Source of the DNA: Armatimonadota bacterium
GTDB lineage: Bacteria > Armatimonadota > UBA5829 > DSUL01
Direction of reading: 5' to 3'
Length of the DNA stretch: 64,000 nt
Assembly: GCA_039811685.1 (NCBI GenBank)
Contig: JBDHZC010000006.1
Location: 1-64,000 of the forward strand
The notes under the pieces were generated by a model that ran no database searches, had not been told where the DNA came from, and saw nothing but the letters and a program-made list of their open reading frames with translations. How positions within the stretch are numbered: the stretch's first letter is position 1; each line of letters starts with the position of its first letter. This document shows positions 1 through 64,000 of the stretch, piece by piece. The translations under genes were made by a program, and so were the position numbers.

Positions 1-1164
1 GGTTATATCTCCAAGACCGTGAGCTTCGAACCGGGAATTGGAACCAACACCGTCAACGTGTCACTCACGCCAGACCCCGGCTACCGGGCGACAATCGGAG
101 AAGCCAAGCAGGTCGCAGTGGACTCATCTGTCGCTGTAGCTGGCAAAGTCATCGCCGCAACATTCTCAAACAACGTAGCATACCTGGAAGAGCCGGACCG
201 TAGCGCGGCTATCAAGGTCACGCTGCCAACTCCGGACAGCGCTCTGCACAGCAAGCTGGGCAAGGTCGTGAATGTCAGTGGCGTGTTGAGAAGTGACCCG
301 ATGACTGGTGAGCTTTTCATCGAAGCCAGCGAATGGTTTGAACCGCCATCTGTGAATCGGATATTCCTTGAAGGCCTCCACATGAACGGCCGCACAGTGC
401 TGGATTCCTCCGCAGGCACGGATATCGTCGGCCTGGATGTGAAGGTTGTGGGAAGAGTGCTCAGCGTCACAAGCCCGAATGACTTCGTCATTGACGACGG
501 CGGTGGCAGTCTCACTGTAAAGGTCGAGCCGAGCGTAATTCTTGACTGGCCGTCGGTGGGTGACTTTGTGAGTGTCGAAGGCGTAGTCTCTCTGGACGGC
601 GCCACACCGCAGTCCGCCGTGCGCGTGATAAAGCCCTGGAACACCAACCAGCCGATCACGACGATCATCAGAAACGGAGGCTTTGAAGCCACTCCTAACC
701 ACATGGATCAGTGGGGGTGGATTGACCATACTGGAGGACTTGCAAGCATCACTTTGCAGCAGGACGTGGTTCACTCCGGCGGATGGGCTGCCAAGATCAC
801 CAGTACCGCCAGCGCGGGATATGACATCTACGCGCGGCTCTACCAGATCAAGGACGCAGAAGAGTATCAGGAGTACGAACTGTCGTCCTGGGTCAAGGCA
901 GAGAATCTACAACTGCCTACATACTGGGAAGATCAGGGGCAGTACAACTTCGCGCTCATGCTGCCCAGTGGAACTTACGACTGGATCAGAACGAATGTAA
1001 AGTTCAGATTCATCAGTAACCCTGTCTACCCGACCCTCCTGTTCCCGGGGATCACAATAGCTAACGCAGTGGATGCCCTTTACGTGGATGACGTAGAGAT
1101 CCGCTATGCGCGGGGGACAGTCAAAGTGGAAGAGCCTGCGCCTGTCTCTGTCTCGGCCTTCTGA
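1..1164 (+). CDS. 5'-truncated secreted-type protein with tandem OB-fold-like modules and a C-terminal CBM4/9-like carbohydrate-binding domain
   Basis: Frame is open from base 1 (GYISKTVSF...). OB-like segments (AYLEEPDRSAAIKV; VKVVGRV...FVIDDGGG...VGDFVSVEGVV) are followed by IRNGGFE...YELSSWVKAE...LYVDDVEI, typical of CBM4/9-like beta-sandwiches. Confidence 0.65.
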   Translation, partial: GYISKTVSFEPGIGTNTVNVSLTPDPGYRATIGEAKQVAVDSSVAVAGKVIAATFSNNVAYLEEPDRSAAIKVTLPTPDSALHSKLGKVVNVSGVLRSDPMTGELFIEASEWFEPPSVNRIFLEGLHMNGRTVLDSSAGTDIVGLDVKVVGRVLSVTSPNDFVIDDGGGSLTVKVEPSVILDWPSVGDFVSVEGVVSLDGATPQSAVRVIKPWNTNQPITTIIRNGGFEATPNHMDQWGWIDHTGGLASITLQQDVVHSGGWAAKITSTASAGYDIYARLYQIKDAEEYQEYELSSWVKAENLQLPTYWEDQGQYNFALMLPSGTYDWIRTNVKFRFISNPVYPTLLFPGITIANAVDALYVDDVEIRYARGTVKVEEPAPVSVSAF

Positions 1165-1216
1165 GAGGGCAGTCAACAGTCGTCTGAAGGGTCACATTAC
1201 CTTCAGAGAGTAATCC

Positions 1217-1255
1217 AAACCCGCCGCCGATGTACAACTCGGCGGCGGGTTTTTT
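1217..1255 (+). terminator. Rho-independent terminator
   Basis: Perfect stem AAACCCGCCGCCGA / TCGGCGGCGGGTTT with an 8-nt loop and a T-tract, between convergent genes. Confidence 0.9.
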
Positions 1256-1356
1256 GTACAGTAGCTACAACATTCCTCAGGCGTCGTGAAACAGGACCGG
1301 ATGACGCCAAACCGGCCTAATCGGCAGACAGGGGACCGCGCTTGCGCTGCGAGCCG

Positions 1357-2286
1357 TCAGAAGTTATTAACGAGCCCGTGGTGTGCCCGCAATGACCCGT
1401 CCGCCTCGACAAAAGCCATATACCCCGCATGCGTAACAACTCCGTATTCCGGCCGGTGCCCATCTGCCACCAGCGTGTGGTTCAGCAGGTGCGCGAGCCA
1501 GCCAATGCTCCGCTCACCAAACGCTTCCAAATGCAACCGTACAAGCTCCGCACGGACGGCATCATCCAGAGACCCCCAACAGCACTCTGTGACGAGCAAA
1601 GGTTTGCGTTTTTGGTGGGCGAACTCAACTACGGTGTCCAGCATACGCCCAAACTCGACAACGCCCGATGCGTGGGTAAGATACGGATGAATCATGAGAA
1701 CGTCACTGAAAGGCTCCACGCGCTCCAACTCAGAGCCCCACCCTGTCACACTGATGCCGACAGGAGCCAAAGGTTGCAGCTCCGCCACTTCTTCTCGGAT
1801 AAAACTCAGCCACTTTGTCGTGTTTTCAAACTCAGCACAGTTGAACGGTTCGTTGCACAAATCCCATGCGATCACGCGCTCATCGGTAGCCAGATGACCC
1901 ACAGCATCTCTGACAAACCCGCTGTAGAACGCGCCAAAGTGTGCCTGGTTGCCGGCAAAAAGGGACATGTGCTCCGGCGTGATTCCGCCGAAGTCCGGAA
2001 AGCTATGCCAGCCGTTGAATAGCGTCACAACTGCCTGCAGACCACAGCGATGCAAAATGCCCAGTAGAGTCTCGAGATTTGCGACGGCGCCCGGGTCAAT
2101 CAGCCATGCGTCGAATGAGAGCCACACACGGATTGTATTGATATGAGGGAAGAGCTCTTTTCCGCGAGCGATCTCTCTTTCGATGTGGTCCGCGCGGAAA
2201 TCTCGCCAGATGTCCACACCCGTAGCCCCGTAGCCCGGCTGATAGTTGAATCCCTTGACCGATGCGAACACAGAGTCTGTTGACAC
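1357..2286 (-). CDS. Clan GH-A glycoside hydrolase (GH5/cellulase-like), no obvious signal peptide
   Basis: KGFNYQP, NTIRVWL, acid/base motif WDLCNEP, HPY, nucleophile-type LLVTEC. AGGAGG precedes GTG at 2286. Confidence 0.8.
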   Translation of the reverse strand: MSTDSVFASVKGFNYQPGYGATGVDIWRDFRADHIEREIARGKELFPHINTIRVWLSFDAWLIDPGAVANLETLLGILHRCGLQAVVTLFNGWHSFPDFGGITPEHMSLFAGNQAHFGAFYSGFVRDAVGHLATDERVIAWDLCNEPFNCAEFENTTKWLSFIREEVAELQPLAPVGISVTGWGSELERVEPFSDVLMIHPYLTHASGVVEFGRMLDTVVEFAHQKRKPLLVTECCWGSLDDAVRAELVRLHLEAFGERSIGWLAHLLNHTLVADGHRPEYGVVTHAGYMAFVEADGSLRAHHGLVNNF

Positions 2287-2597
2287 GCTTAAGTCCTCCT
2301 GTTCCCGTGTTTGTCTCCTAGAGTTACGACAGAGCCACATCGACTCCTCTCGAAAGGCGCGTAAGACAGAGCGCGTTCTTCACTGGTCCGGGATACCCGG
2401 CTGGGATCGCAAGGCTCAGACAGACACCTGTTGCGAACGGTATAGCGGACAAGGCAAGTCCATAAGAAGCGCGCAGAAAGTTGGAGGAGCGCATATGCGC
2501 GATCGCTGAAAGAGATGAGGTGTCCCGGGCGTCCATACAGTGCTGCACATTGGCGCGCCAGCTTTCCCAGAATCTCACAAACGCGGGAAAAATGGGT

Positions 2598-2632
2598 TAT
2601 AATTAGTTGCCACTGAGTGGCACATGAATAGC
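2598..2632 (+). promoter_or_regulatory. Putative promoter/operator: TATAAT, palindrome TGCCACT-g-AGTGGCA and an overlapping sigma54-like GG-N10-GC element
   Basis: TATAAT 2598-2603; inverted repeat 2608-2622; TGGCACatgaaTAGC 2618-2632. Lies in the divergent GH5/prepilin intergenic region. Confidence 0.4.
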
Positions 2633-2864
2633 GTCTATGCAGAAGGCGCCGTCGCCCGGAGTTCAGATTCGCGGCCGCCAGGAGGAGGCTCTGGCGGTAT
2701 ATTCAACGGTGCGCGAGTCTGACTGGCTATCGAAAAGCGCTCGAACGTGCCACTCGGGTTCGTCGGGCACGGAGGTTTCTCTTTTCGTGGCGAAGAGAGG
2801 AGTCTTCACCAAAGACCGTCTGAAGGGATCTTCCGCTTTGGACATGGAGACGCGTGTAGACAAA

Positions 2865-3674
2865 ATGATCAAGCCCAGAAACGGCTTCACACTGATTGAA
2901 CTCCTGGTTGTCATCGCCATTATCGCGATTCTGGCCGCCATTCTCTTTCCTGTGTTTGCGAGGGCGAAAGAGAGCGCGCAACGCTCCTCCTGCTCCTCCA
3001 ATCTTCGGCAAATCGGCCTTGCGTTTATGCAGTACACTCAAGACAACGGTGGCCGGCTGCCCTATGGAAAGATCAATGACGCCAACGGGAATGCAATCGC
3101 TGAGACCAAATGGCATATCAGCGTGCAACCATACATGAGGACTGCTCAAATCCTCCGCTGTCCGAGCGATCCTAAGAGCACAGGACCGCTGCCCAACATT
3201 AACGATATTGCAGGCCTTTCCGCAATGAAGGTCTCCTACGCGGAAAACGGATTTCTGGCAAAAGACCCCAAGCCGGACGGTGATCCGGAGCACTCTCCGT
3301 GGGATTTGCCTGATGTAATGTCCCGCAGCCTTTCCGGTATCCAGTCTTCTTCAAGTGTTATCCTGCTGGCTGAATCAGCCACGGGAGGCAACTACATCCA
3401 TGCGCATCACTGGGGTGTGCCGTCTGTTTACAGCAATGGTGGACCTTATCAGAATCCGTATAGTGGAAAATGGGGGGCTGATCCTGATCCGAAGGTGTTC
3501 GCAAAAGACCTGGCGGCTGTCCGTCATTCCGGTGGCTTCAATGCAACCTTCGCCGACGGACACGCCAAGTGGATGAAATTCGAGCAAACCTACCACGTTG
3601 ACTCCAGAGTGAACCCGGCCATCAAGGGCATGTGGGACCCTCGATACGTGGGGAGCAGCACTTCTGGCCTATGA
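2865..3674 (+). CDS. Prepilin-type N-methylation domain protein with H-X9-DG motif (DUF1559-like)
   Basis: [46 protein letters not shown] and C-terminal [17 protein letters not shown]. Alternative start 2844. Confidence 0.9.
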
Positions 3675-3741
3675 AAGTGTCGCCCGAGTCAGAAGAGCGC
3701 GATTACGGTGCGACCACAGGCCAGGGCGGGCAGGATGCGCG

Positions 3742-3780
3742 GGCTTGCGGCCCCGGGTTCTCTACCGGAAGCCGCAAGCC
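3742..3780. terminator. GC-rich hairpin between convergent genes, possible terminator
   Basis: GGCTTGCGGC (3742-3751) pairs with GCCGCAAGCC (3771-3780); no strong adjacent T-tract. Confidence 0.45.
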
Positions 3781-3851
3781 TGAATCCGTTGTTTTCCTCT
3801 CTCGGCAAAGGAGGCTGGCGCTCGCTCTGAGGGCGCGCTGCGCGTCCAGTG

Positions 3852-5867
3852 CTAGTTTATCTGGAAGCAGTCAACGCCCATGAAGTAGTTCGACGATTTT
3901 TCGTTCTTGCCGATGATCTTCGCCTTGATGGCGTGGCCCCCTGCCGACAGAAAAATCTTCTTGGACCCGAGTTGTCTCCGGCCAGAGGGCGCCACCAGTT
4001 CTCCATAGCCATCAAACACTGTACTGGTAGATTTGCCGTCCAGGTAGAATTTTACTATTCCAAAGTCCGGCGCGTGGCTCATATAGGCGGCAATATTGTA
4101 GTAGCCAGACTGGGCTACAGTGAACACAAAGCTGATCTCACCTGTGCTACTGCAGCCTCCAAATATCTGCCTGCCGTTACTCCAGTTGCTTTCTCCCCAC
4201 TGCGTCATCCACTGGACGCCGAACGGACATCCAACGTGAGTTGTGAAGATCATATCCTCGGCCTCCATTATGCCTGACCCGAACGGCGCGTTTCTTTGAG
4301 ATGGCATCTTGTTGCCCAATCGCCAGCCAAGAGTCCAATGCATCCGTTTTTTCTGCAGCGGTGAGAGCGTATCCGCATCTTTATAGTACGACATGAGATT
4401 GTCTCGCGGCAGTTGAAACGTGACACCTCCAAGCGTGACACTGCTCGTAGACCCACACTCAAGTGTTCGAATTCCCGGATCGGGGAGTGTATCCGGCAGG
4501 CTGTCACCATCGAAGATGGCCGGGTTGCTGCCGTGGCTGGTAAAGTACTGACCCGCCGCGTTTGCATCTGGAAATGGATCCGTGGGGAAGGTGTGCCAGA
4601 GCCCCAGATAGTGGCCTATTTCGTGTGCAAAAAGGCTGGTGTTCAGCGTTCCGCAGTGCAGTGTGTTATATGCCGGCATGGCTACAAAGCTGAGATCCCA
4701 CCAGGAGAATCCGCCTGCCGCCTGCCGCACAAACACCACCAGCTTGCCACTGTGGAAAAGGGAAGCTACAACATTCGCCAGGCCGCTTGACTGCGCCCAG
4801 TCAGGGTCATTACTTCCAGACATATTGTTTAGCAGCGTGCTCTTGAAGTCAGAGAAGTCGCTCGCAGGATCGTAGAGCAGCGTCAGATTTGACTGTGCGA
4901 ATATCTCGTTGGCGCGAGTGACCCAGTTTGCGGCCTGGCTCGGGGTAATGCCCGCCGGGCGCCCACCATCGTCATCACTCACACGCACGAAATGCACTGG
5001 TATCTTGGTTGTCCAGTGCCACTTTGTCCACCACGATTTAGATTTTATCGAAGGATAAATCAGTCCGCCCGAACCGTAATACGAACCAACACCGGTCACA
5101 GTCACGTAAGCGCCTATGGGCGGGAGCGGACCTTCGTCCACAAAAATGCGGACTCCCGGATTACCTTCCGGATCGCGCAGCCCGTCAACCAACCACGCTG
5201 AACCGTCCGAGATGGTCATCGAGCCCCCATCTGGGGAGACGGACGTAACGGTTCCAGCCGTGGTAACCAGCACGCCTGGCGATCCGAGTCCCGCGCCACC
5301 TTGCACTGCCGGGTGCGAATAGCGCCCGAACGGCAGAACTGGAGAGCTCGACCCGGCCAGCCCACGGTTACCCAGAACGACCGGAGCAACCGGAAATATT
5401 CCCAGTGCCGACCCGCTGGTCGCCTCGATAGTCAACTCACCTTCCTCGCTGGTACCTATCGTGCCGCGGATGGCGACCCGCTCATCCTGCACAAATGTGT
5501 GACCGGGATAGTTCACCCGTACGCCCCAGTAGCCGTCTTCGCTCTGACCGAAAAAGTAATCTGGAAAAGCCGCAATGACTACCAGAGTCACAGATATGGT
5601 CTCGCCAGACGCTATCTGGACACCGCTGTTAGCTGCGCGCGGTGGCGCGTTGTAAGGATACTCACGGCCGACTGGGGCTGGAATGACCGGTATCTTTGAC
5701 CCGACGGGAGGTTTCAGTTCCCGCGCCGCCCGAGGCAGATTCTGTACCCGGCATACCCCGCAGAATGCACCACCGAGGTCAGGTTGTGCGTACGTTACAG
5801 GCACGGCCAGAGGTGTCATAACACTCCCGGCAAGCCCCATCAGACAATATGAACGCATCCACTTCAT
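3852..5867 (-). CDS. Secreted zinc metalloprotease (M43/pappalysin-like) with twin OB-fold modules and a C-terminal CBM-like beta-sandwich
   Basis: Metzincin motif HEIGHYLGLWHTF, Met-turn NLMSY, IPVHFVRV...ANEIFAQ start of the catalytic domain, N-terminal signal-like segment. Confidence 0.8.
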   Translation of the reverse strand: MKWMRSYCLMGLAGSVMTPLAVPVTYAQPDLGGAFCGVCRVQNLPRAARELKPPVGSKIPVIPAPVGREYPYNAPPRAANSGVQIASGETISVTLVVIAAFPDYFFGQSEDGYWGVRVNYPGHTFVQDERVAIRGTIGTSEEGELTIEATSGSALGIFPVAPVVLGNRGLAGSSSPVLPFGRYSHPAVQGGAGLGSPGVLVTTAGTVTSVSPDGGSMTISDGSAWLVDGLRDPEGNPGVRIFVDEGPLPPIGAYVTVTGVGSYYGSGGLIYPSIKSKSWWTKWHWTTKIPVHFVRVSDDDGGRPAGITPSQAANWVTRANEIFAQSNLTLLYDPASDFSDFKSTLLNNMSGSNDPDWAQSSGLANVVASLFHSGKLVVFVRQAAGGFSWWDLSFVAMPAYNTLHCGTLNTSLFAHEIGHYLGLWHTFPTDPFPDANAAGQYFTSHGSNPAIFDGDSLPDTLPDPGIRTLECGSTSSVTLGGVTFQLPRDNLMSYYKDADTLSPLQKKRMHWTLGWRLGNKMPSQRNAPFGSGIMEAEDMIFTTHVGCPFGVQWMTQWGESNWSNGRQIFGGCSSTGEISFVFTVAQSGYYNIAAYMSHAPDFGIVKFYLDGKSTSTVFDGYGELVAPSGRRQLGSKKIFLSAGGHAIKAKIIGKNEKSSNYFMGVDCFQIN

Positions 5868-6292
5868 TGTAGGATCTCCGCTCCGTCTAATCTCCTTCTC
5901 AAGAGCAATGTTTATTGAGAATCAATTTCTGTATTCAGTGTAACACTCCGTGGGGATCGTGTAAAGAAAAATTGTCTGGACCTGTCTGTGCACTACCGCT
6001 GCGTCCACCGGCATAGCGGAAGTAGAAGGTCCTCTTGCAGGCCGCGGCAATGGAGGTTAGTCACGAAAACAATCTACGAGGCGTCGAGGAGGGCGCGACG
6101 GGCCTTGGCAGTTCTCTAGAGTGTCATCGCGAGCGCATATCGGCGACCGTGTAGTTTTTCAGGAGCGCTTGAATGGACGTTTCCCTGCGTGTTATACTCC
6201 GGCGACGCCTGGATTGTTTGCCAGCAGGCGGCAAGATACATTGCGGCAGAGTAAAGACCGAACCCGTCGCAAACCGAACTCATGGCTAAAGT

Positions 6293-7027
6293 ATGGAGAA
6301 ACAGGCAGCTATCTTGCGTCGGTTGAACCTGAGAGAGAGACTTAAGAACCTGGCGCCGGAGCCCGCGTTGGTGACCTTCCGCTGGCTGCGACAGATCATA
6401 TTGCCGGGACGTATGCGCGCCAGGCGCTTTACAGACATCTATCGGACAAACGCCTGGCAGGATGAACAGTCCGCATCCGGATCGGGATCCAACCTCGAAC
6501 AGACACAGATTCTGCGGGCGGAGCTTCCGGAGTTACTGCGGCGCTTTAGCGTCCGATCTTTGCTTGATGCGCCATGTGGAGACCTGTACTGGGTGTCTCA
6601 GGCTGATCTTCCCCTGGAGCGCTACATCGGAGCGGACATCGTCCCTGAGCTGATTCAGCGCCACCAGAGGAAATTTGACCGTCCCGACTGGTCGTTCCTC
6701 GTGGCAGATATAACAAAGGACGACCTTCCACAGGTGGACGCTGTTATGTGCCGCGACTGTCTCGTCCATCTGAGCTTCAAGGACGCCCTGGCGGCCATTC
6801 GGAATCTGAAGAGCAGCGGTTCAGAATATCTCTTGACCACCCATTTTATCACCAGAGACACAAACAAAGACATCGAAACGGGCGACTGGCGCCCGCTGAA
6901 TCTTACGCTCCCTCCCTTCCGATTTCCAGAGCCGCTTGCGCTTATCAACGAACAGTGCACAGAACTTGGGGGAATCTACAGTGACAAGTGTATGGCGCTG
7001 TGGCGGATTCAGGACCTGCCGGACTAG
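6293..7027 (+). CDS. Class I SAM-dependent methyltransferase
   Basis: SGSGS, LLDAPCGD, YIGADIV, DITKDDLP, CRDCLVHL. Confidence 0.8.
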   Translation: MEKQAAILRRLNLRERLKNLAPEPALVTFRWLRQIILPGRMRARRFTDIYRTNAWQDEQSASGSGSNLEQTQILRAELPELLRRFSVRSLLDAPCGDLYWVSQADLPLERYIGADIVPELIQRHQRKFDRPDWSFLVADITKDDLPQVDAVMCRDCLVHLSFKDALAAIRNLKSSGSEYLLTTHFITRDTNKDIETGDWRPLNLTLPPFRFPEPLALINEQCTELGGIYSDKCMALWRIQDLPD

Positions 7028-7079
7028 ACGGATTTAAAGCCCCGCCCGGCGCGCACTTACCATCGGCCCAACACCCTGA

Positions 7080-8198
7080 TCATCCGCTCGTTTGGGACTC
7101 CGGAATAGATGCGTAGAGCGCCACGTCCCCGCCAAAGCGTCTCGTGCGCAGGATTTGCGCTGTAGGAACAAGCGCCAGAGGAGTGGCGCTCTCGCCTCCA
7201 AGCGGCCCCGGCGCGCTCTGCCCACCGATGAGCTTGCCGGAGACAAAGCAGACGACTTCGTTGATCAACTGCGCATCGAGCAGAGCACGGGCAAGAGCCG
7301 GACCACTCTCCAGCAGCATCTCCCGAATATCGTAATCGGCCGCCAGCATGCGCAGAGCGTCCTCGACGTCAACACGCTCCTCGCCAGACTCAATCACTTC
7401 AGCGCCGCAGCTTCGAATCCGTTGTCTGTCTTCGAGTTCGCACTGCTTCGACACAAAGACAATGACAGGTCCACCGGGACTGTTGAGGAGCTTTGACGCC
7501 GATGGCAACCGCCCGCGACTGTCAAAGACAACACGCATCGGATGGTGCGCCGGGCGCACGTGGCGCACGGTGAGTTCGGGATCATCCGCAAGAACCGTAG
7601 AGACTCCGACAAGCACGGCGTCAGCGCTGCGGCGCATACGGTGTACTTCGCGCCGCGATTCCTCCCCGCTAATCCAGCGGGACTCACCAGACGCTGTCGC
7701 AATCTTGCCGTCCAGAGACATGGCGTACTTCCAGGTTACAAAAGGCAGATGGGTTTGCATGTAGCGCGAGTGACCCGCTATGAGGCGCTGGGCTTCCTCG
7801 GCTCTCACTCCTTCGGTCACAGCAACTCCTGCGTCGCGGAGCTGAGACAAGCCCTGACCCGAAACGACCGGGTTGGCGTCTTTGCACCCGACCACGACGC
7901 GTGACACGCCCGCCGAAAGAATGGCACGTGTGCACGGCGGCGTGCGACCCACATGACAGCATGGCTCGAGCGTTACATAGAGTGTAGCGCCGCGCGCCTT
8001 TTCTGCGGCTTCCGCAAGCGCAAATACCTCGGCATGCGGCCCGCCTGTCTGCAGGTGCCGCCCGCGTCCGACTACCTGCCCGTCCTTTACTGCGATAGCG
8101 CCGACCCGGGGGTTCGGACTCGGCCAGGTGGCAGAGGCCAACCGCAGAGCTTCGGCCATGTAGCGTCTGTCCTCAGACGCCTGCGCCAGGTCAATCAT
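7080..8198 (-). CDS. ribD: Bifunctional riboflavin deaminase/reductase
   Basis: SPNPRVGA, HAE, TLEPCCH, SLDGKIA, DDPELTVR. Confidence 0.96.
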   Translation of the reverse strand: MIDLAQASEDRRYMAEALRLASATWPSPNPRVGAIAVKDGQVVGRGRHLQTGGPHAEVFALAEAAEKARGATLYVTLEPCCHVGRTPPCTRAILSAGVSRVVVGCKDANPVVSGQGLSQLRDAGVAVTEGVRAEEAQRLIAGHSRYMQTHLPFVTWKYAMSLDGKIATASGESRWISGEESRREVHRMRRSADAVLVGVSTVLADDPELTVRHVRPAHHPMRVVFDSRGRLPSASKLLNSPGGPVIVFVSKQCELEDRQRIRSCGAEVIESGEERVDVEDALRMLAADYDIREMLLESGPALARALLDAQLINEVVCFVSGKLIGGQSAPGPLGGESATPLALVPTAQILRTRRFGGDVALYASIPESQTSG

Positions 8199-8559
8199 CT
8201 CGCTGTCCAGATCCGGAGTGGTTATGCGGTCCGAGCAGGTTGTTCCGGCGCTCCACTACGTAGTTAATCAACACACCGCGCACATCCAGAATAGCGACAA
8301 TCATAATGAGAAAGGCTAGGAACAGACACAAAGACCAGTAGAGAATCTGCACGAGTGGATCCATATCGGCGATAAAGTAAGTGCCTGCGAGAATCATCCC
8401 GATCAGCATCAGAAAGAGCACAGCTATCAAGACGCGCAGTTTGATCTGCTGCTGACCGACCAGAGAGCGCCTGGGGTTCCTGCGCCGCACGACTTCGGTG
8501 ACAAGAGCTGCGAGAATAGCCGCAAACGCCAGTACAAGCAGAATTCGAAGCGCGCTCAC
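8191..8559 (-). CDS. Small hypothetical membrane protein (3 TM segments)
   Basis: Three hydrophobic stretches; tightly coupled between rpe and ribD. Confidence 0.7.
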   Translation of the reverse strand: MSALRILLVLAFAAILAALVTEVVRRRNPRRSLVGQQQIKLRVLIAVLFLMLIGMILAGTYFIADMDPLVQILYWSLCLFLAFLIMIVAILDVRGVLINYVVERRNNLLGPHNHSGSGQRDD

Positions 8560-8563
8560 AGAC

Positions 8564-9241
8564 CTAGACCCGAACGCTGGGCGCGCTGACGCTGAGCATC
8601 AACTCGTTGAGATTGTGCGCCACCGTGCCAGATTTGTTAAAGACACTGGAGCCGGCTATCAGCAGATCAGCGCCCGCCTCCACTGTGGCGGCGGCAGTTC
8701 TGGCGTTGATCCCTCCGTCCACCCCCAGGGCAATGTTGCGTCCAGACATACGGACCATCTCCCGTGCCCGCGCGATTTTCGGAAGCATCTCTGGAATGAA
8801 CACCTGTCCACCGAAGCCGGGATTCACCGTCATGATGAGAACACTGTCCAGATCTGTCATCACGTACTCCAGGGTCTCCAGCCCTGTGGACGGGTTCAAG
8901 GCGACTCCTGCCTCTTTGTTGAGATCGTGAATTTGCTGGAGCAGACGGTGCAGATGAGGACTGATCTCCGGATGGACCAAGATACGGTCCGCGCCAGCCG
9001 CGGCAAAAGCCTGAATGTAGTTCGCCGCATCCTGGATCATGAGATGGACTTCGAAGAAAAGAGAGGTGATGGGACGCAGCGCCTCTACCACCAGGGGCCC
9101 GAAGCTGATGTTCGGGACAAAGTGCCCGTCCATGACATCCAGATGCAGCACATCCGCCCCCGCGTCCTCGGCTTCGCGCACCTGCTCACCCAGTCGCGTA
9201 AAATCGGCTGCAAGAAGGGAAGGGGCATACTTTACGTTCAT
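8564..9241 (-). CDS. rpe: Ribulose-phosphate 3-epimerase
   Basis: APSLLAADF, HLDVMDGHFVPN, MTVNPGFGGQ, VDGGIN. Confidence 0.97.
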   Translation of the reverse strand: MNVKYAPSLLAADFTRLGEQVREAEDAGADVLHLDVMDGHFVPNISFGPLVVEALRPITSLFFEVHLMIQDAANYIQAFAAAGADRILVHPEISPHLHRLLQQIHDLNKEAGVALNPSTGLETLEYVMTDLDSVLIMTVNPGFGGQVFIPEMLPKIARAREMVRMSGRNIALGVDGGINARTAAATVEAGADLLIAGSSVFNKSGTVAHNLNELMLSVSAPSVRV

Positions 9242-10944
9242 TTGATCTGTCTGTCAACCTCCTTGCCGTCCACCAGCGTCCGTATCTCTACATCTTTACC
9301 GACGGCGTTGACCGTTGTCGAAACTTCGTCTCCCGGATCGTGGTACTCCAGATATTCAGTATGCTCGCCACTCTCATCCTTCACCACAATCTCAATCTTC
9401 TTTAAGCCGCCACCTTCCGGTACGGTGAAGCGAATATTCAGACGCCTGGTCTGTGATTGTGACACGTTGTCACTGGAGTCAGGCTCTGCACTTGCGTCCG
9501 GCTGTGTGGCTTCAACTGCTGTAGGATCCGGTCCCAGGCTCACAGTCAAGTCTATCACCGCATTGCGCTCTGCGCGAGTTCCCGATTTTGGACTCTGCGA
9601 CACCACGTCTCCAGCCGGAACTGATGAGGAATACACAGTCCGCGCATCTCCGACTGCAAAGGACGCATCAGCCAGCACCTGCCGGGCGCGCGCCTCTGAC
9701 ATTCCGGCCACTGATGGAACCTTCCTATAGCGAGGTCCCTTGCTCACGAAGATCTGTACAACAGTTCCCTTCTTGACCGGCTCACCGGCCTGCGGCGTCG
9801 TAAAATAGATCTGCCCCTCGTCGTACTTTTCGTTGAAGTCTTCTCTTTCCAGAGCCATCTCCAGCCCCACCTGCTCAAGATGAGTGCGCGCGTCCGTGGC
9901 CGTCATGCCCGTGACATCCGGCACATTGACGTCGGGTGGAGTGGATCGAAAGAGAGCTACAAACGCGACTCCAACGACCAGGGCAACTACGCCGACCAGT
10001 AAGAGACTCTTTCCCAGAAACTGCCAGACCGTCTCCTCTCGCTGTCTCTGCGGCTCTGCGGTGGAAGCAGTCTGCGCTGGATGATCCTGCGGCGACCACG
10101 CCAGGGATTTGCCGAGACGCAACGACTCCTGAGCGCTTCGCAAATCACTGAGAAGATCCTGAACGCTCGGATAGCGGGCTTCCGGCGTCTTTTCAAGAGC
10201 TTTCGAGATGATGCCGTCAATAGCCCGTGGAACGCCGGTATTAAGGGCGCGGGCAGATGGTACGGGATCGCGAGCGTGCTGAACGGCTATGGCAAGCGGT
10301 GTGTCTGCGTCGAATGGCAAAGCGCCCGTCATCATCTCATAGAGAATAATCCCCAGCGAGTAAATGTCGCTTTGCTCATCCGGCCGCGCTCCGTCAAAAA
10401 TCTCAGGCGCCGCATAGTGTGCCGTGCGCATCAGGTCCAGTGACCGCCTGTCCTCCTGTGCCACAGAAGCCAGCGCCAGACCCGCTCCCGTGATTTTTAC
10501 CTCACCTTCGGGCCCTATCAGCACCTTCTGTGGCCGCAGATCGCCGTGGACAATACCGTTTCTGTGCAGATAATCCAGCCCCTGAGCCATTGAGAGCGCA
10601 ATGTCCACAGCGGCTGAAACCGTAAAAGGCGCAATGCGTCGAATGCGCTCTTTGAGATCAATGCCGCGAACGTGCTCTTCGGCGATGTAAGTGGCATCCG
10701 CACTGGTGTCAGCCTCAAAGACCTTAGTCAGGTTGGGGTGAGACAGCGGAACCAGAAGCCGAGCGCGCGTAATCAGCCGGGAGCAAAACTCAGCGTCCGA
10801 TGCGTACTCCGGCTTCAGAACCTTTGTCGCAATCAGCCGGTTCATCACTTTGTCACGGGTGCGAAAGACCGTGAAGTAGGCGCCTTCGCCTGTCTTTTCC
10901 AGTATTTCGTAGCGGAAGTTAACGACCTGACCAATTGCAGGCAT
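9238..10944 (-). CDS. PknB/PrkC-like membrane Ser/Thr kinase-fold protein with two PASTA domains; catalytic motifs degenerate
   Basis: Kinase subdomains (LSHPNL, YAAPE, SDIYSLGIILYEMMTG), one TM helix, PASTA repeats (VPDVTGM, VPSVAGM). HGDLRPQK replaces HRDxKPxN and GAG replaces DFG. Confidence 0.88.
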   Translation of the reverse strand: MPAIGQVVNFRYEILEKTGEGAYFTVFRTRDKVMNRLIATKVLKPEYASDAEFCSRLITRARLLVPLSHPNLTKVFEADTSADATYIAEEHVRGIDLKERIRRIAPFTVSAAVDIALSMAQGLDYLHRNGIVHGDLRPQKVLIGPEGEVKITGAGLALASVAQEDRRSLDLMRTAHYAAPEIFDGARPDEQSDIYSLGIILYEMMTGALPFDADTPLAIAVQHARDPVPSARALNTGVPRAIDGIISKALEKTPEARYPSVQDLLSDLRSAQESLRLGKSLAWSPQDHPAQTASTAEPQRQREETVWQFLGKSLLLVGVVALVVGVAFVALFRSTPPDVNVPDVTGMTATDARTHLEQVGLEMALEREDFNEKYDEGQIYFTTPQAGEPVKKGTVVQIFVSKGPRYRKVPSVAGMSEARARQVLADASFAVGDARTVYSSSVPAGDVVSQSPKSGTRAERNAVIDLTVSLGPDPTAVEATQPDASAEPDSSDNVSQSQTRRLNIRFTVPEGGGLKKIEIVVKDESGEHTEYLEYHDPGDEVSTTVNAVGKDVEIRTLVDGKEVDRQIK

Positions 10945-10956
10945 CGCAACCCTCCT

Positions 10957-11244
10957 TTATGCCCTGTCGCCCCGAAAATGGTGGACCAAGCCGTTTACAC
11001 ACCGCGCGACTCCGGCAACGGCTACCAGTAGCCAGATGTAGCCAATGCGATCAAGAGCGGCCGTGTCAATTGAGATGCCAGCCAGCGACACGACGACAAG
11101 AATCCAGGACACAACCGCCAGGCCGGCCCAGATCCCCAATAGCAGCGTTGCGAGGCGTTGCACTCCGGTCGCATGCTCTGAGTCTGAGGAAACGGGCACT
11201 TTCAGTTCAGGAGACTTCTTGACTCTCATGTATGACTGACGCAA
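10957..11244 (-). CDS. Small hypothetical membrane protein (2 TM), start uncertain
   Basis: Fills the aroB-kinase gap, has two hydrophobic segments and overlaps the aroB 3' end. Confidence 0.55.
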   Translation of the reverse strand: MRQSYMRVKKSPELKVPVSSDSEHATGVQRLATLLLGIWAGLAVVSWILVVVSLAGISIDTAALDRIGYIWLLVAVAGVARCVNGLVHHFRGDRA

Positions 11245-12301
11245 CCATCTCCGGTGTTACAGCCTCACTCAATTCAACCTGTCCAATACCGCGAGCCAGT
11301 ACAAATCGTACGCGCCCACCTTTGGATTTCTTATCCAACGCAATAGACTTCAGCATGGTGTCCCGGTCCAGCTCCGCAGGAACCTCAACAGGCAACCCAA
11401 AGCTGGCCAGCACGCTTCGTATCTCCTGGCATTCTGAGTCACTGAGCATTCCGACCATCACGCTGAGCCGTGAAGCCTGCACCATTCCGATGGACACAGC
11501 TTCACCGTGCTTGATACCGCTGTACTTCCCCGCAGCTTCCACTGCGTGGCCTATCGTGTGGCCGTAGTTGAGGATGGCGCGCAGTCCCGACTCCCGCTCA
11601 TCATTTGTGACAACGTACGCTTTGAGCTCACAGGAGCGCTTGATCGCCTCCACAATCGCCGAAGGCTCCCGGGACAGAAGCTTTCCTCTGTGCGATTTCA
11701 CATAGTCAAAGAACTCTTTGTCCAGGATGATCCCGTATTTTATGACTTCCGCAAGCCCGCTCCGCCGGTCCCTTTTTGGCAGTGTCTCGAGCACATTGGA
11801 GTCAATCAGTACTGCTCTGGGTTGCCAGAATGCGCCAACAAGGTTCTTTCCAATGGGAAGATTCACGCCTACCTTGCCGCCCACACTCGCGTCAACCTGC
11901 GCCAGCAGCGTCGTAGGAATCTGCACAAAATCAACGCCTCGCAACCAACTGGCCGCCGCGAAGCCCGCCAGATCGCCTACTGCCCCACCGCCGAAAGCGG
12001 CCACCGTACTGCTTCGGTCAATACCAGCTCTGGCAAACTCGGAATACAGATGCCGTACCCACGTAAGCGATTTTGCGCTTTCACCATTGGGCGTCTGGAT
12101 AACCGAGCACTCGAGACCTGAGCGGCTCAAAGAACTCTGCAGTTCATTCCCCCACATCTGCCAGACTCGCTTCTGAGTGACGACGGCAAGTCGCTTCTGG
12201 CGGACGGTGGCAGCCAGCACATCTCCAACTCGAGACAGCAGACCCGGCTCAATAGTAATGGAGTAGCTGCGCTCACCGAGGCTAACGGCAACTTCAGCCA
12301 T
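11207..12301 (-). CDS. aroB: 3-dehydroquinate synthase
   Basis: GGGAVGDLAGF, PTTLLAQVDASVGGK, LNYGHTIGHA, HGEAV. Confidence 0.97.
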   Translation of the reverse strand: MAEVAVSLGERSYSITIEPGLLSRVGDVLAATVRQKRLAVVTQKRVWQMWGNELQSSLSRSGLECSVIQTPNGESAKSLTWVRHLYSEFARAGIDRSSTVAAFGGGAVGDLAGFAAASWLRGVDFVQIPTTLLAQVDASVGGKVGVNLPIGKNLVGAFWQPRAVLIDSNVLETLPKRDRRSGLAEVIKYGIILDKEFFDYVKSHRGKLLSREPSAIVEAIKRSCELKAYVVTNDERESGLRAILNYGHTIGHAVEAAGKYSGIKHGEAVSIGMVQASRLSVMVGMLSDSECQEIRSVLASFGLPVEVPAELDRDTMLKSIALDKKSKGGRVRFVLARGIGQVELSEAVTPEMVASVIHESQEVS

Positions 12302-12869
12302 GAGACTGCGCCCCCTGTTGTGTTCTGTACCAGCCTAGAATAAGCTCAGCCACCTTTCGCGGATGCAGCTCTGAAGTATCCAGAGCAAAGTCGTACTCGC
12401 GGTAGATGTCCATGCGCTCCTGTAACATGTCCTTGATGCGCTGCAACGGATCAGGCGCCTGCGCCAGAAGCGGACGCCTTTTGAGTGGCCGCACACGCTG
12501 CAGAATAACCTCTGGAGCCGCCGTCAGGAGCACAACTGCAGCCCCTTCACGCAGGGCCCTGCGGTTCTCTTCCAGAAGCGGCAGGCCACCCCCTGTCGAG
12601 ACCACGCGCCTGGGCTTTGACAGGGCTTCTCTCAGTGCCAGAGTTTCCTGCCGCCGGAACTCAAGTTCGCCCTGCGTCCTGAAAATGCGCGCTACCGACA
12701 TGCCCACAGCCTGCTCCACCAGACGGTCGGTGTCCAAAAACCCATACGCCAGCGCGTGCGCCAGATTGCGTCCCGCCGATGTCTTGCCCACACCCATAAA
12801 GCCTATCAGCGCGATGGGCCTGTCTGCAAGAGCTTTATCGCCGGTCTCCTCCAGGGTGGCGGCGGTCAA
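12294..12869 (-). CDS. aroK: Shikimate kinase
   Basis: GFMGVGKT, DTD, GELEFR, STGGG, RPLL. Confidence 0.95.
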   Translation of the reverse strand: MTAATLEETGDKALADRPIALIGFMGVGKTSAGRNLAHALAYGFLDTDRLVEQAVGMSVARIFRTQGELEFRRQETLALREALSKPRRVVSTGGGLPLLEENRRALREGAAVVLLTAAPEVILQRVRPLKRRPLLAQAPDPLQRIKDMLQERMDIYREYDFALDTSELHPRKVAELILGWYRTQQGAQSHG

Positions 12870-12872
12870 ACT

Positions 12873-14078
12873 CTAGCACTCACTGCTGTCCTGAGCGACA
12901 GACGCGGACACACTCTTGCCCTGCTTCCGGTGAGCGCTGCGTATCTGCTCCAGGTTGGCCAGAATATCCGACATATTGTCTCCACCAAAGCGCTCGAGAA
13001 AAGCATCTGCCAAAACCATGGCCAGCATGGCCTCTCCGATCACTCCGGCGGCAGGCACGGCACACACGTCAGAGCGCTCTACGTGCGCGGGACTCGGCTC
13101 TTTGGTGTGAATGTTAACGCTCTTGAGAGGACGCATCAGCGTTGACAGGGGCTTTTTCGCCACGCGAACTACAATCGGCTCGCCGTTAGACACACCACCT
13201 TCCAGGCCCCCCATGTGGTTGGAAGAACGAGTGTAGCCCTGCCCGTCCCATCCGATCTCGTCCATAACTTCGGAGCCCATCTTGCGGGCGGCCGCAAAGC
13301 CGTCGCCAATCTCGACACCCTTCATCGCCTGAATGCTCATCATCGCCATAGCAATCCGCGCATCCAGCCGCCTGTCCCACTGGACATATGTGCCGAGCCC
13401 CACCGGCGCTCCTGTGGCGACCACCTCGAAGATGCCTCCGAGTGTATCCCTGTCCGCTTTTGCCTGATCAATGAGATCCACCATCCGCTGCGAGGCATCC
13501 CCATCCGCACAACGCACGGGAGATTCTTCCGCCAGGCGCGCAATTTCAGAGTAGTCCGAAGGCAGTGAAGAGACTTCAACCGGACCAATGCTGACAACGT
13601 GGCTGAAGATGTGAACACCCGCGTCTTCCAGCAACCTGCGCGCGAGCGCTCCGCAGGCCACGCGCATGGTTGTTTCTCTCGCGCTCGCGCGCTCGAGGGC
13701 GTTGCGCATATCTTCAAAACCGTACTTGATATGTCCGACAAGATCGGCATGCCCGGGCCGCGGCACACTGACAACGCGGCGCGTATTCTCTTCGTCCGTT
13801 GGCGCAACAGACATTTTGTCTGACCAACTCCGCCAATCTGCGTTGCGCACGAGGAGCGAGACCGGCCCGCCGGTGGTTTGGCCGAAACGAACTCCGCCGA
13901 GTATCTCCGCCTGATCTGTCTCAATCTTCATGCGGCCGCCGCGCCCGTGGCCCTGCTGGCGGCGCCACAGTTGATGATTGATCTGTTCCACACTGACATG
14001 AAGCCCGGCTGGTAGCCCGTCCACAATCGCGCTGAGCGCCTGCCCGTGGGATTCTCCAGCCGTCAAAAATCGTAACAT
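12873..14078 (-). CDS. aroC: Chorismate synthase
   Basis: MLRFLTAGESHG, RRQQGHGRGGR, RPGHAD, ERASARET, ERSD. Confidence 0.97.
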   Translation of the reverse strand: MLRFLTAGESHGQALSAIVDGLPAGLHVSVEQINHQLWRRQQGHGRGGRMKIETDQAEILGGVRFGQTTGGPVSLLVRNADWRSWSDKMSVAPTDEENTRRVVSVPRPGHADLVGHIKYGFEDMRNALERASARETTMRVACGALARRLLEDAGVHIFSHVVSIGPVEVSSLPSDYSEIARLAEESPVRCADGDASQRMVDLIDQAKADRDTLGGIFEVVATGAPVGLGTYVQWDRRLDARIAMAMMSIQAMKGVEIGDGFAAARKMGSEVMDEIGWDGQGYTRSSNHMGGLEGGVSNGEPIVVRVAKKPLSTLMRPLKSVNIHTKEPSPAHVERSDVCAVPAAGVIGEAMLAMVLADAFLERFGGDNMSDILANLEQIRSAHRKQGKSVSASVAQDSSEC

Positions 14079-14222
14079 TAATGTATCCTGGATATTTTCA
14101 ATAGTTGTAAGAGACTGAGCAATCGCCCGCCAGCGGCCAACAGCGCGCACTTGCAGATAACACCGCTCGAACCTGTGCAGGCTGCCTCAGCAAGAGTATA
14201 TCAGAAGGGCCTCCGAAATGCG

Positions 14223-14254
14223 AAAACGGCAGGCTCCCTGCGCAGAGCCTGCCG
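14223..14254 (-). terminator. Rho-independent terminator after the secretin gene
   Basis: Stem CGGCAGGCTC/GAGCCTGCCG followed by TTTT on the minus strand. Confidence 0.75.
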
Positions 14255-14308
14255 CTCTCAACTCTTTCTCCGTCCCACTCTTTGCGTGCGGGACATACAG
14301 AAACGAGA

Positions 14309-16045
14309 CTACGGTGAAATCACGCCGACTCCACCACTGGTCTGTCGCTCTTCCACTACGGTAGGTGTGATAAAGATCAGCGTTTCTGTATCCTGATTCA
14401 GATTGAACCGGCTGCGGAACAGCCCGCCGATAAGAGGCAGATCGCCGAGGATCGGCACGCGACTACCGCCGCTGGTGTCATTCTTCTGAATGAAGCCGCC
14501 TACGACGATCGTTTCTCCGTTAGCGACGCGACGCGCGGTTGACAGTGTCTGCTGGTTAATAATCGGCGCCTGCTCACCGTTAGGACCGGTAACAAAACCC
14601 GCTGTATTCTGTACCTGCGGCTGCATAATCAGCGTAATCGAATTGTCGCCGTTGATTTGCGGCAGAATGTTGAGCTGTGTGCTGGCATCAATGTAGGTGA
14701 CCTGCGAGGAGGTGACTGGCGGCCCAGTATTCCCCACGGTTGTCACAGACTGGTAGAAAGGAATCTGACGTCCGACACTCAGTGTCGCTGCGGTATTGTT
14801 GAGCGTAGAGATGATCGGCGCGTTGACAATCTTGCCGGTATCGGTAGTCAACTCAGCGCGCAGGTTAGCCGTAAGGTTTCCGGATTGCACGTAGCCAATG
14901 ACGTTCCCGCTCGGCCGGAAATCGGTCTGCAGGAGATAGTTCGGGCGGCTGAGCAGCCAGTCCAGCCCAAGCCTTCGCGACTCTGACGTGCTGACCTCGA
15001 CAAACTCCGCCTTGATCATAACTTGCTTCGGCGGCAAATCCACCAGCGTGATGAGGTCTTTGAGCTCCTGAATCGCGTCGTCTTCCCCTTTTACGAGAAG
15101 CGCATTCTCCTGATCAAGAGGAATAATCGCGTCAATTCCGTCCGGCCGAAGATTGTCTGTGCCAGTACCTGTGGTAGTCGTGCCCGTTCCAGGCTGAGCG
15201 GGTGAAGTCGTTGTCCCGGGTCGCGTAGTAGTAGTGGAGCCACGGTTGAACGGCGGCCTCACAACCTGGTTCGCAGTCTGAGCGGGGTCAGCGGCTCTGT
15301 TCGCGACTTGCGAGTTTACACTGTCTGTTGTCGGCGCAGCCGGCGGCACAGGGCTGGCATTGATGTAAATCGGCTGCTGTTGCGGTTGATCCACGATGCG
15401 AACCGGATCGTTACCGGGGTTGATGATGTCAACTTTGGGCCCCCACTTGCCGCGGAAGACATCCAGGCTGCCACCAGCCCAAGGGGTAGCGCGCGCAGTC
15501 GGATCAGTCGCTTCACCGGCCGGTAGAGCGCCAATTGAGATCATCGCCATCTTGGAGTTGATGTTGTGGAGGACAATTTTCTCGAAGTGCTTACGCGGCT
15601 TTGGCTCAGGCGCAACAACCAGAGGCTGAGGCTCTGGCTGCAGGACGGGCGAAGTATCAAATGTCGGCGCGGTGGGTTCGCTGACCTGATCTGGTACGTC
15701 GGCTCCAACGATGTAAGTACCATCCGCAAGCCTTGCCAGCTTGACACCCGCAGTGAGAGTCACCGTCCTGAGGATACTGTCCAGTGGCTTATCTTTCAGG
15801 GTAACGCTGACGGGCGTTGACATCTGATCGTTTGTGGGGAAAGCAATCCCGATGCCACTCTCCTTCATAAGGAGTTGCAGGACGTCCTTCAGAGGAGCCG
15901 CCGAGACATCCAGCGTCAGCAGCGGTCCGGCATCTGTCCCAGCGCTTGGCTGTGCCGCGCTGACAGCGCTGCTGGGCGACAAGCTCAGCAGACCGGGCAC
16001 ACCCAAAGCCAATGCACAGATCGTTACGATACAGGCACGACGCAA
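14309..16045 (-). CDS. pilQ: Secretin (PilQ/GspD family)
   Basis: Signal peptide, N0/STN-like domain, N3 (ENALLVKG...LVDLPPKQVMIKAEFVEV), secretin core (GETIVVGG, VPILGDLPLIGGLFR, TLIFITPTVV). Confidence 0.9.
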   Translation of the reverse strand: MRRACIVTICALALGVPGLLSLSPSSAVSAAQPSAGTDAGPLLTLDVSAAPLKDVLQLLMKESGIGIAFPTNDQMSTPVSVTLKDKPLDSILRTVTLTAGVKLARLADGTYIVGADVPDQVSEPTAPTFDTSPVLQPEPQPLVVAPEPKPRKHFEKIVLHNINSKMAMISIGALPAGEATDPTARATPWAGGSLDVFRGKWGPKVDIINPGNDPVRIVDQPQQQPIYINASPVPPAAPTTDSVNSQVANRAADPAQTANQVVRPPFNRGSTTTTRPGTTTSPAQPGTGTTTTGTGTDNLRPDGIDAIIPLDQENALLVKGEDDAIQELKDLITLVDLPPKQVMIKAEFVEVSTSESRRLGLDWLLSRPNYLLQTDFRPSGNVIGYVQSGNLTANLRAELTTDTGKIVNAPIISTLNNTAATLSVGRQIPFYQSVTTVGNTGPPVTSSQVTYIDASTQLNILPQINGDNSITLIMQPQVQNTAGFVTGPNGEQAPIINQQTLSTARRVANGETIVVGGFIQKNDTSGGSRVPILGDLPLIGGLFRSRFNLNQDTETLIFITPTVVEERQTSGGVGVISP

Positions 16046-16393
16046 ATAACCAACCTCCTCACGAAAGAAGCGCCTTCAGCCAACAACTAAGGCGCGGCGC
16101 GCACACCTCTTAACACTCTCTGGGTGAGACGCACATCAGAATTGCGACTCTCAATGCCAGACAAGCGCCAAGCCTTAACGGGAAACGATGAGACTTCGAG
16201 TCTCACCCGCCCGTTCCGCAGGCTTCTTGGCCAATGGATGGCCTGAAACCTCTCCAGGTCCTTTACTGACACAAGGGCTCTTGACCCCGAAGCGCGTTGC
16301 GGCCATTGCGCACGAGTCCAGGCGCAAGCTTTGCAGTACTACCGCGCACGCTCGAGTCTCAGGCGATGGAGTACGCAAAAGAGATGACCTTCC

Positions 16394-17167
16394 TTAGAAA
16401 CCGCCATAGCGTCCACCAAGACCACCGCCACCAAAGCTACCGCCACCAAAGCCGCCCCGATTGAAACCACCTCCAAAGCTGCTCCCGCCGAAGCTGCTTC
16501 CGCCGTAGCCACCGAAGCTGCTGCCACCAAAACCACCGCCAAAGCCGCCCATCCCGCCGCCAAAGCCACCCATGCCACCATAGCCGCCACTCATACCGCC
16601 ATAGCCGCCACCCATGCCACCATAGCCACCCATGCCACCTCCACCGAGAGTGAACTGGTTCGCGCGGCTAATAACAGCCGTAGCCCCGAAAAGCTGACCG
16701 ATGTCGGCCGCGGTCGCGAAATTCAAAGAGATCTTCTGAACACGCTTCTCCGGTTCGACCGTCTCCTGGGCTGGCTCTTCAGTGGTTGGAGTTTGAGCAA
16801 GCTGTGACTGGTCCGGCGTTGGCTTGACCTGAATCTCATAGAGATTGTTGTCAGAGCGGCGGAATGTCAACTGCGGGCTGTTTGCCCGCAGGATCGCTCT
16901 CAAAGCCTGCTCGAACGGCACATCGCGCAAAGAGACTGTGACGCTGCCATCCACGTCACTGGCGACAGTGTTGTTGAACGGCACGAATTTGAACAGGGCC
17001 TGCACGGCGGCGCGGATCGGAGCGTTCACAAGTTCAAGCGTGATGGGCTTGTTGCGCAGCTCGCCTGCGGCGGCGTCAGCAGAACCCTGGGCGCTTACTG
17101 GCGCACTGGTAGCGACCATGGAGATCGCGACTGCTATGCAGACACCTAATGTAATTCTTCTAAGCAT
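16394..17167 (-). CDS. Stand-alone secretin N-terminal (N0/STN + partial N1) protein with Gly/Tyr/Phe-rich low-complexity tail
   Basis: Signal peptide; ITLELVNAPIRAAVQALF...VTVSLRDVPFEQALRAILR; ~80-aa GGYGG/GGFGG tail; AGGAG before ATG 17167. Confidence 0.75.
   Translation of the reverse strand: MLRRITLGVCIAVAISMVATSAPVSAQGSADAAAGELRNKPITLELVNAPIRAAVQALFKFVPFNNTVASDVDGSVTVSLRDVPFEQALRAILRANSPQLTFRRSDNNLYEIQVKPTPDQSQLAQTPTTEEPAQETVEPEKRVQKISLNFATAADIGQLFGATAVISRANQFTLGGGGMGGYGGMGGGYGGMSGGYGGMGGFGGGMGGFGGGFGGSSFGGYGGSSFGGSSFGGGFNRGGFGGGSFGGGGLGGRYGGF
16397..16645 (-). repeat. Coding low-complexity repeat (GG[YFM]GG)n
   Basis: Imperfect tandem units such as GCCACCCATGCCACCATAGCC on the + strand. 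Confidence 0.85.
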
Positions 17168-17312
17168 CGAAAAGACTCCTTTCGGGTCCCAGACTTCTTG
17201 AGTCACATACTCTCTCATCTATGTCTTACCAGACCCAGATGTCTAATTAACAGCTCTGCGTTGGCCAAGCGGCAGAGGTTCATACGGGGACAACTTGGAA
17301 GTGAGTCACCGC

Positions 17313-17341
17313 TTAGACGATGACGCACGTCTCACTGTTCC
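17313..17341 (-). promoter_or_regulatory. Putative ECF-sigma promoter GGAAC-N17-CGTCTAA
   Basis: Minus strand GGAAC agtgagacgtgcgtcat CGTCTAA; same architecture as 32676-32704. Confidence 0.5.
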
Positions 17342-17352
17342 CCAAACCAGGG

Positions 17353-18150
17353 CTAAGGCGCCGGCACCTCTGGCCCCCGTCCGCGAATGCCCCGCGGCGC
17401 AGGAGGCATGGGTACCGGCCCACCACGCCCCGGCCTCGGAGCCGGAGCGGTAGCCGCTGGATTGCGCGGCTGCGGCTGCCCGGCGGATTTTGGCACTTCC
17501 ACGTACTGGGGTGTCCTTGTCCTAGTAGAGCGCAGGATCACCCGATCCGGCAGAATCCGGTCCACAACCAGATTCTCATCAAGCTGCTGGCCCGGCGCCA
17601 CGATCTCTGATCGCCGACCCTCTGTTTCTATGATCGCAAAAACTCGATCATTCTTCAACAATCCGGCCATTCTTCTTTGCGGCTGAGGCGGCAGGGTGTC
17701 TTCGATCTCTGTTTGTCCAACCACGACTGGCTTGAGCTTGCGGATATCAGGAGGCTGAAATCGGGACGCAAAAGCCACCTTTGCCCTCTTTGGCTTCTGT
17801 CCAAACACCGGCCGAAATGGGTCTGGACGGTACATCTCCAGTGGTGGTTCAGCCTTCTCAGTGCCCGCTGCGGATGCAGTCTGCACAGGCTGCGCGCCTG
17901 TCTGAGCCTCAGGGCTGCCGCCCGGCGCAGGCGACGCGCCAGGAGCGGGTGTCGCCATCGGTGGCTGTCCCGGAATCTCGCCCGGCGCGCCCGGTGTCAC
18001 TGGAGGCGCCTGCACTTCCTCTCCGCCGCCACCGCCGCCAGAGAAAACAAAAAAGTAGAGGACGCCGACAAGCACCAGGATCCCGACAAAGCCACCCAGG
18101 ATAATCGGCATATTCTTCTTGTCGTTAAGCCACGCTTGCAGCGATTCCAT
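17353..18150 (-). CDS. PilP/GspC-like protein, anchored by an N-terminal TM helix
   Basis: Follows the pilO-like gene; RPDPFRP motif and HR-like domain (FAIIE...VAPGQQL...VDRILPDRVIL); no lipobox. Confidence 0.65.
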   Translation of the reverse strand: MESLQAWLNDKKNMPIILGGFVGILVLVGVLYFFVFSGGGGGGEEVQAPPVTPGAPGEIPGQPPMATPAPGASPAPGGSPEAQTGAQPVQTASAAGTEKAEPPLEMYRPDPFRPVFGQKPKRAKVAFASRFQPPDIRKLKPVVVGQTEIEDTLPPQPQRRMAGLLKNDRVFAIIETEGRRSEIVAPGQQLDENLVVDRILPDRVILRSTRTRTPQYVEVPKSAGQPQPRNPAATAPAPRPGRGGPVPMPPAPRGIRGRGPEVPAP

Positions 18151-18215
18151 AAAATCCTGAAGTCAACCTTCCAAACGCGACTGAAACTTTCGGCCGCGAC
18201 ACTACAATAATTACG

Positions 18216-18998
18216 CTAAGGCGCGGGAGGCACCGGCGCGCCCGGTTGCGCCATCTGCGGAGCCGGTGGAGTCATAACCGGCGCAGGCTGAGCGCCCATT
18301 GGACTCGCGGGTGGCGGCATCGGCGCACCGCCCGCCATTCCGGCCTGTTGATCCTGAGCGCCAGCCGCTGGCGCCATAGCAACCTGCGCGCCAGCAGTGC
18401 CCCTCGGAAACCACAGAACTGTGAGATCGTATGACCCGGTCAGATTGGGACTGACTCCCGAGAGAGTGACCGGGCCGACCTGCACCAGCCTGCCGAAACG
18501 GTTCCACCCTTCTATACTGCGCATGATGTCGTAAAAGTCCCCCTGCACCGAGATGGACCCGATATGTATCTTCATCAACCCATCCTGCAGGTTGTTAGGG
18601 TTGGTCGTTGCCGCCGGAATACTGACAGTTGATCCCATTTCAACGCCGAAACGCCGGGGCCAGTTCTCCAGCATGGGGCCAAGCACTTCGGCATGTTCTC
18701 GCCACAATGCAATCATGCCCTGCGTCCGATCCGCAAAAGAGATCTCAGGCATCTTGCTGAGTTCGTATTTGCGGTAGTCAAGCTGTGCCTGCAGTCTGTC
18801 CCGCTCGGCCTGCTCAAGTTCCCGCTGGCGCAGCGGAAGCTCCGCGGCTTTGGCCACCACCTCTTGACGCTGTTTGTCAACCTGCGTAAATTTCTCCATC
18901 CGGGGCCGCACCAGCAGGAAAAACATCCCCACCCCGATGATGAGCGAGAGCACCACACCAACGATGATGACCTGTAATTTTGTGAGCTTATCTAGCAT
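18216..18998 (-). CDS. pilO: PilO-like pilus alignment protein
   Basis: N-terminal TM, coiled coil, SVQGDFYDIMRSIEGWNRFGRLVQV resembling the PilO core; operon position. Confidence 0.7.
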   Translation of the reverse strand: MLDKLTKLQVIIVGVVLSLIIGVGMFFLLVRPRMEKFTQVDKQRQEVVAKAAELPLRQRELEQAERDRLQAQLDYRKYELSKMPEISFADRTQGMIALWREHAEVLGPMLENWPRRFGVEMGSTVSIPAATTNPNNLQDGLMKIHIGSISVQGDFYDIMRSIEGWNRFGRLVQVGPVTLSGVSPNLTGSYDLTVLWFPRGTAGAQVAMAPAAGAQDQQAGMAGGAPMPPPASPMGAQPAPVMTPPAPQMAQPGAPVPPAP

Positions 18999-19018
18999 GA
19001 ATCAAAACTGTTACTGTG

Positions 19019-19762
19019 CTAAGGGGCCGGAGGCTCTGCTCCAGGAACAGGCCCTGCCCCCGCCACGGGAGGCGGTGGTGCGCCTGCGCCCGGAATCCCA
19101 CCCGGAGCGCCAGCCTCCCCTGCCTGAGTTGCGCCACCGGGGCCAGCGTACGCGGGAGGCGTGATCGGCTTGTTCAGAACAAGAGTCGCACTAAACGAAA
19201 ACCCCAGCCTCGTCCCCTGCAGGAAGCTGTTGCCCGCCTCATTACCTCCGCCGCCTTCACTGCCGGTACGATAGCCGGGAACACCAGTGAATGAAGAGAC
19301 ATTTTTGAACAGATTGGTCGCCCGGTACAGACCCAACAGGTATCGACCTGCGTCAACGATACTCGGCGCCCAACCCTGAATTGTGATGGAAGCTCCGTCC
19401 GAAGCTGGTGTCACCGAGAAATACTCAATGTTGCGATAGGTGTACTTCGTAAGCCCCTGCAGCACTGGCAGGTACTGCGTGTTGTACTTCATCACCGCGT
19501 TGATGTAGTCCACCTTCTGCTTGGTGGGCTCAATCTCCTGACGCACCTGCTGTGCCTGCTGCTCAAGCTGGGTGGCTTTATCCGCATTGGCCTGGTTCTG
19601 GGCAATCTCTTCGTTCGCCTGGTTGATCTTCCCTTGAACCTGCATCATGAGACCCAGCATCGCCACTACGATCACCAGCAGCAATACACCAAAAAGCGTC
19701 ATCAGCTTTCTGACCGCCTGACGCTCGAAATAGTAGCGGGGAATCAGGTTAATTGTGAGCAT
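19019..19762 (-). CDS. pilN: PilN-like pilus alignment protein
   Basis: N-terminal INLIP (INLLP PilM-binding motif), TM, coiled coil, ITIQGWA; follows pilM. Confidence 0.8.
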   Translation of the reverse strand: MLTINLIPRYYFERQAVRKLMTLFGVLLLVIVVAMLGLMMQVQGKINQANEEIAQNQANADKATQLEQQAQQVRQEIEPTKQKVDYINAVMKYNTQYLPVLQGLTKYTYRNIEYFSVTPASDGASITIQGWAPSIVDAGRYLLGLYRATNLFKNVSSFTGVPGYRTGSEGGGGNEAGNSFLQGTRLGFSFSATLVLNKPITPPAYAGPGGATQAGEAGAPGGIPGAGAPPPPVAGAGPVPGAEPPAP

Positions 19763-21366
19763 CAGCCCTCACCCACATAATCACGCAATGCCAGACCAAC
19801 ACTGGTGGAAAAAACCGGCGCAATTTCAGCAAGCGCTTCCGGCGTGGTGCGCTTTGCTTCCAGAGCCAGATTGCCAACAGGATCGCCAACCTGAACCGGC
19901 AACCCGAGAGCGCTTTCGAGATAGGCGGCCAACCCTGGAATCTTCGCCGCACCTCCACAAATAACGAGCACATCAGCCGGCTGCGGATTGCGCGCATTGT
20001 AGTAATCCAGGGAGCGGCTGATTTCCGTCGCAAGCTCAACGACGACGGGCGCAATAGCCTGAGCAATCTGCGACTGCGTAGAATCTGAGTGTGGTGAGGG
20101 CTCCAGGCTCGTTGGAGGAGGTGCAGCGGAGGCGTCCGCTTCAGAGGGCAGATCCGGAGTTGGCGAGCCGGCAAAAGCATCGTCCAGATCAAAGACCGGC
20201 CCGCTCGAGCGCATATCCGTGTCGCCCAGATCGAAGACATCTCCCGTTGGTTCTGAAGACGACGGGGAATCCGGATTATCCCCAAGGTCGAACGCGCCGC
20301 CAGATGATCCAGTTGACCCCGACGGCTCTTCGCCCAGATCAAATCCGCCTGCCGGAGCAAACGGGCTATCAGAAAGACCTGTGTCATCCTGGGCGGGCTG
20401 CTCTCCGAAGATAGGTGAGGCCTCAACAAACTCATCATCTCCAAGATCAAAGCCGCTCACCGGCGGAGCAGGACCCGACTCGGACGCACCTGAGTCGACT
20501 CTATGAGGGTCGGAGAAGGGGGTCGAATACGTCGGCCCGAGATCGTAGTGAGTTTCCGCCGGCTCCACTTCCGCTGCAGCCGCGCCTCCAGCCTGAGCAA
20601 CCAGGTCCATGTCCACCAACGCCTGCTCGCGCAAGAGACGCTCAGCCTCGCCCTCCTCTACCCCGAGCGCCTGTTCAACTGCCCTGATGAGGTTAATCGT
20701 AGCAATAGGGACAGTACGCGGGAAGACGAGCAGCTTCTGCTCGTAGATGCCGAACTTAGTACTCTCACTGCCAATATCCGCCACGGCCACTGTCCCGTGC
20801 GCTTCAATGTCCGGATGTCCGTTGATGAGTGAGCGTGGCACGGCCACTGGCTCAACTTCTATGGCAGCGGGAGTGAGTTTGGCACTGGTAAGTGTATCAA
20901 GATGCTTGCGAATGACGTCCTCCTGACAAACAGCCAGAAGAACCTCCATATTCTGAGCGCCCGGCACAGCGGATGGCCTCTCCAGAGTCTTGAAGTCCAT
21001 TACGATCTCGCTGGAGGGAAACGGAATGTGGCGCTCAACTTCCCATTTCATAGTCTCCGCAAGCTCCTGCGGAGTCATTTTGGGCACTTCGATTACGCGC
21101 ACGACGACGGCGGACTGTCCGGAAACGCTGCTTACAACTTTTTTTGCCGAGATGCCGCTGTTGGCAAAAAGACGCTTCACAGCTTCGGCGACAGCGGAAG
21201 GATCGAGGATGGCCTCTTCGACAATCGCGCCCTGGGGCGTTGGCTCGTAACCAATGCCGGTGACCACCGCGCCCCCTTTACCGGGACGCAGCTCCACCGC
21301 CTTTATCCAGCGCGATCCAATATCCAGGCCCACAACCGGGCCAGAGGCCTTTGTTTTCTTAGCCAA
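19762..21366 (-). CDS. pilM: Type IV pilus assembly protein PilM with a large acidic insertion
   Basis: VGLDIGSRWIKAVEL, EVERHIPF, ADIGS, EISRSLDYY, CGGAAKIPGL, SVGLALR; TTG start. Confidence 0.93.
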   Translation of the reverse strand: MAKKTKASGPVVGLDIGSRWIKAVELRPGKGGAVVTGIGYEPTPQGAIVEEAILDPSAVAEAVKRLFANSGISAKKVVSSVSGQSAVVVRVIEVPKMTPQELAETMKWEVERHIPFPSSEIVMDFKTLERPSAVPGAQNMEVLLAVCQEDVIRKHLDTLTSAKLTPAAIEVEPVAVPRSLINGHPDIEAHGTVAVADIGSESTKFGIYEQKLLVFPRTVPIATINLIRAVEQALGVEEGEAERLLREQALVDMDLVAQAGGAAAAEVEPAETHYDLGPTYSTPFSDPHRVDSGASESGPAPPVSGFDLGDDEFVEASPIFGEQPAQDDTGLSDSPFAPAGGFDLGEEPSGSTGSSGGAFDLGDNPDSPSSSEPTGDVFDLGDTDMRSSGPVFDLDDAFAGSPTPDLPSEADASAAPPPTSLEPSPHSDSTQSQIAQAIAPVVVELATEISRSLDYYNARNPQPADVLVICGGAAKIPGLAAYLESALGLPVQVGDPVGNLALEAKRTTPEALAEIAPVFSTSVGLALRDYVGEG

Positions 21367-21449
21367 TCCTCATCCCTGAATAGCGAAATCACTCTTTCGC
21401 AGCCTGCATATCGCAGGCAAAATGACCGGGCAGGCCGGTTCAGCAAGAG

Positions 21450-21478
21450 AGTGTAGCAGTACGGCTACCCCCTGTCAA
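21450..21478 (-). promoter_or_regulatory. Sigma70-type promoter for pilMNOP
   Basis: TTGACA-N17-TACACT on the minus strand, about 85 nt upstream of pilM. Confidence 0.7.
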
Positions 21479-21603
21479 CGAAACAGGCGGCTACCCGCAG
21501 GTGTATGCCAAACTCCGGAACGCAATCCTCACCTGAAACCAGACTCCACTTGCGCCCCGGTGCAGTCTTTTCCTGCCGCCCAGACACGGAATACAGAAGT
21601 TTA

Positions 21604-24600
21604 TTACGGCTTTGAGACGCGAGTCACACTTCTAAGCGGTGGACTGATCGTCTGGTAGAAGATATCCGAGCTTCCGGCTCTGGAGGACGTCCAGAACAGC
21701 CATATCAGCGACGGTTTGTAGCGTGGATCTTCGGGCGATCTGAGTCCGTCCGGATCGGCAAAGGCATAAATCTGCCCCTCATTCACCATCGTATCCACCG
21801 GAACGACCGTCCCTTGATCCGGCGCCTCAGATTGCTCTGGAATCCATGTCAAAGCTTTGAAGCGGGGACCACTGAACCCCTCCGGCTCCCGGTACACCTG
21901 TCCGTCACGTCCCTGATACTCCACCCAGATCGGACGATTCTCCGCGTCTTCCGTAAAGAGCAACCGGTTGTTGGCCCAGTCAAACTGGAACGGCCCATTG
22001 TAGATGCCGCTCGGGCCTTCATGCACCTGCAGCGAAACGGGCATGCCATCGGACTGCAGTGCTATTGAACGCTTGAGTTGCAGGCCCAGGCGCAGCGTCT
22101 TGTAGTAAAGAGTGTTCGCATGCACAGCGCCCGCACCCTCTCGCCAGAACAGCCACATTCGGTCAATAGCCATCGGCTGATCGTAATCAGGCGGCAGAAT
22201 GCTCGGGTCTCGCCGGTTCTTGGACTGCGTGAACTGCTGCGTCTTCTCGATGAAACTGTACGGCGAGGTGTCCGGCTGAGTCGTGGCTGTCAGACGCCAG
22301 GTCTGGGGCGTATAATCGACCAGAACCTTGTCCTTGCCGCTCAGTAACTTCTCAAACTTCACGGTCCCCGCAGAGGTATCTACGATAATCCGGCCAAACA
22401 GAGGGCCAAGAACCGGATCTTTTGTCGTATCGTAGAGAACAACGCCCACCTGTGAATCTAGCTGAGCGGGCGCCGAGTTGACCCACATCGGCGTGTACTT
22501 ACCGTTTGATGAGTTCCACTTCAGAACGTGAATAATCGGATACTGGTAGTCAGGGACGTCGTCAGACGCCGGCGGCGCCATACCATTGGTGGGACGCACC
22601 CAGGCCAGGTGCCGACTGTAGAACAGAGACACCGCGCTTGTATCCCGCTGCAGCTCTTCGTCGTAGACTCGCGACAGCCGCTGGATATCCAGCATTTTGT
22701 TGTTGTCGTTGGCGCTCGGGCGATATCGTGTCAACAGCAAATCCGGGTTGCCGGAAGTCCTGGTAATGCCGCTGTAAACTACGTCAATGTGTGCGGTGGG
22801 CGTATCTCCGGTGCTGAAGGCATAAGGTGGCATAATGCGCAACATCGGAACAGGCTCGGCCGCCGTAACGAGCGTACGGGGGATCACAAGCGCTTTGTCG
22901 TCACCCCAGGCCGACGGACTTCCAGCGTTGCGATTGAAGTTGTAGTACAGTTTGTAGCGCCCACCAACCCCGGCGTGCCAGAACACATAAAGCTGAGTTG
23001 TTCCATTGTCCTGAACTGGCACAATGCGCGGTGAAGCCTTGGGAGTCGTGGCATCCTGCGACGGTATGCTCTGGATATTCTGCATCTGGCCATTGCCACC
23101 GATTCGCGCATAGAAGATGCGATACTCTGTTGCGCGAACTCCGTTGTTCAGCTTGTCCGCCTGACCGGTAAACGTAACCCACGTTTCCCCGGTCGTCTGA
23201 TCCTGTCCGACGCTTGGGCTGGTGAACTTGACAGATGTGTCAATGACATTGCCGGGCAGCCCGTCTGCGAAAAGAGCAGCAGCTTGACCGGGGTCGGGGA
23301 TAGCATCCGCCGGGTCAGCCATCGTCCACCACTGGTTAGCCGGAGCGCTTCCACCGTATACATAGCTGCCAAGCGGCCCTGCGCTCGGATCAAACTTCAG
23401 CACAGACTGGTACAGGAACCAGGGCTGTGACGTGCTGGCGTTCGGGTTAGTCCCCTGGCGATTGCTGGTCCATATTACTCCCAGGTCTCCAGTCTGGACA
23501 GTACCGCCGGAACGCGACCACTGCCGGAAGGCCGTTGGCTGCGCATCGCCCCAGCGGGGCGCCCCTGAGGGGGGACTATCCACATTCGGCAGCGAACCCA
23601 CGGTGGGATCGTCTGTCATTTTCCCTTCGCGCGCCGTAATCTTGACCTGGAAGGACGGAGAGGCTACAGGTTCAGCCGGACGGCCCGTACGATCCAGATC
23701 CAAAATACCGTTGTTATTCAGATCAGAGAACACCGGCACGACCTGAGCGTACGTGCCTGACGGAGTGCCGATTGGCAGGGAAACACTCACCAGTGGGAGC
23801 GGCGGCAGATCGCTGCTACCCGTCATGTACTGCTGCTGCCGGCGGTCGGGGACGGTAAAGGTCGTGGGACCCAGGTCACCCACACGAGGCTTTGTGATGA
23901 CGTGACCGAGACCGTTGGGCAAGGCCCACGCCGGCGGCCCGCCAACCCCCAGCGGATCAAACGCGGGGTCAAGCGATGAAATCAGATTGCCTCCGGACAA
24001 ACCAAAGCCGACATCCGGAACACCATCACTGTTGAGATCGATGGCCTGAACCTGATCGCTGAACAGATAGATGCCTTTGGCAAGACGCACGTTTAGTTCG
24101 TTGACGTTGCCATCATTGCGGATCGTGAACGGTTTGAACAGATCCGTCGCTGGCACACCAGGTTGGAAATAAGCGCCGGAGAACGGAAGCATACCCTCCA
24201 ACGGGTTGAGGTTCACAGGACCAATCCCAAAGCCAATCGGACGCTTTCCAAGGTCTACAACAGTCTGCTCCGCGTACATGTTGAAGTCCGGCGCAACATC
24301 CATGATGTAGTTAAAATCACGGTAGGCTTCCGACCCATTCAGCGGCCGTCCATGCAGGCGCTGATCGGCCAGATCCAGAACGCCGTTGCGCGTTCCCCCT
24401 TCCGTAGCGTCAATCCAGACGTTGACACGGTCTCCGTAGGGAGAGCCCGGCCGGTTGGCAGGCTGATAGCGTGGCACGTCCACGGTGAGGAGCAGCGGAT
24501 CAGGCGTGGCCGTTCGGGTTTCGCCCGAGACAGTAGCCGGCGCGGCAGCGGGCAGCAGGTGAGCGTTTCCGCGCGTCGGATCGGCGCCCTCGATTTTCTT

Positions 24601-27600
24601 GACAATGTTGAACGCAGTGCTGGGAATATCAGGATAATCAGGGCTGATATTTACGGTATCAGCGGGTGGTATGATCTCCCACGGAAGAGGATTGATCGGC
24701 GCGCTGATCCAGCGCAACACTCCGCGGTCGGCCCGCAGCGTGTTGATAATTCCCGTTGGATTGTTCCGTCGCGTGATTCCTAATACGCTGCGGTCAGCAA
24801 GTGCCACAGTGACTGGAACTGTGTTGCCACCGTGTTTGGCCGGAGTCTTGTCCGCCGGCATGACAGTAGCCCGGTTCATGACGCCGTTGTAAGTGGTCCC
24901 TGCATCCGTGCGCGTCGGCTGGAAAGGCGCACCCGGCAAGCCCGTCCACGCTTCCTGGTGGGACAATCCGTCCACAGTGGTGCGCGGATCAAAGGCGATA
25001 GCCATCGGGTGATTGATGATGAACTTCTTCGGCTCAGCCTGGTTGCGCTTGCTGTCGAAGCTCGAGATAGTCGCGCTCTCTGGTACGGACGCCTGCACAA
25101 ATCCTATGTAGGGAACCGTGTTCTTGGTGGGAGTAAGGCTGCCCTTGATGACATAGGCGTCCCCGGGTGTCAGCAGCTTGGTCGGATCGAGCGTCCAGGC
25201 GAACTTCGCATAGTAGAACCGCCCGGTGTAGCTCTGGCCGTCAATGTTCAAAGTGATGTCGTGATCCGGCCAGGAGAGATTGGCTGACTGAGACGCCGTC
25301 AGCAGAGAGCCCGCCTGCTCCCCCTGCCCCTGGTTCTGCATCTGGAAGGTGACGTTGGCGCCCTGGTTCAGGAATGACCAGGCCAGAATGTAAAGAGTGT
25401 CCCCCCACTCCAGACGCCCGCTGTCCCACGGGCTGTTCGGCCGGCGGTTGACGCTGGTGGACTCCTTATCGAGTCCGAGACTGCTGAAGTAGGCTGCGGG
25501 GTCGTTATACTGCTGAGAAGAGACAATCTCAAGGTCGAAGAAAGGCGAGCCGCCTGTAAAGCGCTCGTGCTGATGCGCGCCCGGCGCGTCTCCGATGTAC
25601 GGGTTGCCAACCGGCCACGACCCCTCTCCGCTGCCTCCGCCGTTTTCTGTGAAAGCGTAAAGGCGGCCGTCATCGCCTCCGACATAAATCCAGTTGACCG
25701 CAACTCCTCTGGCTATGGCCGGTGAACTAAAGACGTTGCTGGCCAACGTACTCCAACCCCAGCGGCTCGGGTAGTTGGAGCGGTCTGAAGTAATCTTGTC
25801 CAGTGTAAGGCCCTGAAAGAGGCTGGTCTGTGTACCAAAGTATGCCACGCCCGGCTGGGCGCCGTTTGCGGGCGCAGCAGCCACCGACGAGTAGATTGGA
25901 CCGCCCATCTCGACCTTACCGATATCGCCGCTGCCATCCACAGGTATTTCGTGAATGTAGCCGTCAGCTGATCCGGCAATCAGATAATCCTTGGCAGGGT
26001 TTCCGGCCTTGACAAGCGACGGGCTCCCATATCGGAATGATCCGACGACGACGGGCAACGGCGGCGTGCCGGTAGTTGGAAAATCTTCTGGATAGACCCA
26101 CTCTACAGATCCGTCGTTCTTGGACGCTTTGAAAACATGCCCGCTGGAAGTCGCAAAGAAAACGCTGTCACTGGAGACCACGGGCGCGGCAGTGATGGAG
26201 CCGATGTCGGGCAATGGAGCAGCATTTGCGCCGGACTTTTGCAGCGTAAAAGTGTCCACTCGAGTTGGGAAGGTTGAGTTGATGCCGGTGAGCTTTCCGT
26301 AGTTGCCTGTCGTCGTTCCGTAAAACAGCGATGACCCGTCAATCGCCGGCACGTTTGTCATGCCACCGACACCGAGTTCGTCAAACTCACCTGTAGCCTG
26401 GCGCGTACGCGGCCAAATCCAGGCCGTATCCGTGGAGAACGGCGCTTTCCCGGAACCTTGAGTCTCGAGCGCAATAATCCGTCCGCTCGGGTTGGCCGAA
26501 ATAATGCGATTGCCTGCCAGGGTCGCTGAGCAGTACCCGAAGCCGTCCACATTTTCCGGAACAACTCGAATAGCGTCAGCCACAACGTGAAGGTCTCCAC
26601 CGCGGCACCCTGTTGGTCCGGCAGTGGTTTCATTCGTGAGCGTGACCGTCAAATCGCCGCCGTCCGCAAACTGAACAGCGCCCACGCGTACCCATCGCGG
26701 TCCGATTGAGAGCCCTGATCCTCCAGTAGCGCAACTGCCCTGATTGACCTGCACCTTTGTAGTCGTGCCGCCTGACTCAATGCTGTAGTGAGCGTCGGGA
26801 GCCCACTCCACTCCCGCAGGCTGTGAGGGAATCCAGGCATACACCTGGTAATAGTAAGGCTTGAGCTCTGAAAACCTGTACTGCACTTTTGCGCTGCCGC
26901 TGGCGCTGGCTGGAGCATGCAGATAGCCCTGACCAAAAAAGTCCCGGCCGACCGGCGTCTCAGGCGTAAACGCGCCACTCTTGGACGCCTGTGTATCGTC
27001 CTGAGTCTGCCCCGGGCCACTCCAGATAAGCCGCCCGGTCAGGGCGTTGAGCGCATAGATCTGGCCGTCATCCGCGCCCACATATACAGTGGGAGTGCCC
27101 GTGTCAACAACCAGAGGAGACGAGAAAATCGCGCCCGCTATGGGGCCTTCTGCAGGGTCTCGGCCTGCGTCGCGAGGATAAGACCACAGTGGCTCATCGA
27201 GCCTATCGGTAGCGCTGGTCGGCAGGCGCGGCCCGGAAATTGCGTCTACAGCGATGATTTTGGACCAGGATATATCCCCGGCATCAGGGTCAGACTGGCC
27301 GGCAACCGATCGATTATAAGGGTCGCTATACGTGACACCAAACACGACAGCTTTCGTAGCGCCGTCAGGGAGCCCGCTTGCCGCGTAAACTGCGGGCGAG
27401 CTGTAAATCCGGCCTCTGTCGCGCACAACGCGGATGGCATCCGCTTTTACAAAACGGCCCTTGTCCGTGTAGCGCAGCTCTCCACCGCCAGAGCCTCCGG
27501 GCGGAGTTGTGGGGTCCGGCGGCCCACCAATGGTCTCATTTGCATCCGACCAGGCACTGACACTCACAGTGCTGGAGCTGCTGAGCAGATACGATCCGGG

Positions 27601-28191
27601 CAACGGTAGCCACTGCCCGCCGTTCACCTGGCTGATGGTTACTTTGTGGCTGCCACCGCCCGCATCAATAATCGTGTAGGTAGCATGATCGGTGTTGGCG
27701 ACATCCACCGTTCCGTTGACAACATCTGTAGAAGAAGGCACAAAAACTTCCACAGAATAAGTTCCGGTAGCCAGACCTGTGAGAGTCCATGTCGCTACGA
27801 GAGCCTGAGCCGCCGTGCCGTTTTCGGGTGTCCATACTGGAGTGAGCCAGTAGTGCTGCTTGTAGGCGTTTGGCGCAGCCTGGGTACCAAGAGACGCAGA
27901 GTCAATCCAGCCGGGCGCGGCGAAAACGCCTGCATCTTCATCGTCATAAATCCCCGGAACAGCGTCTGTCACGGTACTGGAGTCTGGCTCCGGCCAGGGG
28001 AATGTCCAGGCCGGTGAGACCGAATCGCTCAGGCCAGGATTGTACGTCGCGGCTGTCGCGGCGGAGTTCTGAGGGTCTTTGTGGTGCTTCAGCCAGTCTC
28101 CGGTCTGTGAAGCCACTGGAAGAGCCGACGCCAAAGCGAGCGACAGCGTAACCGCAGCCGCGATCCCGCATCTGCTGATCTTTTCTTTCAC
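21604..28191 (-). CDS. Giant (~2195 aa) secreted PQQ/BamB-type beta-propeller protein, candidate PilY1-like adhesin
   Basis: Signal peptide (...LPVASQ); repeats SSP...VYVGADDGQIYALNA; two golvesin/CBM-like beta-sandwiches; Ca-type loops DLNSDG and DLNNNG; C-terminal WTSSRAGSSDIFY. GTG 28191 follows the upstream stop. Confidence 0.75.
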   Translation of the reverse strand: MKEKISRCGIAAAVTLSLALASALPVASQTGDWLKHHKDPQNSAATAATYNPGLSDSVSPAWTFPWPEPDSSTVTDAVPGIYDDEDAGVFAAPGWIDSASLGTQAAPNAYKQHYWLTPVWTPENGTAAQALVATWTLTGLATGTYSVEVFVPSSTDVVNGTVDVANTDHATYTIIDAGGGSHKVTISQVNGGQWLPLPGSYLLSSSSTVSVSAWSDANETIGGPPDPTTPPGGSGGGELRYTDKGRFVKADAIRVVRDRGRIYSSPAVYAASGLPDGATKAVVFGVTYSDPYNRSVAGQSDPDAGDISWSKIIAVDAISGPRLPTSATDRLDEPLWSYPRDAGRDPAEGPIAGAIFSSPLVVDTGTPTVYVGADDGQIYALNALTGRLIWSGPGQTQDDTQASKSGAFTPETPVGRDFFGQGYLHAPASASGSAKVQYRFSELKPYYYQVYAWIPSQPAGVEWAPDAHYSIESGGTTTKVQVNQGSCATGGSGLSIGPRWVRVGAVQFADGGDLTVTLTNETTAGPTGCRGGDLHVVADAIRVVPENVDGFGYCSATLAGNRIISANPSGRIIALETQGSGKAPFSTDTAWIWPRTRQATGEFDELGVGGMTNVPAIDGSSLFYGTTTGNYGKLTGINSTFPTRVDTFTLQKSGANAAPLPDIGSITAAPVVSSDSVFFATSSGHVFKASKNDGSVEWVYPEDFPTTGTPPLPVVVGSFRYGSPSLVKAGNPAKDYLIAGSADGYIHEIPVDGSGDIGKVEMGGPIYSSVAAAPANGAQPGVAYFGTQTSLFQGLTLDKITSDRSNYPSRWGWSTLASNVFSSPAIARGVAVNWIYVGGDDGRLYAFTENGGGSGEGSWPVGNPYIGDAPGAHQHERFTGGSPFFDLEIVSSQQYNDPAAYFSSLGLDKESTSVNRRPNSPWDSGRLEWGDTLYILAWSFLNQGANVTFQMQNQGQGEQAGSLLTASQSANLSWPDHDITLNIDGQSYTGRFYYAKFAWTLDPTKLLTPGDAYVIKGSLTPTKNTVPYIGFVQASVPESATISSFDSKRNQAEPKKFIINHPMAIAFDPRTTVDGLSHQEAWTGLPGAPFQPTRTDAGTTYNGVMNRATVMPADKTPAKHGGNTVPVTVALADRSVLGITRRNNPTGIINTLRADRGVLRWISAPINPLPWEIIPPADTVNISPDYPDIPSTAFNIVKKIEGADPTRGNAHLLPAAAPATVSGETRTATPDPLLLTVDVPRYQPANRPGSPYGDRVNVWIDATEGGTRNGVLDLADQRLHGRPLNGSEAYRDFNYIMDVAPDFNMYAEQTVVDLGKRPIGFGIGPVNLNPLEGMLPFSGAYFQPGVPATDLFKPFTIRNDGNVNELNVRLAKGIYLFSDQVQAIDLNSDGVPDVGFGLSGGNLISSLDPAFDPLGVGGPPAWALPNGLGHVITKPRVGDLGPTTFTVPDRRQQQYMTGSSDLPPLPLVSVSLPIGTPSGTYAQVVPVFSDLNNNGILDLDRTGRPAEPVASPSFQVKITAREGKMTDDPTVGSLPNVDSPPSGAPRWGDAQPTAFRQWSRSGGTVQTGDLGVIWTSNRQGTNPNASTSQPWFLYQSVLKFDPSAGPLGSYVYGGSAPANQWWTMADPADAIPDPGQAAALFADGLPGNVIDTSVKFTSPSVGQDQTTGETWVTFTGQADKLNNGVRATEYRIFYARIGGNGQMQNIQSIPSQDATTPKASPRIVPVQDNGTTQLYVFWHAGVGGRYKLYYNFNRNAGSPSAWGDDKALVIPRTLVTAAEPVPMLRIMPPYAFSTGDTPTAHIDVVYSGITRTSGNPDLLLTRYRPSANDNNKMLDIQRLSRVYDEELQRDTSAVSLFYSRHLAWVRPTNGMAPPASDDVPDYQYPIIHVLKWNSSNGKYTPMWVNSAPAQLDSQVGVVLYDTTKDPVLGPLFGRIIVDTSAGTVKFEKLLSGKDKVLVDYTPQTWRLTATTQPDTSPYSFIEKTQQFTQSKNRRDPSILPPDYDQPMAIDRMWLFWREGAGAVHANTLYYKTLRLGLQLKRSIALQSDGMPVSLQVHEGPSGIYNGPFQFDWANNRLLFTEDAENRPIWVEYQGRDGQVYREPEGFSGPRFKALTWIPEQSEAPDQGTVVPVDTMVNEGQIYAFADPDGLRSPEDPRYKPSLIWLFWTSSRAGSSDIFYQTISPPLRSVTRVSKP

Positions 28192-28204
28192 CGTCTTCGA
28201 TTTC

Positions 28205-31200
28205 CTATCTGCGGTCAGCAAACGTTGGCTGCTCAAGGATATAACTCCCTTCGATAACCTGCTGTGGCTGCCCGAACGCATCTGGCTTCACCGCCGGCGC
28301 CGACCACACAATCGGCGCCGGAACCTGAGGTTGACCACTGGCGTCCAGCCTCTGAACTTCGAAAACTTCTCCGTGGAAATCGTTACCACTCGCGCCAAGT
28401 CCGGTATATTCATTGGAGATCAGGCAGTTACCATTGGGCAGGACTTTGGCAGAGGACGCGAGCAGCGGGACTCCACGAACTGTCCGGTAGGCTTCTCCGG
28501 GGTAGCTCCACAGCACTGGCGCAATGCCGTTGGCCGCGGCGCTTGTGTCCAGCTCCCACACACCGGCGCGATCACAGATGATGTCTCTGGAGCCATTGCG
28601 GGAGAAGGTTCTCTCGAAGAAACGCGGGTTCACGAGTTTGCGCTGCGCCCCATTGTCATTGATGGCGCGGATTTCTCCGATGATCTTGCCGGGCTGATGG
28701 TAAGTCCACTTAACCGATCCAGCTGGCCCGCTCACCTGCCCGTAATCCAGCTCTACAATCGCGCCGCCTTCTCCCTGCGCCGGAGCTGGATCCGTTACAC
28801 CCGTATTAGGGTCGTACTGGGCGTTTGTCGTATAGTTGGAGACAAGCGCCAGCACGTCCATGTTCCCCTGGTTATCCCGTGGAAATACCTGGGCGGACTC
28901 ATACATCAGTTTGCGCCCGTAACTGCCGGATGCGCTGACCCAGTTCAGGATGACCGGAGGGTCCTGATCTGGAGTCAATGCCGGCGTACCCGGTGACGGC
29001 AGCGGATTGCCGTTAGCGTCGTAGCGCACGACCAGATCCAGTATCCGGTAGTTGTTCCGATCGGCTACCAGATAGTGATACACGTAGGCCATAGGAGGAT
29101 TGATCTCAAGGGCCGGATCCGGCTCGACTCCCTGCCACATCCTCACGTCAACCGGGCCATTCAGCGACTTTGGGGCACCGCTGGGAAGCAGATTGCGCGG
29201 GTCTTCAAAATCTCGAATTCGCAACAGAGTCTGCCCGGCGCGGTCGCACTGGACAATCCGGTTGTTACCGGTATCGCAAATCAGCAGGTTGTTCTGATCA
29301 GTGAACCGAGCTACTGACGGACGGGCAAAGGGCGTCTTCTTGACAGAGAGGCCTGTCGGAGCGGTCACAAAGTCCATCCCATGCGTCTTCTGGTCGTAGG
29401 TTCCGTCTATGCTCCATACGATCTTGGCGCCAGCGTCCACTTCCAGAATCCGGTTGTTATCCACAATCAGCGTCCCGGGAGAGTCGAAGACCGCAATACC
29501 GGTGTCGCTGACTGCCGCCAGCAGCCCACCCGCTCCAGCCAAGGGCCGTACGAGCCCACTGCGGCTAACAGCCTCCTGCCAGACGACATCTGTTGAGGCC
29601 TGGCCGCCAGGGTTCAGACCTGTAGAGCCCGCGCACTCCCACTGCCGATGGTAGTTAGTGTCCACCCCGAAGACCTGTTTCCCTCGGGAAGGCGTCGCAT
29701 TGGTCTTGACAGCATAGATGTGTCCGCTGGCTGTTCCAAAATAGACATACTCTCCCAGCACAGTTGGAGGAGAGACTGCCCGGGAGGCATCCCGGCTGCC
29801 CGGACCAAGGGTGCAGTTGGCCACCGGCGGCACTTCGGGCATGTAGGCGACATAGTACCACTTGAGGTTACTGAAAGCCGTCGAATCCGCCGAAACCTCC
29901 ACGTCTCCGACAAAAACGTGCACGGGCAGGCCGGCCAGAAGCGGCCGGTTGTTGATCAGAAGAGCGTTGCTCGGCGGGTCAAAATTGTCGATAGTGATGA
30001 CTCGACGCCCGTAGTCAATGTTGTTGCCATAGACTCGCGCCGCTTCCTGAATGGGCAGTGGTTGAGCCCCGCCGGACGTCCCGTACGGGTTTGGCTGCCA
30101 CACACGCACCGGCAATGGACGTCCGTCAGTGTCGTACAGGTTCACATCGGGCGCTATTTTGATCTGGAATTTGTGGCTGCGCTCAAAAGCCAGAAGTACA
30201 ACAGCGGACCCGCCGTCCGACGTGGCAGCAGTCGCAGTCACGTAAACAGCGTCATTCGTCACAGCCGGTGGGCCAACAGCCTGGAAACTGGCCAGCGCTA
30301 TACCGGAGCCGTTATTTGTCGTATCCAGCGTGTAGTCGAACGCCGGGAAATAGGTGATGCCTGACAGAGTGTCATCCACTTTGTCCAGATAGGTGCTCCA
30401 GTTGAGAGACACTGCCGGATACGCGGCTTCCCCAGCAAGCTGGTTGAAGCGTGGCCCACTCTCCGCCAGGGCATAAACCATTGAGGCGTTGCCCCTCGTG
30501 CCAACCATATACAGGATTCCGTCCGGTCCCATCGCTACGGTGTTGTTGGTCTCCCAGGTCGGGTACGTGATGCCAGATGCAGCCGCCGCGGTGGGCTCAG
30601 GCTTCGGGCTATAGAAGGTCCGCGGACGGAAGTTCTGCGCGCCGCGAGGCGCGCCGCTCGGGATCTCGCTGTCGTCACGGGCGATGCGGTAGTCCGCAAA
30701 GACCGGAGTCACGGCGGTCATCCACGCCGGCAGACCCGTAAGATCAAGCTGCCACTGTCCGGGCGCAGGAGTGGCAGTCGAAAGGTGAGACGTGAGATCG
30801 AGACAGTTGGTGGCGTCCAGGGCCCACAGCTTCCACTGTGGCGCTCCACCGGGCTGAGCTACGTTCCACGCATTGCTGTAACGTGTAGCCACCACGCTCG
30901 CGCCAAGCCGCTTGAGCGGTTCGTTGCGAACAGACATCAAAGCGGCCAAAAGCCGGTCGTTGGGGGTAACGCCCGTAAGCCCCACGGTCTGAGTGTCCCA
31001 GTAAGCGACCAGATCCAGGGCGTTAGAACCGGCGTCCCGCACCCACCCTACGGTTGGCGCGACCGGGCGCGCGCCGAGTCCGAAGTTCGCTCCTGCGACA
31101 TCCGGTTGCGCCCACTGCTGCCCGATTGAAACGTCGTAACAATACAGCGTGCCAGCGGCCAGACTTCCGGTTCCGGTGGAAGTGCCAACAGCATAGACGA

Positions 31201-32665
31201 TCCCGTTGTGGTACGTCGGAGCTACCGGCGCAGGACTGGGAACGTCAAACAGCTTCACCGCCGTCGCGGAACCCAGAGGCATTTGGAAGGGAGCGATAGA
31301 GTAGATGCCGTCTCCACCTGCGACCAGGAGCACATCCGTACCCGCGGGATATGGCGCCCCACCCGGCCAGACAATCATCGTCGGCCCGGATCTACCGTCA
31401 GGCACTTCAATTTCCCATATCTGATCAAACGGAGCGCCCATAGAATAGTCACGGATTCCGTCGTCTGGACTGCCGTCGTTGTCCAGGTCCTGCTGGGGAA
31501 CGCCGTCAAAAGCGTGTACTGTCCCCTTGACGTCCGTGTAAAACACGACACCCTTGTAGACGATGGCCGAGTTGCCCGGAACTCCACCCGAGGCGGCATA
31601 TTCCCAGCGCTTGACCAGTGGCGCTCCAGGGCCCTCACTGGCAGAGGAGGAGTGCGAAGCGTCCCGGAACGTGGTCGTATAGTTGGATCCCCACGCGATG
31701 ATGTTGTAGGCGAGCTTCAAATCTTCCGGCGCAGCCAGAGACGCGTTGTTGCCAAATACCCCCCGGGCGATGTCCTGACCGATGTTTGTTGAGGTCATAA
31801 TGACGTGCCCGGAGCCGTACTGACCAGCCGCTATGTACGGCGCTCCGTTCCCCGCAGTGACCACGGCTGCCAGAGCTGAGCCACCGCCCGTGATGACAGA
31901 GCTGACAGTTGGTGAGCCCAGCCGGTTGATCTCATTCTGGTTCAACCAGAACGGATAACTGAGAATCGGGTGGTGGCGGGAAACCGGATTGCCAGGCTGC
32001 CGCGCTCCACCAGCGGCAAAGTCGTAGGCGCCAAAAAAGACACTGTCAACGCCGCACGCGGCGTTGCTGAAAGCTCCACCAGATCCGCCGCCATAGTCAA
32101 TCCACAACTGCGTCCCGCTGTCCACGAGCTTGCGCAGAACATCCCGCTGCTCAGGATTGAGCTGAACACTCACACCCGAAGGAATGGGCAGATAAACAAG
32201 GTCGAACTGAAGCAAACGCGACAGCGTGACTTCGTCCAGCTTCACGTCCCAGTACCACGCCTGGTCTTTGGTGACTCGCGGCGGCGTATTCAGACTCGAG
32301 AGGCCATAGCGTGCAGCGATACGGGCGGTGATCAGCGTCGGAGCCAGCGGGTTGACCAGATCCCAGCCAGCGGGCTTGATGTCTGTGCGCTGATCGAGTA
32401 CCGCAAACATTCCAGCGTTCCACTCTGCCGGAGAGTAGCCGCCCTGTGCCCGCGTGTTGTCCACAGTCGGCAGAAGCAGTGTACAGACCTTTATGGTTTT
32501 GCGCCCCTGGGAATAGACGTAGCTGGCTGCGTGCAAGGGTGTACAGGCCACCAGAGCGAACGCGCTCACCACTACCGCGACGCAACACGCATAGAGATTT
32601 TGCATCTTTGCTTTGTTCAGTCCAAACATCAGGTGAAATTTTCTTCCCAGACGCACCAGGCTCAC
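28205..32665 (-). CDS. Large (~1470 aa) secreted protein: N-terminal alpha/beta domain, PQQ-like propeller and NHL-like repeats
   Basis: Signal-like VAVVVSAFALVACTPLHA; FDLVYL...LRKLVDSGTQLWID; DLDNDG loop; YFGTASGHIYAV; LLICDTGNNRIV; YLVADRNNYRI. True start may be 32629 or 32605. Confidence 0.75.
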   Translation of the reverse strand: MSLVRLGRKFHLMFGLNKAKMQNLYACCVAVVVSAFALVACTPLHAASYVYSQGRKTIKVCTLLLPTVDNTRAQGGYSPAEWNAGMFAVLDQRTDIKPAGWDLVNPLAPTLITARIAARYGLSSLNTPPRVTKDQAWYWDVKLDEVTLSRLLQFDLVYLPIPSGVSVQLNPEQRDVLRKLVDSGTQLWIDYGGGSGGAFSNAACGVDSVFFGAYDFAAGGARQPGNPVSRHHPILSYPFWLNQNEINRLGSPTVSSVITGGGSALAAVVTAGNGAPYIAAGQYGSGHVIMTSTNIGQDIARGVFGNNASLAAPEDLKLAYNIIAWGSNYTTTFRDASHSSSASEGPGAPLVKRWEYAASGGVPGNSAIVYKGVVFYTDVKGTVHAFDGVPQQDLDNDGSPDDGIRDYSMGAPFDQIWEIEVPDGRSGPTMIVWPGGAPYPAGTDVLLVAGGDGIYSIAPFQMPLGSATAVKLFDVPSPAPVAPTYHNGIVYAVGTSTGTGSLAAGTLYCYDVSIGQQWAQPDVAGANFGLGARPVAPTVGWVRDAGSNALDLVAYWDTQTVGLTGVTPNDRLLAALMSVRNEPLKRLGASVVATRYSNAWNVAQPGGAPQWKLWALDATNCLDLTSHLSTATPAPGQWQLDLTGLPAWMTAVTPVFADYRIARDDSEIPSGAPRGAQNFRPRTFYSPKPEPTAAAASGITYPTWETNNTVAMGPDGILYMVGTRGNASMVYALAESGPRFNQLAGEAAYPAVSLNWSTYLDKVDDTLSGITYFPAFDYTLDTTNNGSGIALASFQAVGPPAVTNDAVYVTATAATSDGGSAVVLLAFERSHKFQIKIAPDVNLYDTDGRPLPVRVWQPNPYGTSGGAQPLPIQEAARVYGNNIDYGRRVITIDNFDPPSNALLINNRPLLAGLPVHVFVGDVEVSADSTAFSNLKWYYVAYMPEVPPVANCTLGPGSRDASRAVSPPTVLGEYVYFGTASGHIYAVKTNATPSRGKQVFGVDTNYHRQWECAGSTGLNPGGQASTDVVWQEAVSRSGLVRPLAGAGGLLAAVSDTGIAVFDSPGTLIVDNNRILEVDAGAKIVWSIDGTYDQKTHGMDFVTAPTGLSVKKTPFARPSVARFTDQNNLLICDTGNNRIVQCDRAGQTLLRIRDFEDPRNLLPSGAPKSLNGPVDVRMWQGVEPDPALEINPPMAYVYHYLVADRNNYRILDLVVRYDANGNPLPSPGTPALTPDQDPPVILNWVSASGSYGRKLMYESAQVFPRDNQGNMDVLALVSNYTTNAQYDPNTGVTDPAPAQGEGGAIVELDYGQVSGPAGSVKWTYHQPGKIIGEIRAINDNGAQRKLVNPRFFERTFSRNGSRDIICDRAGVWELDTSAAANGIAPVLWSYPGEAYRTVRGVPLLASSAKVLPNGNCLISNEYTGLGASGNDFHGEVFEVQRLDASGQPQVPAPIVWSAPAVKPDAFGQPQQVIEGSYILEQPTFADRR

Positions 32666-32675
32666 TTACTTATCA

Positions 32676-32704
32676 TGAGACGCTGTGGAGTCACACTTTG
32701 TTCG
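32676..32704 (-). promoter_or_regulatory. Putative ECF-sigma promoter cGAAC-N17-CGTCTCA
   Basis: Minus strand CGAAC aaagtgtgactccacag CGTCTCA just upstream of the giant-protein pair. Confidence 0.5.
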
Positions 32705-32869
32705 AATTTGGCGCTCAACAGCGCCCCTTGTCGCCCCTATACGTTGGCGGCACAACACGCCTATCCAACTTATGTTACCGCCTTGCTGTCAGAGGGCGGA
32801 GCGTGCTGGCCAGCGCTGTGGCCGTCTCAGCGCCGACATGCGCGCAGCAAGCGCGCTTTGCGCTGCTCT

Positions 32870-35515
32870 TCAGCTTGAGAGGCGCCCGACGTAGATCAAA
32901 TCCTGGGACACAGGCAGCTTTGGCGTAACTGGAAGCGCGCGGCCAAACTGGTCCGTTCGCAGCGGCCCAGCGGGCCCCACGGGAAAGCCGAGATGGGTGT
33001 CGTACAGGAAGGTGATTCCCTCGCCTGAATGCGCCGTGTCCTCACCGCTCGACCCGTACTTAGCTGGAATGTCACTCCACTTGCGCAGCCACGCCTCCAC
33101 ATCGGCTTCCGAGGCAGGGATATTCTCGGCCACCGCCCCGTCAACGGTTATCTTGATGTCAAGAGGTTCTCCGTAGAACGGAAAAGCCGGATTCTTGATA
33201 TACACTGGCCGCACACCGCCGCGACCTGCCATCTGGTCGGGTGTGTCTTCCGGGTTACTGTTGAACCACGGACCCGGAATGACAAAGAATGAGCCGTCCT
33301 GTGCGTACATCAGCGCCTGAATGTTAATGTCCATCGGCAGTACAGCAATCGACTGCAGCATGTAGTCTGCTCGCGTCTGCTCCAGCCCTGTTTGATGAAG
33401 CGCGATCTGCAAAGTGTTCTGAGCGCCCGGAGTTGGGTCAAGCGAGGCCGGACCAGCGCCAAACTGCAACGGAAACACCTGCCCCTCGTACGCAAACGGC
33501 GTCCACTGGGTCGTCGGGTCGCTCATCAGGTAGTTGAATGCGCCGCCAAAATCGTAAGCCTGTCCATTGAGAAAGAGGTTGATGCTGGCCGTAGCCCCCG
33601 CGCCAGCCTGCCGGACGAACAGGTGAGACTTGCGCCCGTCACCCCAGGCAGGGTAATCGACTGCCGTATTCAGCCCCGGCGCATTTGAGTACCAATACCC
33701 GAAGCTGAAGTCCGCAGTGAAGTCCGAAGATGCGGCGGATGTCACCCTGATAGCGTACGGCGGGCCAAAATCTCCAAAGGCCGACTCCCAGAGCGGAGAA
33801 GCGAGCGGCGGGAGACTCAAGAACTGAGTCGTATTGACGACAATGTTCTTGCGGGCAAGAAGCGATATTGCAGAGGTATCGCGGTCACCCTTCAGAACAT
33901 TGCCTTCGATGTAGATGTTCTCATTGGAGACTACTGTAAGTTGACGGTTTGGCGCAACGACACCTGAGATGCGAATATTGCCATCCGCATACACCACGCC
34001 GTTGGGTGGGTACGGCATCGTCATGGTCGGCCCGAGGTCTGGCCTCTGGACAAGACGGCCGCCAGACAGCTCGTACCATACGTATTTACGGCCTCCCTTT
34101 ATTGTGTCTGTGCGCGTGATGGTCAACGTCGCATCCGGATTTATGTGAATAACCGCGCCTGGCGGAACATACCGATCCCCCTGCCAGTTGCCTTTGCCGT
34201 CTGGATGTGTCCACTCGGTCTGCAGGGTCTGAACTCCCCCGAACATGGAGCTGCCTGCCTGCTGAGTGTCAGAAGAGTTTCCAATGTAGAGCCCATCACC
34301 CCAGCCGAAGCGTCCGCTGTTTTGGAACCGGTTTCCGAGAGGTACCCACTGACCGGAATCCCGCGTGACACGAAGGAAGCGCTCTACTCCGCTGGCCGGG
34401 TCCTCCTGATCAATGAGTGGTGGCTCCAGACGCTTCACACCTCTGGCGTACCCCTTGGAATCCGGCATATCGGAACCGTCTCTGTAAAGCCCCTGATAGG
34501 TACTGAAGTCCTGAGCGCGCGAGACCAATCCGGGACCGAGTGGTGTGGAAGTCGCACCACTCAGGTAGCGGAACAGCTTGACGTCAGCATTTGCATCCGC
34601 CGTGATCTCTCCAGCAACTTCTACACCGTCCGCTGGCAGAATCTGATTCGCCGCCCCGGAGTCATCAGCGGCCTGGACAGCGCGAAGATACAAATCGACA
34701 TTCCCGCTCCACCGCAGATTGCCATTGACGCGAACTGGAGCGGAGCGCGGCATTCCCGCAATGCGCCCGCCAAGCTGCATCGGCAAGGCTCCTATTGCCT
34801 TGCCCAGCGAAAAAGACTCTGCGCGCTTGCTCTTGTTCGTAATGAAGCGCGCATAATCTGTGATTCCAATAGGTTGATAGGCCGTCAACTCCTGACGCAG
34901 GCGGATGGGGCCGCTGTTGGCAAGTGTTGTCGGATCCGGCTGGCCGGAGCCCTGGAAGTCATTGTCAACGACACCAACGCGACCGATAGACTCAATCTTG
35001 ATGTAGCGGCTCATCGGGTCGCGCGGATCGGGATTGTAGCTGACCTTCAGCAGATAGCGTCCGTTGCCACTGAGAAAACTGGTGAACCCGCCTGTGGGAC
35101 CCGCGCCGGTAGAGGCGTTTTCCGCCACAGCATAAGGACGCAGCCACTGGATATCCGGATTAACCTCGTTCAATGGAGTCTTGGGATCGAGGTTGGCAGG
35201 TGTCGGGCGCCAGTCGGCACCATCCTCGCTGTAAAGCAGCATCTTGTGCGCCAGGCTAATGCCGGCCTCAGCAGCCTGCCTGGCAGTCAAAACGTCTCCG
35301 GATCGGAAAGCGCTCTGCAGGTTCCGGCCGATCATCGTGACGAAAATGGTACCCAGAAACACCAGCACAAACATCACTGACAGGGCAATGATCAGCGACT
35401 GACCGCTGTTGGCGCGCATAAGCCTGCCAGCGATGGCACGTCTGCCGATCTCCGGTACAGAGCCCGCTGAAGGCACACCGCCGCTTCGGCCAGCTTTTGA
35501 TCTTAACTCATACAT
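32870..35515 (-). CDS. Oversized PilX/GspK-like minor pilin
   Basis: G|QSLIIALSVMFVLVFLG (no Glu5, as in PilX/GspK), ARQAAEAGI, IKIESIGRVG; third of the V-W-X series. Alternative start 35419. Confidence 0.75.
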   Translation of the reverse strand: MYELRSKAGRSGGVPSAGSVPEIGRRAIAGRLMRANSGQSLIIALSVMFVLVFLGTIFVTMIGRNLQSAFRSGDVLTARQAAEAGISLAHKMLLYSEDGADWRPTPANLDPKTPLNEVNPDIQWLRPYAVAENASTGAGPTGGFTSFLSGNGRYLLKVSYNPDPRDPMSRYIKIESIGRVGVVDNDFQGSGQPDPTTLANSGPIRLRQELTAYQPIGITDYARFITNKSKRAESFSLGKAIGALPMQLGGRIAGMPRSAPVRVNGNLRWSGNVDLYLRAVQAADDSGAANQILPADGVEVAGEITADANADVKLFRYLSGATSTPLGPGLVSRAQDFSTYQGLYRDGSDMPDSKGYARGVKRLEPPLIDQEDPASGVERFLRVTRDSGQWVPLGNRFQNSGRFGWGDGLYIGNSSDTQQAGSSMFGGVQTLQTEWTHPDGKGNWQGDRYVPPGAVIHINPDATLTITRTDTIKGGRKYVWYELSGGRLVQRPDLGPTMTMPYPPNGVVYADGNIRISGVVAPNRQLTVVSNENIYIEGNVLKGDRDTSAISLLARKNIVVNTTQFLSLPPLASPLWESAFGDFGPPYAIRVTSAASSDFTADFSFGYWYSNAPGLNTAVDYPAWGDGRKSHLFVRQAGAGATASINLFLNGQAYDFGGAFNYLMSDPTTQWTPFAYEGQVFPLQFGAGPASLDPTPGAQNTLQIALHQTGLEQTRADYMLQSIAVLPMDINIQALMYAQDGSFFVIPGPWFNSNPEDTPDQMAGRGGVRPVYIKNPAFPFYGEPLDIKITVDGAVAENIPASEADVEAWLRKWSDIPAKYGSSGEDTAHSGEGITFLYDTHLGFPVGPAGPLRTDQFGRALPVTPKLPVSQDLIYVGRLSS

Positions 35516-35521
35516 AGCGGA

Positions 35522-37267
35522 CTACCTGTGGAAATTCCGGACCAGGACATTATTGGCAAGCGACATCTGTTGCGGCCTGTTCCGATCGTCAAAAATGCGG
35601 TAGGCCACCTCTACCCTCAAGACGTTCTTGGTCACATAATCCGCGCTCAGCATGTCTCCCTGAGCAGTGTCAAACCGCTGATTTGTCTGCACGGAGTACA
35701 GCACCTGAAGCCCATCCCCGTTTTCCGGCATATTTCGGGTGGGTGTCGAATCAAACCGGATCTCTCCGTCCTCAAAGTTGATGGAGAACTGGTTTCCCTT
35801 CGGGTCTTCTGCGAGAGAAGATACCCGCGTATACTGCACCTGGTGACCGTAGTTTGGCCCAGGAGTCCAGTCCGGCCCAAACACCCGCACCGAACCCGGG
35901 ATGATCTTGACAGTGCTGTTGGCCAGATTCAAACCGAACGGCGTAAGACGCACAGTTCGCAGGGCTGCCCCCTCCAGACCGTAAGCAGCGTGGAAATCCG
36001 CGTTGATCCTGGCGATCCTGTCCGGCGTCAGCGTCAAAGGCTCAGCGGGGATATCAAAGGTAACTTCACCTTTGTTCGGGTCCACCAGAAACATCATTTT
36101 CGGCTTGTCATCCGTCAACGTGCCATCGCGCTGATACTGTGTGATGTCAAATACCGCATCGCCAGTGGCCGCATCAATAATAACCACGTCGCCGTTTGTG
36201 TCCTGCGCCGTGTAATAGACAGCCTGCCCCGGCTGGCCAATGTTGCGGTACAGGCGAACCTGATAGCCCGGCGACCAGAGTCCACTGCTGGCGCGGTAGG
36301 TTGTCGGCGGGGCGTTGGGTTCCCCCTCAGCCGCCCGCCCTATCTCTGTGGGCGTCAGCACATCGTTGCGAACTGCGCGCGGCACAAACCGCACAACGGG
36401 ATTGACGATGGGCTGACCGGCAGTATTGAAGTCAATAGTGACCAGGTCAACGTCAGTGACCGGTCCGACGACCTTGGAAACTCGCTTCCAGTTAGCCGAA
36501 AACGTCTCGCCGTTGGGAGCTGCCGCCCTGTCATAGAAGAAATTGGGATCGTGCAGGATGAATCCGCCCGGACCCTGGCGCAACAGAGTCGGATCGTCCG
36601 GGTGGAACTCAGCCCTGTACAGGACGTAACCATTCGCCTGATCGCCCGCCAGGAGCGACCCGCTCCCGCCCCCGGAATACGGTTGGGAAGGGTCTCGCAA
36701 TCCGATAAAGTAGCGCACGATGGTGCTGTCTGGCTCCACCGGAGTAATCGGGCGCGCCTCGACCTGATCGTTGCCTTTGCCGTCCGTATGGGTGTAGGGA
36801 CACACTGGCCATGCGAGATCGCCACGCGGATAATCTCGAGGCTTGTTGGCGGGGTGGCTGGCGGCATCACAGTGCATCATCAGCTTTGGCGGAACCAGGT
36901 CCACCATCGCATAAGGCACAGAAACTACGGTTGGATTTCCATCGCGGTCAACAACCGGCAGATTCAGCGCCTGTCCAGAGTTGTCGTAGACATAAACCGC
37001 GCTCTGAATCTCACGCGTCACGGATTCCAGTGTCTGCCGGGCGCTCTCCTGCGCCAGCACAGTCAGCTGGGTGCGCTTGGTGATAGTAAAACCCTGGATC
37101 AGCGGCGCCATCAGCAGTGTCACGAGAATGGACGTGATAGCGATCACTACCAGAAGCTCGATAAGCGTGAAACCGGCGCTGCGGCGGCTCAGTCTGACGC
37201 GCGGGCAATCCAGACTGGCTTTTGCGCTCCTGCAAGCTCCTTTTGGTTTTGCGGCTGCATACATCAT
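35522..37267 (-). CDS. Oversized PilW/GspJ-like minor pilin
   Basis: [29 protein letters not shown]-terminal VLVRN. ATG 37267 overlaps the upstream TGA (ATGA). Confidence 0.8.
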   Translation of the reverse strand: MMYAAAKPKGACRSAKASLDCPRVRLSRRSAGFTLIELLVVIAITSILVTLLMAPLIQGFTITKRTQLTVLAQESARQTLESVTREIQSAVYVYDNSGQALNLPVVDRDGNPTVVSVPYAMVDLVPPKLMMHCDAASHPANKPRDYPRGDLAWPVCPYTHTDGKGNDQVEARPITPVEPDSTIVRYFIGLRDPSQPYSGGGSGSLLAGDQANGYVLYRAEFHPDDPTLLRQGPGGFILHDPNFFYDRAAAPNGETFSANWKRVSKVVGPVTDVDLVTIDFNTAGQPIVNPVVRFVPRAVRNDVLTPTEIGRAAEGEPNAPPTTYRASSGLWSPGYQVRLYRNIGQPGQAVYYTAQDTNGDVVIIDAATGDAVFDITQYQRDGTLTDDKPKMMFLVDPNKGEVTFDIPAEPLTLTPDRIARINADFHAAYGLEGAALRTVRLTPFGLNLANSTVKIIPGSVRVFGPDWTPGPNYGHQVQYTRVSSLAEDPKGNQFSINFEDGEIRFDSTPTRNMPENGDGLQVLYSVQTNQRFDTAQGDMLSADYVTKNVLRVEVAYRIFDDRNRPQQMSLANNVLVRNFHR

Positions 37268-38937
37268 TGGGCTGAAACCGTCCTCTGCAGCTCCCCATCC
37301 AGATCGTAATGCTGCCATCTGTTGACGATATTGTTGTTCTGATCTACTCGGCTGCCTTCACTCCAGAGCACCCGCACTTTCAGCGAGACTCCGCGCACAG
37401 CCCGAATTGCGACCGGCGGGTGATTGAGGACAAAGTGGGCGTTGAATCCGGCGGGAAACTGCTGCACCCCGTCATCGGCCCGGTGAACCTCGCCGACAAC
37501 CGTGCGGTCTGTGCCGTTGTCATCCCAGACATAGTCCACGGAAAAGGACTTGGAGGCATCCATCTCGCTGAGGTAGATATCCGCCGTTCCGTCCGGATTG
37601 AAAAACTCTCTGAACGACAGACCGTGATTATCCTGTGAAATGTAGCTTTCGTAGGCTTTCTGGGGCATTACGCGCCAATCGTCTTCGGCGCGGTAATACA
37701 CCCGCAGGCTGCGTCCCGAGATATTGATGGGAGACCCGCCGACGGGCACCACATTGCCGTTGTCCGGAAAGTCAAGAATACCGGCCTGGTAGTTGACGAG
37801 CACGCCGCCGGTTGCGGGAATTACCTCACCAGTGTCCTCATCCACAATGAGCATATCAGTTTGGCCGACAGGGCCTGCGCCCGGAGCAATCCCGTCGTAC
37901 AGCGTTCCGTCGTCAGCCATCGTGACGCCAAGCTGCTTGATGCGTCTCAGCGTCGTGCGCACGCGGAACGGCGCCTGGTTGGGAACCTGCAGGGTCTCGG
38001 AGATGATGCCCCAGTCGTACACGGTGTAGTCGATCCGCGCTGTCAGGTCCTCAACTCCGCGCGGCGTATTCTCTTTGTAGGCGTACCCAACCGGGTTGAA
38101 CGCCAGGCGTCCGGTAAGCGGATCCAGAACTTTGTATTCGTAAGGGTCGCTCGTGCTCCAGCCAGGCGTGCCAGTTACGTCCAGAAATGCCCGGGAGACT
38201 TTGTCGCTGCGGCCGTCTATGTACGAAAAGTTCGCTACATCGGACACCGGATTCCCATTGGCGTCCGGGATTGGCAGCCAGCCGGCGCCGGCGGGCACGT
38301 GGACGTTTACGCTGGTGACGGTAACGAGACGACGCCTTTTACTGTTATCTACTGTCCAGTAAGAATAGGACAGCGAATAGTCCGCGTCCTGACTCTTTGC
38401 CCTGAAGCAGATCATCGCGTTGTCGTAGTCAATGGCGTACTGCGTGATGCTCAGGAAGGTCCATGGCTGGATATCCACATCCTCGGAATCGAAACGCCTG
38501 CGCTGCATTGAGGCGGAGTAAACAGCGTCAATTCCCGAGATTGGCGAGAAAGCAACCGTGTAGATGGAGCCGGTAATCGTCCCCTTCACGCCCTCGCTGA
38601 GCTGAGGGCCGGGAATCTTTACTGTTTCACCGATCACCTTGCGGATGTTGTAGATGTTGTCTGTGTTCAGCGGCGGCCCAGGCACTGTGTTTATGCCGGT
38701 GACCGTCGTCAGGCCCGAAGGCATGGTGTCTGAGCGAGCCCTGAGCCGCTCGAACTCCTTCTCAGCCAGGCGCGAGGCAAAGGTGTAGTTCTCGCCACGG
38801 CGCAGCACAACATAGCCGCCAGAGAACATCCGTGAGACAGAGAGAATGCCCACAGCTATGATCACCAGCGTCACCAACACCTCGATGAGTGAGGTCCCGC
38901 GCCTGTTTTTGAGAAGTGTTGACATTGAGCCTTTCAC
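37264..38937 (-). CDS. Oversized PilV/GspI-like minor pilin
   Basis: RRG|TSLIEVLVTLVIIAVGIL, ASRLAEKEFERLR, C-terminal LKVRVLW. Confidence 0.8.
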   Translation of the reverse strand: MKGSMSTLLKNRRGTSLIEVLVTLVIIAVGILSVSRMFSGGYVVLRRGENYTFASRLAEKEFERLRARSDTMPSGLTTVTGINTVPGPPLNTDNIYNIRKVIGETVKIPGPQLSEGVKGTITGSIYTVAFSPISGIDAVYSASMQRRRFDSEDVDIQPWTFLSITQYAIDYDNAMICFRAKSQDADYSLSYSYWTVDNSKRRRLVTVTSVNVHVPAGAGWLPIPDANGNPVSDVANFSYIDGRSDKVSRAFLDVTGTPGWSTSDPYEYKVLDPLTGRLAFNPVGYAYKENTPRGVEDLTARIDYTVYDWGIISETLQVPNQAPFRVRTTLRRIKQLGVTMADDGTLYDGIAPGAGPVGQTDMLIVDEDTGEVIPATGGVLVNYQAGILDFPDNGNVVPVGGSPINISGRSLRVYYRAEDDWRVMPQKAYESYISQDNHGLSFREFFNPDGTADIYLSEMDASKSFSVDYVWDDNGTDRTVVGEVHRADDGVQQFPAGFNAHFVLNHPPVAIRAVRGVSLKVRVLWSEGSRVDQNNNIVNRWQHYDLDGELQRTVSAQ

Positions 38938-38952
38938 CCGTTTACTGCGGAT

Positions 38953-39717
38953 TTACTGAGGCTTAATCGTGTAGGGATAATTCCAGGCTGTGCTCACGCC
39001 ATTCGGGTACATTTTGTCCGACGGGATGCGCACTACCGAGCCATTAAGCAGCAACACCAGGTCCAGACCCTTGCCCGGCTCCTGACTGCCGTCACGATGA
39101 TAGGAACACCAGGTGACGACGGTATCGGCTGGCGGGTTGCGAAACTTGAGCTGGCGCTGGAAAGTCAGAACCAGATCTGCCGCCGGGATATTCGGATTAA
39201 TCGCGGCGACATCCTCCGGTTTATCCGCCCAGGACAGCGTATAGCGCGGCAGTGCTGTCGCGCCAGCGCTGGCTGGCATGTAGTTCGGAATCTGCGAATC
39301 GTAGCTGTCGTAGGCGTAGAGCATGGCGCCCTGCGGCCTCTGGATAGCGATCAGTGAGGAACCGGCGAGCGGGTCTTTGAACGCCATCGTCTTGTCCGTG
39401 AAGCGTGAACGCGGACACGAAAAAATCTTGTAGTCTCCTTTTGTGTATTCGCCAAAGAGAAATCCACTGCGAATAGTGTCAAAGGATCGCCCGGACTCTA
39501 CAAACCCACCAAGCACTGGCGGATAGCGGTTGTTATCGTTATGGTAAAGCTGAAGGGACGTTTGAAGCTGACTCATGTTGGTGATACACTGAGTCTTCAA
39601 TGCGTTGGCCTTCGCCACGTTCATAACAGGGAAGATGATTGCCGCTAGTATCCCGATGATGGCGATAACTGTCAGCAGCTCGATAAGTGTAAAGCCTGAT
39701 CTGTTTGTCATTTTCAC
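38953..39717 (-). CDS. Type IV prepilin-like protein (DUF1559-related N-terminus)
   Basis: [33 protein letters not shown]-terminal TWCSYH...LVLLLNGSV; strong GGGGAGGG RBS. Confidence 0.85.
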   Translation of the reverse strand: MKMTNRSGFTLIELLTVIAIIGILAAIIFPVMNVAKANALKTQCITNMSQLQTSLQLYHNDNNRYPPVLGGFVESGRSFDTIRSGFLFGEYTKGDYKIFSCPRSRFTDKTMAFKDPLAGSSLIAIQRPQGAMLYAYDSYDSQIPNYMPASAGATALPRYTLSWADKPEDVAAINPNIPAADLVLTFQRQLKFRNPPADTVVTWCSYHRDGSQEPGKGLDLVLLLNGSVVRIPSDKMYPNGVSTAWNYPYTIKPQ

Positions 39718-39992
39718 GACTCTGATTCCCTCCCCTGAAGCCGACCTGCGCCCGGCGGGCCCTGCCGCCTATTAGACGCGCCTGACAACTTCAATGGGAC
39801 CTTCCTCTCTTTGCGCTGCGTTTCGGATCGCGAAACAGGGGTTGGCTGACTGAGGGATCGGCGCCTCCCTGGGCCTGACGCAGTCTGATCGTAGCGGACA
39901 AATACCTGCTATCAGAGTTTTCCACGTCTAACATACCTGACTGCAAAACGCTGCATCGTGTTCCCATAGACAAGCCCCGTCGCCTGCAAGCG

Positions 39993-40862
39993 CTATCTCA
40001 GGCCAGCGTATCCCAGCCACCAGTTTACCACCTGCCTGCCGAAGAAAATCATAACGATGGCGCCAACGACCAACATTGGCCCAAAAGGGATGTAGTCCAT
40101 CCGCTCACGCTTTCCGAGCACAATGAGCGGTATGCCAATCACAGTGCCGATTGCCGCCCCTATCAGGAAAGACACGATGCCCCAGGTTGCCCCAATGTTG
40201 GCCCCGATTGCCGCAGCGAGCTTGACGTCACCCCCGCCCATCGCCTCTTTCTTGAAGCCGATTTCCCCCAGAATTCCCACCAGGAGAACTGCCCCGCCAT
40301 AAACAACAAAGCCGAGAAGCGCATGGGGAACGGGTAGCTCCCAGCCTCCTGTAAACGGAACAGTCAGGTAGAGTAGATCGTTCCACGGGTAGCTCTTCCA
40401 CCCCAGGGCAAGGCCAATTCCTTCCGCCAGAAAGCCGACAGCCGCCATAAAAATCCAGAGTTGATCTGGAATGATATAGTGTTCGAGATCAATAGCAAAG
40501 ACGGCGATAAGCGCGGAGATTACGGCAGCGTACTGGAAAAACTCCAGACTCCACCCAAACCGGTACCACACCGCGATCCAGAGCAGACCCGTAAATAACT
40601 CTATCCAGAAGTAGCGTGAAGAGATGCGAGCGCCACAGTTGCGACAGCGCCCGCGGTAGATCAGCCACGAAATCAGCGGGATGTTGTCCCACGCTCGCAG
40701 CGTATAGCCACAGACCGTGCAGTGTGAGGGCGGACGGACAACAGATTCATCCCGTGGCAGACGCCAGATGAGGACGTTCAGAAAGCTTCCGACAATAGAG
40801 CCATAGACAAAGACTATGGCCACCGATAACCAATCTGGCAAATACACCTCCCCACCAGACAC
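39993..40862 (-). CDS. pilD: Prepilin peptidase/N-methyltransferase (A24)
   Basis: GSFLNVLIWRLP, SHCTVC...RCRNC, IDLEH, MGGGDVKL, IPFGP. Confidence 0.96.
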   Translation of the reverse strand: MSGGEVYLPDWLSVAIVFVYGSIVGSFLNVLIWRLPRDESVVRPPSHCTVCGYTLRAWDNIPLISWLIYRGRCRNCGARISSRYFWIELFTGLLWIAVWYRFGWSLEFFQYAAVISALIAVFAIDLEHYIIPDQLWIFMAAVGFLAEGIGLALGWKSYPWNDLLYLTVPFTGGWELPVPHALLGFVVYGGAVLLVGILGEIGFKKEAMGGGDVKLAAAIGANIGATWGIVSFLIGAAIGTVIGIPLIVLGKRERMDYIPFGPMLVVGAIVMIFFGRQVVNWWLGYAGLR

Positions 40863-40942
40863 TGCGCAGCGCGACTCAATCCCGCAGTGAGCTTTTGGCG
40901 AAGCCTGCCGCGACTCCTGCCCGGCAAACTCACCTCCGCAGG

Positions 40943-40976
40943 AAAACCAGGCCCGAAAGCAAAGCTTCCGGGCCTG
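40943..40976 (-). terminator. Terminator-like hairpin between pilC and pilD
   Basis: Minus strand CAGGCCCGGAAGC-TTT-GCTTTCGGGCCTG followed by GTTTT. Confidence 0.55.
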
Positions 40977-41061
40977 AACAAAGACCAGAGGGCTACCCGA
41001 CTTGCGCCTGGCGCTTTATCTGGTTACGCCAGCGCCGCGCGCCTGACCCTGGACAGACTAT

Positions 41062-42294
41062 TTACTCGCCGCCACCACCGGAATCTCCACCGGACAGAGA
41101 GTTGACCACAGAGACCAGCGGCAGGAAGATTGAAATGACGATAAAGCCGACGGCAAAACCTAGAAATACGATCAGGACAGGCTCAATCGCGGCTGTCAGG
41201 CTGTCCAGCGCGGCGTCAACCTCCGCCTCGTAGAAGTCCGCAACCTTCGCAAGCATTGGGTCAAGCGACCCAGACTCTTCACCAATAGTGATCATCTGCA
41301 CGACCATCGGAGGAAAGAGCTTGCTCTTCTGGAGAGGCTCGCCGATGCGGTCCCCTTCGCGGATTCTCGCGCGCGCGTTGAGAATCGCCTCTGAAATGAT
41401 GTCGTTTGCCACCGTTCCGGCGACTGTTTCAAGAGCCGACAGAATGGGCACACCGCTGGCCAGCAGAGTGCCAAGAGTCCGCGAGAAGCGCGCCAGAGCA
41501 ATCTTGTGATTGAGCTTGCCGAATACCGGCGCTTTCAGCTTGAAACGGTCGTAACTGCGCCTGCCAACATCCGTCTTGACAAATGCACGAAACGCAATAA
41601 CAAAGATGACAGTGCCCGCGATCATGATGTACCACTTGCTGGTGAGGAAGTGGCTGAATCCCATCAGCAGCATTGTGGGAAGCGGGAAGTCCTTCACTCC
41701 CAGATCCTTGAACAGATCCATGAACTTTGGCAGAATGAAGGTCACCAGTCCGATCACGATGGACACCGCCACAATCATGACGATGACCGGATAGGTCATA
41801 GCCGACTTGACCTTACGCCGCAATTCCTGGTCTTTTTCAAGGAACGACGACAGTCTCTGAAGAGACTCTTCGAGGACGCCACCGATCTCCCCCGCGTGCA
41901 CCAGACCGATAAACAGATTGTTGAAGGTGTTCGGGAAGCGGCCAAGCGCGCGCGACAGGCTCTGCCCCGCCTCAACCTCCGCCTGTATCTCCCCGATCAT
42001 CTTCTTAAAGCGTGGGTTGACTGTCTGTTCCTGCAGAACTGCCAGACATCGCACAAGCGAGACGCCAGCGTCAATCATGGTTGAAAACTGCCGGCAAAAC
42101 ATTGACAACTCGTTGAGCTTGACCCTGGCAGAGCGGCTGGCGCTCTTCTTTGCGGACTTGGTCTGCTTGATCTCCAGGACCTGGAACCCCTGCTCGCCAA
42201 GGCGCTTTCTGAGGATTGCCTCACCTTCGGCTTCCGAGGTCCCTTTTCGAGTTACACCCTCTTCGTCTCTAACAGTGTAGGCGTAGGCAGGCAC
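41062..42294 (-). CDS. pilC: Type IV pilus platform protein (PilC/GspF)
   Basis: FCRQFSTMIDAGV, AGEIGGVL, KSAMTYP, GEESGSL, IEPVLI. Confidence 0.95.
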   Translation of the reverse strand: MPAYAYTVRDEEGVTRKGTSEAEGEAILRKRLGEQGFQVLEIKQTKSAKKSASRSARVKLNELSMFCRQFSTMIDAGVSLVRCLAVLQEQTVNPRFKKMIGEIQAEVEAGQSLSRALGRFPNTFNNLFIGLVHAGEIGGVLEESLQRLSSFLEKDQELRRKVKSAMTYPVIVMIVAVSIVIGLVTFILPKFMDLFKDLGVKDFPLPTMLLMGFSHFLTSKWYIMIAGTVIFVIAFRAFVKTDVGRRSYDRFKLKAPVFGKLNHKIALARFSRTLGTLLASGVPILSALETVAGTVANDIISEAILNARARIREGDRIGEPLQKSKLFPPMVVQMITIGEESGSLDPMLAKVADFYEAEVDAALDSLTAAIEPVLIVFLGFAVGFIVISIFLPLVSVVNSLSGGDSGGGGE

Positions 42295-42297
42295 GGT

Positions 42298-43482
42298 TTA
42301 TCCTCCTCCGTACGACGGGCCCCCATGCGGGGCGCCCTGAGGAGTTTCGATCATCTTTTTGAGTTCCTCAGGCGCCATCGCCCGGGTAATTGCATCGTCG
42401 TACGTAATGACCCCCTGCTGATACAGGTCTCTCAGGTGTTGATCCATCGTCTGCATTCCGAACTTTGCGCCGGTCTGAATGGCGGAGGGAATCTGGTGAG
42501 ACTTGGCCTCGCGAACAAGGTTTCTGATAGCGGGGGTGGCTATCATAATCTCCTGCGCGCAAACACGCCCGGGCATTCCGGCCCTGGGCAGAAGCTGCTG
42601 GCAGATGACGGCCTCCAGGTTGTTGGATAGCTGGAAGCGAATCTGCTCCTGCTGTCCGGGTGGAAACACGTCCACCATGCGGTCTACCGTCTGTGCGGCG
42701 CTGTTGGTGTGCAAAGTGGCAAAGACAAGGTGGCCAGTTTCCGCACAGGTGATGGCAATCTGGATGGTTTCAAGGTCGCGCATCTCACCCACCAGGATGA
42801 CGTCCGGGTCTTCGCGCAAAGACGCTCGCAGAGCGTTCTTGAACTCCCGGGTATCCATCCCAACTTCGCGCTGATTGATAATGCTGTATTTGTGCGTGTG
42901 CAGATACTCGATCGGGTCTTCGATGGTGATAATGTGCAGGCTGCTCTCGGTGTTGATGTGGCCGATCATAGCCGCCAGAGTCGTTGACTTTCCCGAGCCC
43001 GTAGGACCTGTAACCAGAACCAGGCCTCTCGGTTTACGCGTCAGCGTCTCCAGAACTTTTGGAAGTTGGAGGTCTTTGAGAGTGGGAATTTTGACGGGAA
43101 TTGTCCGGAAAGCCGCCGCCACCGCGCCCTTGTCCCGGAAGACGTTCAGCCGGAATCTGGAGAGGTCTTTGACCGAGTACGAGCAGTCCAGTTCCAGGTC
43201 TTCCTCAAAGCGGCGGATCTGCTCGTCGGTGAGAATGTCGTAGATAATTCTTTGCGATTCGGCAGCGGAGAGCTTGGTGAAGGCCAACGGCTTGAGCTGC
43301 CCGTCAATGCGCACAATTGGAGGGACACCTACGCAAAGGTGAAGGTCACTTGACCCAGCCTTGACCATCGCGCGCAGCAATTCATCTACATGGGTTTCCG
43401 CAATATCCTGAGAGTTTGGCAGACCGCTTCCACTGACGGCCTGCAGCATCTCCTCGCTGACTCCTCCGACTCCACCAGACAA
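42298..43482 (-). CDS. pilT: Pilus retraction ATPase
   Basis: GPTGSGKST, TIEDPIEY, LREDPDVILVGEMRD, TLHTN, AIRNLVRE, GMQTMD. Confidence 0.96.
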   Translation of the reverse strand: MSGGVGGVSEEMLQAVSGSGLPNSQDIAETHVDELLRAMVKAGSSDLHLCVGVPPIVRIDGQLKPLAFTKLSAAESQRIIYDILTDEQIRRFEEDLELDCSYSVKDLSRFRLNVFRDKGAVAAAFRTIPVKIPTLKDLQLPKVLETLTRKPRGLVLVTGPTGSGKSTTLAAMIGHINTESSLHIITIEDPIEYLHTHKYSIINQREVGMDTREFKNALRASLREDPDVILVGEMRDLETIQIAITCAETGHLVFATLHTNSAAQTVDRMVDVFPPGQQEQIRFQLSNNLEAVICQQLLPRAGMPGRVCAQEIMIATPAIRNLVREAKSHQIPSAIQTGAKFGMQTMDQHLRDLYQQGVITYDDAITRAMAPEELKKMIETPQGAPHGGPSYGGG

Positions 43483-43572
43483 ATTCGACGCTCCTTTTTT
43501 CTAAATCTGCCCTCTTGCGACCCTGTAGTCTGCTATGCCGCTCAACAGCCGCAAGGACATCCACTAACCCGC

Positions 43573-45411
43573 TCAGGCGCCGGCGGTAAAGACGACCCTC
43601 ATCACTTCTTCCGGCGTTGTAATTCCTTCCAGAACCTTGTAGAGACCGTCTTCTTTGAGCTCAAGCATTCCGTTTGCGCGCCCCGCATCGCGAACATCGC
43701 CCAGTGGCGCCCGCCGCACGATGAGCTCCTGAATCTCCTCGTTGATCTCCATCAGGGAATAGATGCCCAGTCGTCCTCTGAGTCCGCTTTGCCGGCAGTT
43801 CTCACAGCCCGCGCCACGCCACAGAGTGATAGTCTTGCGCCCCATCAGCTCTTCCGCCTTCTCAGGCCCAAGCACACGCTCCATCTCAGCCTTGTTCTCT
43901 GGCCGATATCCGAAGCGGTACAGATCCGAGACCTCTGCCTCATAAGGCTCGCGGCACTTCGGACAGATTTTTCGCGCCAATCTCTGGGCCAGGCAGGCGA
44001 TGAGTGTTGCGGAGATGAGGTAAGGCTCCACTCCCATATCCACAAGTCGGGTCACAGCAGAGGGCGCGTCGTTGGTGTGCAGAGTTGAGAGGACGAGGTG
44101 TCCGGTCAGAGAGGCCTCGACACCGATCTCCGCGGTCTCCAGGTCGCGCATCTCACCAACCATGATGATGTCCGGGTCCTGGCGCAGGAAAGAGCGAAGC
44201 GCGGAAGCGAAGGTTAGGCCCGCCTTCGTATGCACCTGCACCTGCGAGATTCCAGTAAGCTGATACTCAACAGGGTCTTCAATCGTGATGATATTCTTGT
44301 CGATCGAGTTGACTTTGTTGAGGATAGAGTAAAGCGTAGTGGTTTTTCCGGAACCTGTTGGCCCCGTTGTCAAAAACATTCCGTTTGGCTGGGAAACCAG
44401 CTCTTCGATGCGCGCCTGAACGCCCGGAAGAAAGCCCAGCTTGGCCAGTCCGATGAGAACGTTGGACTTGTCGAGAATTCGCATAACGATCTTCTCGCCA
44501 AAGATCGTGGGAAGGCAGCTCACGCGCAGATCGTAGTCTTTGTTCTCGGATCGGATCGGGATGGCGCCGTCCTGGGGAATGCGCCGCTCCGCGATGTTCA
44601 TGTTCGCCATGATCTTCAGGCGCGAAATGAGTGGAGCCTGAATATACTTGGGAACGGTCATCGTTTCGTGCAAAACGCCGTCCACCCGGTAGCGCACGCG
44701 AACACCGCGCCGGTCCGGTTCTACGTGGATGTCGGATGCGCCGTCCCTGATTGCCTGCAGGATCATCGAGTTCGCGATCTTGATGATCGGGGCTTCTTCA
44801 GCCTGCTTTGCGACGGCGTCCGTATCATCTTCCGCTGTCGCTACGTCCTGCTGCACGCCGTATTGAGCGATAAGGGACTTCATGTCCGAGCTACCGCTCA
44901 GGGTCGTCGCGCCGGGATTCTGGGCTGCCACGGGAAGGGTGTCCGTCCCGCCGGGGGCGCTGGCGCCGTCAGCGCCGCCACCGTACGCGCGTACGATGCC
45001 AGCCGCGACGTCGTCTGCGGTAGCGATGCTGGCTCGAATCTGCAGACCCCGGGCAGCCAGACGCACTTCGTCCAGAGCCATGATGTCGTCGGGGTCAGTC
45101 ATGGCAATCATCAACTGATTGCCCATCTTCGCAAACGGGACGATATTGTGCTTGCGGGCCACCCTTTCGGGCAGAACGTTCGCGGCGCTGGGGTCGATCT
45201 TGACTTTTGTCAGATCTACAAACTGCATCCCACGCTCCTCGGCGCGGGCTTCGGCTATCTGAGACTCACTGGCTATCTCCAGATCCAGCAGAATGCGCCC
45301 CAGATCACCGCGCGTAGCGCGCTGGGCTTCTCGAGCTTCTGACAACTGCTGCTGGGTGATTGCTCCTTTGCTCAGGAGAATCTCGCCAACGTCTTTCCGA
45401 GTCATTACCAT
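43573..45411 (-). CDS. pilB: Pilus extension ATPase (PilB/GspE) with MshEN-like N-terminus
   Basis: ASDIHVEP, ERRIPQDG, GPTGSGKTT, LRQDPD, Zn motifs CPKC/CENC. Confidence 0.95.
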   Translation of the reverse strand: MVMTRKDVGEILLSKGAITQQQLSEAREAQRATRGDLGRILLDLEIASESQIAEARAEERGMQFVDLTKVKIDPSAANVLPERVARKHNIVPFAKMGNQLMIAMTDPDDIMALDEVRLAARGLQIRASIATADDVAAGIVRAYGGGADGASAPGGTDTLPVAAQNPGATTLSGSSDMKSLIAQYGVQQDVATAEDDTDAVAKQAEEAPIIKIANSMILQAIRDGASDIHVEPDRRGVRVRYRVDGVLHETMTVPKYIQAPLISRLKIMANMNIAERRIPQDGAIPIRSENKDYDLRVSCLPTIFGEKIVMRILDKSNVLIGLAKLGFLPGVQARIEELVSQPNGMFLTTGPTGSGKTTTLYSILNKVNSIDKNIITIEDPVEYQLTGISQVQVHTKAGLTFASALRSFLRQDPDIIMVGEMRDLETAEIGVEASLTGHLVLSTLHTNDAPSAVTRLVDMGVEPYLISATLIACLAQRLARKICPKCREPYEAEVSDLYRFGYRPENKAEMERVLGPEKAEELMGRKTITLWRGAGCENCRQSGLRGRLGIYSLMEINEEIQELIVRRAPLGDVRDAGRANGMLELKEDGLYKVLEGITTPEEVMRVVFTAGA

Positions 45412-45508
45412 GGATGGTAGATTACCTCAATGTAAGCTGTAATTGGTAGGGGAGGGCTCAGGGAAGTCTCCCGCGGGGGAGTCGGGACTCACGGAACTTC
45501 CTCCCCGG

Positions 45509-45517
45509 ATTATACCA
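45509..45517 (-). promoter_or_regulatory. Extended -10 promoter element for pilB
   Basis: TGgTATAAT on the minus strand about 100 nt upstream of the pilB ATG. Confidence 0.55.
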
Positions 45518-45535
45518 TGCGCGCGGCGGCTGTCT

Positions 45536-46399
45536 CTAAAGCGTACCCTGCACCGCATTTTTCATAACGTCGAGTGGCGGCGCGATTCCCGTCCACAACT
45601 CAAACGATAGCGCCCCCTGATGCACCAGCATGTCAACACCGTTGAGCACCCGCGCGCCCTTCTCGCGCGCTTCGACCAGCAGCCGTGTCTGCGAAGGGTT
45701 GTAGATAAGGTCATAGACCACGTGATGACCGTCAATACAATCCGGCGGAAGGGGGCTTGAATCGGCCTTCGACCCCATCCCAACCGAAGTGCAGTTTACT
45801 ATCAAATCTGAATGCCTGACCGCATCTCTCAGATCATCCGGCTCCGTAGAGATTGCTGAGGGATGAGAACCCTGAACAATTCTGGCAATTTCCACGGCGA
45901 TCTTCTGCCCTTTCTCAAGCGTCCGGTTCGCTATGGTTATCTTTACTCCATGATCAGCCAGAGCGAAGCAGACCGCTCGCGCAGAGCCTCCAGCCCCAAG
46001 GACAAGCGCCCGGCGCGGAAGCCCCCCCTGAAACTCCTGGAGCGAACGCAGAAAGCCTTCCCCGTCCGTCGAATGACCCGCGAGCATATCGTTGTCCCAC
46101 CAGAGCGTATTGACAGCGCCTATACGCTGCGCTTCCGGGGACAGTCTGTCCACAAGCGCAACAGCCATCTCTTTTAGCGGGATGGTGAGGTTGACGCCTC
46201 CCATACCGAGCGCCCGCATGCCGGCGATCGCTTCCGGAAGCCGGCCTGGCTCAACTCTGAACGGGACGTAAACCGCGTCCAGCCCGAGTGCCCGGATGGC
46301 CGCGTTGTGCATGACCGGTGACCTGCTGTGATCGATGGGACAGCCAAAGACGGCCAGCACGACAGCTCTGCCGCTGATTTCACCCGGTGACCTATCCAT
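45536..46399 (-). CDS. aroE: Shikimate dehydrogenase
   Basis: HSRSPVMHN, NLTIPLK, GAVNT, LGAGGSARA, DLIYNP, MLVHQG. Confidence 0.95.
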   Translation of the reverse strand: MDRSPGEISGRAVVLAVFGCPIDHSRSPVMHNAAIRALGLDAVYVPFRVEPGRLPEAIAGMRALGMGGVNLTIPLKEMAVALVDRLSPEAQRIGAVNTLWWDNDMLAGHSTDGEGFLRSLQEFQGGLPRRALVLGAGGSARAVCFALADHGVKITIANRTLEKGQKIAVEIARIVQGSHPSAISTEPDDLRDAVRHSDLIVNCTSVGMGSKADSSPLPPDCIDGHHVVYDLIYNPSQTRLLVEAREKGARVLNGVDMLVHQGALSFELWTGIAPPLDVMKNAVQGTL

Positions 46400-46556
46400 A
46401 GTGACGCTCCCCTCCTAACCTTTGTTCCGTATTAGGGGCGCTACAGTCAAAGACCTGCCTGTCAGTTTGGAGCTCACATCACCGTCTTTGTTCTGGTCGG
46501 CTTACGTGCGGGAGCGCTCTGGTTTCCTGCATAATAGGACGAAAGCAAACGCGACA

Positions 46557-47114
46557 ATGGGATTCGAAGCGACAAAACCAAGCAAAGACCGTTATTACAC
46601 CAATATCGCCGATTCTGTCGCGCAGCGCTGCACATGCCTGCGGCGCTGCTACGGCGCGGTGATCGTAAAAAGCGACCGGATTGTCTCGACAGGATTCAAC
46701 GGGGCTCCGCGCGGTGTGCAGGACTCCCTTGAGGCCGGCTGGTGCAGGCGCATCAGAATGGGCAACGGCGTTGACGGTCAGCGCAGCAACTACATGGCGT
46801 GCCGCGCCGTCCATGCGGAGATGAACGCGATTATCTCGGCGAGCACCGAAGAGATGGCTGGCGCAACGCTGTATGTCGCAGGGCGCAACAAGGAGCCGTT
46901 GATCGGCTTCGACAACCAGGGCTATCCTTTGAAAGAGTTGACTACAGCGTGGGAGGATCTGCCCTATGCGAAAGGCTCCCCCTGCCAACTGTGCGCCAGA
47001 ATGATTCTGAATGCGGGGATAGAGCGCGTGGTCTTCCGCGAGGTGGACGGATCGCTTTCGAGCGTCGATCCCAAAGAGTGGACTGTCAACACAGATATCC
47101 TTTTCTATGGCTAG
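46557..47114 (+). CDS. dCMP deaminase family protein (ComEB-like)
   Basis: TCLRRCYGAVIV, GFNGAPRG, HAEMNAI, PCQLC. Confidence 0.9.
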   Translation: MGFEATKPSKDRYYTNIADSVAQRCTCLRRCYGAVIVKSDRIVSTGFNGAPRGVQDSLEAGWCRRIRMGNGVDGQRSNYMACRAVHAEMNAIISASTEEMAGATLYVAGRNKEPLIGFDNQGYPLKELTTAWEDLPYAKGSPCQLCARMILNAGIERVVFREVDGSLSSVDPKEWTVNTDILFYG

Positions 47115-47156
47115 GTTTGCTGGCGTCTGGCGCTATGCTTTTGATGGATTGAAAAA

Positions 47157-47426
47157 ATGACTGATTTTACACAGCCTCACACATTTGACTCTCGCGCGCA
47201 GGGCTTCAAGGAGCTGCAGCAGTCCAACTTCAAGCTGTGGCAGTGGCTGGACAATGTGACTACAGTCTGGTGGGGACCAGGGCGTCAGCGCGTTGTCTCT
47301 CAAGAGAAGAAGGATGGCACGTTTCTTACTCAGGCGCTCCCGCCGCTGGACTGGCGCGACACAAGCAGCCATGTGGGTACAGTCGCGTCTCCAGGATCGG
47401 GCGATTCACTCATTGAGAAATCCTAA
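47157..47426 (+). CDS. Hypothetical protein (89 aa)
   Basis: ATG ORF directly after the deaminase gene, protein-like and Trp-rich; no recognised motif. Confidence 0.5.
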   Translation: MTDFTQPHTFDSRAQGFKELQQSNFKLWQWLDNVTTVWWGPGRQRVVSQEKKDGTFLTQALPPLDWRDTSSHVGTVASPGSGDSLIEKS

Positions 47427-47729
47427 GACGCACCAGACGCCGTAACCAGGTCCCGGGCAGCGCTCCTCCAGCGACTGCCGCACCGTAGCAGTCTGAGCTT
47501 AGGTCCGGCCTGCCGCTCGCTCTCCACACTGTATCCATACAAAGCCATGTGAAGAGCGAGTGTCCACTCAACTCTTTACACCTCAATGCCACTCTGTCTC
47601 TGATGTTTTTGACGGCTTTACCATGCGCTCGGCTACGTATTTTGCGCTTGAGCCACTCCTTCAAACTAACACCATCCGCGTTTGATCTACGATAGGCGAC
47701 AAGTGTTTTACAGGTCGTGGCAGGTGTTA

Positions 47730-47757
47730 TTGACAGCATGAGCAGTTCAGATATACT
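47730..47757 (+). promoter_or_regulatory. Sigma70-type promoter
   Basis: TTGACA-N16-TATACT; AGGAGG at 47777-47782 before ATG 47795. Confidence 0.65.
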
Positions 47758-47794
47758 GCGAGTGAAAATATAGTACAGGAGGTATTCTTTCGTT

Positions 47795-48124
47795 ATGGCG
47801 ATTAACGATATCGACTTTTCTAAGTTGAGTGTAGATGAGTTGAACGAAGTCATCCGAAAAGCTCGCGAAGTCAAATCCAAGAAGTCAACTCCCAGCATTA
47901 AGATAAACGGCTATGTCATATCCGTCAGAAAGCATGTGGACTCGGCGCTGGAAGCTATCAAGAAGCTCTCTATCTCCGAAGGCGTCGCTCAGCGCAAGTG
48001 GGATGAAGTGGAAACGCAGCTTCGACGACTCCAACTGGACAGCTACCGTAGCGAGGCAGAGAAGGTAAAAATCACGCCGCGCACTCCCAGAGGCAGAGGA
48101 CGGCAGCGCGCAGCCAAGGGCTGA
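47795..48124 (+). CDS. Small basic protein, possible H-NS-like nucleoid-associated protein
   Basis: Own promoter and RBS; N-terminal DFSKLSVDELNEVI resembles H-NS-family oligomerisation helices; C-terminal PRTPRGRGR. Confidence 0.6.
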   Translation: MAINDIDFSKLSVDELNEVIRKAREVKSKKSTPSIKINGYVISVRKHVDSALEAIKKLSISEGVAQRKWDEVETQLRRLQLDSYRSEAEKVKITPRTPRGRGRQRAAKG

Positions 48125-48242
48125 AGCGATGTCGTTTGCCGGAAATTGCAGCACGCCTGGCTTTGCGTGTATATCAAAATGAGCGCCGCACTGCGTGCAA
48201 GACAGTGAAAGATGCGCGTAGCGCTGAGCGGTCTGTTGCTTT

Positions 48243-50063
48243 ATGAACTTAGTTGAGCTTCTCCAGGACAGAGTCATTGTGGCCGATGGAGCTATGGGCA
48301 CGTTGCTTTCCGCCCACGGCATTGCGGTCACCCACCCTTACGACTACGCCAACATCACTCACTCCTCACTTGTGACCTCCGTGCACGCTGAATATGTTGC
48401 GGCTGGCGCGGAACTGATCGAGACCAACACTTACGGCGCCAACCGGATCAAACTTGCCAACTACGAGCTTCACGTTCAGGTAAAGCAAATCAATGAGGCC
48501 GGCGTTCGAGCGGCCAGGGAAGCGTCAGCTGGCAGAGCGCTTGTGGCCGGCGCTGTCGGCCCCGTCGGCAAACCGCTTGCTCCGATCGGCATGATCGAGC
48601 CAGAGGATGCGCGCGCAGCGTTTCGAGAACAGATCCTTGCGCTGCTTGAGGCGGGCGTGGACGCATTGCTGCTGGAGACATTCGCGGACATTCACGAGCT
48701 GGAGATCGCTTTCGAAGTCGCTTCAGAGCTTGCGCAAGATGTCCCCGTCATCTGTCACAAGACGTTCATCGAAGACGGAGAGACACTGGCCGAAGGGCTG
48801 CCTCTTCGCGTGGCAGAGGAGCTGAAAGCCCGTGGGGCTTCTTTTATTGGCTCCAACTGCACGGTCGGCCCCCAGAGGATGCTTGGTATCGTCAGGCAGA
48901 TGGCGCAGGTCGAGGGTGTGGCTGTCGTCGCGATGCCCACGGCCGGCATGCCTCAGAATATTGACGGCCAGGTTATGTACGACATGCCCGCAGCCTACTT
49001 TGGGCGCTATGGCCGCAACCTGGCCGAAGCCGGGGCGCGGATTGTCGGTGGGTGTTGCGGAACGACTCCGGCTCACATCAAAGCTGTTGCGGATGCGCTT
49101 CGCGGCTTCAAGCCAGTCGCCATAGCCAGAACAGCGGCCGCTGTACGCGAACGGCCAAAAGAGCGCGAGGCTGTTGAGATTGACCAGCGATCAGCGTTTG
49201 CAAAGAAGCTGGGCAAAAAGTACGTTGTGTCAGTGGAGCTGGATTTGCCGCGCGGCACGGACATTTCCAAGGTTCTGCAGGGAGCTGAGGCGCTGCGCGA
49301 TCACGGGTGCGACTGCATCGACATTTCGGACGGGGCGAGGGCGCGACTGCGCATGAATCCGATGGTGGCGTCGCACATCATTCAGGAACGCGTCGGCATT
49401 GACGTGATGATGCATTTTTGCTGTCGTGACAGAAATATGCTGGCGATTCAGGCGGACTTGCTGGGCTGTCACGCGCTGGGCCTGCGCAACATCCTCACAA
49501 TCACCGGAGACCCCGCACAGATCGGAGACTACCCTTCAGCATCCTCCGTTTACGATGTGGACTCAGTGGGCATGGTGCGCATTCTGCGCATGTTCAATGA
49601 CGGACAGGATCTGGGCGGCAACTCCATCGGTGAAAAGACACATTTTCTGGTGGCCGTGGCCTTCAACCCACTGGCGCCAAATCTGGACGCAGAGCGCAGA
49701 CGACTGGGCAAAAAGGCGGAAGAGGGCGCGATGCTCATCTACACGCAGCCCATCTTTGAAGAGCGCATACTCGATATTGCGGTAGAAGCGGCGGCGGAGC
49801 ACAGTCTCCCGTTGCTGGTAGGGATTCTCCCTCTGCGCAGCAGCCGGCATGCGGAGTTTATGCAGAACGAGGTGCCGGGTATTGAAATCCCGGAAAACAT
49901 GCGGGCGGCCATAGCGGGGCTGGGTGAAGAGGACGCGCGAAACTACGGCATCGACCAGGCGCGCGAGTTTCTCATCAGGAGCAAGAGCAAGACGCAGGGA
50001 TGCTACCTGATGCCACCGTTTGGAAATTACAGGACCGCAGCGCAGGTCATGGAGGCGCTGTAG
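48243..50063 (+). CDS. Bifunctional homocysteine S-methyltransferase / methylenetetrahydrofolate reductase (YitJ-like)
   Basis: DGAMGT, ETNTYGAN, GGCCGTTP, then SVELDLP, CCRDRN, ITGDP, TQPIF. Confidence 0.92.
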   Translation: MNLVELLQDRVIVADGAMGTLLSAHGIAVTHPYDYANITHSSLVTSVHAEYVAAGAELIETNTYGANRIKLANYELHVQVKQINEAGVRAAREASAGRALVAGAVGPVGKPLAPIGMIEPEDARAAFREQILALLEAGVDALLLETFADIHELEIAFEVASELAQDVPVICHKTFIEDGETLAEGLPLRVAEELKARGASFIGSNCTVGPQRMLGIVRQMAQVEGVAVVAMPTAGMPQNIDGQVMYDMPAAYFGRYGRNLAEAGARIVGGCCGTTPAHIKAVADALRGFKPVAIARTAAAVRERPKEREAVEIDQRSAFAKKLGKKYVVSVELDLPRGTDISKVLQGAEALRDHGCDCIDISDGARARLRMNPMVASHIIQERVGIDVMMHFCCRDRNMLAIQADLLGCHALGLRNILTITGDPAQIGDYPSASSVYDVDSVGMVRILRMFNDGQDLGGNSIGEKTHFLVAVAFNPLAPNLDAERRRLGKKAEEGAMLIYTQPIFEERILDIAVEAAAEHSLPLLVGILPLRSSRHAEFMQNEVPGIEIPENMRAAIAGLGEEDARNYGIDQAREFLIRSKSKTQGCYLMPPFGNYRTAAQVMEAL

Positions 50064-50327
50064 AGAGGCAGGGTGACAGCGTCATCCGGACTATCGTCTT
50101 CGTAGTTATCTGATTTTTTCGACTGAAAGACATCAAAAGCGCGGAACTGTGCGCGAGTTTTCAGCGTTGCCCGGTATCGAGTCCGGCTGACTGAGCGCAG
50201 CGAGGAATGTTCAGGGGCAGTCGGGCCCGCTGTGCCGCGCCAGAACCAGACACCAGCCGCATCCGCAAGACAACAGGGCGCGTGGCCTCTGTGGCTGGTC
50301 GTAGAGGAAGGTCTTCAGGTTTGTCCA

Positions 50328-53300
50328 ATGTCCATATCAACAATCTCAGATAAAACGCAGGAACTCAGGAACGAGCTGTCACGGCGAATTCTGGTGCTGG
50401 ATGGCGCCATGGGGACCTCACTGGAGCATATGCGTCCGAGTGCCGCAGACTTTGGAGGCGAGGAACTTGAAGGCTGTAACGAAGCGCTGAACATCAACGC
50501 TCCACAGTTCGTACAGGCCGTTCATCGCAGCTTTCTGGACGCAGGCTGTGATGTGCTCGAAACAAACAGCTTCAACGGCTCTGCGATTGTGCTGGCGGAG
50601 TACGGCCTTCAGGACAGGGTTATCGAAATCAACCGCCGCGCAGCAGAGCTTGCCTGCGAGGCTGCGGAGTCCATTTCAGACAAACGGCGGGTGTTTGTCG
50701 CTGGCGCGATCGGGCCTACCAACAAAGCGATTACGGTAACCGGTGGAACGACTTTTGACGCGCTGGTTGAGACTTTTCGTGAGCAGGCGACGGGTCTGAT
50801 TCTGGGTGGGGTGGACTATATTCTGCTGGAGACGCAACAGGATACTGTCAACGTCAAGGCAGCTCTGATCGGCGTTCAGCAAGCTATGAAGGATACCGGG
50901 CGGCCTTTGCCCATCGCCGTTTCAGCGACAATCGAGATGAACGGCACGATGCTGGCGGGGCAGAACGTGGAAGCGCTGTATTACACGCTGGCGGGACAGG
51001 ATCTGCTGTATCTCGGACTCAACTGCGCAACGGGGCCGGATCTTATGACCGACCACATCCGCACGCTCTCCCAGATTTCGCACTTCCCGGTCTCATGTGT
51101 GCCCAACGCCGGACTGCCCAACACTGACGGAGAGTATGACCAGACGGCTGACGACTTTCGAAGCGCCTTCAAAAGATTCGCATCAGAAGGCTTTGTGAAT
51201 GTCGTGGGGGGCTGCTGTGGCACGACGCCTGCCCACATTCAGGCTCTGGCAGAGGTGGCAGCGGAGTTTCCGCCGCGCAAGCCACAGCCGCAAGCACAGA
51301 GAGCTGCGCTGGCCGGCGCGGAGCCGCTTCTGCTCGACGATATCACCCGTCCCCTTTTTGTGGGCGAGCGCACTAACGTCATCGGAAGCCGAAAGTTCCG
51401 GCGGCTCATCAGCGAGGGCAAGTTTGAGGCAGCGGCAGAGATCGGCAAGGAACAGGTGCAAAAGGGCGCGCACATTGTAGATTTGTGCACGGCCGACCCG
51501 GACCGAAACGAGCAGGACGATCTGCTTGTCATCCTTCAGTCGCTCTTGCGAAAAGTGCGCGTGCCCGTGATGATTGACTCGACGGATGGGGAAGTCATCC
51601 ACGCCGCCCTCAAGCGTATAGGCGGAAAGCCTGTTATCAACTCGATCAATCTGGAAGACGGTGAAAAGCGCTTTGAGCAGATCTGTCCGCTGGCCCGGCG
51701 GTACGGCGCAGCGCTTGTCGTTGGTCTGATTGACGAAGACAAACAGGCGGGAATGGCCGTCACAGTGGAGCGCAAGCTGGAGATCGCCGAGCGTTCCTAC
51801 CGGCTCCTGACCGAAAAATACGACATCGCCCCCGGTGAGATCATCTTCGACCCGCTGGTGTTTCCGGCGGGCACGGGCGATCCCAACTACAAGGGCGCGG
51901 CGGAAGCGACCATTAAAGGCGTGCGCGCCATCAAGGAGCGATTCCCGGACGTCTTCACTGTGCTGGGTATCTCCAATGTGAGCTTCGGACTACCGGCGGC
52001 CGGGCGCGAGGTGCTGAACTCCGTTTTCCTCTACGAGAACACCCAGGCCGGACTTGATATGGCTATTGTCAACACGGCTGGCATCCGGCGCTACGCGCAA
52101 CTCAGCGAAGATGAAATCCGGCTTTCGATGGACCTTCTGTACGAGCGCACAGAAGATCCGATTGCTGCATTTGCGGAGTTCTTCCGTGAAGCCAGAGAAA
52201 CAGCGCGTGAAGACGAGCTGGCGCATATGAGCGCTGAGGAGCGAATTTCCCGGTGTGTGCTGGACGGGACTCGCGACGGTCTGGAGGGTTTTCTCGACGA
52301 AGCGCTGACACGGGCGACGCCGCTGGAGATTATCAACGGCCCACTGATGGCCGGGATGGACGAAGTTGGGCGGCTTTTTGGAGACAATAAGCTCATTGTC
52401 GCAGAAGTGCTGGAGTCGGCTGAGGCGATGAAGGCTGCCGTGGACTACCTGAAGCAGTTTCTCGATAGCGCTGAATCAGCCGCCACCAAAGGCAAGATGC
52501 TGCTTGCGACTGTCAAGGGCGACGTGCACGACATCGGCAAGAATCTTGTAGATATGATCCTGTCCAACAACGGCTATGAGATTGTGAATCTCGGGATCAA
52601 AGTGCCGCCGGAGACTCTGATCGAGGCTGTGCACCAGCATAAGCCCGATATTATTGGGCTGTCAGGCCTGCTGGTGAGAAGCGCGCAGCAGATGGTAGTG
52701 ACGGCGCAGGACTTCACGGCGGCGGGCGTGGACGTGCCGCTCATCGTCGGCGGGGCCGCTCTCACGAAAAAGTTTACGATGACGCGCATTTCTGATGCGT
52801 ACGGCGCCCCGACTTTTTACGCTGGAGAAGCGATGGAAGGCTTGCAGTACGCCAACAGACTGGTGGATGAAGCTGAGCGTCCCAAGCTGTTAGAGACTCT
52901 GGCAAAAGAGCGGGCGGCTGTTACAGAAACAGCTCCACCGCCGCCGCCGGAGCCTGTCGCCATCGAGAGGCCGGAGTGGAACGCTGTTGAAATCCCTCAG
53001 CCACCGGATATGGAAGAACACGTCCTGCACGGCATTCCTATCGAAGAAGTAACACCACTATTGAACCGGATTATGGTCTTCGGCAAACATCTCGGCCTGA
53101 AGACACCCATTCGCAGGCTGGAAGATGAGACGGACGTGAAGGCGCAGGAGCTCAAGGATCACGTGGACAGAGTGATACAGGAAGCGCATACGCGGGGAAT
53201 GCTGCGTCCACGCGCGGTGTGGCGATGGCTACCGGCGGAAAGTGAAGGGGATATAATCCGCCTGAGAGACCCTGACAGCGGGGATACCCTGGTTGAGTGG

Positions 53301-53786
53301 ACCTTCCCGCGCCGATCCAAGGAGCCTTTCACCTGCGCGGCTGACTGGATCAAGCCGGCGTCTATGGGCGGTGGAGACTACCTGGGGCTTTTCGTCACAA
53401 CGGCCGGTCCCAATCCTGCAGTGGAGGCTGCGAAGTGGCGCGAGGAAGGCAGGTTGCTGGATTCACACATTCTCTCATGCGTTGGTATTGAAACGGCAGA
53501 GGCGACCGCCGAGTGGATTCATCAGAAGATGCGCGCGGACTGGGGCTTTCCCGATCCGGCTTTCTTCGGGTATCAGGAGCTGTTCAAGACGCGCTATCGT
53601 GGCATCAGGCTCAGCTTCGGCTATCCGGCCAGTCCGGAACTGGCCTATCAGCGCGATCTGTTTTCTATCCTGCGTCCGTACGCCAAGATCGGCGTGGCCC
53701 TGACCGACGGTGACATGATGGAACCGGAGTCCTCCGTATCGGCGCTGGTGTTCCACCACCCGGACGGCCACTACTTCGTAACTTGA
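50328..53786 (+). CDS. metH: Cobalamin-dependent methionine synthase
   Basis: LDGAMGT, LNCATG, GGCCGTTP, GERTNVIGS, B12 motif GDVHDIGKN, C-terminal RLSFGYPA...MEPESSVSA. Confidence 0.97.
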   Translation: MSISTISDKTQELRNELSRRILVLDGAMGTSLEHMRPSAADFGGEELEGCNEALNINAPQFVQAVHRSFLDAGCDVLETNSFNGSAIVLAEYGLQDRVIEINRRAAELACEAAESISDKRRVFVAGAIGPTNKAITVTGGTTFDALVETFREQATGLILGGVDYILLETQQDTVNVKAALIGVQQAMKDTGRPLPIAVSATIEMNGTMLAGQNVEALYYTLAGQDLLYLGLNCATGPDLMTDHIRTLSQISHFPVSCVPNAGLPNTDGEYDQTADDFRSAFKRFASEGFVNVVGGCCGTTPAHIQALAEVAAEFPPRKPQPQAQRAALAGAEPLLLDDITRPLFVGERTNVIGSRKFRRLISEGKFEAAAEIGKEQVQKGAHIVDLCTADPDRNEQDDLLVILQSLLRKVRVPVMIDSTDGEVIHAALKRIGGKPVINSINLEDGEKRFEQICPLARRYGAALVVGLIDEDKQAGMAVTVERKLEIAERSYRLLTEKYDIAPGEIIFDPLVFPAGTGDPNYKGAAEATIKGVRAIKERFPDVFTVLGISNVSFGLPAAGREVLNSVFLYENTQAGLDMAIVNTAGIRRYAQLSEDEIRLSMDLLYERTEDPIAAFAEFFREARETAREDELAHMSAEERISRCVLDGTRDGLEGFLDEALTRATPLEIINGPLMAGMDEVGRLFGDNKLIVAEVLESAEAMKAAVDYLKQFLDSAESAATKGKMLLATVKGDVHDIGKNLVDMILSNNGYEIVNLGIKVPPETLIEAVHQHKPDIIGLSGLLVRSAQQMVVTAQDFTAAGVDVPLIVGGAALTKKFTMTRISDAYGAPTFYAGEAMEGLQYANRLVDEAERPKLLETLAKERAAVTETAPPPPPEPVAIERPEWNAVEIPQPPDMEEHVLHGIPIEEVTPLLNRIMVFGKHLGLKTPIRRLEDETDVKAQELKDHVDRVIQEAHTRGMLRPRAVWRWLPAESEGDIIRLRDPDSGDTLVEWTFPRRSKEPFTCAADWIKPASMGGGDYLGLFVTTAGPNPAVEAAKWREEGRLLDSHILSCVGIETAEATAEWIHQKMRADWGFPDPAFFGYQELFKTRYRGIRLSFGYPASPELAYQRDLFSILRPYAKIGVALTDGDMMEPESSVSALVFHHPDGHYFVT

Positions 53787-53814
53787 CAACCACCTGTCAG
53801 ACGGACAGGCGCTG

Positions 53815-54525
53815 ATGCCGTACCGCTACGATGCTTCCGTGCAGGAAGTGATCCGCGAGACACCGGACGTCGTCACACTGCGCCTTGGCCCAACTCCAGC
53901 AAGTCTCATGTGGGACCCGGGACAGTTCGTGATGCTCAGTTGTCAGACTCCGCAGGGACTTCTGCGCCGCGCCTATTCGATTGCAAACCCTCCAGGGCGC
54001 AGCGGACACATAGATATTACAGTTCGAGCGGGCACGGGCGTCTCGGCGTTTTTGTGCAACGGTATCTCAGCAGGCTCGGAGATCGCCTTCAGCGGCCCTT
54101 ACGGCCGGTTTATCTACAGAGAGACGGACTCTGACAGCATCGGACTGGTGGCCGCGGGCAGTGGGATTGTGCCTCTGATGTGTATCCTGCGCCATCTGCG
54201 GGACACGCGTGCGAACGTGTCCAGAGCGCTACTGCTGAGCGACCGGAGCGAAGATGACCTCATCTACCGCAAAGAGCTTCTTCAGATGAGCGAATCCGCA
54301 GGATTGGAGCTCAGTTTTGCGCTGACACGCCCAACTGCTGACGACTGGCGTGGGTTCAACGGCAGGATTAACCGTGAGATGACCGCGCGCTGGTTGGATG
54401 GACTGCGAGCAACACCGGACAGATTCTTCGTATGCGGTCCATTGGAGATGTGCCGCGAGACAAAGGAGCATCTGATTGGTCTTGGCGCGCGGCCGGATAG
54501 AGTTCTGACAGAGTTTTTCGGATAA
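53815..54525 (+). CDS. FNR-family FAD/NAD(P)-binding oxidoreductase
   Basis: PGQFV, RAYSI, GPYGRF, AAGSGIVP, VCGP, terminal EFFG. Confidence 0.9.
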   Translation: MPYRYDASVQEVIRETPDVVTLRLGPTPASLMWDPGQFVMLSCQTPQGLLRRAYSIANPPGRSGHIDITVRAGTGVSAFLCNGISAGSEIAFSGPYGRFIYRETDSDSIGLVAAGSGIVPLMCILRHLRDTRANVSRALLLSDRSEDDLIYRKELLQMSESAGLELSFALTRPTADDWRGFNGRINREMTARWLDGLRATPDRFFVCGPLEMCRETKEHLIGLGARPDRVLTEFFG

Positions 54526-54580
54526 ACACCAAATTCCCACAGAAAAACCCAGCAATAGTACGGGGATTTATCAAAAAACG

Positions 54581-54609
54581 TTGTCAGGCGGCAGTAGCGC
54601 TGGTACACT
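54581..54609 (+). promoter_or_regulatory. Sigma70-type promoter
   Basis: TTGTCA-N17-TACACT with an A-rich UP-like region, upstream of the PEP-CTERM gene. Confidence 0.6.
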
Positions 54610-54776
54610 TGATTCAGTACGCAGAATTACTGGTTTCGCGGTGGACAGGTTGGCATGACGCTTCTTAGCCGCGGACTGGCTGGTGCGCTTTTCTCCCAGG
54701 CTAGTACATAGCGCATCGCAGTAACAACAAAGAGTTTCGCCCCATTGTTAGAAAACTCAGGGGGAGGGGATGTCGG

Positions 54777-55454
54777 ATGAACAAAAAGAGTTTGTGGATT
54801 ATTGGCGCGCTCGTTGCGACGGCCGTAGCAGGCGGGCGAGCTGGTGCGCAGATAGTGCCAAACGGCCTGCCGGCCGGATACGCTGTGCCTTCGATGTGGA
54901 CGGCCGCCGGACCACTTTCTCCGCAGCCTCCCAGGTACACCGCTCAGGTGTTCTGGGCGTACGAGCTCAAAGCAGGCGTTTACACTTACTGGTACAGAGT
55001 TGACCATCTGGGTCCAGGGCCTTCCTCGGGCAACCCGGCGATCATTGACAACATCGCATCTGCCGCTTTGGGAGTGGATCCGTCACTGATCGTGCAGAAA
55101 AACGGTGTGTACCAGTTTGGACAAAACGACACAGCGCAAAACAGACCCGGGCAATCCTGGGCGGCTGAACTGGTGAATGCGCAGGACACGTCCATCGGCT
55201 GGGGATGGCAGGGCAACGCAGCTTACAATCAGGTACAGCCGTATGAGACCGAGCTGCTGTGGTTGCAGTCTCCCTACGGGCCCACCAGCGTTACTTTCAG
55301 CCTGGATGTCCCGGAGCCGTGCCAGTGCGGACGAGCTTATACGACTATTGTGAAGGGTCCGGGCACGCCACCAGTGCCGGAGCCGGCGTCCATGGCGCTG
55401 GCTGCCGTCGGGCTGACAGTAGTTGGCTATGTAAGGCGACGACGCCTGAGCTAG
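54777..55454 (+). CDS. PEP-CTERM sorting domain protein
   Basis: Signal peptide; C-terminal VPEPASMALAAVGL-TM-RRRR. Confidence 0.92.
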   Translation: MNKKSLWIIGALVATAVAGGRAGAQIVPNGLPAGYAVPSMWTAAGPLSPQPPRYTAQVFWAYELKAGVYTYWYRVDHLGPGPSSGNPAIIDNIASAALGVDPSLIVQKNGVYQFGQNDTAQNRPGQSWAAELVNAQDTSIGWGWQGNAAYNQVQPYETELLWLQSPYGPTSVTFSLDVPEPCQCGRAYTTIVKGPGTPPVPEPASMALAAVGLTVVGYVRRRRLS

Positions 55455-55476
55455 CATTTTTCCTGTCTGAAATATG

Positions 55477-55510
55477 ATAAAGCCCCGGTGATTCTTCACC
55501 GGGGCTTTAT
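55477..55510. terminator. Bidirectional Rho-independent terminator
   Basis: ATAAAGCCCCGGTG / CACCGGGGCTTTAT perfect inverted repeat between convergent genes. Confidence 0.85.
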
Positions 55511-55532
55511 TGGCACGTTGCCATAAAACGGG

Positions 55533-56363
55533 TCAAATAAACTCGAGCGGCGGTACTTCCGGGATCAGTCCCCTGTCGCTAGCGCGGCCCAGAAGCTCTT
55601 CGACCGCTCGCCTTCCCCGTTCACCGTAGTCCACCGTCAGATCGTTGACGTACATGCTGACAAAGGTGTCGGCTCTGGCGTCTTCCAGACCTCGACCGAA
55701 CTGCTCGGCATAGCGCAGAGCCAACTCCCGATGCTCCAGAGCATAGCTGATGGACTTGCGCACCATCTCAGTCAGTCTGCGTTGCTCGTCCACGGGGATG
55801 TCGCGGCGCACACCGTTGCCACCCAGAGGAAGCGGCAGGCCCGTCTCCTCCAGCCACTCCTCACCCAGATCCAAAAGTTTGACCAGCCCGTGGTCTTCAT
55901 AGGTGAGCTGACCCTCGTGAATGATCAGTCCTGCTTCAACTTCTCCAGCAGCAACGCGCTCGAGGATCTCGTCAAAGCGCATCACTTTGTACTTCACTTC
56001 GGGGTAGTAGAGTTTCAACGCCAGAAAGGCGGTCGTGCGCTCGCCCGGGATGGCAACTTCCAGATCGTTGATATCTTTGTCCGCCGTCTCCTCACGCGCA
56101 ATGACTATCGGGCCATAGCCATCTCCCATGCTGGCCCCACACGACATCAGGGCGTATTTATCCGCAAGGTAGGCGTAGGCGTGCATCGAGAAAGCCGTGA
56201 TCTCATAGGCCCCTTCCAGCGCGCGCTGATTGAGAGTTTCTATGTCCGCCAGGACATGCTCCACCTCGTAGTCTCCCGTTGAGACTTTTCCGTGGGACAT
56301 AGCCCAGAACATAAACGCGTCATCTGAGTCCGGACTGTGCGCCACGGTGATTTTCTTCGGCAT
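55533..56363 (-). CDS. mqnD: MqnA/MqnD family protein, likely 1,4-dihydroxy-6-naphthoate synthase (futalosine pathway)
   Basis: HSPDSDDAFMF, DIETLN, GDGYGP, PGERTTA, IIHEGQLTY, LPLPLG, MYVN. Confidence 0.8.
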   Translation of the reverse strand: MPKKITVAHSPDSDDAFMFWAMSHGKVSTGDYEVEHVLADIETLNQRALEGAYEITAFSMHAYAYLADKYALMSCGASMGDGYGPIVIAREETADKDINDLEVAIPGERTTAFLALKLYYPEVKYKVMRFDEILERVAAGEVEAGLIIHEGQLTYEDHGLVKLLDLGEEWLEETGLPLPLGGNGVRRDIPVDEQRRLTEMVRKSISYALEHRELALRYAEQFGRGLEDARADTFVSMYVNDLTVDYGERGRRAVEELLGRASDRGLIPEVPPLEFI

Positions 56364-56608
56364 GGGTGTCTCCTTCCGCCGGGCGCTCTGCCCGTTCACA
56401 ATAGTCTGAATCGGCGCAGCGCTTTCGCGCGTCCCGCCAGTGTGTATAGTGCGCCAAATTCCACCCGCCCGCAAGCTCAGGGAGCCAGTGTCCGCGTTAC
56501 CAGACGTGCCAGTTTCCCGCTCGGCCTTACGCGGTCAACCTGGTATCGAAAACGTTATCGCGAGGGACTTCGGACCGTGACTTCAGGTGCAGAGTGAAAA
56601 GACGCGCC

Positions 56609-57547
56609 TCACTCTATGCCCTGGGATGCGAGCCAGCGTTCGGCGTCAATGGCGGCGGCGCAACCAGTACCCGCGGCTGTCACCGCCTGTCTGTAGGTGA
56701 AATCGGCTACGTCTCCGGCGGCAAAAACGCCCTCCACGCTGGTCTTCACACCGTCCACACAAAGATAGCCAACCTCATTCATCTCAAGCTGTCCCTGAAA
56801 GACGGCGGTGTTCGGGTGGTGCCCGATGGCTATGAAAACACCTTCCGTGGCAAAAAGACTGGTTTCGCCCGTCTCGAGGTTCTTGAGCGTGACACCGGTA
56901 ACCTGACCCTGGTCCACGTCGTGAATCTCTTCGATCACCGAGTTCCAAGCGAACTCGATTTTCGGATTGGCAAACGCCCGCTCCTGCATGATTTTGGATG
57001 CGCGCAGCTCATGCCGACGGTGGATGACGGTGACTTTTGAGGCGAACTTTGTGAGAAAGGTCGCCTCTTCTATCGCGGTATCTCCACCGCCGACCACTAC
57101 GATCTCTTTGTCGCGGAAAAAGAAGCCGTCACATGTTGCACAGGCAGACACACCATGCCCCATAAGTTTAGCCTCTGACTCGAGTCCCAGCAGCTTGGCG
57201 GAAGCGCCGGTGCTGATAATGACGCTGTGCGTGAGCAGTTCGTCCTCTCCGTCCACGACGATTTTGAACGGACGGCTGGAGAAATCCACCGAACTCACCA
57301 TTCCCTGACGGGTCTCGGCTCCAAAACGCTCGGCCTGGAGCCGCATCTCTTCCATAAGCGCAGGGCCCATTATCCCATCCTTGAAACCGGGAAAATTCTC
57401 AACTTCCGTGGTGATCATAAGCTGGCCACCAGGATCCTGCCCTGCGATAACCAGCGGGCTCAGATCAGCCCGCGCAGTATAGATGGCCGCCGTCAATCCG
57501 GCTGGCCCGGTGCCAAGTATAGTGACTTTTCGAACGCTGTCCTGCAT
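56609..57547 (-). CDS. trxB: Thioredoxin-disulfide reductase
   Basis: GTGPAGLTAA, GGQL, CATCDG, GGGDTA, AAGDV, RQAVTAAG. Confidence 0.96.
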   Translation of the reverse strand: MQDSVRKVTILGTGPAGLTAAIYTARADLSPLVIAGQDPGGQLMITTEVENFPGFKDGIMGPALMEEMRLQAERFGAETRQGMVSSVDFSSRPFKIVVDGEDELLTHSVIISTGASAKLLGLESEAKLMGHGVSACATCDGFFFRDKEIVVVGGGDTAIEEATFLTKFASKVTVIHRRHELRASKIMQERAFANPKIEFAWNSVIEEIHDVDQGQVTGVTLKNLETGETSLFATEGVFIAIGHHPNTAVFQGQLEMNEVGYLCVDGVKTSVEGVFAAGDVADFTYRQAVTAAGTGCAAAIDAERWLASQGIE

Positions 57548-57679
57548 AAAACTAGATGTAAGTGCCTTTCCGTCGGTAGTATACCCCGAAAGCGGCATGG
57601 CTCCCAGGCTACGGCGCACGGAGGCGCTACGGCGGGCGCAAATTGGCCGGGGAACGCGCGAGCCAGGGCCGAAAGCGGA

Positions 57680-58663
57680 CTACTTCAGACGCTTTGCAGC
57701 GGAGGCTATGAGCGCATCAACAGCGCTGTCGGAGCGAGTGATCCGGCAGCCAGCCGCTCGCCTGTGTCCACCGCCTTTGAACTCTCGAGCCACATCAGCG
57801 ACGTCGACATAGTCCCTCGAGCGCAGACTGACGCGATAGTCTTCCTGAGTTTCACGCAGCAGAATGGCCACCTCAACGCCGGCAATACTGAGCAACTCGT
57901 GCACGACATCGTCCATATCTTCGTGACTGGCCCGATACCTGGCAAAGTCAGCGTCTCTTGCGACTGTCCACGCGAGGCGGCCACTGCACTCCATTTTCAG
58001 CGCTTCCAGACAGTGCCCGCTCATCCGCGTAGCGCCCTCGGAGTGTTGCCAGAAAAGATTTCGCACAACGCGATGCAGGTCGGCTCCCGCCTCCACCAGA
58101 TCGGCGCAGATGCGGAAGGATTTGGGCGAGACGCTCTCATATTGAAAGCATCCGGTGTCCTCGACAATGGACGCAAGCAGGCACTCACCTGCCTCCTCTG
58201 AAATCGATGCGCCCATCCGCTCAGCCAGCGCGGTGATCATCTCGCCCACCGCAGCGGCCTGTGCGTCGATATACTCGATATCGCCAAAAGACTCCCCGAC
58301 GGCATGGTGGTCCACGCGGACAACTTTCCCACAGCGCAGTAGAGCTTCTCTCACGTTCCCTACCCGGTCCAATCCGCCACAATCCACCGCAATACCCAGA
58401 TCGTACGGGCGGTCCGCAGATGTCTGGATAGTCTGAGCTCCGGGCAGAAACTTGTACCGCTGCCCGGCGCCGTCCTGAGAGACAACCTGCACAGTCTTTC
58501 CAAGCCCGCAGAGAATATGGCGCAGCCCGAGAGCCGATCCAATCGCGTCACCATCCGGGTTGATGTGCGTGGTAATCATGATGGTGTCAGCAGACGCGAT
58601 AGCCTCAGCTACCTGATCCATAGCTGCGAATTGTGGGTCGCGATGTGTCCGGTGCGCTTTCAT
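57680..58663 (-). CDS. nrnA: DHH/DHHA1 nanoRNase / pAp phosphatase
   Basis: HINPDGDAIGS, VDHH, DTGCF, SLRS, GGGHRRAAG. Confidence 0.9.
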   Translation of the reverse strand: MKAHRTHRDPQFAAMDQVAEAIASADTIMITTHINPDGDAIGSALGLRHILCGLGKTVQVVSQDGAGQRYKFLPGAQTIQTSADRPYDLGIAVDCGGLDRVGNVREALLRCGKVVRVDHHAVGESFGDIEYIDAQAAAVGEMITALAERMGASISEEAGECLLASIVEDTGCFQYESVSPKSFRICADLVEAGADLHRVVRNLFWQHSEGATRMSGHCLEALKMECSGRLAWTVARDADFARYRASHEDMDDVVHELLSIAGVEVAILLRETQEDYRVSLRSRDYVDVADVAREFKGGGHRRAAGCRITRSDSAVDALIASAAKRLK

Positions 58664-58798
58664 AGAGACGGCCTTCCTCGCCTGACAGGCATCTGAAATC
58701 TGTTTGAAGAGCTGCCAGGGGGCATCAGTGCTACCGGCATGACGGCCTGTGCGTCGCGCGTGGGAGCGGAAGAATGAGAAAGCCAGACTGTGAGCAAT

Positions 58799-59488
58799 TC
58801 AGGAGATGAGAGCAGCTATGGACTCGGGATCGTTTCCGAGCTGCTTTCGAAGCCGCGCAAGCCCCCGATTGATGTGTGTGCCCACTGTGTTAATTGGCTC
58901 ATTGAGGATTTCTGAAATCTCCCTGTAGGACTTCTCTTCAAAAAAGAAGAGCTCAATCGGCTTGCGGTAGTGATCCGGCAGATTCGCCAGCGCCTTCTCC
59001 AGCACCGAGCGCTCCTCTGCCCGCTTGACGGAACCATCCACGTGACAGAAGCAGGTGAGAGGACAGTTCTCACAACCCTCTTTGAACTGCTCCAGTGAGA
59101 CTGTGGACTTTTGAGAACGCAGGCAGTCAACGCAAATGTTGCGCACAACTGTCCTCAACCACGCAGAGAAGCGAGACTCTCCCCGGAACTGCCTGGCGCG
59201 GTTGAGCACCTTCATATAGGCAAGCTGGTAGACGTCTTCCGCGTCGTCCTGCGACATCCCGAAGTTGTGAAGCGGCACAGAATAGACCAGCGCCGCGTAT
59301 TTACGAATGAGGGCCGCGCAGGCATCCGCGTCGCCGGCGCGACAGCGATGAATCAGCCGCTCTTCATCCAGATCGAGTGCCCTGGAGTCCTGAGGAGCTG
59401 ATTCAGTGGCTGCTTCGGTGGAGGACTCAACCTCCTCCTGCTCCAACTCCATTTCAGATCTGCTACGTTCTTGCTCGACGATACTCAA
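58799..59488 (-). CDS. ECF-type RNA polymerase sigma factor
   Basis: sigma2 (DAEDVYQ...FSAWLRTVVRNICVD) and sigma4 (LPDHYR...SYREISEIL...NTVGTHINRG). Confidence 0.92.
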   Translation of the reverse strand: MSIVEQERSRSEMELEQEEVESSTEAATESAPQDSRALDLDEERLIHRCRAGDADACAALIRKYAALVYSVPLHNFGMSQDDAEDVYQLAYMKVLNRARQFRGESRFSAWLRTVVRNICVDCLRSQKSTVSLEQFKEGCENCPLTCFCHVDGSVKRAEERSVLEKALANLPDHYRKPIELFFFEEKSYREISEILNEPINTVGTHINRGLARLRKQLGNDPESIAALIS

Positions 59489-59632
59489 TCAGAATCCTTA
59501 TACCTGTCTGCTAGAGAGTGCTGTCATGCGGCTCTTGTCGTCATCTCAGTTACTAGATTACCATGATCGTACCGAACCTGATACCTGATGGGCGCTTCAT
59601 TTATCCGCCCGCATTCCCGGAGAGCACCACCC

Positions 59633-60235
59633 ATGGCATACAAGCTTGTTGACAAATCCGACCCTGTGCTGCGCCAGTCAGCGCGCCAGGTGACTGACTT
59701 CGGCTCCAAGAGGCTCCTCAAACTGGCTGAAGAGATGGACGTGTTGCGTATTGACGAGGGCGGCATCGGTCTGGCTGCGCCACAGATCGGACTTTCTGAG
59801 CGCGTCATCATTGTCGAGGTGCCGGATGAAGATTTCGTCGGGATACCCAACCAGCCCACAGTCCCCGCAATGGTGCTCATTAATCCGGAGATTATCTGGG
59901 AATCCGAAGAAGTCATCAAGCTACCGGAAGGTTGTCTGTCTTTGCCTGGAATGATGGGCAACGTCTTGCGCCCGTCCATAATTCAGGTGCAGGCTCAGGA
60001 TATGGACGGCGATCCCTTCACGATGTTTGCTGACCGCTGGCTGGCGCGTGTCCTTCAGCACGAGATTGACCACCTTGACGGGATACTGTTTCCCGACCGT
60101 ATAGAGAGCGCGGGCGAGCTCTGGTACGTCGAGAGAGTGGATATCTACGACCCGATCTGGAACAACAACCCGGAAATCTGCGAGCTGCGTGAGAAACGCA
60201 ATCACAACGAAAGTGGAGAAACTCGCTACGCCTGA
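59633..60235 (+). CDS. def: Peptide deformylase
   Basis: GIGLAAPQIG, EGCLS, QHEIDHLDG. Confidence 0.96.
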   Translation: MAYKLVDKSDPVLRQSARQVTDFGSKRLLKLAEEMDVLRIDEGGIGLAAPQIGLSERVIIVEVPDEDFVGIPNQPTVPAMVLINPEIIWESEEVIKLPEGCLSLPGMMGNVLRPSIIQVQAQDMDGDPFTMFADRWLARVLQHEIDHLDGILFPDRIESAGELWYVERVDIYDPIWNNNPEICELREKRNHNESGETRYA

Positions 60236-60351
60236 AGCGCCAGCCTGAGCCCGGCATTGGCCAGCAATGCAGCGCCCTCGCCGGGTGCGGCCAGGTGCGG
60301 GGGAAATCCAGAGGCTACTAGACCTGAAAGCCTGCGCAAACGCGATCGCGT

Positions 60352-61464
60352 TCAGGGAGTCTGTGAGGGCCTGCCCGTGGGCGGAACAGTCTGGAGCGCC
60401 GATTGAATCATCACAAACTCACCGAGGTTGTCCGCTGTCAGCAATCCGACCAGGGCGCCAGCTTTCTTGACAGGCAGTGTGCGGCAGTTGCAGTCTTGCA
60501 GGCGCCGGAAAGCTGTCTCCAGCATCTCGGATGCCTCCACCTGCTGAAACTCTCGTCGCATGCTGTCCTGGACCAGAGACTCCGGACCCCGCTGTTGCAG
60601 CGCAGCGACCAGATCTTCGCGCATAAGGATGCCGATGACTTCATCGCCATACAGGACAGGGAAGTCGTGCTGAGACCCGGCCAAAATGCGCTCCACCGCC
60701 TGCCCCAGCTTGTCTGCCGGATTGAGCACGTGGAACTCTGTCACCATAGCTCGGCTTACGGGAATGCCTCCGAGCGCGGTTTTCATCTGCACCATGGAGG
60801 CTTCCTCGGCGGCCCCTATCCAGACGAAGAACGCGATGAAGATCAAGAACGGGTTTCCGGCCATCAAGCCTAGAAAGCCGAATCCCAGGGCGATCATCTG
60901 TCCCACGCTGGCTGCGGCGGCTGTCGCCTGCGAATACTCCATCCGCGTCGCCAGCACGGCGCGCAAGACCCGTCCTCCGTCCATCGGAAATGCCGGGATC
61001 AGGTTAAAGAGAACAAGAAAGACGTTGACGAGGGCCAGCCTCTCCAGAAACGGCCCGTTTGTCATCGTCAGCCCGTTTGTTGGCACGAGCGTATGCGTCG
61101 CTTTGAGTACGGCAAAAAGAACCGCGGCGATAACTACGTTGACTGCCGGACCAGCCAGAGCGACCCACAACTCCTGCACAGGCTCATCCGGCATGCGCTC
61201 CAGTCTGGCCACCCCGCCAATGGGCAACAGCGTTATGTCCCTGGTCTTGATTCCGAAGCGTCTGGCGGTCAGCGCGTGCCCCAGCTCGTGAAAAACGATA
61301 CACGCAAATAGAGCGCTGACGAAGATCAAACCCAGTACGGTGGCGACGGCGCTCTTGCCCTGGAGATAGTACGCCAGAATGACCCACGCGAAAATTAGAA
61401 AGAACGTGGCGTGAACGAATATGTCGATTCCCGCAATCTTTCCAATTTTCCAGGACCATTTCAT
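60352..61464 (-). CDS. Site-2 protease (M50) with tandem CBS domains
   Basis: HELGH, AGPAVN, NLIPAFPMDGGR, C-terminal CBS pair. Confidence 0.93.
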   Translation of the reverse strand: MKWSWKIGKIAGIDIFVHATFFLIFAWVILAYYLQGKSAVATVLGLIFVSALFACIVFHELGHALTARRFGIKTRDITLLPIGGVARLERMPDEPVQELWVALAGPAVNVVIAAVLFAVLKATHTLVPTNGLTMTNGPFLERLALVNVFLVLFNLIPAFPMDGGRVLRAVLATRMEYSQATAAAASVGQMIALGFGFLGLMAGNPFLIFIAFFVWIGAAEEASMVQMKTALGGIPVSRAMVTEFHVLNPADKLGQAVERILAGSQHDFPVLYGDEVIGILMREDLVAALQQRGPESLVQDSMRREFQQVEASEMLETAFRRLQDCNCRTLPVKKAGALVGLLTADNLGEFVMIQSALQTVPPTGRPSQTP

Positions 61465-61593
61465 AGTAGTCTCTCGCCTTCCCAAACGGACGCTGCGTTG
61501 CCATCCAGACTCTCTGAAGTTCGGCGTCCATCTGCCAACCCAACTAACGCGAGACGGACGGCAGAAGTTTCTCAGCTCTATAAGCAGCATACC

Positions 61594-61621
61594 AAAAAAG
61601 GGCCCGGCAAACGCCGAGCCC
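61594..61621 (-). terminator. Rho-independent terminator
   Basis: Minus strand GGGCTCGGC-GTTT-GCCGGGCCC followed by TTTTTT. Confidence 0.85.
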
Positions 61622-61652
61622 CGAGCATGCAATCAGATCCCGACAGGATTGA

Positions 61653-62471
61653 TTAGAAATGCCAGTTGTAAGCGACAGACCCAAAAAGATCGGAGTTGTC
61701 GCCGAAGATACCAACCTGAGCGCGCCAGTTGCTGGGATCCGAATAGCGCAGAGCGGCATTTACGTCGTACCCATCGTACTCCACCACAGCGCTGACGCGG
61801 TTGTTAAAGAAGAGCTCACCACCCCCGATGATGCTCTTGTCGAATGCCTTGCTGCCGTATCCCAGGTGCAGTCGCACGCCCACTGAGTTATCTCGAAGGT
61901 CTCGCGGCGCGTGAAGAATGTCCGTGGAAACAACAGCGTACCAGGTAGTATCGATGTCATCGGTGTCTGTGAACACACCAATGCCAAGCTGATACTGCTT
62001 GATCTGCGGGGATTCCAGGCGGACCTTGGCTGCCAGCAACCCCTGACCATTGGAACCACCGCCTGTCCCCAGAGACTGCGACGCCATAAGAGACTCCTCT
62101 CCGCCGCCGCCCAGGCCTCCAGACCCTCCGGATCCAGAACCGCCCGATCCACTGGAGCTGGAGCCATCAACGTGAATCCAGGCGCCACCGATCTCGACAT
62201 TGTTGGCGACACCGACGTTGGCTGAGTAAGACTGAAAGTCCTGATGACCAGCCTGCCCAAAGGCAGCTCCAACCTGCACTTCACCCGTCGGCGAAACATC
62301 CGCAGTCGGCACGGCAATCATCCCAGTCGGTCCCCAGATGGTGTTGAAGCGCGCCGTGCCTGGATTCAGCGCTCCACCTCTTTGCGCAGTCGCGGGAACT
62401 GCGCAGGTCACAAAAGTTGACACCGTCAATACGAGAATGCTTCCTGCGATTCTCACATCTCTTAGAGTCAT
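61653..62471 (-). CDS. YjbH-like putative outer-membrane beta-barrel protein
   Basis: Signal peptide, GPTGMIAVPTAD, amphipathic strands, VEYDG, C-terminal YNWHF. Confidence 0.65.
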   Translation of the reverse strand: MTLRDVRIAGSILVLTVSTFVTCAVPATAQRGGALNPGTARFNTIWGPTGMIAVPTADVSPTGEVQVGAAFGQAGHQDFQSYSANVGVANNVEIGGAWIHVDGSSSSGSGGSGSGGSGGLGGGGEESLMASQSLGTGGGSNGQGLLAAKVRLESPQIKQYQLGIGVFTDTDDIDTTWYAVVSTDILHAPRDLRDNSVGVRLHLGYGSKAFDKSIIGGGELFFNNRVSAVVEYDGYDVNAALRYSDPSNWRAQVGIFGDNSDLFGSVAYNWHF

Positions 62472-62654
62472 TTATCTATCCTTTCTGCTCAGCTTACCCT
62501 CACCGTCCGGTCCAGCCCTCCAAGTGAAAGCTGCCAGATCCGGTGAAGACCACTGGCACACCCAATTGCGAACCGCTGCTCGCGCGCAAGTTTCCCATTG
62601 CGCCGGGCGGCCAAACTCGACAATCATTTGTCAGAGTTAGTATTGGCCGTTTGC

Positions 62655-63977
62655 CTACCGAGCTACAGTTCCCCGCAAGTTTAGCTGAATTTCTCCAATT
62701 AGCCAATCCACGAACTGTCGCGCCGCTCGCCCGCTGCGACTTTCCTGCCATCTGAGCGCCTCCGAAGCCAGCTCTTCCCTCTCCATTTTGATGCCGGCAG
62801 ACCTGGCGAGATTGAAGACAATCGCCAGATAAGCCTCCTGATCCGGCGTTGCGAAGGGCAGACGAATCCCAAACCGATCCGCCAGACTCAGCTTCTCTTG
62901 ATAGGAATCCATCATGTGCACGTCGTCATCGAGGTCTTTCTGGCGATCTGAGAAGCGCTCCTTCACCAGGTTGCGCCGGTTTGACGTGGCGTAAAGCGCG
63001 ACGTTCACAGGTCTCGTCTCAATTCCCCCTTCCAGGACAGCTTTCAGGGCTTTGAACTGCGAATCGTCTTCTTCAAAGGAGAGGTCATCAATGTAGAGGA
63101 TGAACTTCTGAGGGCGCGGGCGCACTGTTCGCAGAATGTCAGGGAAATCTACAAGGTGATCTTTCTGCACCTCAACCAGACGCAGCCCTTCATCAGCGAA
63201 CTCATTCACGAGAGCCTTTACGTGCGAGGACTTCCCGGTTCCACGGTCGCCGTAAAGCAGGATATTGTTGGACGGCAATCCTGCCAGCAGCTTCTGCGTG
63301 TTGCGGACAAGACTCTCCTTCTGCCACTCATACTCGTACAGATGGTTGAGCCGGATCGGGTCTGGCGCATCCACGCCCACAAGCTCCGAGCGCTCAGAGC
63401 TCCAGCGAAAAGCGTGGTAGCGGCCAAATACGCCGGCGCCGAAACGGTGGATGTCGCGAGCCAGCGTATCTGTGGCCGTCTTCCACGAAGACAGGCACGC
63501 CAGAGACTGTGCACTGCGCGGGATAGAAACGCGCAGCCCACTCCAGGATACAGCGGGCGATCCGCAAAGCTGTGAGACACGGGCGCAGACAAGGTCAGGA
63601 CTGATCGAGAACGCGCTGTGCAGAGCATCCAGATCGAGGCTGGCCTGAAGACGCAGTGCCGCTGGAACATCCTCCACTTCCAGGCGCTCCGCAGCAGTCA
63701 CAAAGGCGTTGTGGGACTCGACGATCCGCTGCAAAACGTGCGCTGTCCACACATCAGGCAGCTTGTCGTCGGTTTCAATGGTGTGTCCGGAGGCAAGAAG
63801 AGCGAAAAAACGGGCGTAGAGCTTGCCAGCCGATGCGTCCTCATCCGCAAGCGCGCGCAACAAAAGCAGGAACGCCTCTCCAACCGGATCTGCAAGCACA
63901 TCCGCAAACAGCGCGACGCGCTCGAGCCGGCGAAGCAACTCCGCAGCGTCCAGTGCGTGTTCCGTCATAGTTGCCAC
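62655..63977 (-). CDS. DUF815 family AAA+ ATPase
   Basis: NILLYGDRGTGKSS, IDDLSFE, LKAVLEGG, YATSNRR, SLADRFG, SGRAARQF. Start may be ATG 63968. Confidence 0.9.
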   Translation of the reverse strand: MATMTEHALDAAELLRRLERVALFADVLADPVGEAFLLLLRALADEDASAGKLYARFFALLASGHTIETDDKLPDVWTAHVLQRIVESHNAFVTAAERLEVEDVPAALRLQASLDLDALHSAFSISPDLVCARVSQLCGSPAVSWSGLRVSIPRSAQSLACLSSWKTATDTLARDIHRFGAGVFGRYHAFRWSSERSELVGVDAPDPIRLNHLYEYEWQKESLVRNTQKLLAGLPSNNILLYGDRGTGKSSHVKALVNEFADEGLRLVEVQKDHLVDFPDILRTVRPRPQKFILYIDDLSFEEDDSQFKALKAVLEGGIETRPVNVALYATSNRRNLVKERFSDRQKDLDDDVHMMDSYQEKLSLADRFGIRLPFATPDQEAYLAIVFNLARSAGIKMEREELASEALRWQESRSGRAARQFVDWLIGEIQLNLRGTVAR

Positions 63978-64000
63978 TTCCGTAGTTGTGACTCAGGCCA

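Follow-up and report, generated by a model that had tools for sequence, protein, structure and literature searches.

The stretch of DNA analysed here, referred to as the window, comprises the first 64,000 nucleotides of contig JBDHZC010000006.1 from an Armatimonadota bacterium and carries on its minus strand a cluster in the order pilMNOP, a gene for a protein of 257 amino acids, a secretin gene, and aroC, aroK and aroB. The gene in focus (16394..17167, minus strand; 257 codons plus stop) begins with an ATG at 17165-17167 and ends with a stop codon at 16394-16396, and ORF reading, Pfam and alignment identify it as a free-standing paralogue of the PilQ N-terminus with a low-complexity tail. A longer in-frame option exists with an upstream ATG at 17218; the start at 17167 was preferred because a Shine-Dalgarno-like AAAGGAG, read from the sequence (17176..17182, minus strand), lies 8 nt 5' of it, and because the homologues align from the Met at 17167. 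Residues 1-26 (17090..17167, minus strand) look like a putative type I signal peptide with cleavage after V-S-A, as judged by sequence reading, a helix at residues 2-20 in the AF2 model and a hydrophobic leader in all 30 aligned homologues. Sequence reading found no lipobox in this leader, and the identification of the 257-aa protein as a lipoprotein pilotin was rejected for that reason. Pfam found neither TPR nor LysM domains, the marks of PilF/PilW/TadD-type pilotins and TsaP, nor a membrane- or wall-binding domain in the protein; STN was its only match, and the PF00263 barrel of the secretin family was absent. A preliminary description, made from the letters of the sequence, had recorded a separate gene with its own ribosome-binding site, a signal peptide, an N0/STN-like domain, the start of an N1 domain, a Gly/Tyr/Phe tail, a clean stop and no secretin barrel, and the position of AAAGGAG together with ORF reading, Pfam, profile comparison and AF2 bore this layout out.

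The flanking genes, all on the minus strand, are those of a type IV pilus machine. PilM (19762..21366; PF11104, E = 1e-50) contains an acidic insertion of about 200 amino acids, while the PilN-like (19019..19762) and PilO-like (18216..18998) proteins were assigned from position and conserved synteny, the latter giving no Pfam match above the cut-off. The PilP-like protein of 265 amino acids (17353..18150) has a TM helix, a conserved D-P-F motif and a weak HR/T2SSC-like match at about residues 150-228. The secretin of 578 amino acids (14309..16045; PF00263, E = 7e-40) has a diverged N0 of its own, an N1 that is complete but interrupted by an insertion, and the barrel. No AMIN domain was detected in this secretin by Pfam, its leader showed no lipobox on sequence reading, and the operon showed no gene for a lipoprotein pilotin. 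The 257-aa gene had been described as lying immediately upstream of the secretin; the secretin is indeed the next gene downstream, but a spacer of 348 bp separates the two, and 'immediately' is therefore slightly generous. This spacer is poorly conserved among close relatives and gave no Rfam match and no promoter-like site, and terminator-like sites occurred in it at chance level. Metatranscriptome contigs from four runs of three studies matched the region at an identity of at least 99%, with RNA-library records covering 16517-16811, 16804-17428 and 16658-17263; as DNA may occur in RNA libraries, such contigs alone do not prove transcription and weakly suggest that the 257-aa gene is expressed.

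The folded part of the protein opens with a PilQ-type N0 (STN) domain at about residues 39-115 (16823..17053, minus strand), recognised by Pfam, a profile match to 4ar0, AF2, Foldseek and TIGR02515. Pfam STN (PF07660) scored 29.4 bits, above its gathering cut-off of 28.4, and AF2 modelled residues 40-115 with pLDDT above 90. A profile of the free module, covering the N-terminal 128 positions of 30 family members, matched the N0 of Neisseria meningitidis PilQ (structure 4ar0) at E = 9e-17 and residues 154-273 of Vibrio cholerae PilQ (6w6m) at E = 3e-16, the latter match taking in N0 and the first strand-helix of N1; the same elements were covered in Pseudomonas aeruginosa PilQ (6ve2, residues 290-406). 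Structural comparison agreed with the domain assignment made beforehand, in that PilQ N0 domains were the top three Foldseek matches of the free N0, with GspD N0, DotD and BfpG also listed (BfpG, 9u5s chain R: target TM-score 0.70, E = 6.4e-3, 9% identity). Residues 39-162 aligned to positions 1-118 of the 428 in the PilQ model TIGR02515 with 58 bits, the cut-off of this model being 284. The N0 domain is followed by a variable linker rich in Pro, Thr, Glu and Gln (residues 116-140; 16748..16822, minus strand), seen in the family alignment and modelled by AF2 at pLDDT 53-59, and then by an orphan first strand-helix of N1 with an invariant K145 (residues 141-162; 16682..16747, minus strand). The latter was recognised from the alignment, the 6w6m match and hhalign, and AF2 modelled a helix at residues 153-159 with pLDDT of about 70. 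A complete N1, with the order strand-helix-strand-strand-helix, is absent from the protein; the first strand-helix leads directly into the tail.

The secretin encoded next door begins with the same succession of N0, linker and strand-helix; about 115 disordered residues are inserted at this point, after which N1 is completed by its second half and the barrel follows. AF2 modelled both halves of this N1 confidently (pLDDT 76-83 for the strand-helix and 81-87 for the second half), and the N1 of the secretin hence appears to be complete in cis. The idea that the free protein supplies a missing half N1 to the secretin in trans was set aside, since the secretin owns a first strand-helix modelled at that confidence. 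Aligned by hhalign, the free module and the secretin N-terminus matched with a probability of 99.4% (E = 5e-21, 125 columns, 21% identity), collinearly across N0, linker and strand-helix. In a maximum-likelihood tree, 30 free and 21 secretin modules fell on opposite sides of a single branch (100/100 support), and paralogues from outside the operon nested within the free clade. By alignment and phylogeny, the free module is thus an old paralogue of the N-terminus of the neighbouring secretin. Since the split is single and the scattered paralogues are nested, the tree fits one old partial duplication of pilQ, which would be older than the separation of the four sampled families. The secretin's own N0 is the more distant of the two from solved PilQ N0 domains (profile E = 2.9e-10, against 9e-17 for the free N0), and its best stretch in TIGR02515 comprised positions 253-428.

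The family proved to be widespread among relatives. Clear free-standing matches were found in 27 of 30 related genomes (E <= 4.5e-17, ORFs of 200-340 aa), none of the family matches in this search being fused to a barrel; one of the three remaining genomes is 69% complete, and the other two, of genus g11, gave no match in that search. The pairing with the secretin recurs as well: among 32 family loci the secretin lies directly downstream in 21, with pilP, pilO, pilN and pilM upstream where the flank was long enough. The other 11 loci lie elsewhere and have no pilus gene within the flanks examined, their neighbours including genes for GH123, a C39-like peptidase, an O-antigen-ligase-like protein, YkuD and M48. 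When 201 genomes of the phylum were searched with the single protein as query, matches at E <= 1e-10 were found in 116 (109 of the 181 high-quality genomes) and several families gave no match to that query, PilM being present in 200 of the 201. Eight operons were inspected whose genomes had given no match at E <= 1e-10 (three from family f7, two from f18, one from f5 and two from g11; a ninth, L049 of G069, was short at a contig end and was left out), and a divergent member was present in all eight. Two of the f7 members matched the family profile at about 1e-8, and the third matched the window's secretin only (3.5e-7). One of the two f18 operons, L048, has the N0 protein placed after the secretin.

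Using a 7-sequence alignment, we found nine related loci, six of them from Armatimonadota/Armatimonadetes, one from Fimbriimonadaceae, one from an 'uncultured bacterium' and one from Elusimicrobia, the last being a weak match to N0 only. A profile search of 1.84 billion cluster representatives, which carry no taxonomy, gave 151 matches at E <= 1e-30; the best 150 of these include many single-N0 proteins of 190-295 aa with a similar tail, alongside proteins and secretins in which 2-8 N0 domains stand in tandem. A word-based homologue search found five proteins, counting the query, and the nearest Atlas clusters are labelled 'hypothetical protein', so that the family appears to be unnamed in public databases. 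One Atlas cluster labelled mostly Viruses offered a viral lead, which was dropped, as 42 pattern matches found in viral_contigs included no sequence that encodes a relative.

The C-terminal part of the protein is a Gly/Phe/Tyr/Met/Ser tail ending in R-Y-G-G-F (residues 165-257; 16397..16675, minus strand), delimited by composition counts, AF2 and repeat analysis. Depending on the start rule it is 91-93 residues long; the 93-residue version is 55% Gly, with Phe, Tyr and Met evenly spaced, and a count over 91 residues gave 51 Gly, 11 Phe, 9 Ser, 5 Met, 5 Tyr, 3 Arg and 2 Asn. AF2 modelled the tail as disordered (pLDDT 31-40), and its DNA consists of imperfect tandem repeats with periods of 9-24. 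Tails were surveyed in 84 single-N0 members, 30 from the loci and 54 from searches, including some near-duplicates. Their median length was 84 aa (range 37-108) and their median composition 0.46 Gly, 0.17 aromatics and 0.21 Ser/Thr/Asn/Gln, with Asp/Glu and Pro near 0 and Lys/Arg at 0.03; the Gly fraction was at least 0.30 in 67 tails. The C-terminal residue was aromatic in 71 (Trp 43, Phe 16, Tyr 12) and not in 13, an R-x-[WFY] ending occurred in 38, and an aromatic end with Arg among the last four residues in 58; multi-N0 relatives of other architectures also carry such an Arg/aromatic ending. Hydrophobic residues recur every 3-5 positions, with a spacing variance below that of all 2000 shuffles in 18 of 28 tails, an evenness that the origin of the tail from repeats would lead one to expect in part. 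Three unrelated ORFs elsewhere in the genome, likely encoding cytoplasmic proteins, have Gly-rich tails ending in Trp, and a terminal aromatic residue therefore need not be a specific docking signal.

Tail chemistry is not uniform. Genus g11 has Asn/Ser- or Ser/Arg-rich tails that lack aromatics and end in Ser/Arg runs, and Ser-rich tails occur in some further lineages. In g11, and likewise in one f7 genome, a long C-terminal tail of Gly, Met and aromatic residues is found on the PilP-like protein itself. Among eight close pairs, dN/dS was 0.05-0.31 for the tail and 0.03-0.26 for the folded part, the tail values being subject to repeats that are hard to align and to dS saturated in some pairs. 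Going by these ratios, the tail is under purifying selection rather than junk, its exact sequence being free and its chemistry not universal. The preliminary description had allowed that the orthologues might turn out to be full-length secretins, or the tail not to be conserved; the orthologues are instead free-standing, and a low-complexity tail is conserved, though not always a Gly/aromatic one.

Among known systems, the closest likeness is to the N0 and N1 domains of type IVa PilQ (4ar0, 4av2, 6w6m, 6ve2 and 3jc8), to which the 257-aa protein is homologous in N0 and the first strand-helix (E = 9e-17 to 6e-12), and the pilMNOP-Q-aro context is likewise common to type IVa pilus loci. Unlike PilQ, the protein stops within N1 and has neither the second half of N1 nor a barrel, it is encoded by a separate gene beside a complete secretin, and where PilQ has a loop behind the N1 helix, it ends in a low-complexity tail of about 85-90 residues. 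The tails of FG-nucleoporins and glycine-rich RNA-binding proteins are cohesive low-complexity domains of Gly and aromatic residues. The family tails resemble such FG-type domains in their uncharged, Gly-rich disorder and the regular spacing of aromatics and Met, but they differ in being periplasmic, in their spacing of 3-5 residues and in the drift towards Ser, Asn and Arg in some lineages. Most members are uncharged and disordered with regular aromatics, whereas those of g11 and some Ser-rich members are not, and the Ser/Asn/Arg tails of g11 thus weaken a strict FG-like reading.

Free-standing N0-like partners have been described for type IVb secretins, namely BfpG and TcpQ, which PMC12531336 presents as homologues of each other; BfpG binds BfpB at 17:17 there, as a hoop around the N3 ring. 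The 257-aa protein resembles them as a small Sec-exported protein of N0 fold that accompanies a secretin, and its TM-score to BfpG (0.70 to 9u5s_R) is that of a shared fold, but the 9% identity of this match gives no sign of homology at the sequence level. BfpG also lacks sequence likeness to secretin N0, according to PMC12531336, whereas the 257-aa protein is a clear PilQ paralogue. Furthermore, the window's operon is of the pilMNOPQ, type IVa-like kind and its secretin leader is devoid of a lipobox, in contrast to the type IVb systems of BfpG and TcpQ. BfpG contains neither a half N1 nor a disordered tail, both of which are found here, and nothing in the window's system evidently corresponds to the site that BfpG binds, which is the lipoprotein LG segment of BfpB. 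SlkA and SlkB, periplasmic plugs of the PilQ lumen of P. aeruginosa, offer a different comparison; PMC13392014 reports that Slk homologues are mostly gammaproteobacterial and encoded outside the pil operon, and its authors expect or speculate that bacteria without Slk have other types of plug. These would be functional analogues if the tail acts as a plug. The preliminary description had held that no such subunit is known from canonical T4P or T2SS, which the precedents BfpG/TcpQ and SlkA/SlkB qualify; our literature search found no description of a free-standing family of PilQ N0 plus tail. Judged by its sequence, the protein is a paralogue of the PilQ N-terminus in a type IVa-like operon, cut within N1 and extended by a long tail, and it differs in this from BfpG/TcpQ and from Slk.

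The lowest ring in the periplasm is formed by the N0 domains of PilQ and GspD, which bind the HR domain of PilP and GspC (entries 4av2 and 3oss). On balance we lean, with modest confidence, towards the 257-aa protein being an accessory subunit of the type IVa pilus machine of Armatimonadota that docks by its N0 and has a functional disordered tail. An accessory role to the secretin had been put forward in the preliminary description and fits the secretin/T4P machine because the gene order pilP-X-pilQ, X being the 257-aa gene, is fixed; the specific forms suggested there, a ring, plug, FG-like sieve, amyloid or condensate, are conjectural. The protein would go back to an old event in which the 5' third of pilQ was duplicated, and its conserved N0 would dock it to the alignment subcomplex as the N0 domains of PilQ and GspD do. 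Likely partners would be the HR domain of the PilP-like protein, whose gene lies just upstream, the N-domain rings of the secretin, or both, and copies may surround the conduit of the pilus in register with the secretin multimer. The orphan strand-helix presumably cannot fold alone and probably adds to the sheet of a partner, while the uncharged tail of about 85 residues may stay disordered and act as a pliable seal, plug or sleeve that fills or lines the conduit in the periplasm below the secretin gate. We would only infer a sealing or tethering role for the tail, be it as plug, gasket or tether. As the secretin keeps an N0 and a complete N1 in cis, nothing obliges the machine to have a second N0. 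Against the accessory-subunit reading stand the off-operon paralogues (11 of 32 loci), the gene order of L048 and the variable tail chemistry.

A bolder form of the accessory-subunit reading, to which we would give a rather small chance, is that the tails make a cohesive, self-healing mesh within or just beneath the secretin vestibule, as a bacterial counterpart of the FG barrier in nuclear pores. A dozen or more tails would then hang from an N0 ring, with PilP tails helping in some lineages, and the outer-membrane pore would be kept tight to small molecules while the pilus still pushes through. Where Pseudomonas has folded Slk plugs, such a mesh would serve as a disordered alternative encoded with the machine.

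The ends of the tails bear on a different reading, which we consider unlikely though not far-fetched, namely that the protein is a tether or spacer whose N0 sits low in the periplasm and whose C-terminal end would tie it to the outer membrane or wall, so that the lower rings are held in register with the secretin. An aromatic end with a nearby Arg in 58 of 84 tails, repeated on multi-N0 relatives of other architectures, would suit an anchor of this kind, as would the undetected AMIN domain in the window's secretin and the operon in which no lipoprotein pilotin gene was seen. In BfpB, a dedicated segment spans the roughly 80 Å between N0 and the outer membrane, according to PMC12531336, and by our estimate a coil of some 85 residues could reach about as far. 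The aromatic end is, however, missing in 13 of the 84 tails, g11 tails finish in Ser/Arg runs, Pfam showed no domain that would bind membrane or wall, and Trp-ended Gly tails also occur on likely cytoplasmic proteins of the genome.

A passing rather than a structural role seems improbable to us: the soluble copy of a PilP-binding module would occupy PilP or the N-rings of the secretin until the halves of the machine in the inner and outer membrane dock, as a chaperone, decoy or timing device, and would leave the mature machine. The protein is a paralogue of the module that mediates PilQ-PilP docking elsewhere (e.g. 3oss), and SlkA/B have been proposed to be displaced on docking, as stated in PMC13392014. 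Strict retention across the phylum and a long tail under selection would nevertheless be superfluous for a simple decoy, and no regulatory context was seen around the gene. Even less probable is an exported surface or matrix protein with an adhesive or fibre-forming Gly/Tyr tail, perhaps leaving through the secretin. Its composition is reminiscent of structural Gly/Tyr proteins, the off-operon paralogues adjoin envelope and polysaccharide enzymes, and the organism is found in sludge and biofilm samples, but the PilQ-type N0 with half N1 and the fixed pilP/pilQ slot point to a periplasmic machine part, and no known export signal was seen besides the Sec leader. That truncation, a frameshift or misassembly of a secretin gene produced this reading frame, or that it is open by chance in GGN-rich DNA, can practically be dismissed: the short tandem DNA repeats of the tail could arise by slippage, yet free-standing orthologues with clean stops occur in every lineage looked at, no family match in the 30 related genomes is fused to a barrel, both folded part and tail show purifying selection, an intact secretin lies next door, and independent DNA and RNA runs contain the same sequence.

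Secretins are very wide outer-membrane pores, and how they are sealed and aligned with the inner membrane is an active question; plugs of the Pseudomonas secretin were first reported in 2026 (PMC13392014). Here a whole phylum keeps a selected extra operon member that joins a secretin docking domain to a long disordered tail, and indicates that a neighbouring gene, duplicated in part, can give rise to a new subunit. If the protein is part of the machine, the pilMNOPQ set of Armatimonadota would gain a sixth core gene, and a type IVa system would offer a natural case in which a ring domain is supplied in trans. The protein would then also provide a tractable test of whether low-complexity regions can do structural or barrier work in the periplasm.

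The N0-plus-tail gene, which lies between pilP and the secretin gene in the window, is not confined to pilus operons in the related Armatimonadota genomes. A second copy distant from pilus genes was found at eleven loci, four of which belong to genus g9 (L019, L021, L022, and L012), the others being L016, L029, L031, L032, L033, L024, and L015. The second copies of g9 have the gene of a GH123-like hydrolase on one side and that of a TPR-containing C39-like peptidase on the other, with a Wzy_C (O-antigen-ligase-like) protein encoded nearby. Other second copies are adjoined by genes for YkuD, M48 or DUF1598 proteins. The genome of the window itself encodes a second pilus or secretion cluster on another contig (L002; G000:C9 about 110935-118486), comprising a PilM, which matches PF11104 at E 3.8e-52, together with a secretin-like ORF (about 1017-1066 aa) that carries an N0 domain. 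This cluster lacks an N0-plus-tail gene.

The best 150 matches of the profile search included proteins of 449-695 aa (P0007, P0013, P0066, P0072, P0098, P0142, P0120, and P0073), in which two to five tandem N0 domains are accompanied by an additional domain rich in beta structure and by a short Gly/Tyr tail, the C-terminal ends being RGW, RSW, RTW, RRW or QRF. Secretins with four to seven N0 domains (P0055, P0108, and P0134) were found among the same matches. One f18 genome encodes an N0 protein of 325 aa located after the secretin (L048 1248-2225, minus strand). This protein seems to include sequence of the second N1 half as well, has Trp as its last residue, and may be a less truncated form of the N0-plus-tail protein.

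Insertions were identified in two other proteins of the window operon, both encoded on the minus strand. The N1 domain of the secretin (14309-16045) is interrupted by a disordered insertion of ~115 residues (about 182-297), within which R250 and Q260 are among the invariant or near-invariant positions when 21 relatives are compared. The 348-bp spacer separating the secretin gene from the N0-plus-tail gene (16046-16393) had no Rfam match and no promoter-like site, and was poorly conserved in a comparison with the four closest relatives. PilM (19762-21366) carries an acidic low-complexity insertion of ~200 aa (residues about 250-450) with five F-D-L-G/D motifs, at residues 306, 342, 359, 378, and 392. 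The corresponding insertion of eight relatives likewise contains one to six similar FD[LIVF][GDES] motifs per protein, and the PilM insertion may be a cytoplasmic short-motif array. Directly upstream of pilM lies an ORF of 2225 aa with an N-terminal hydrophobic leader (21604-28281, minus strand).

Gly-rich C-terminal tails with Trp as the final residue were found in three further ORFs of the window's genome, at C1:634643-635089 (-), C1:150998-151327 (-), and C4:309460-311181 (+), ending in GSW, NRW, and GSW, respectively. In genus g11 and one f7 genome, the PilP-like protein also carries a long C-terminal Gly/Met/Tyr or Gly/Phe repeat tail (L052 3306-4433, L053 3380-4474, and L045 9169-10215, all minus strand), indicating that low-complexity tails are common to periplasmic parts of the pilus machine.
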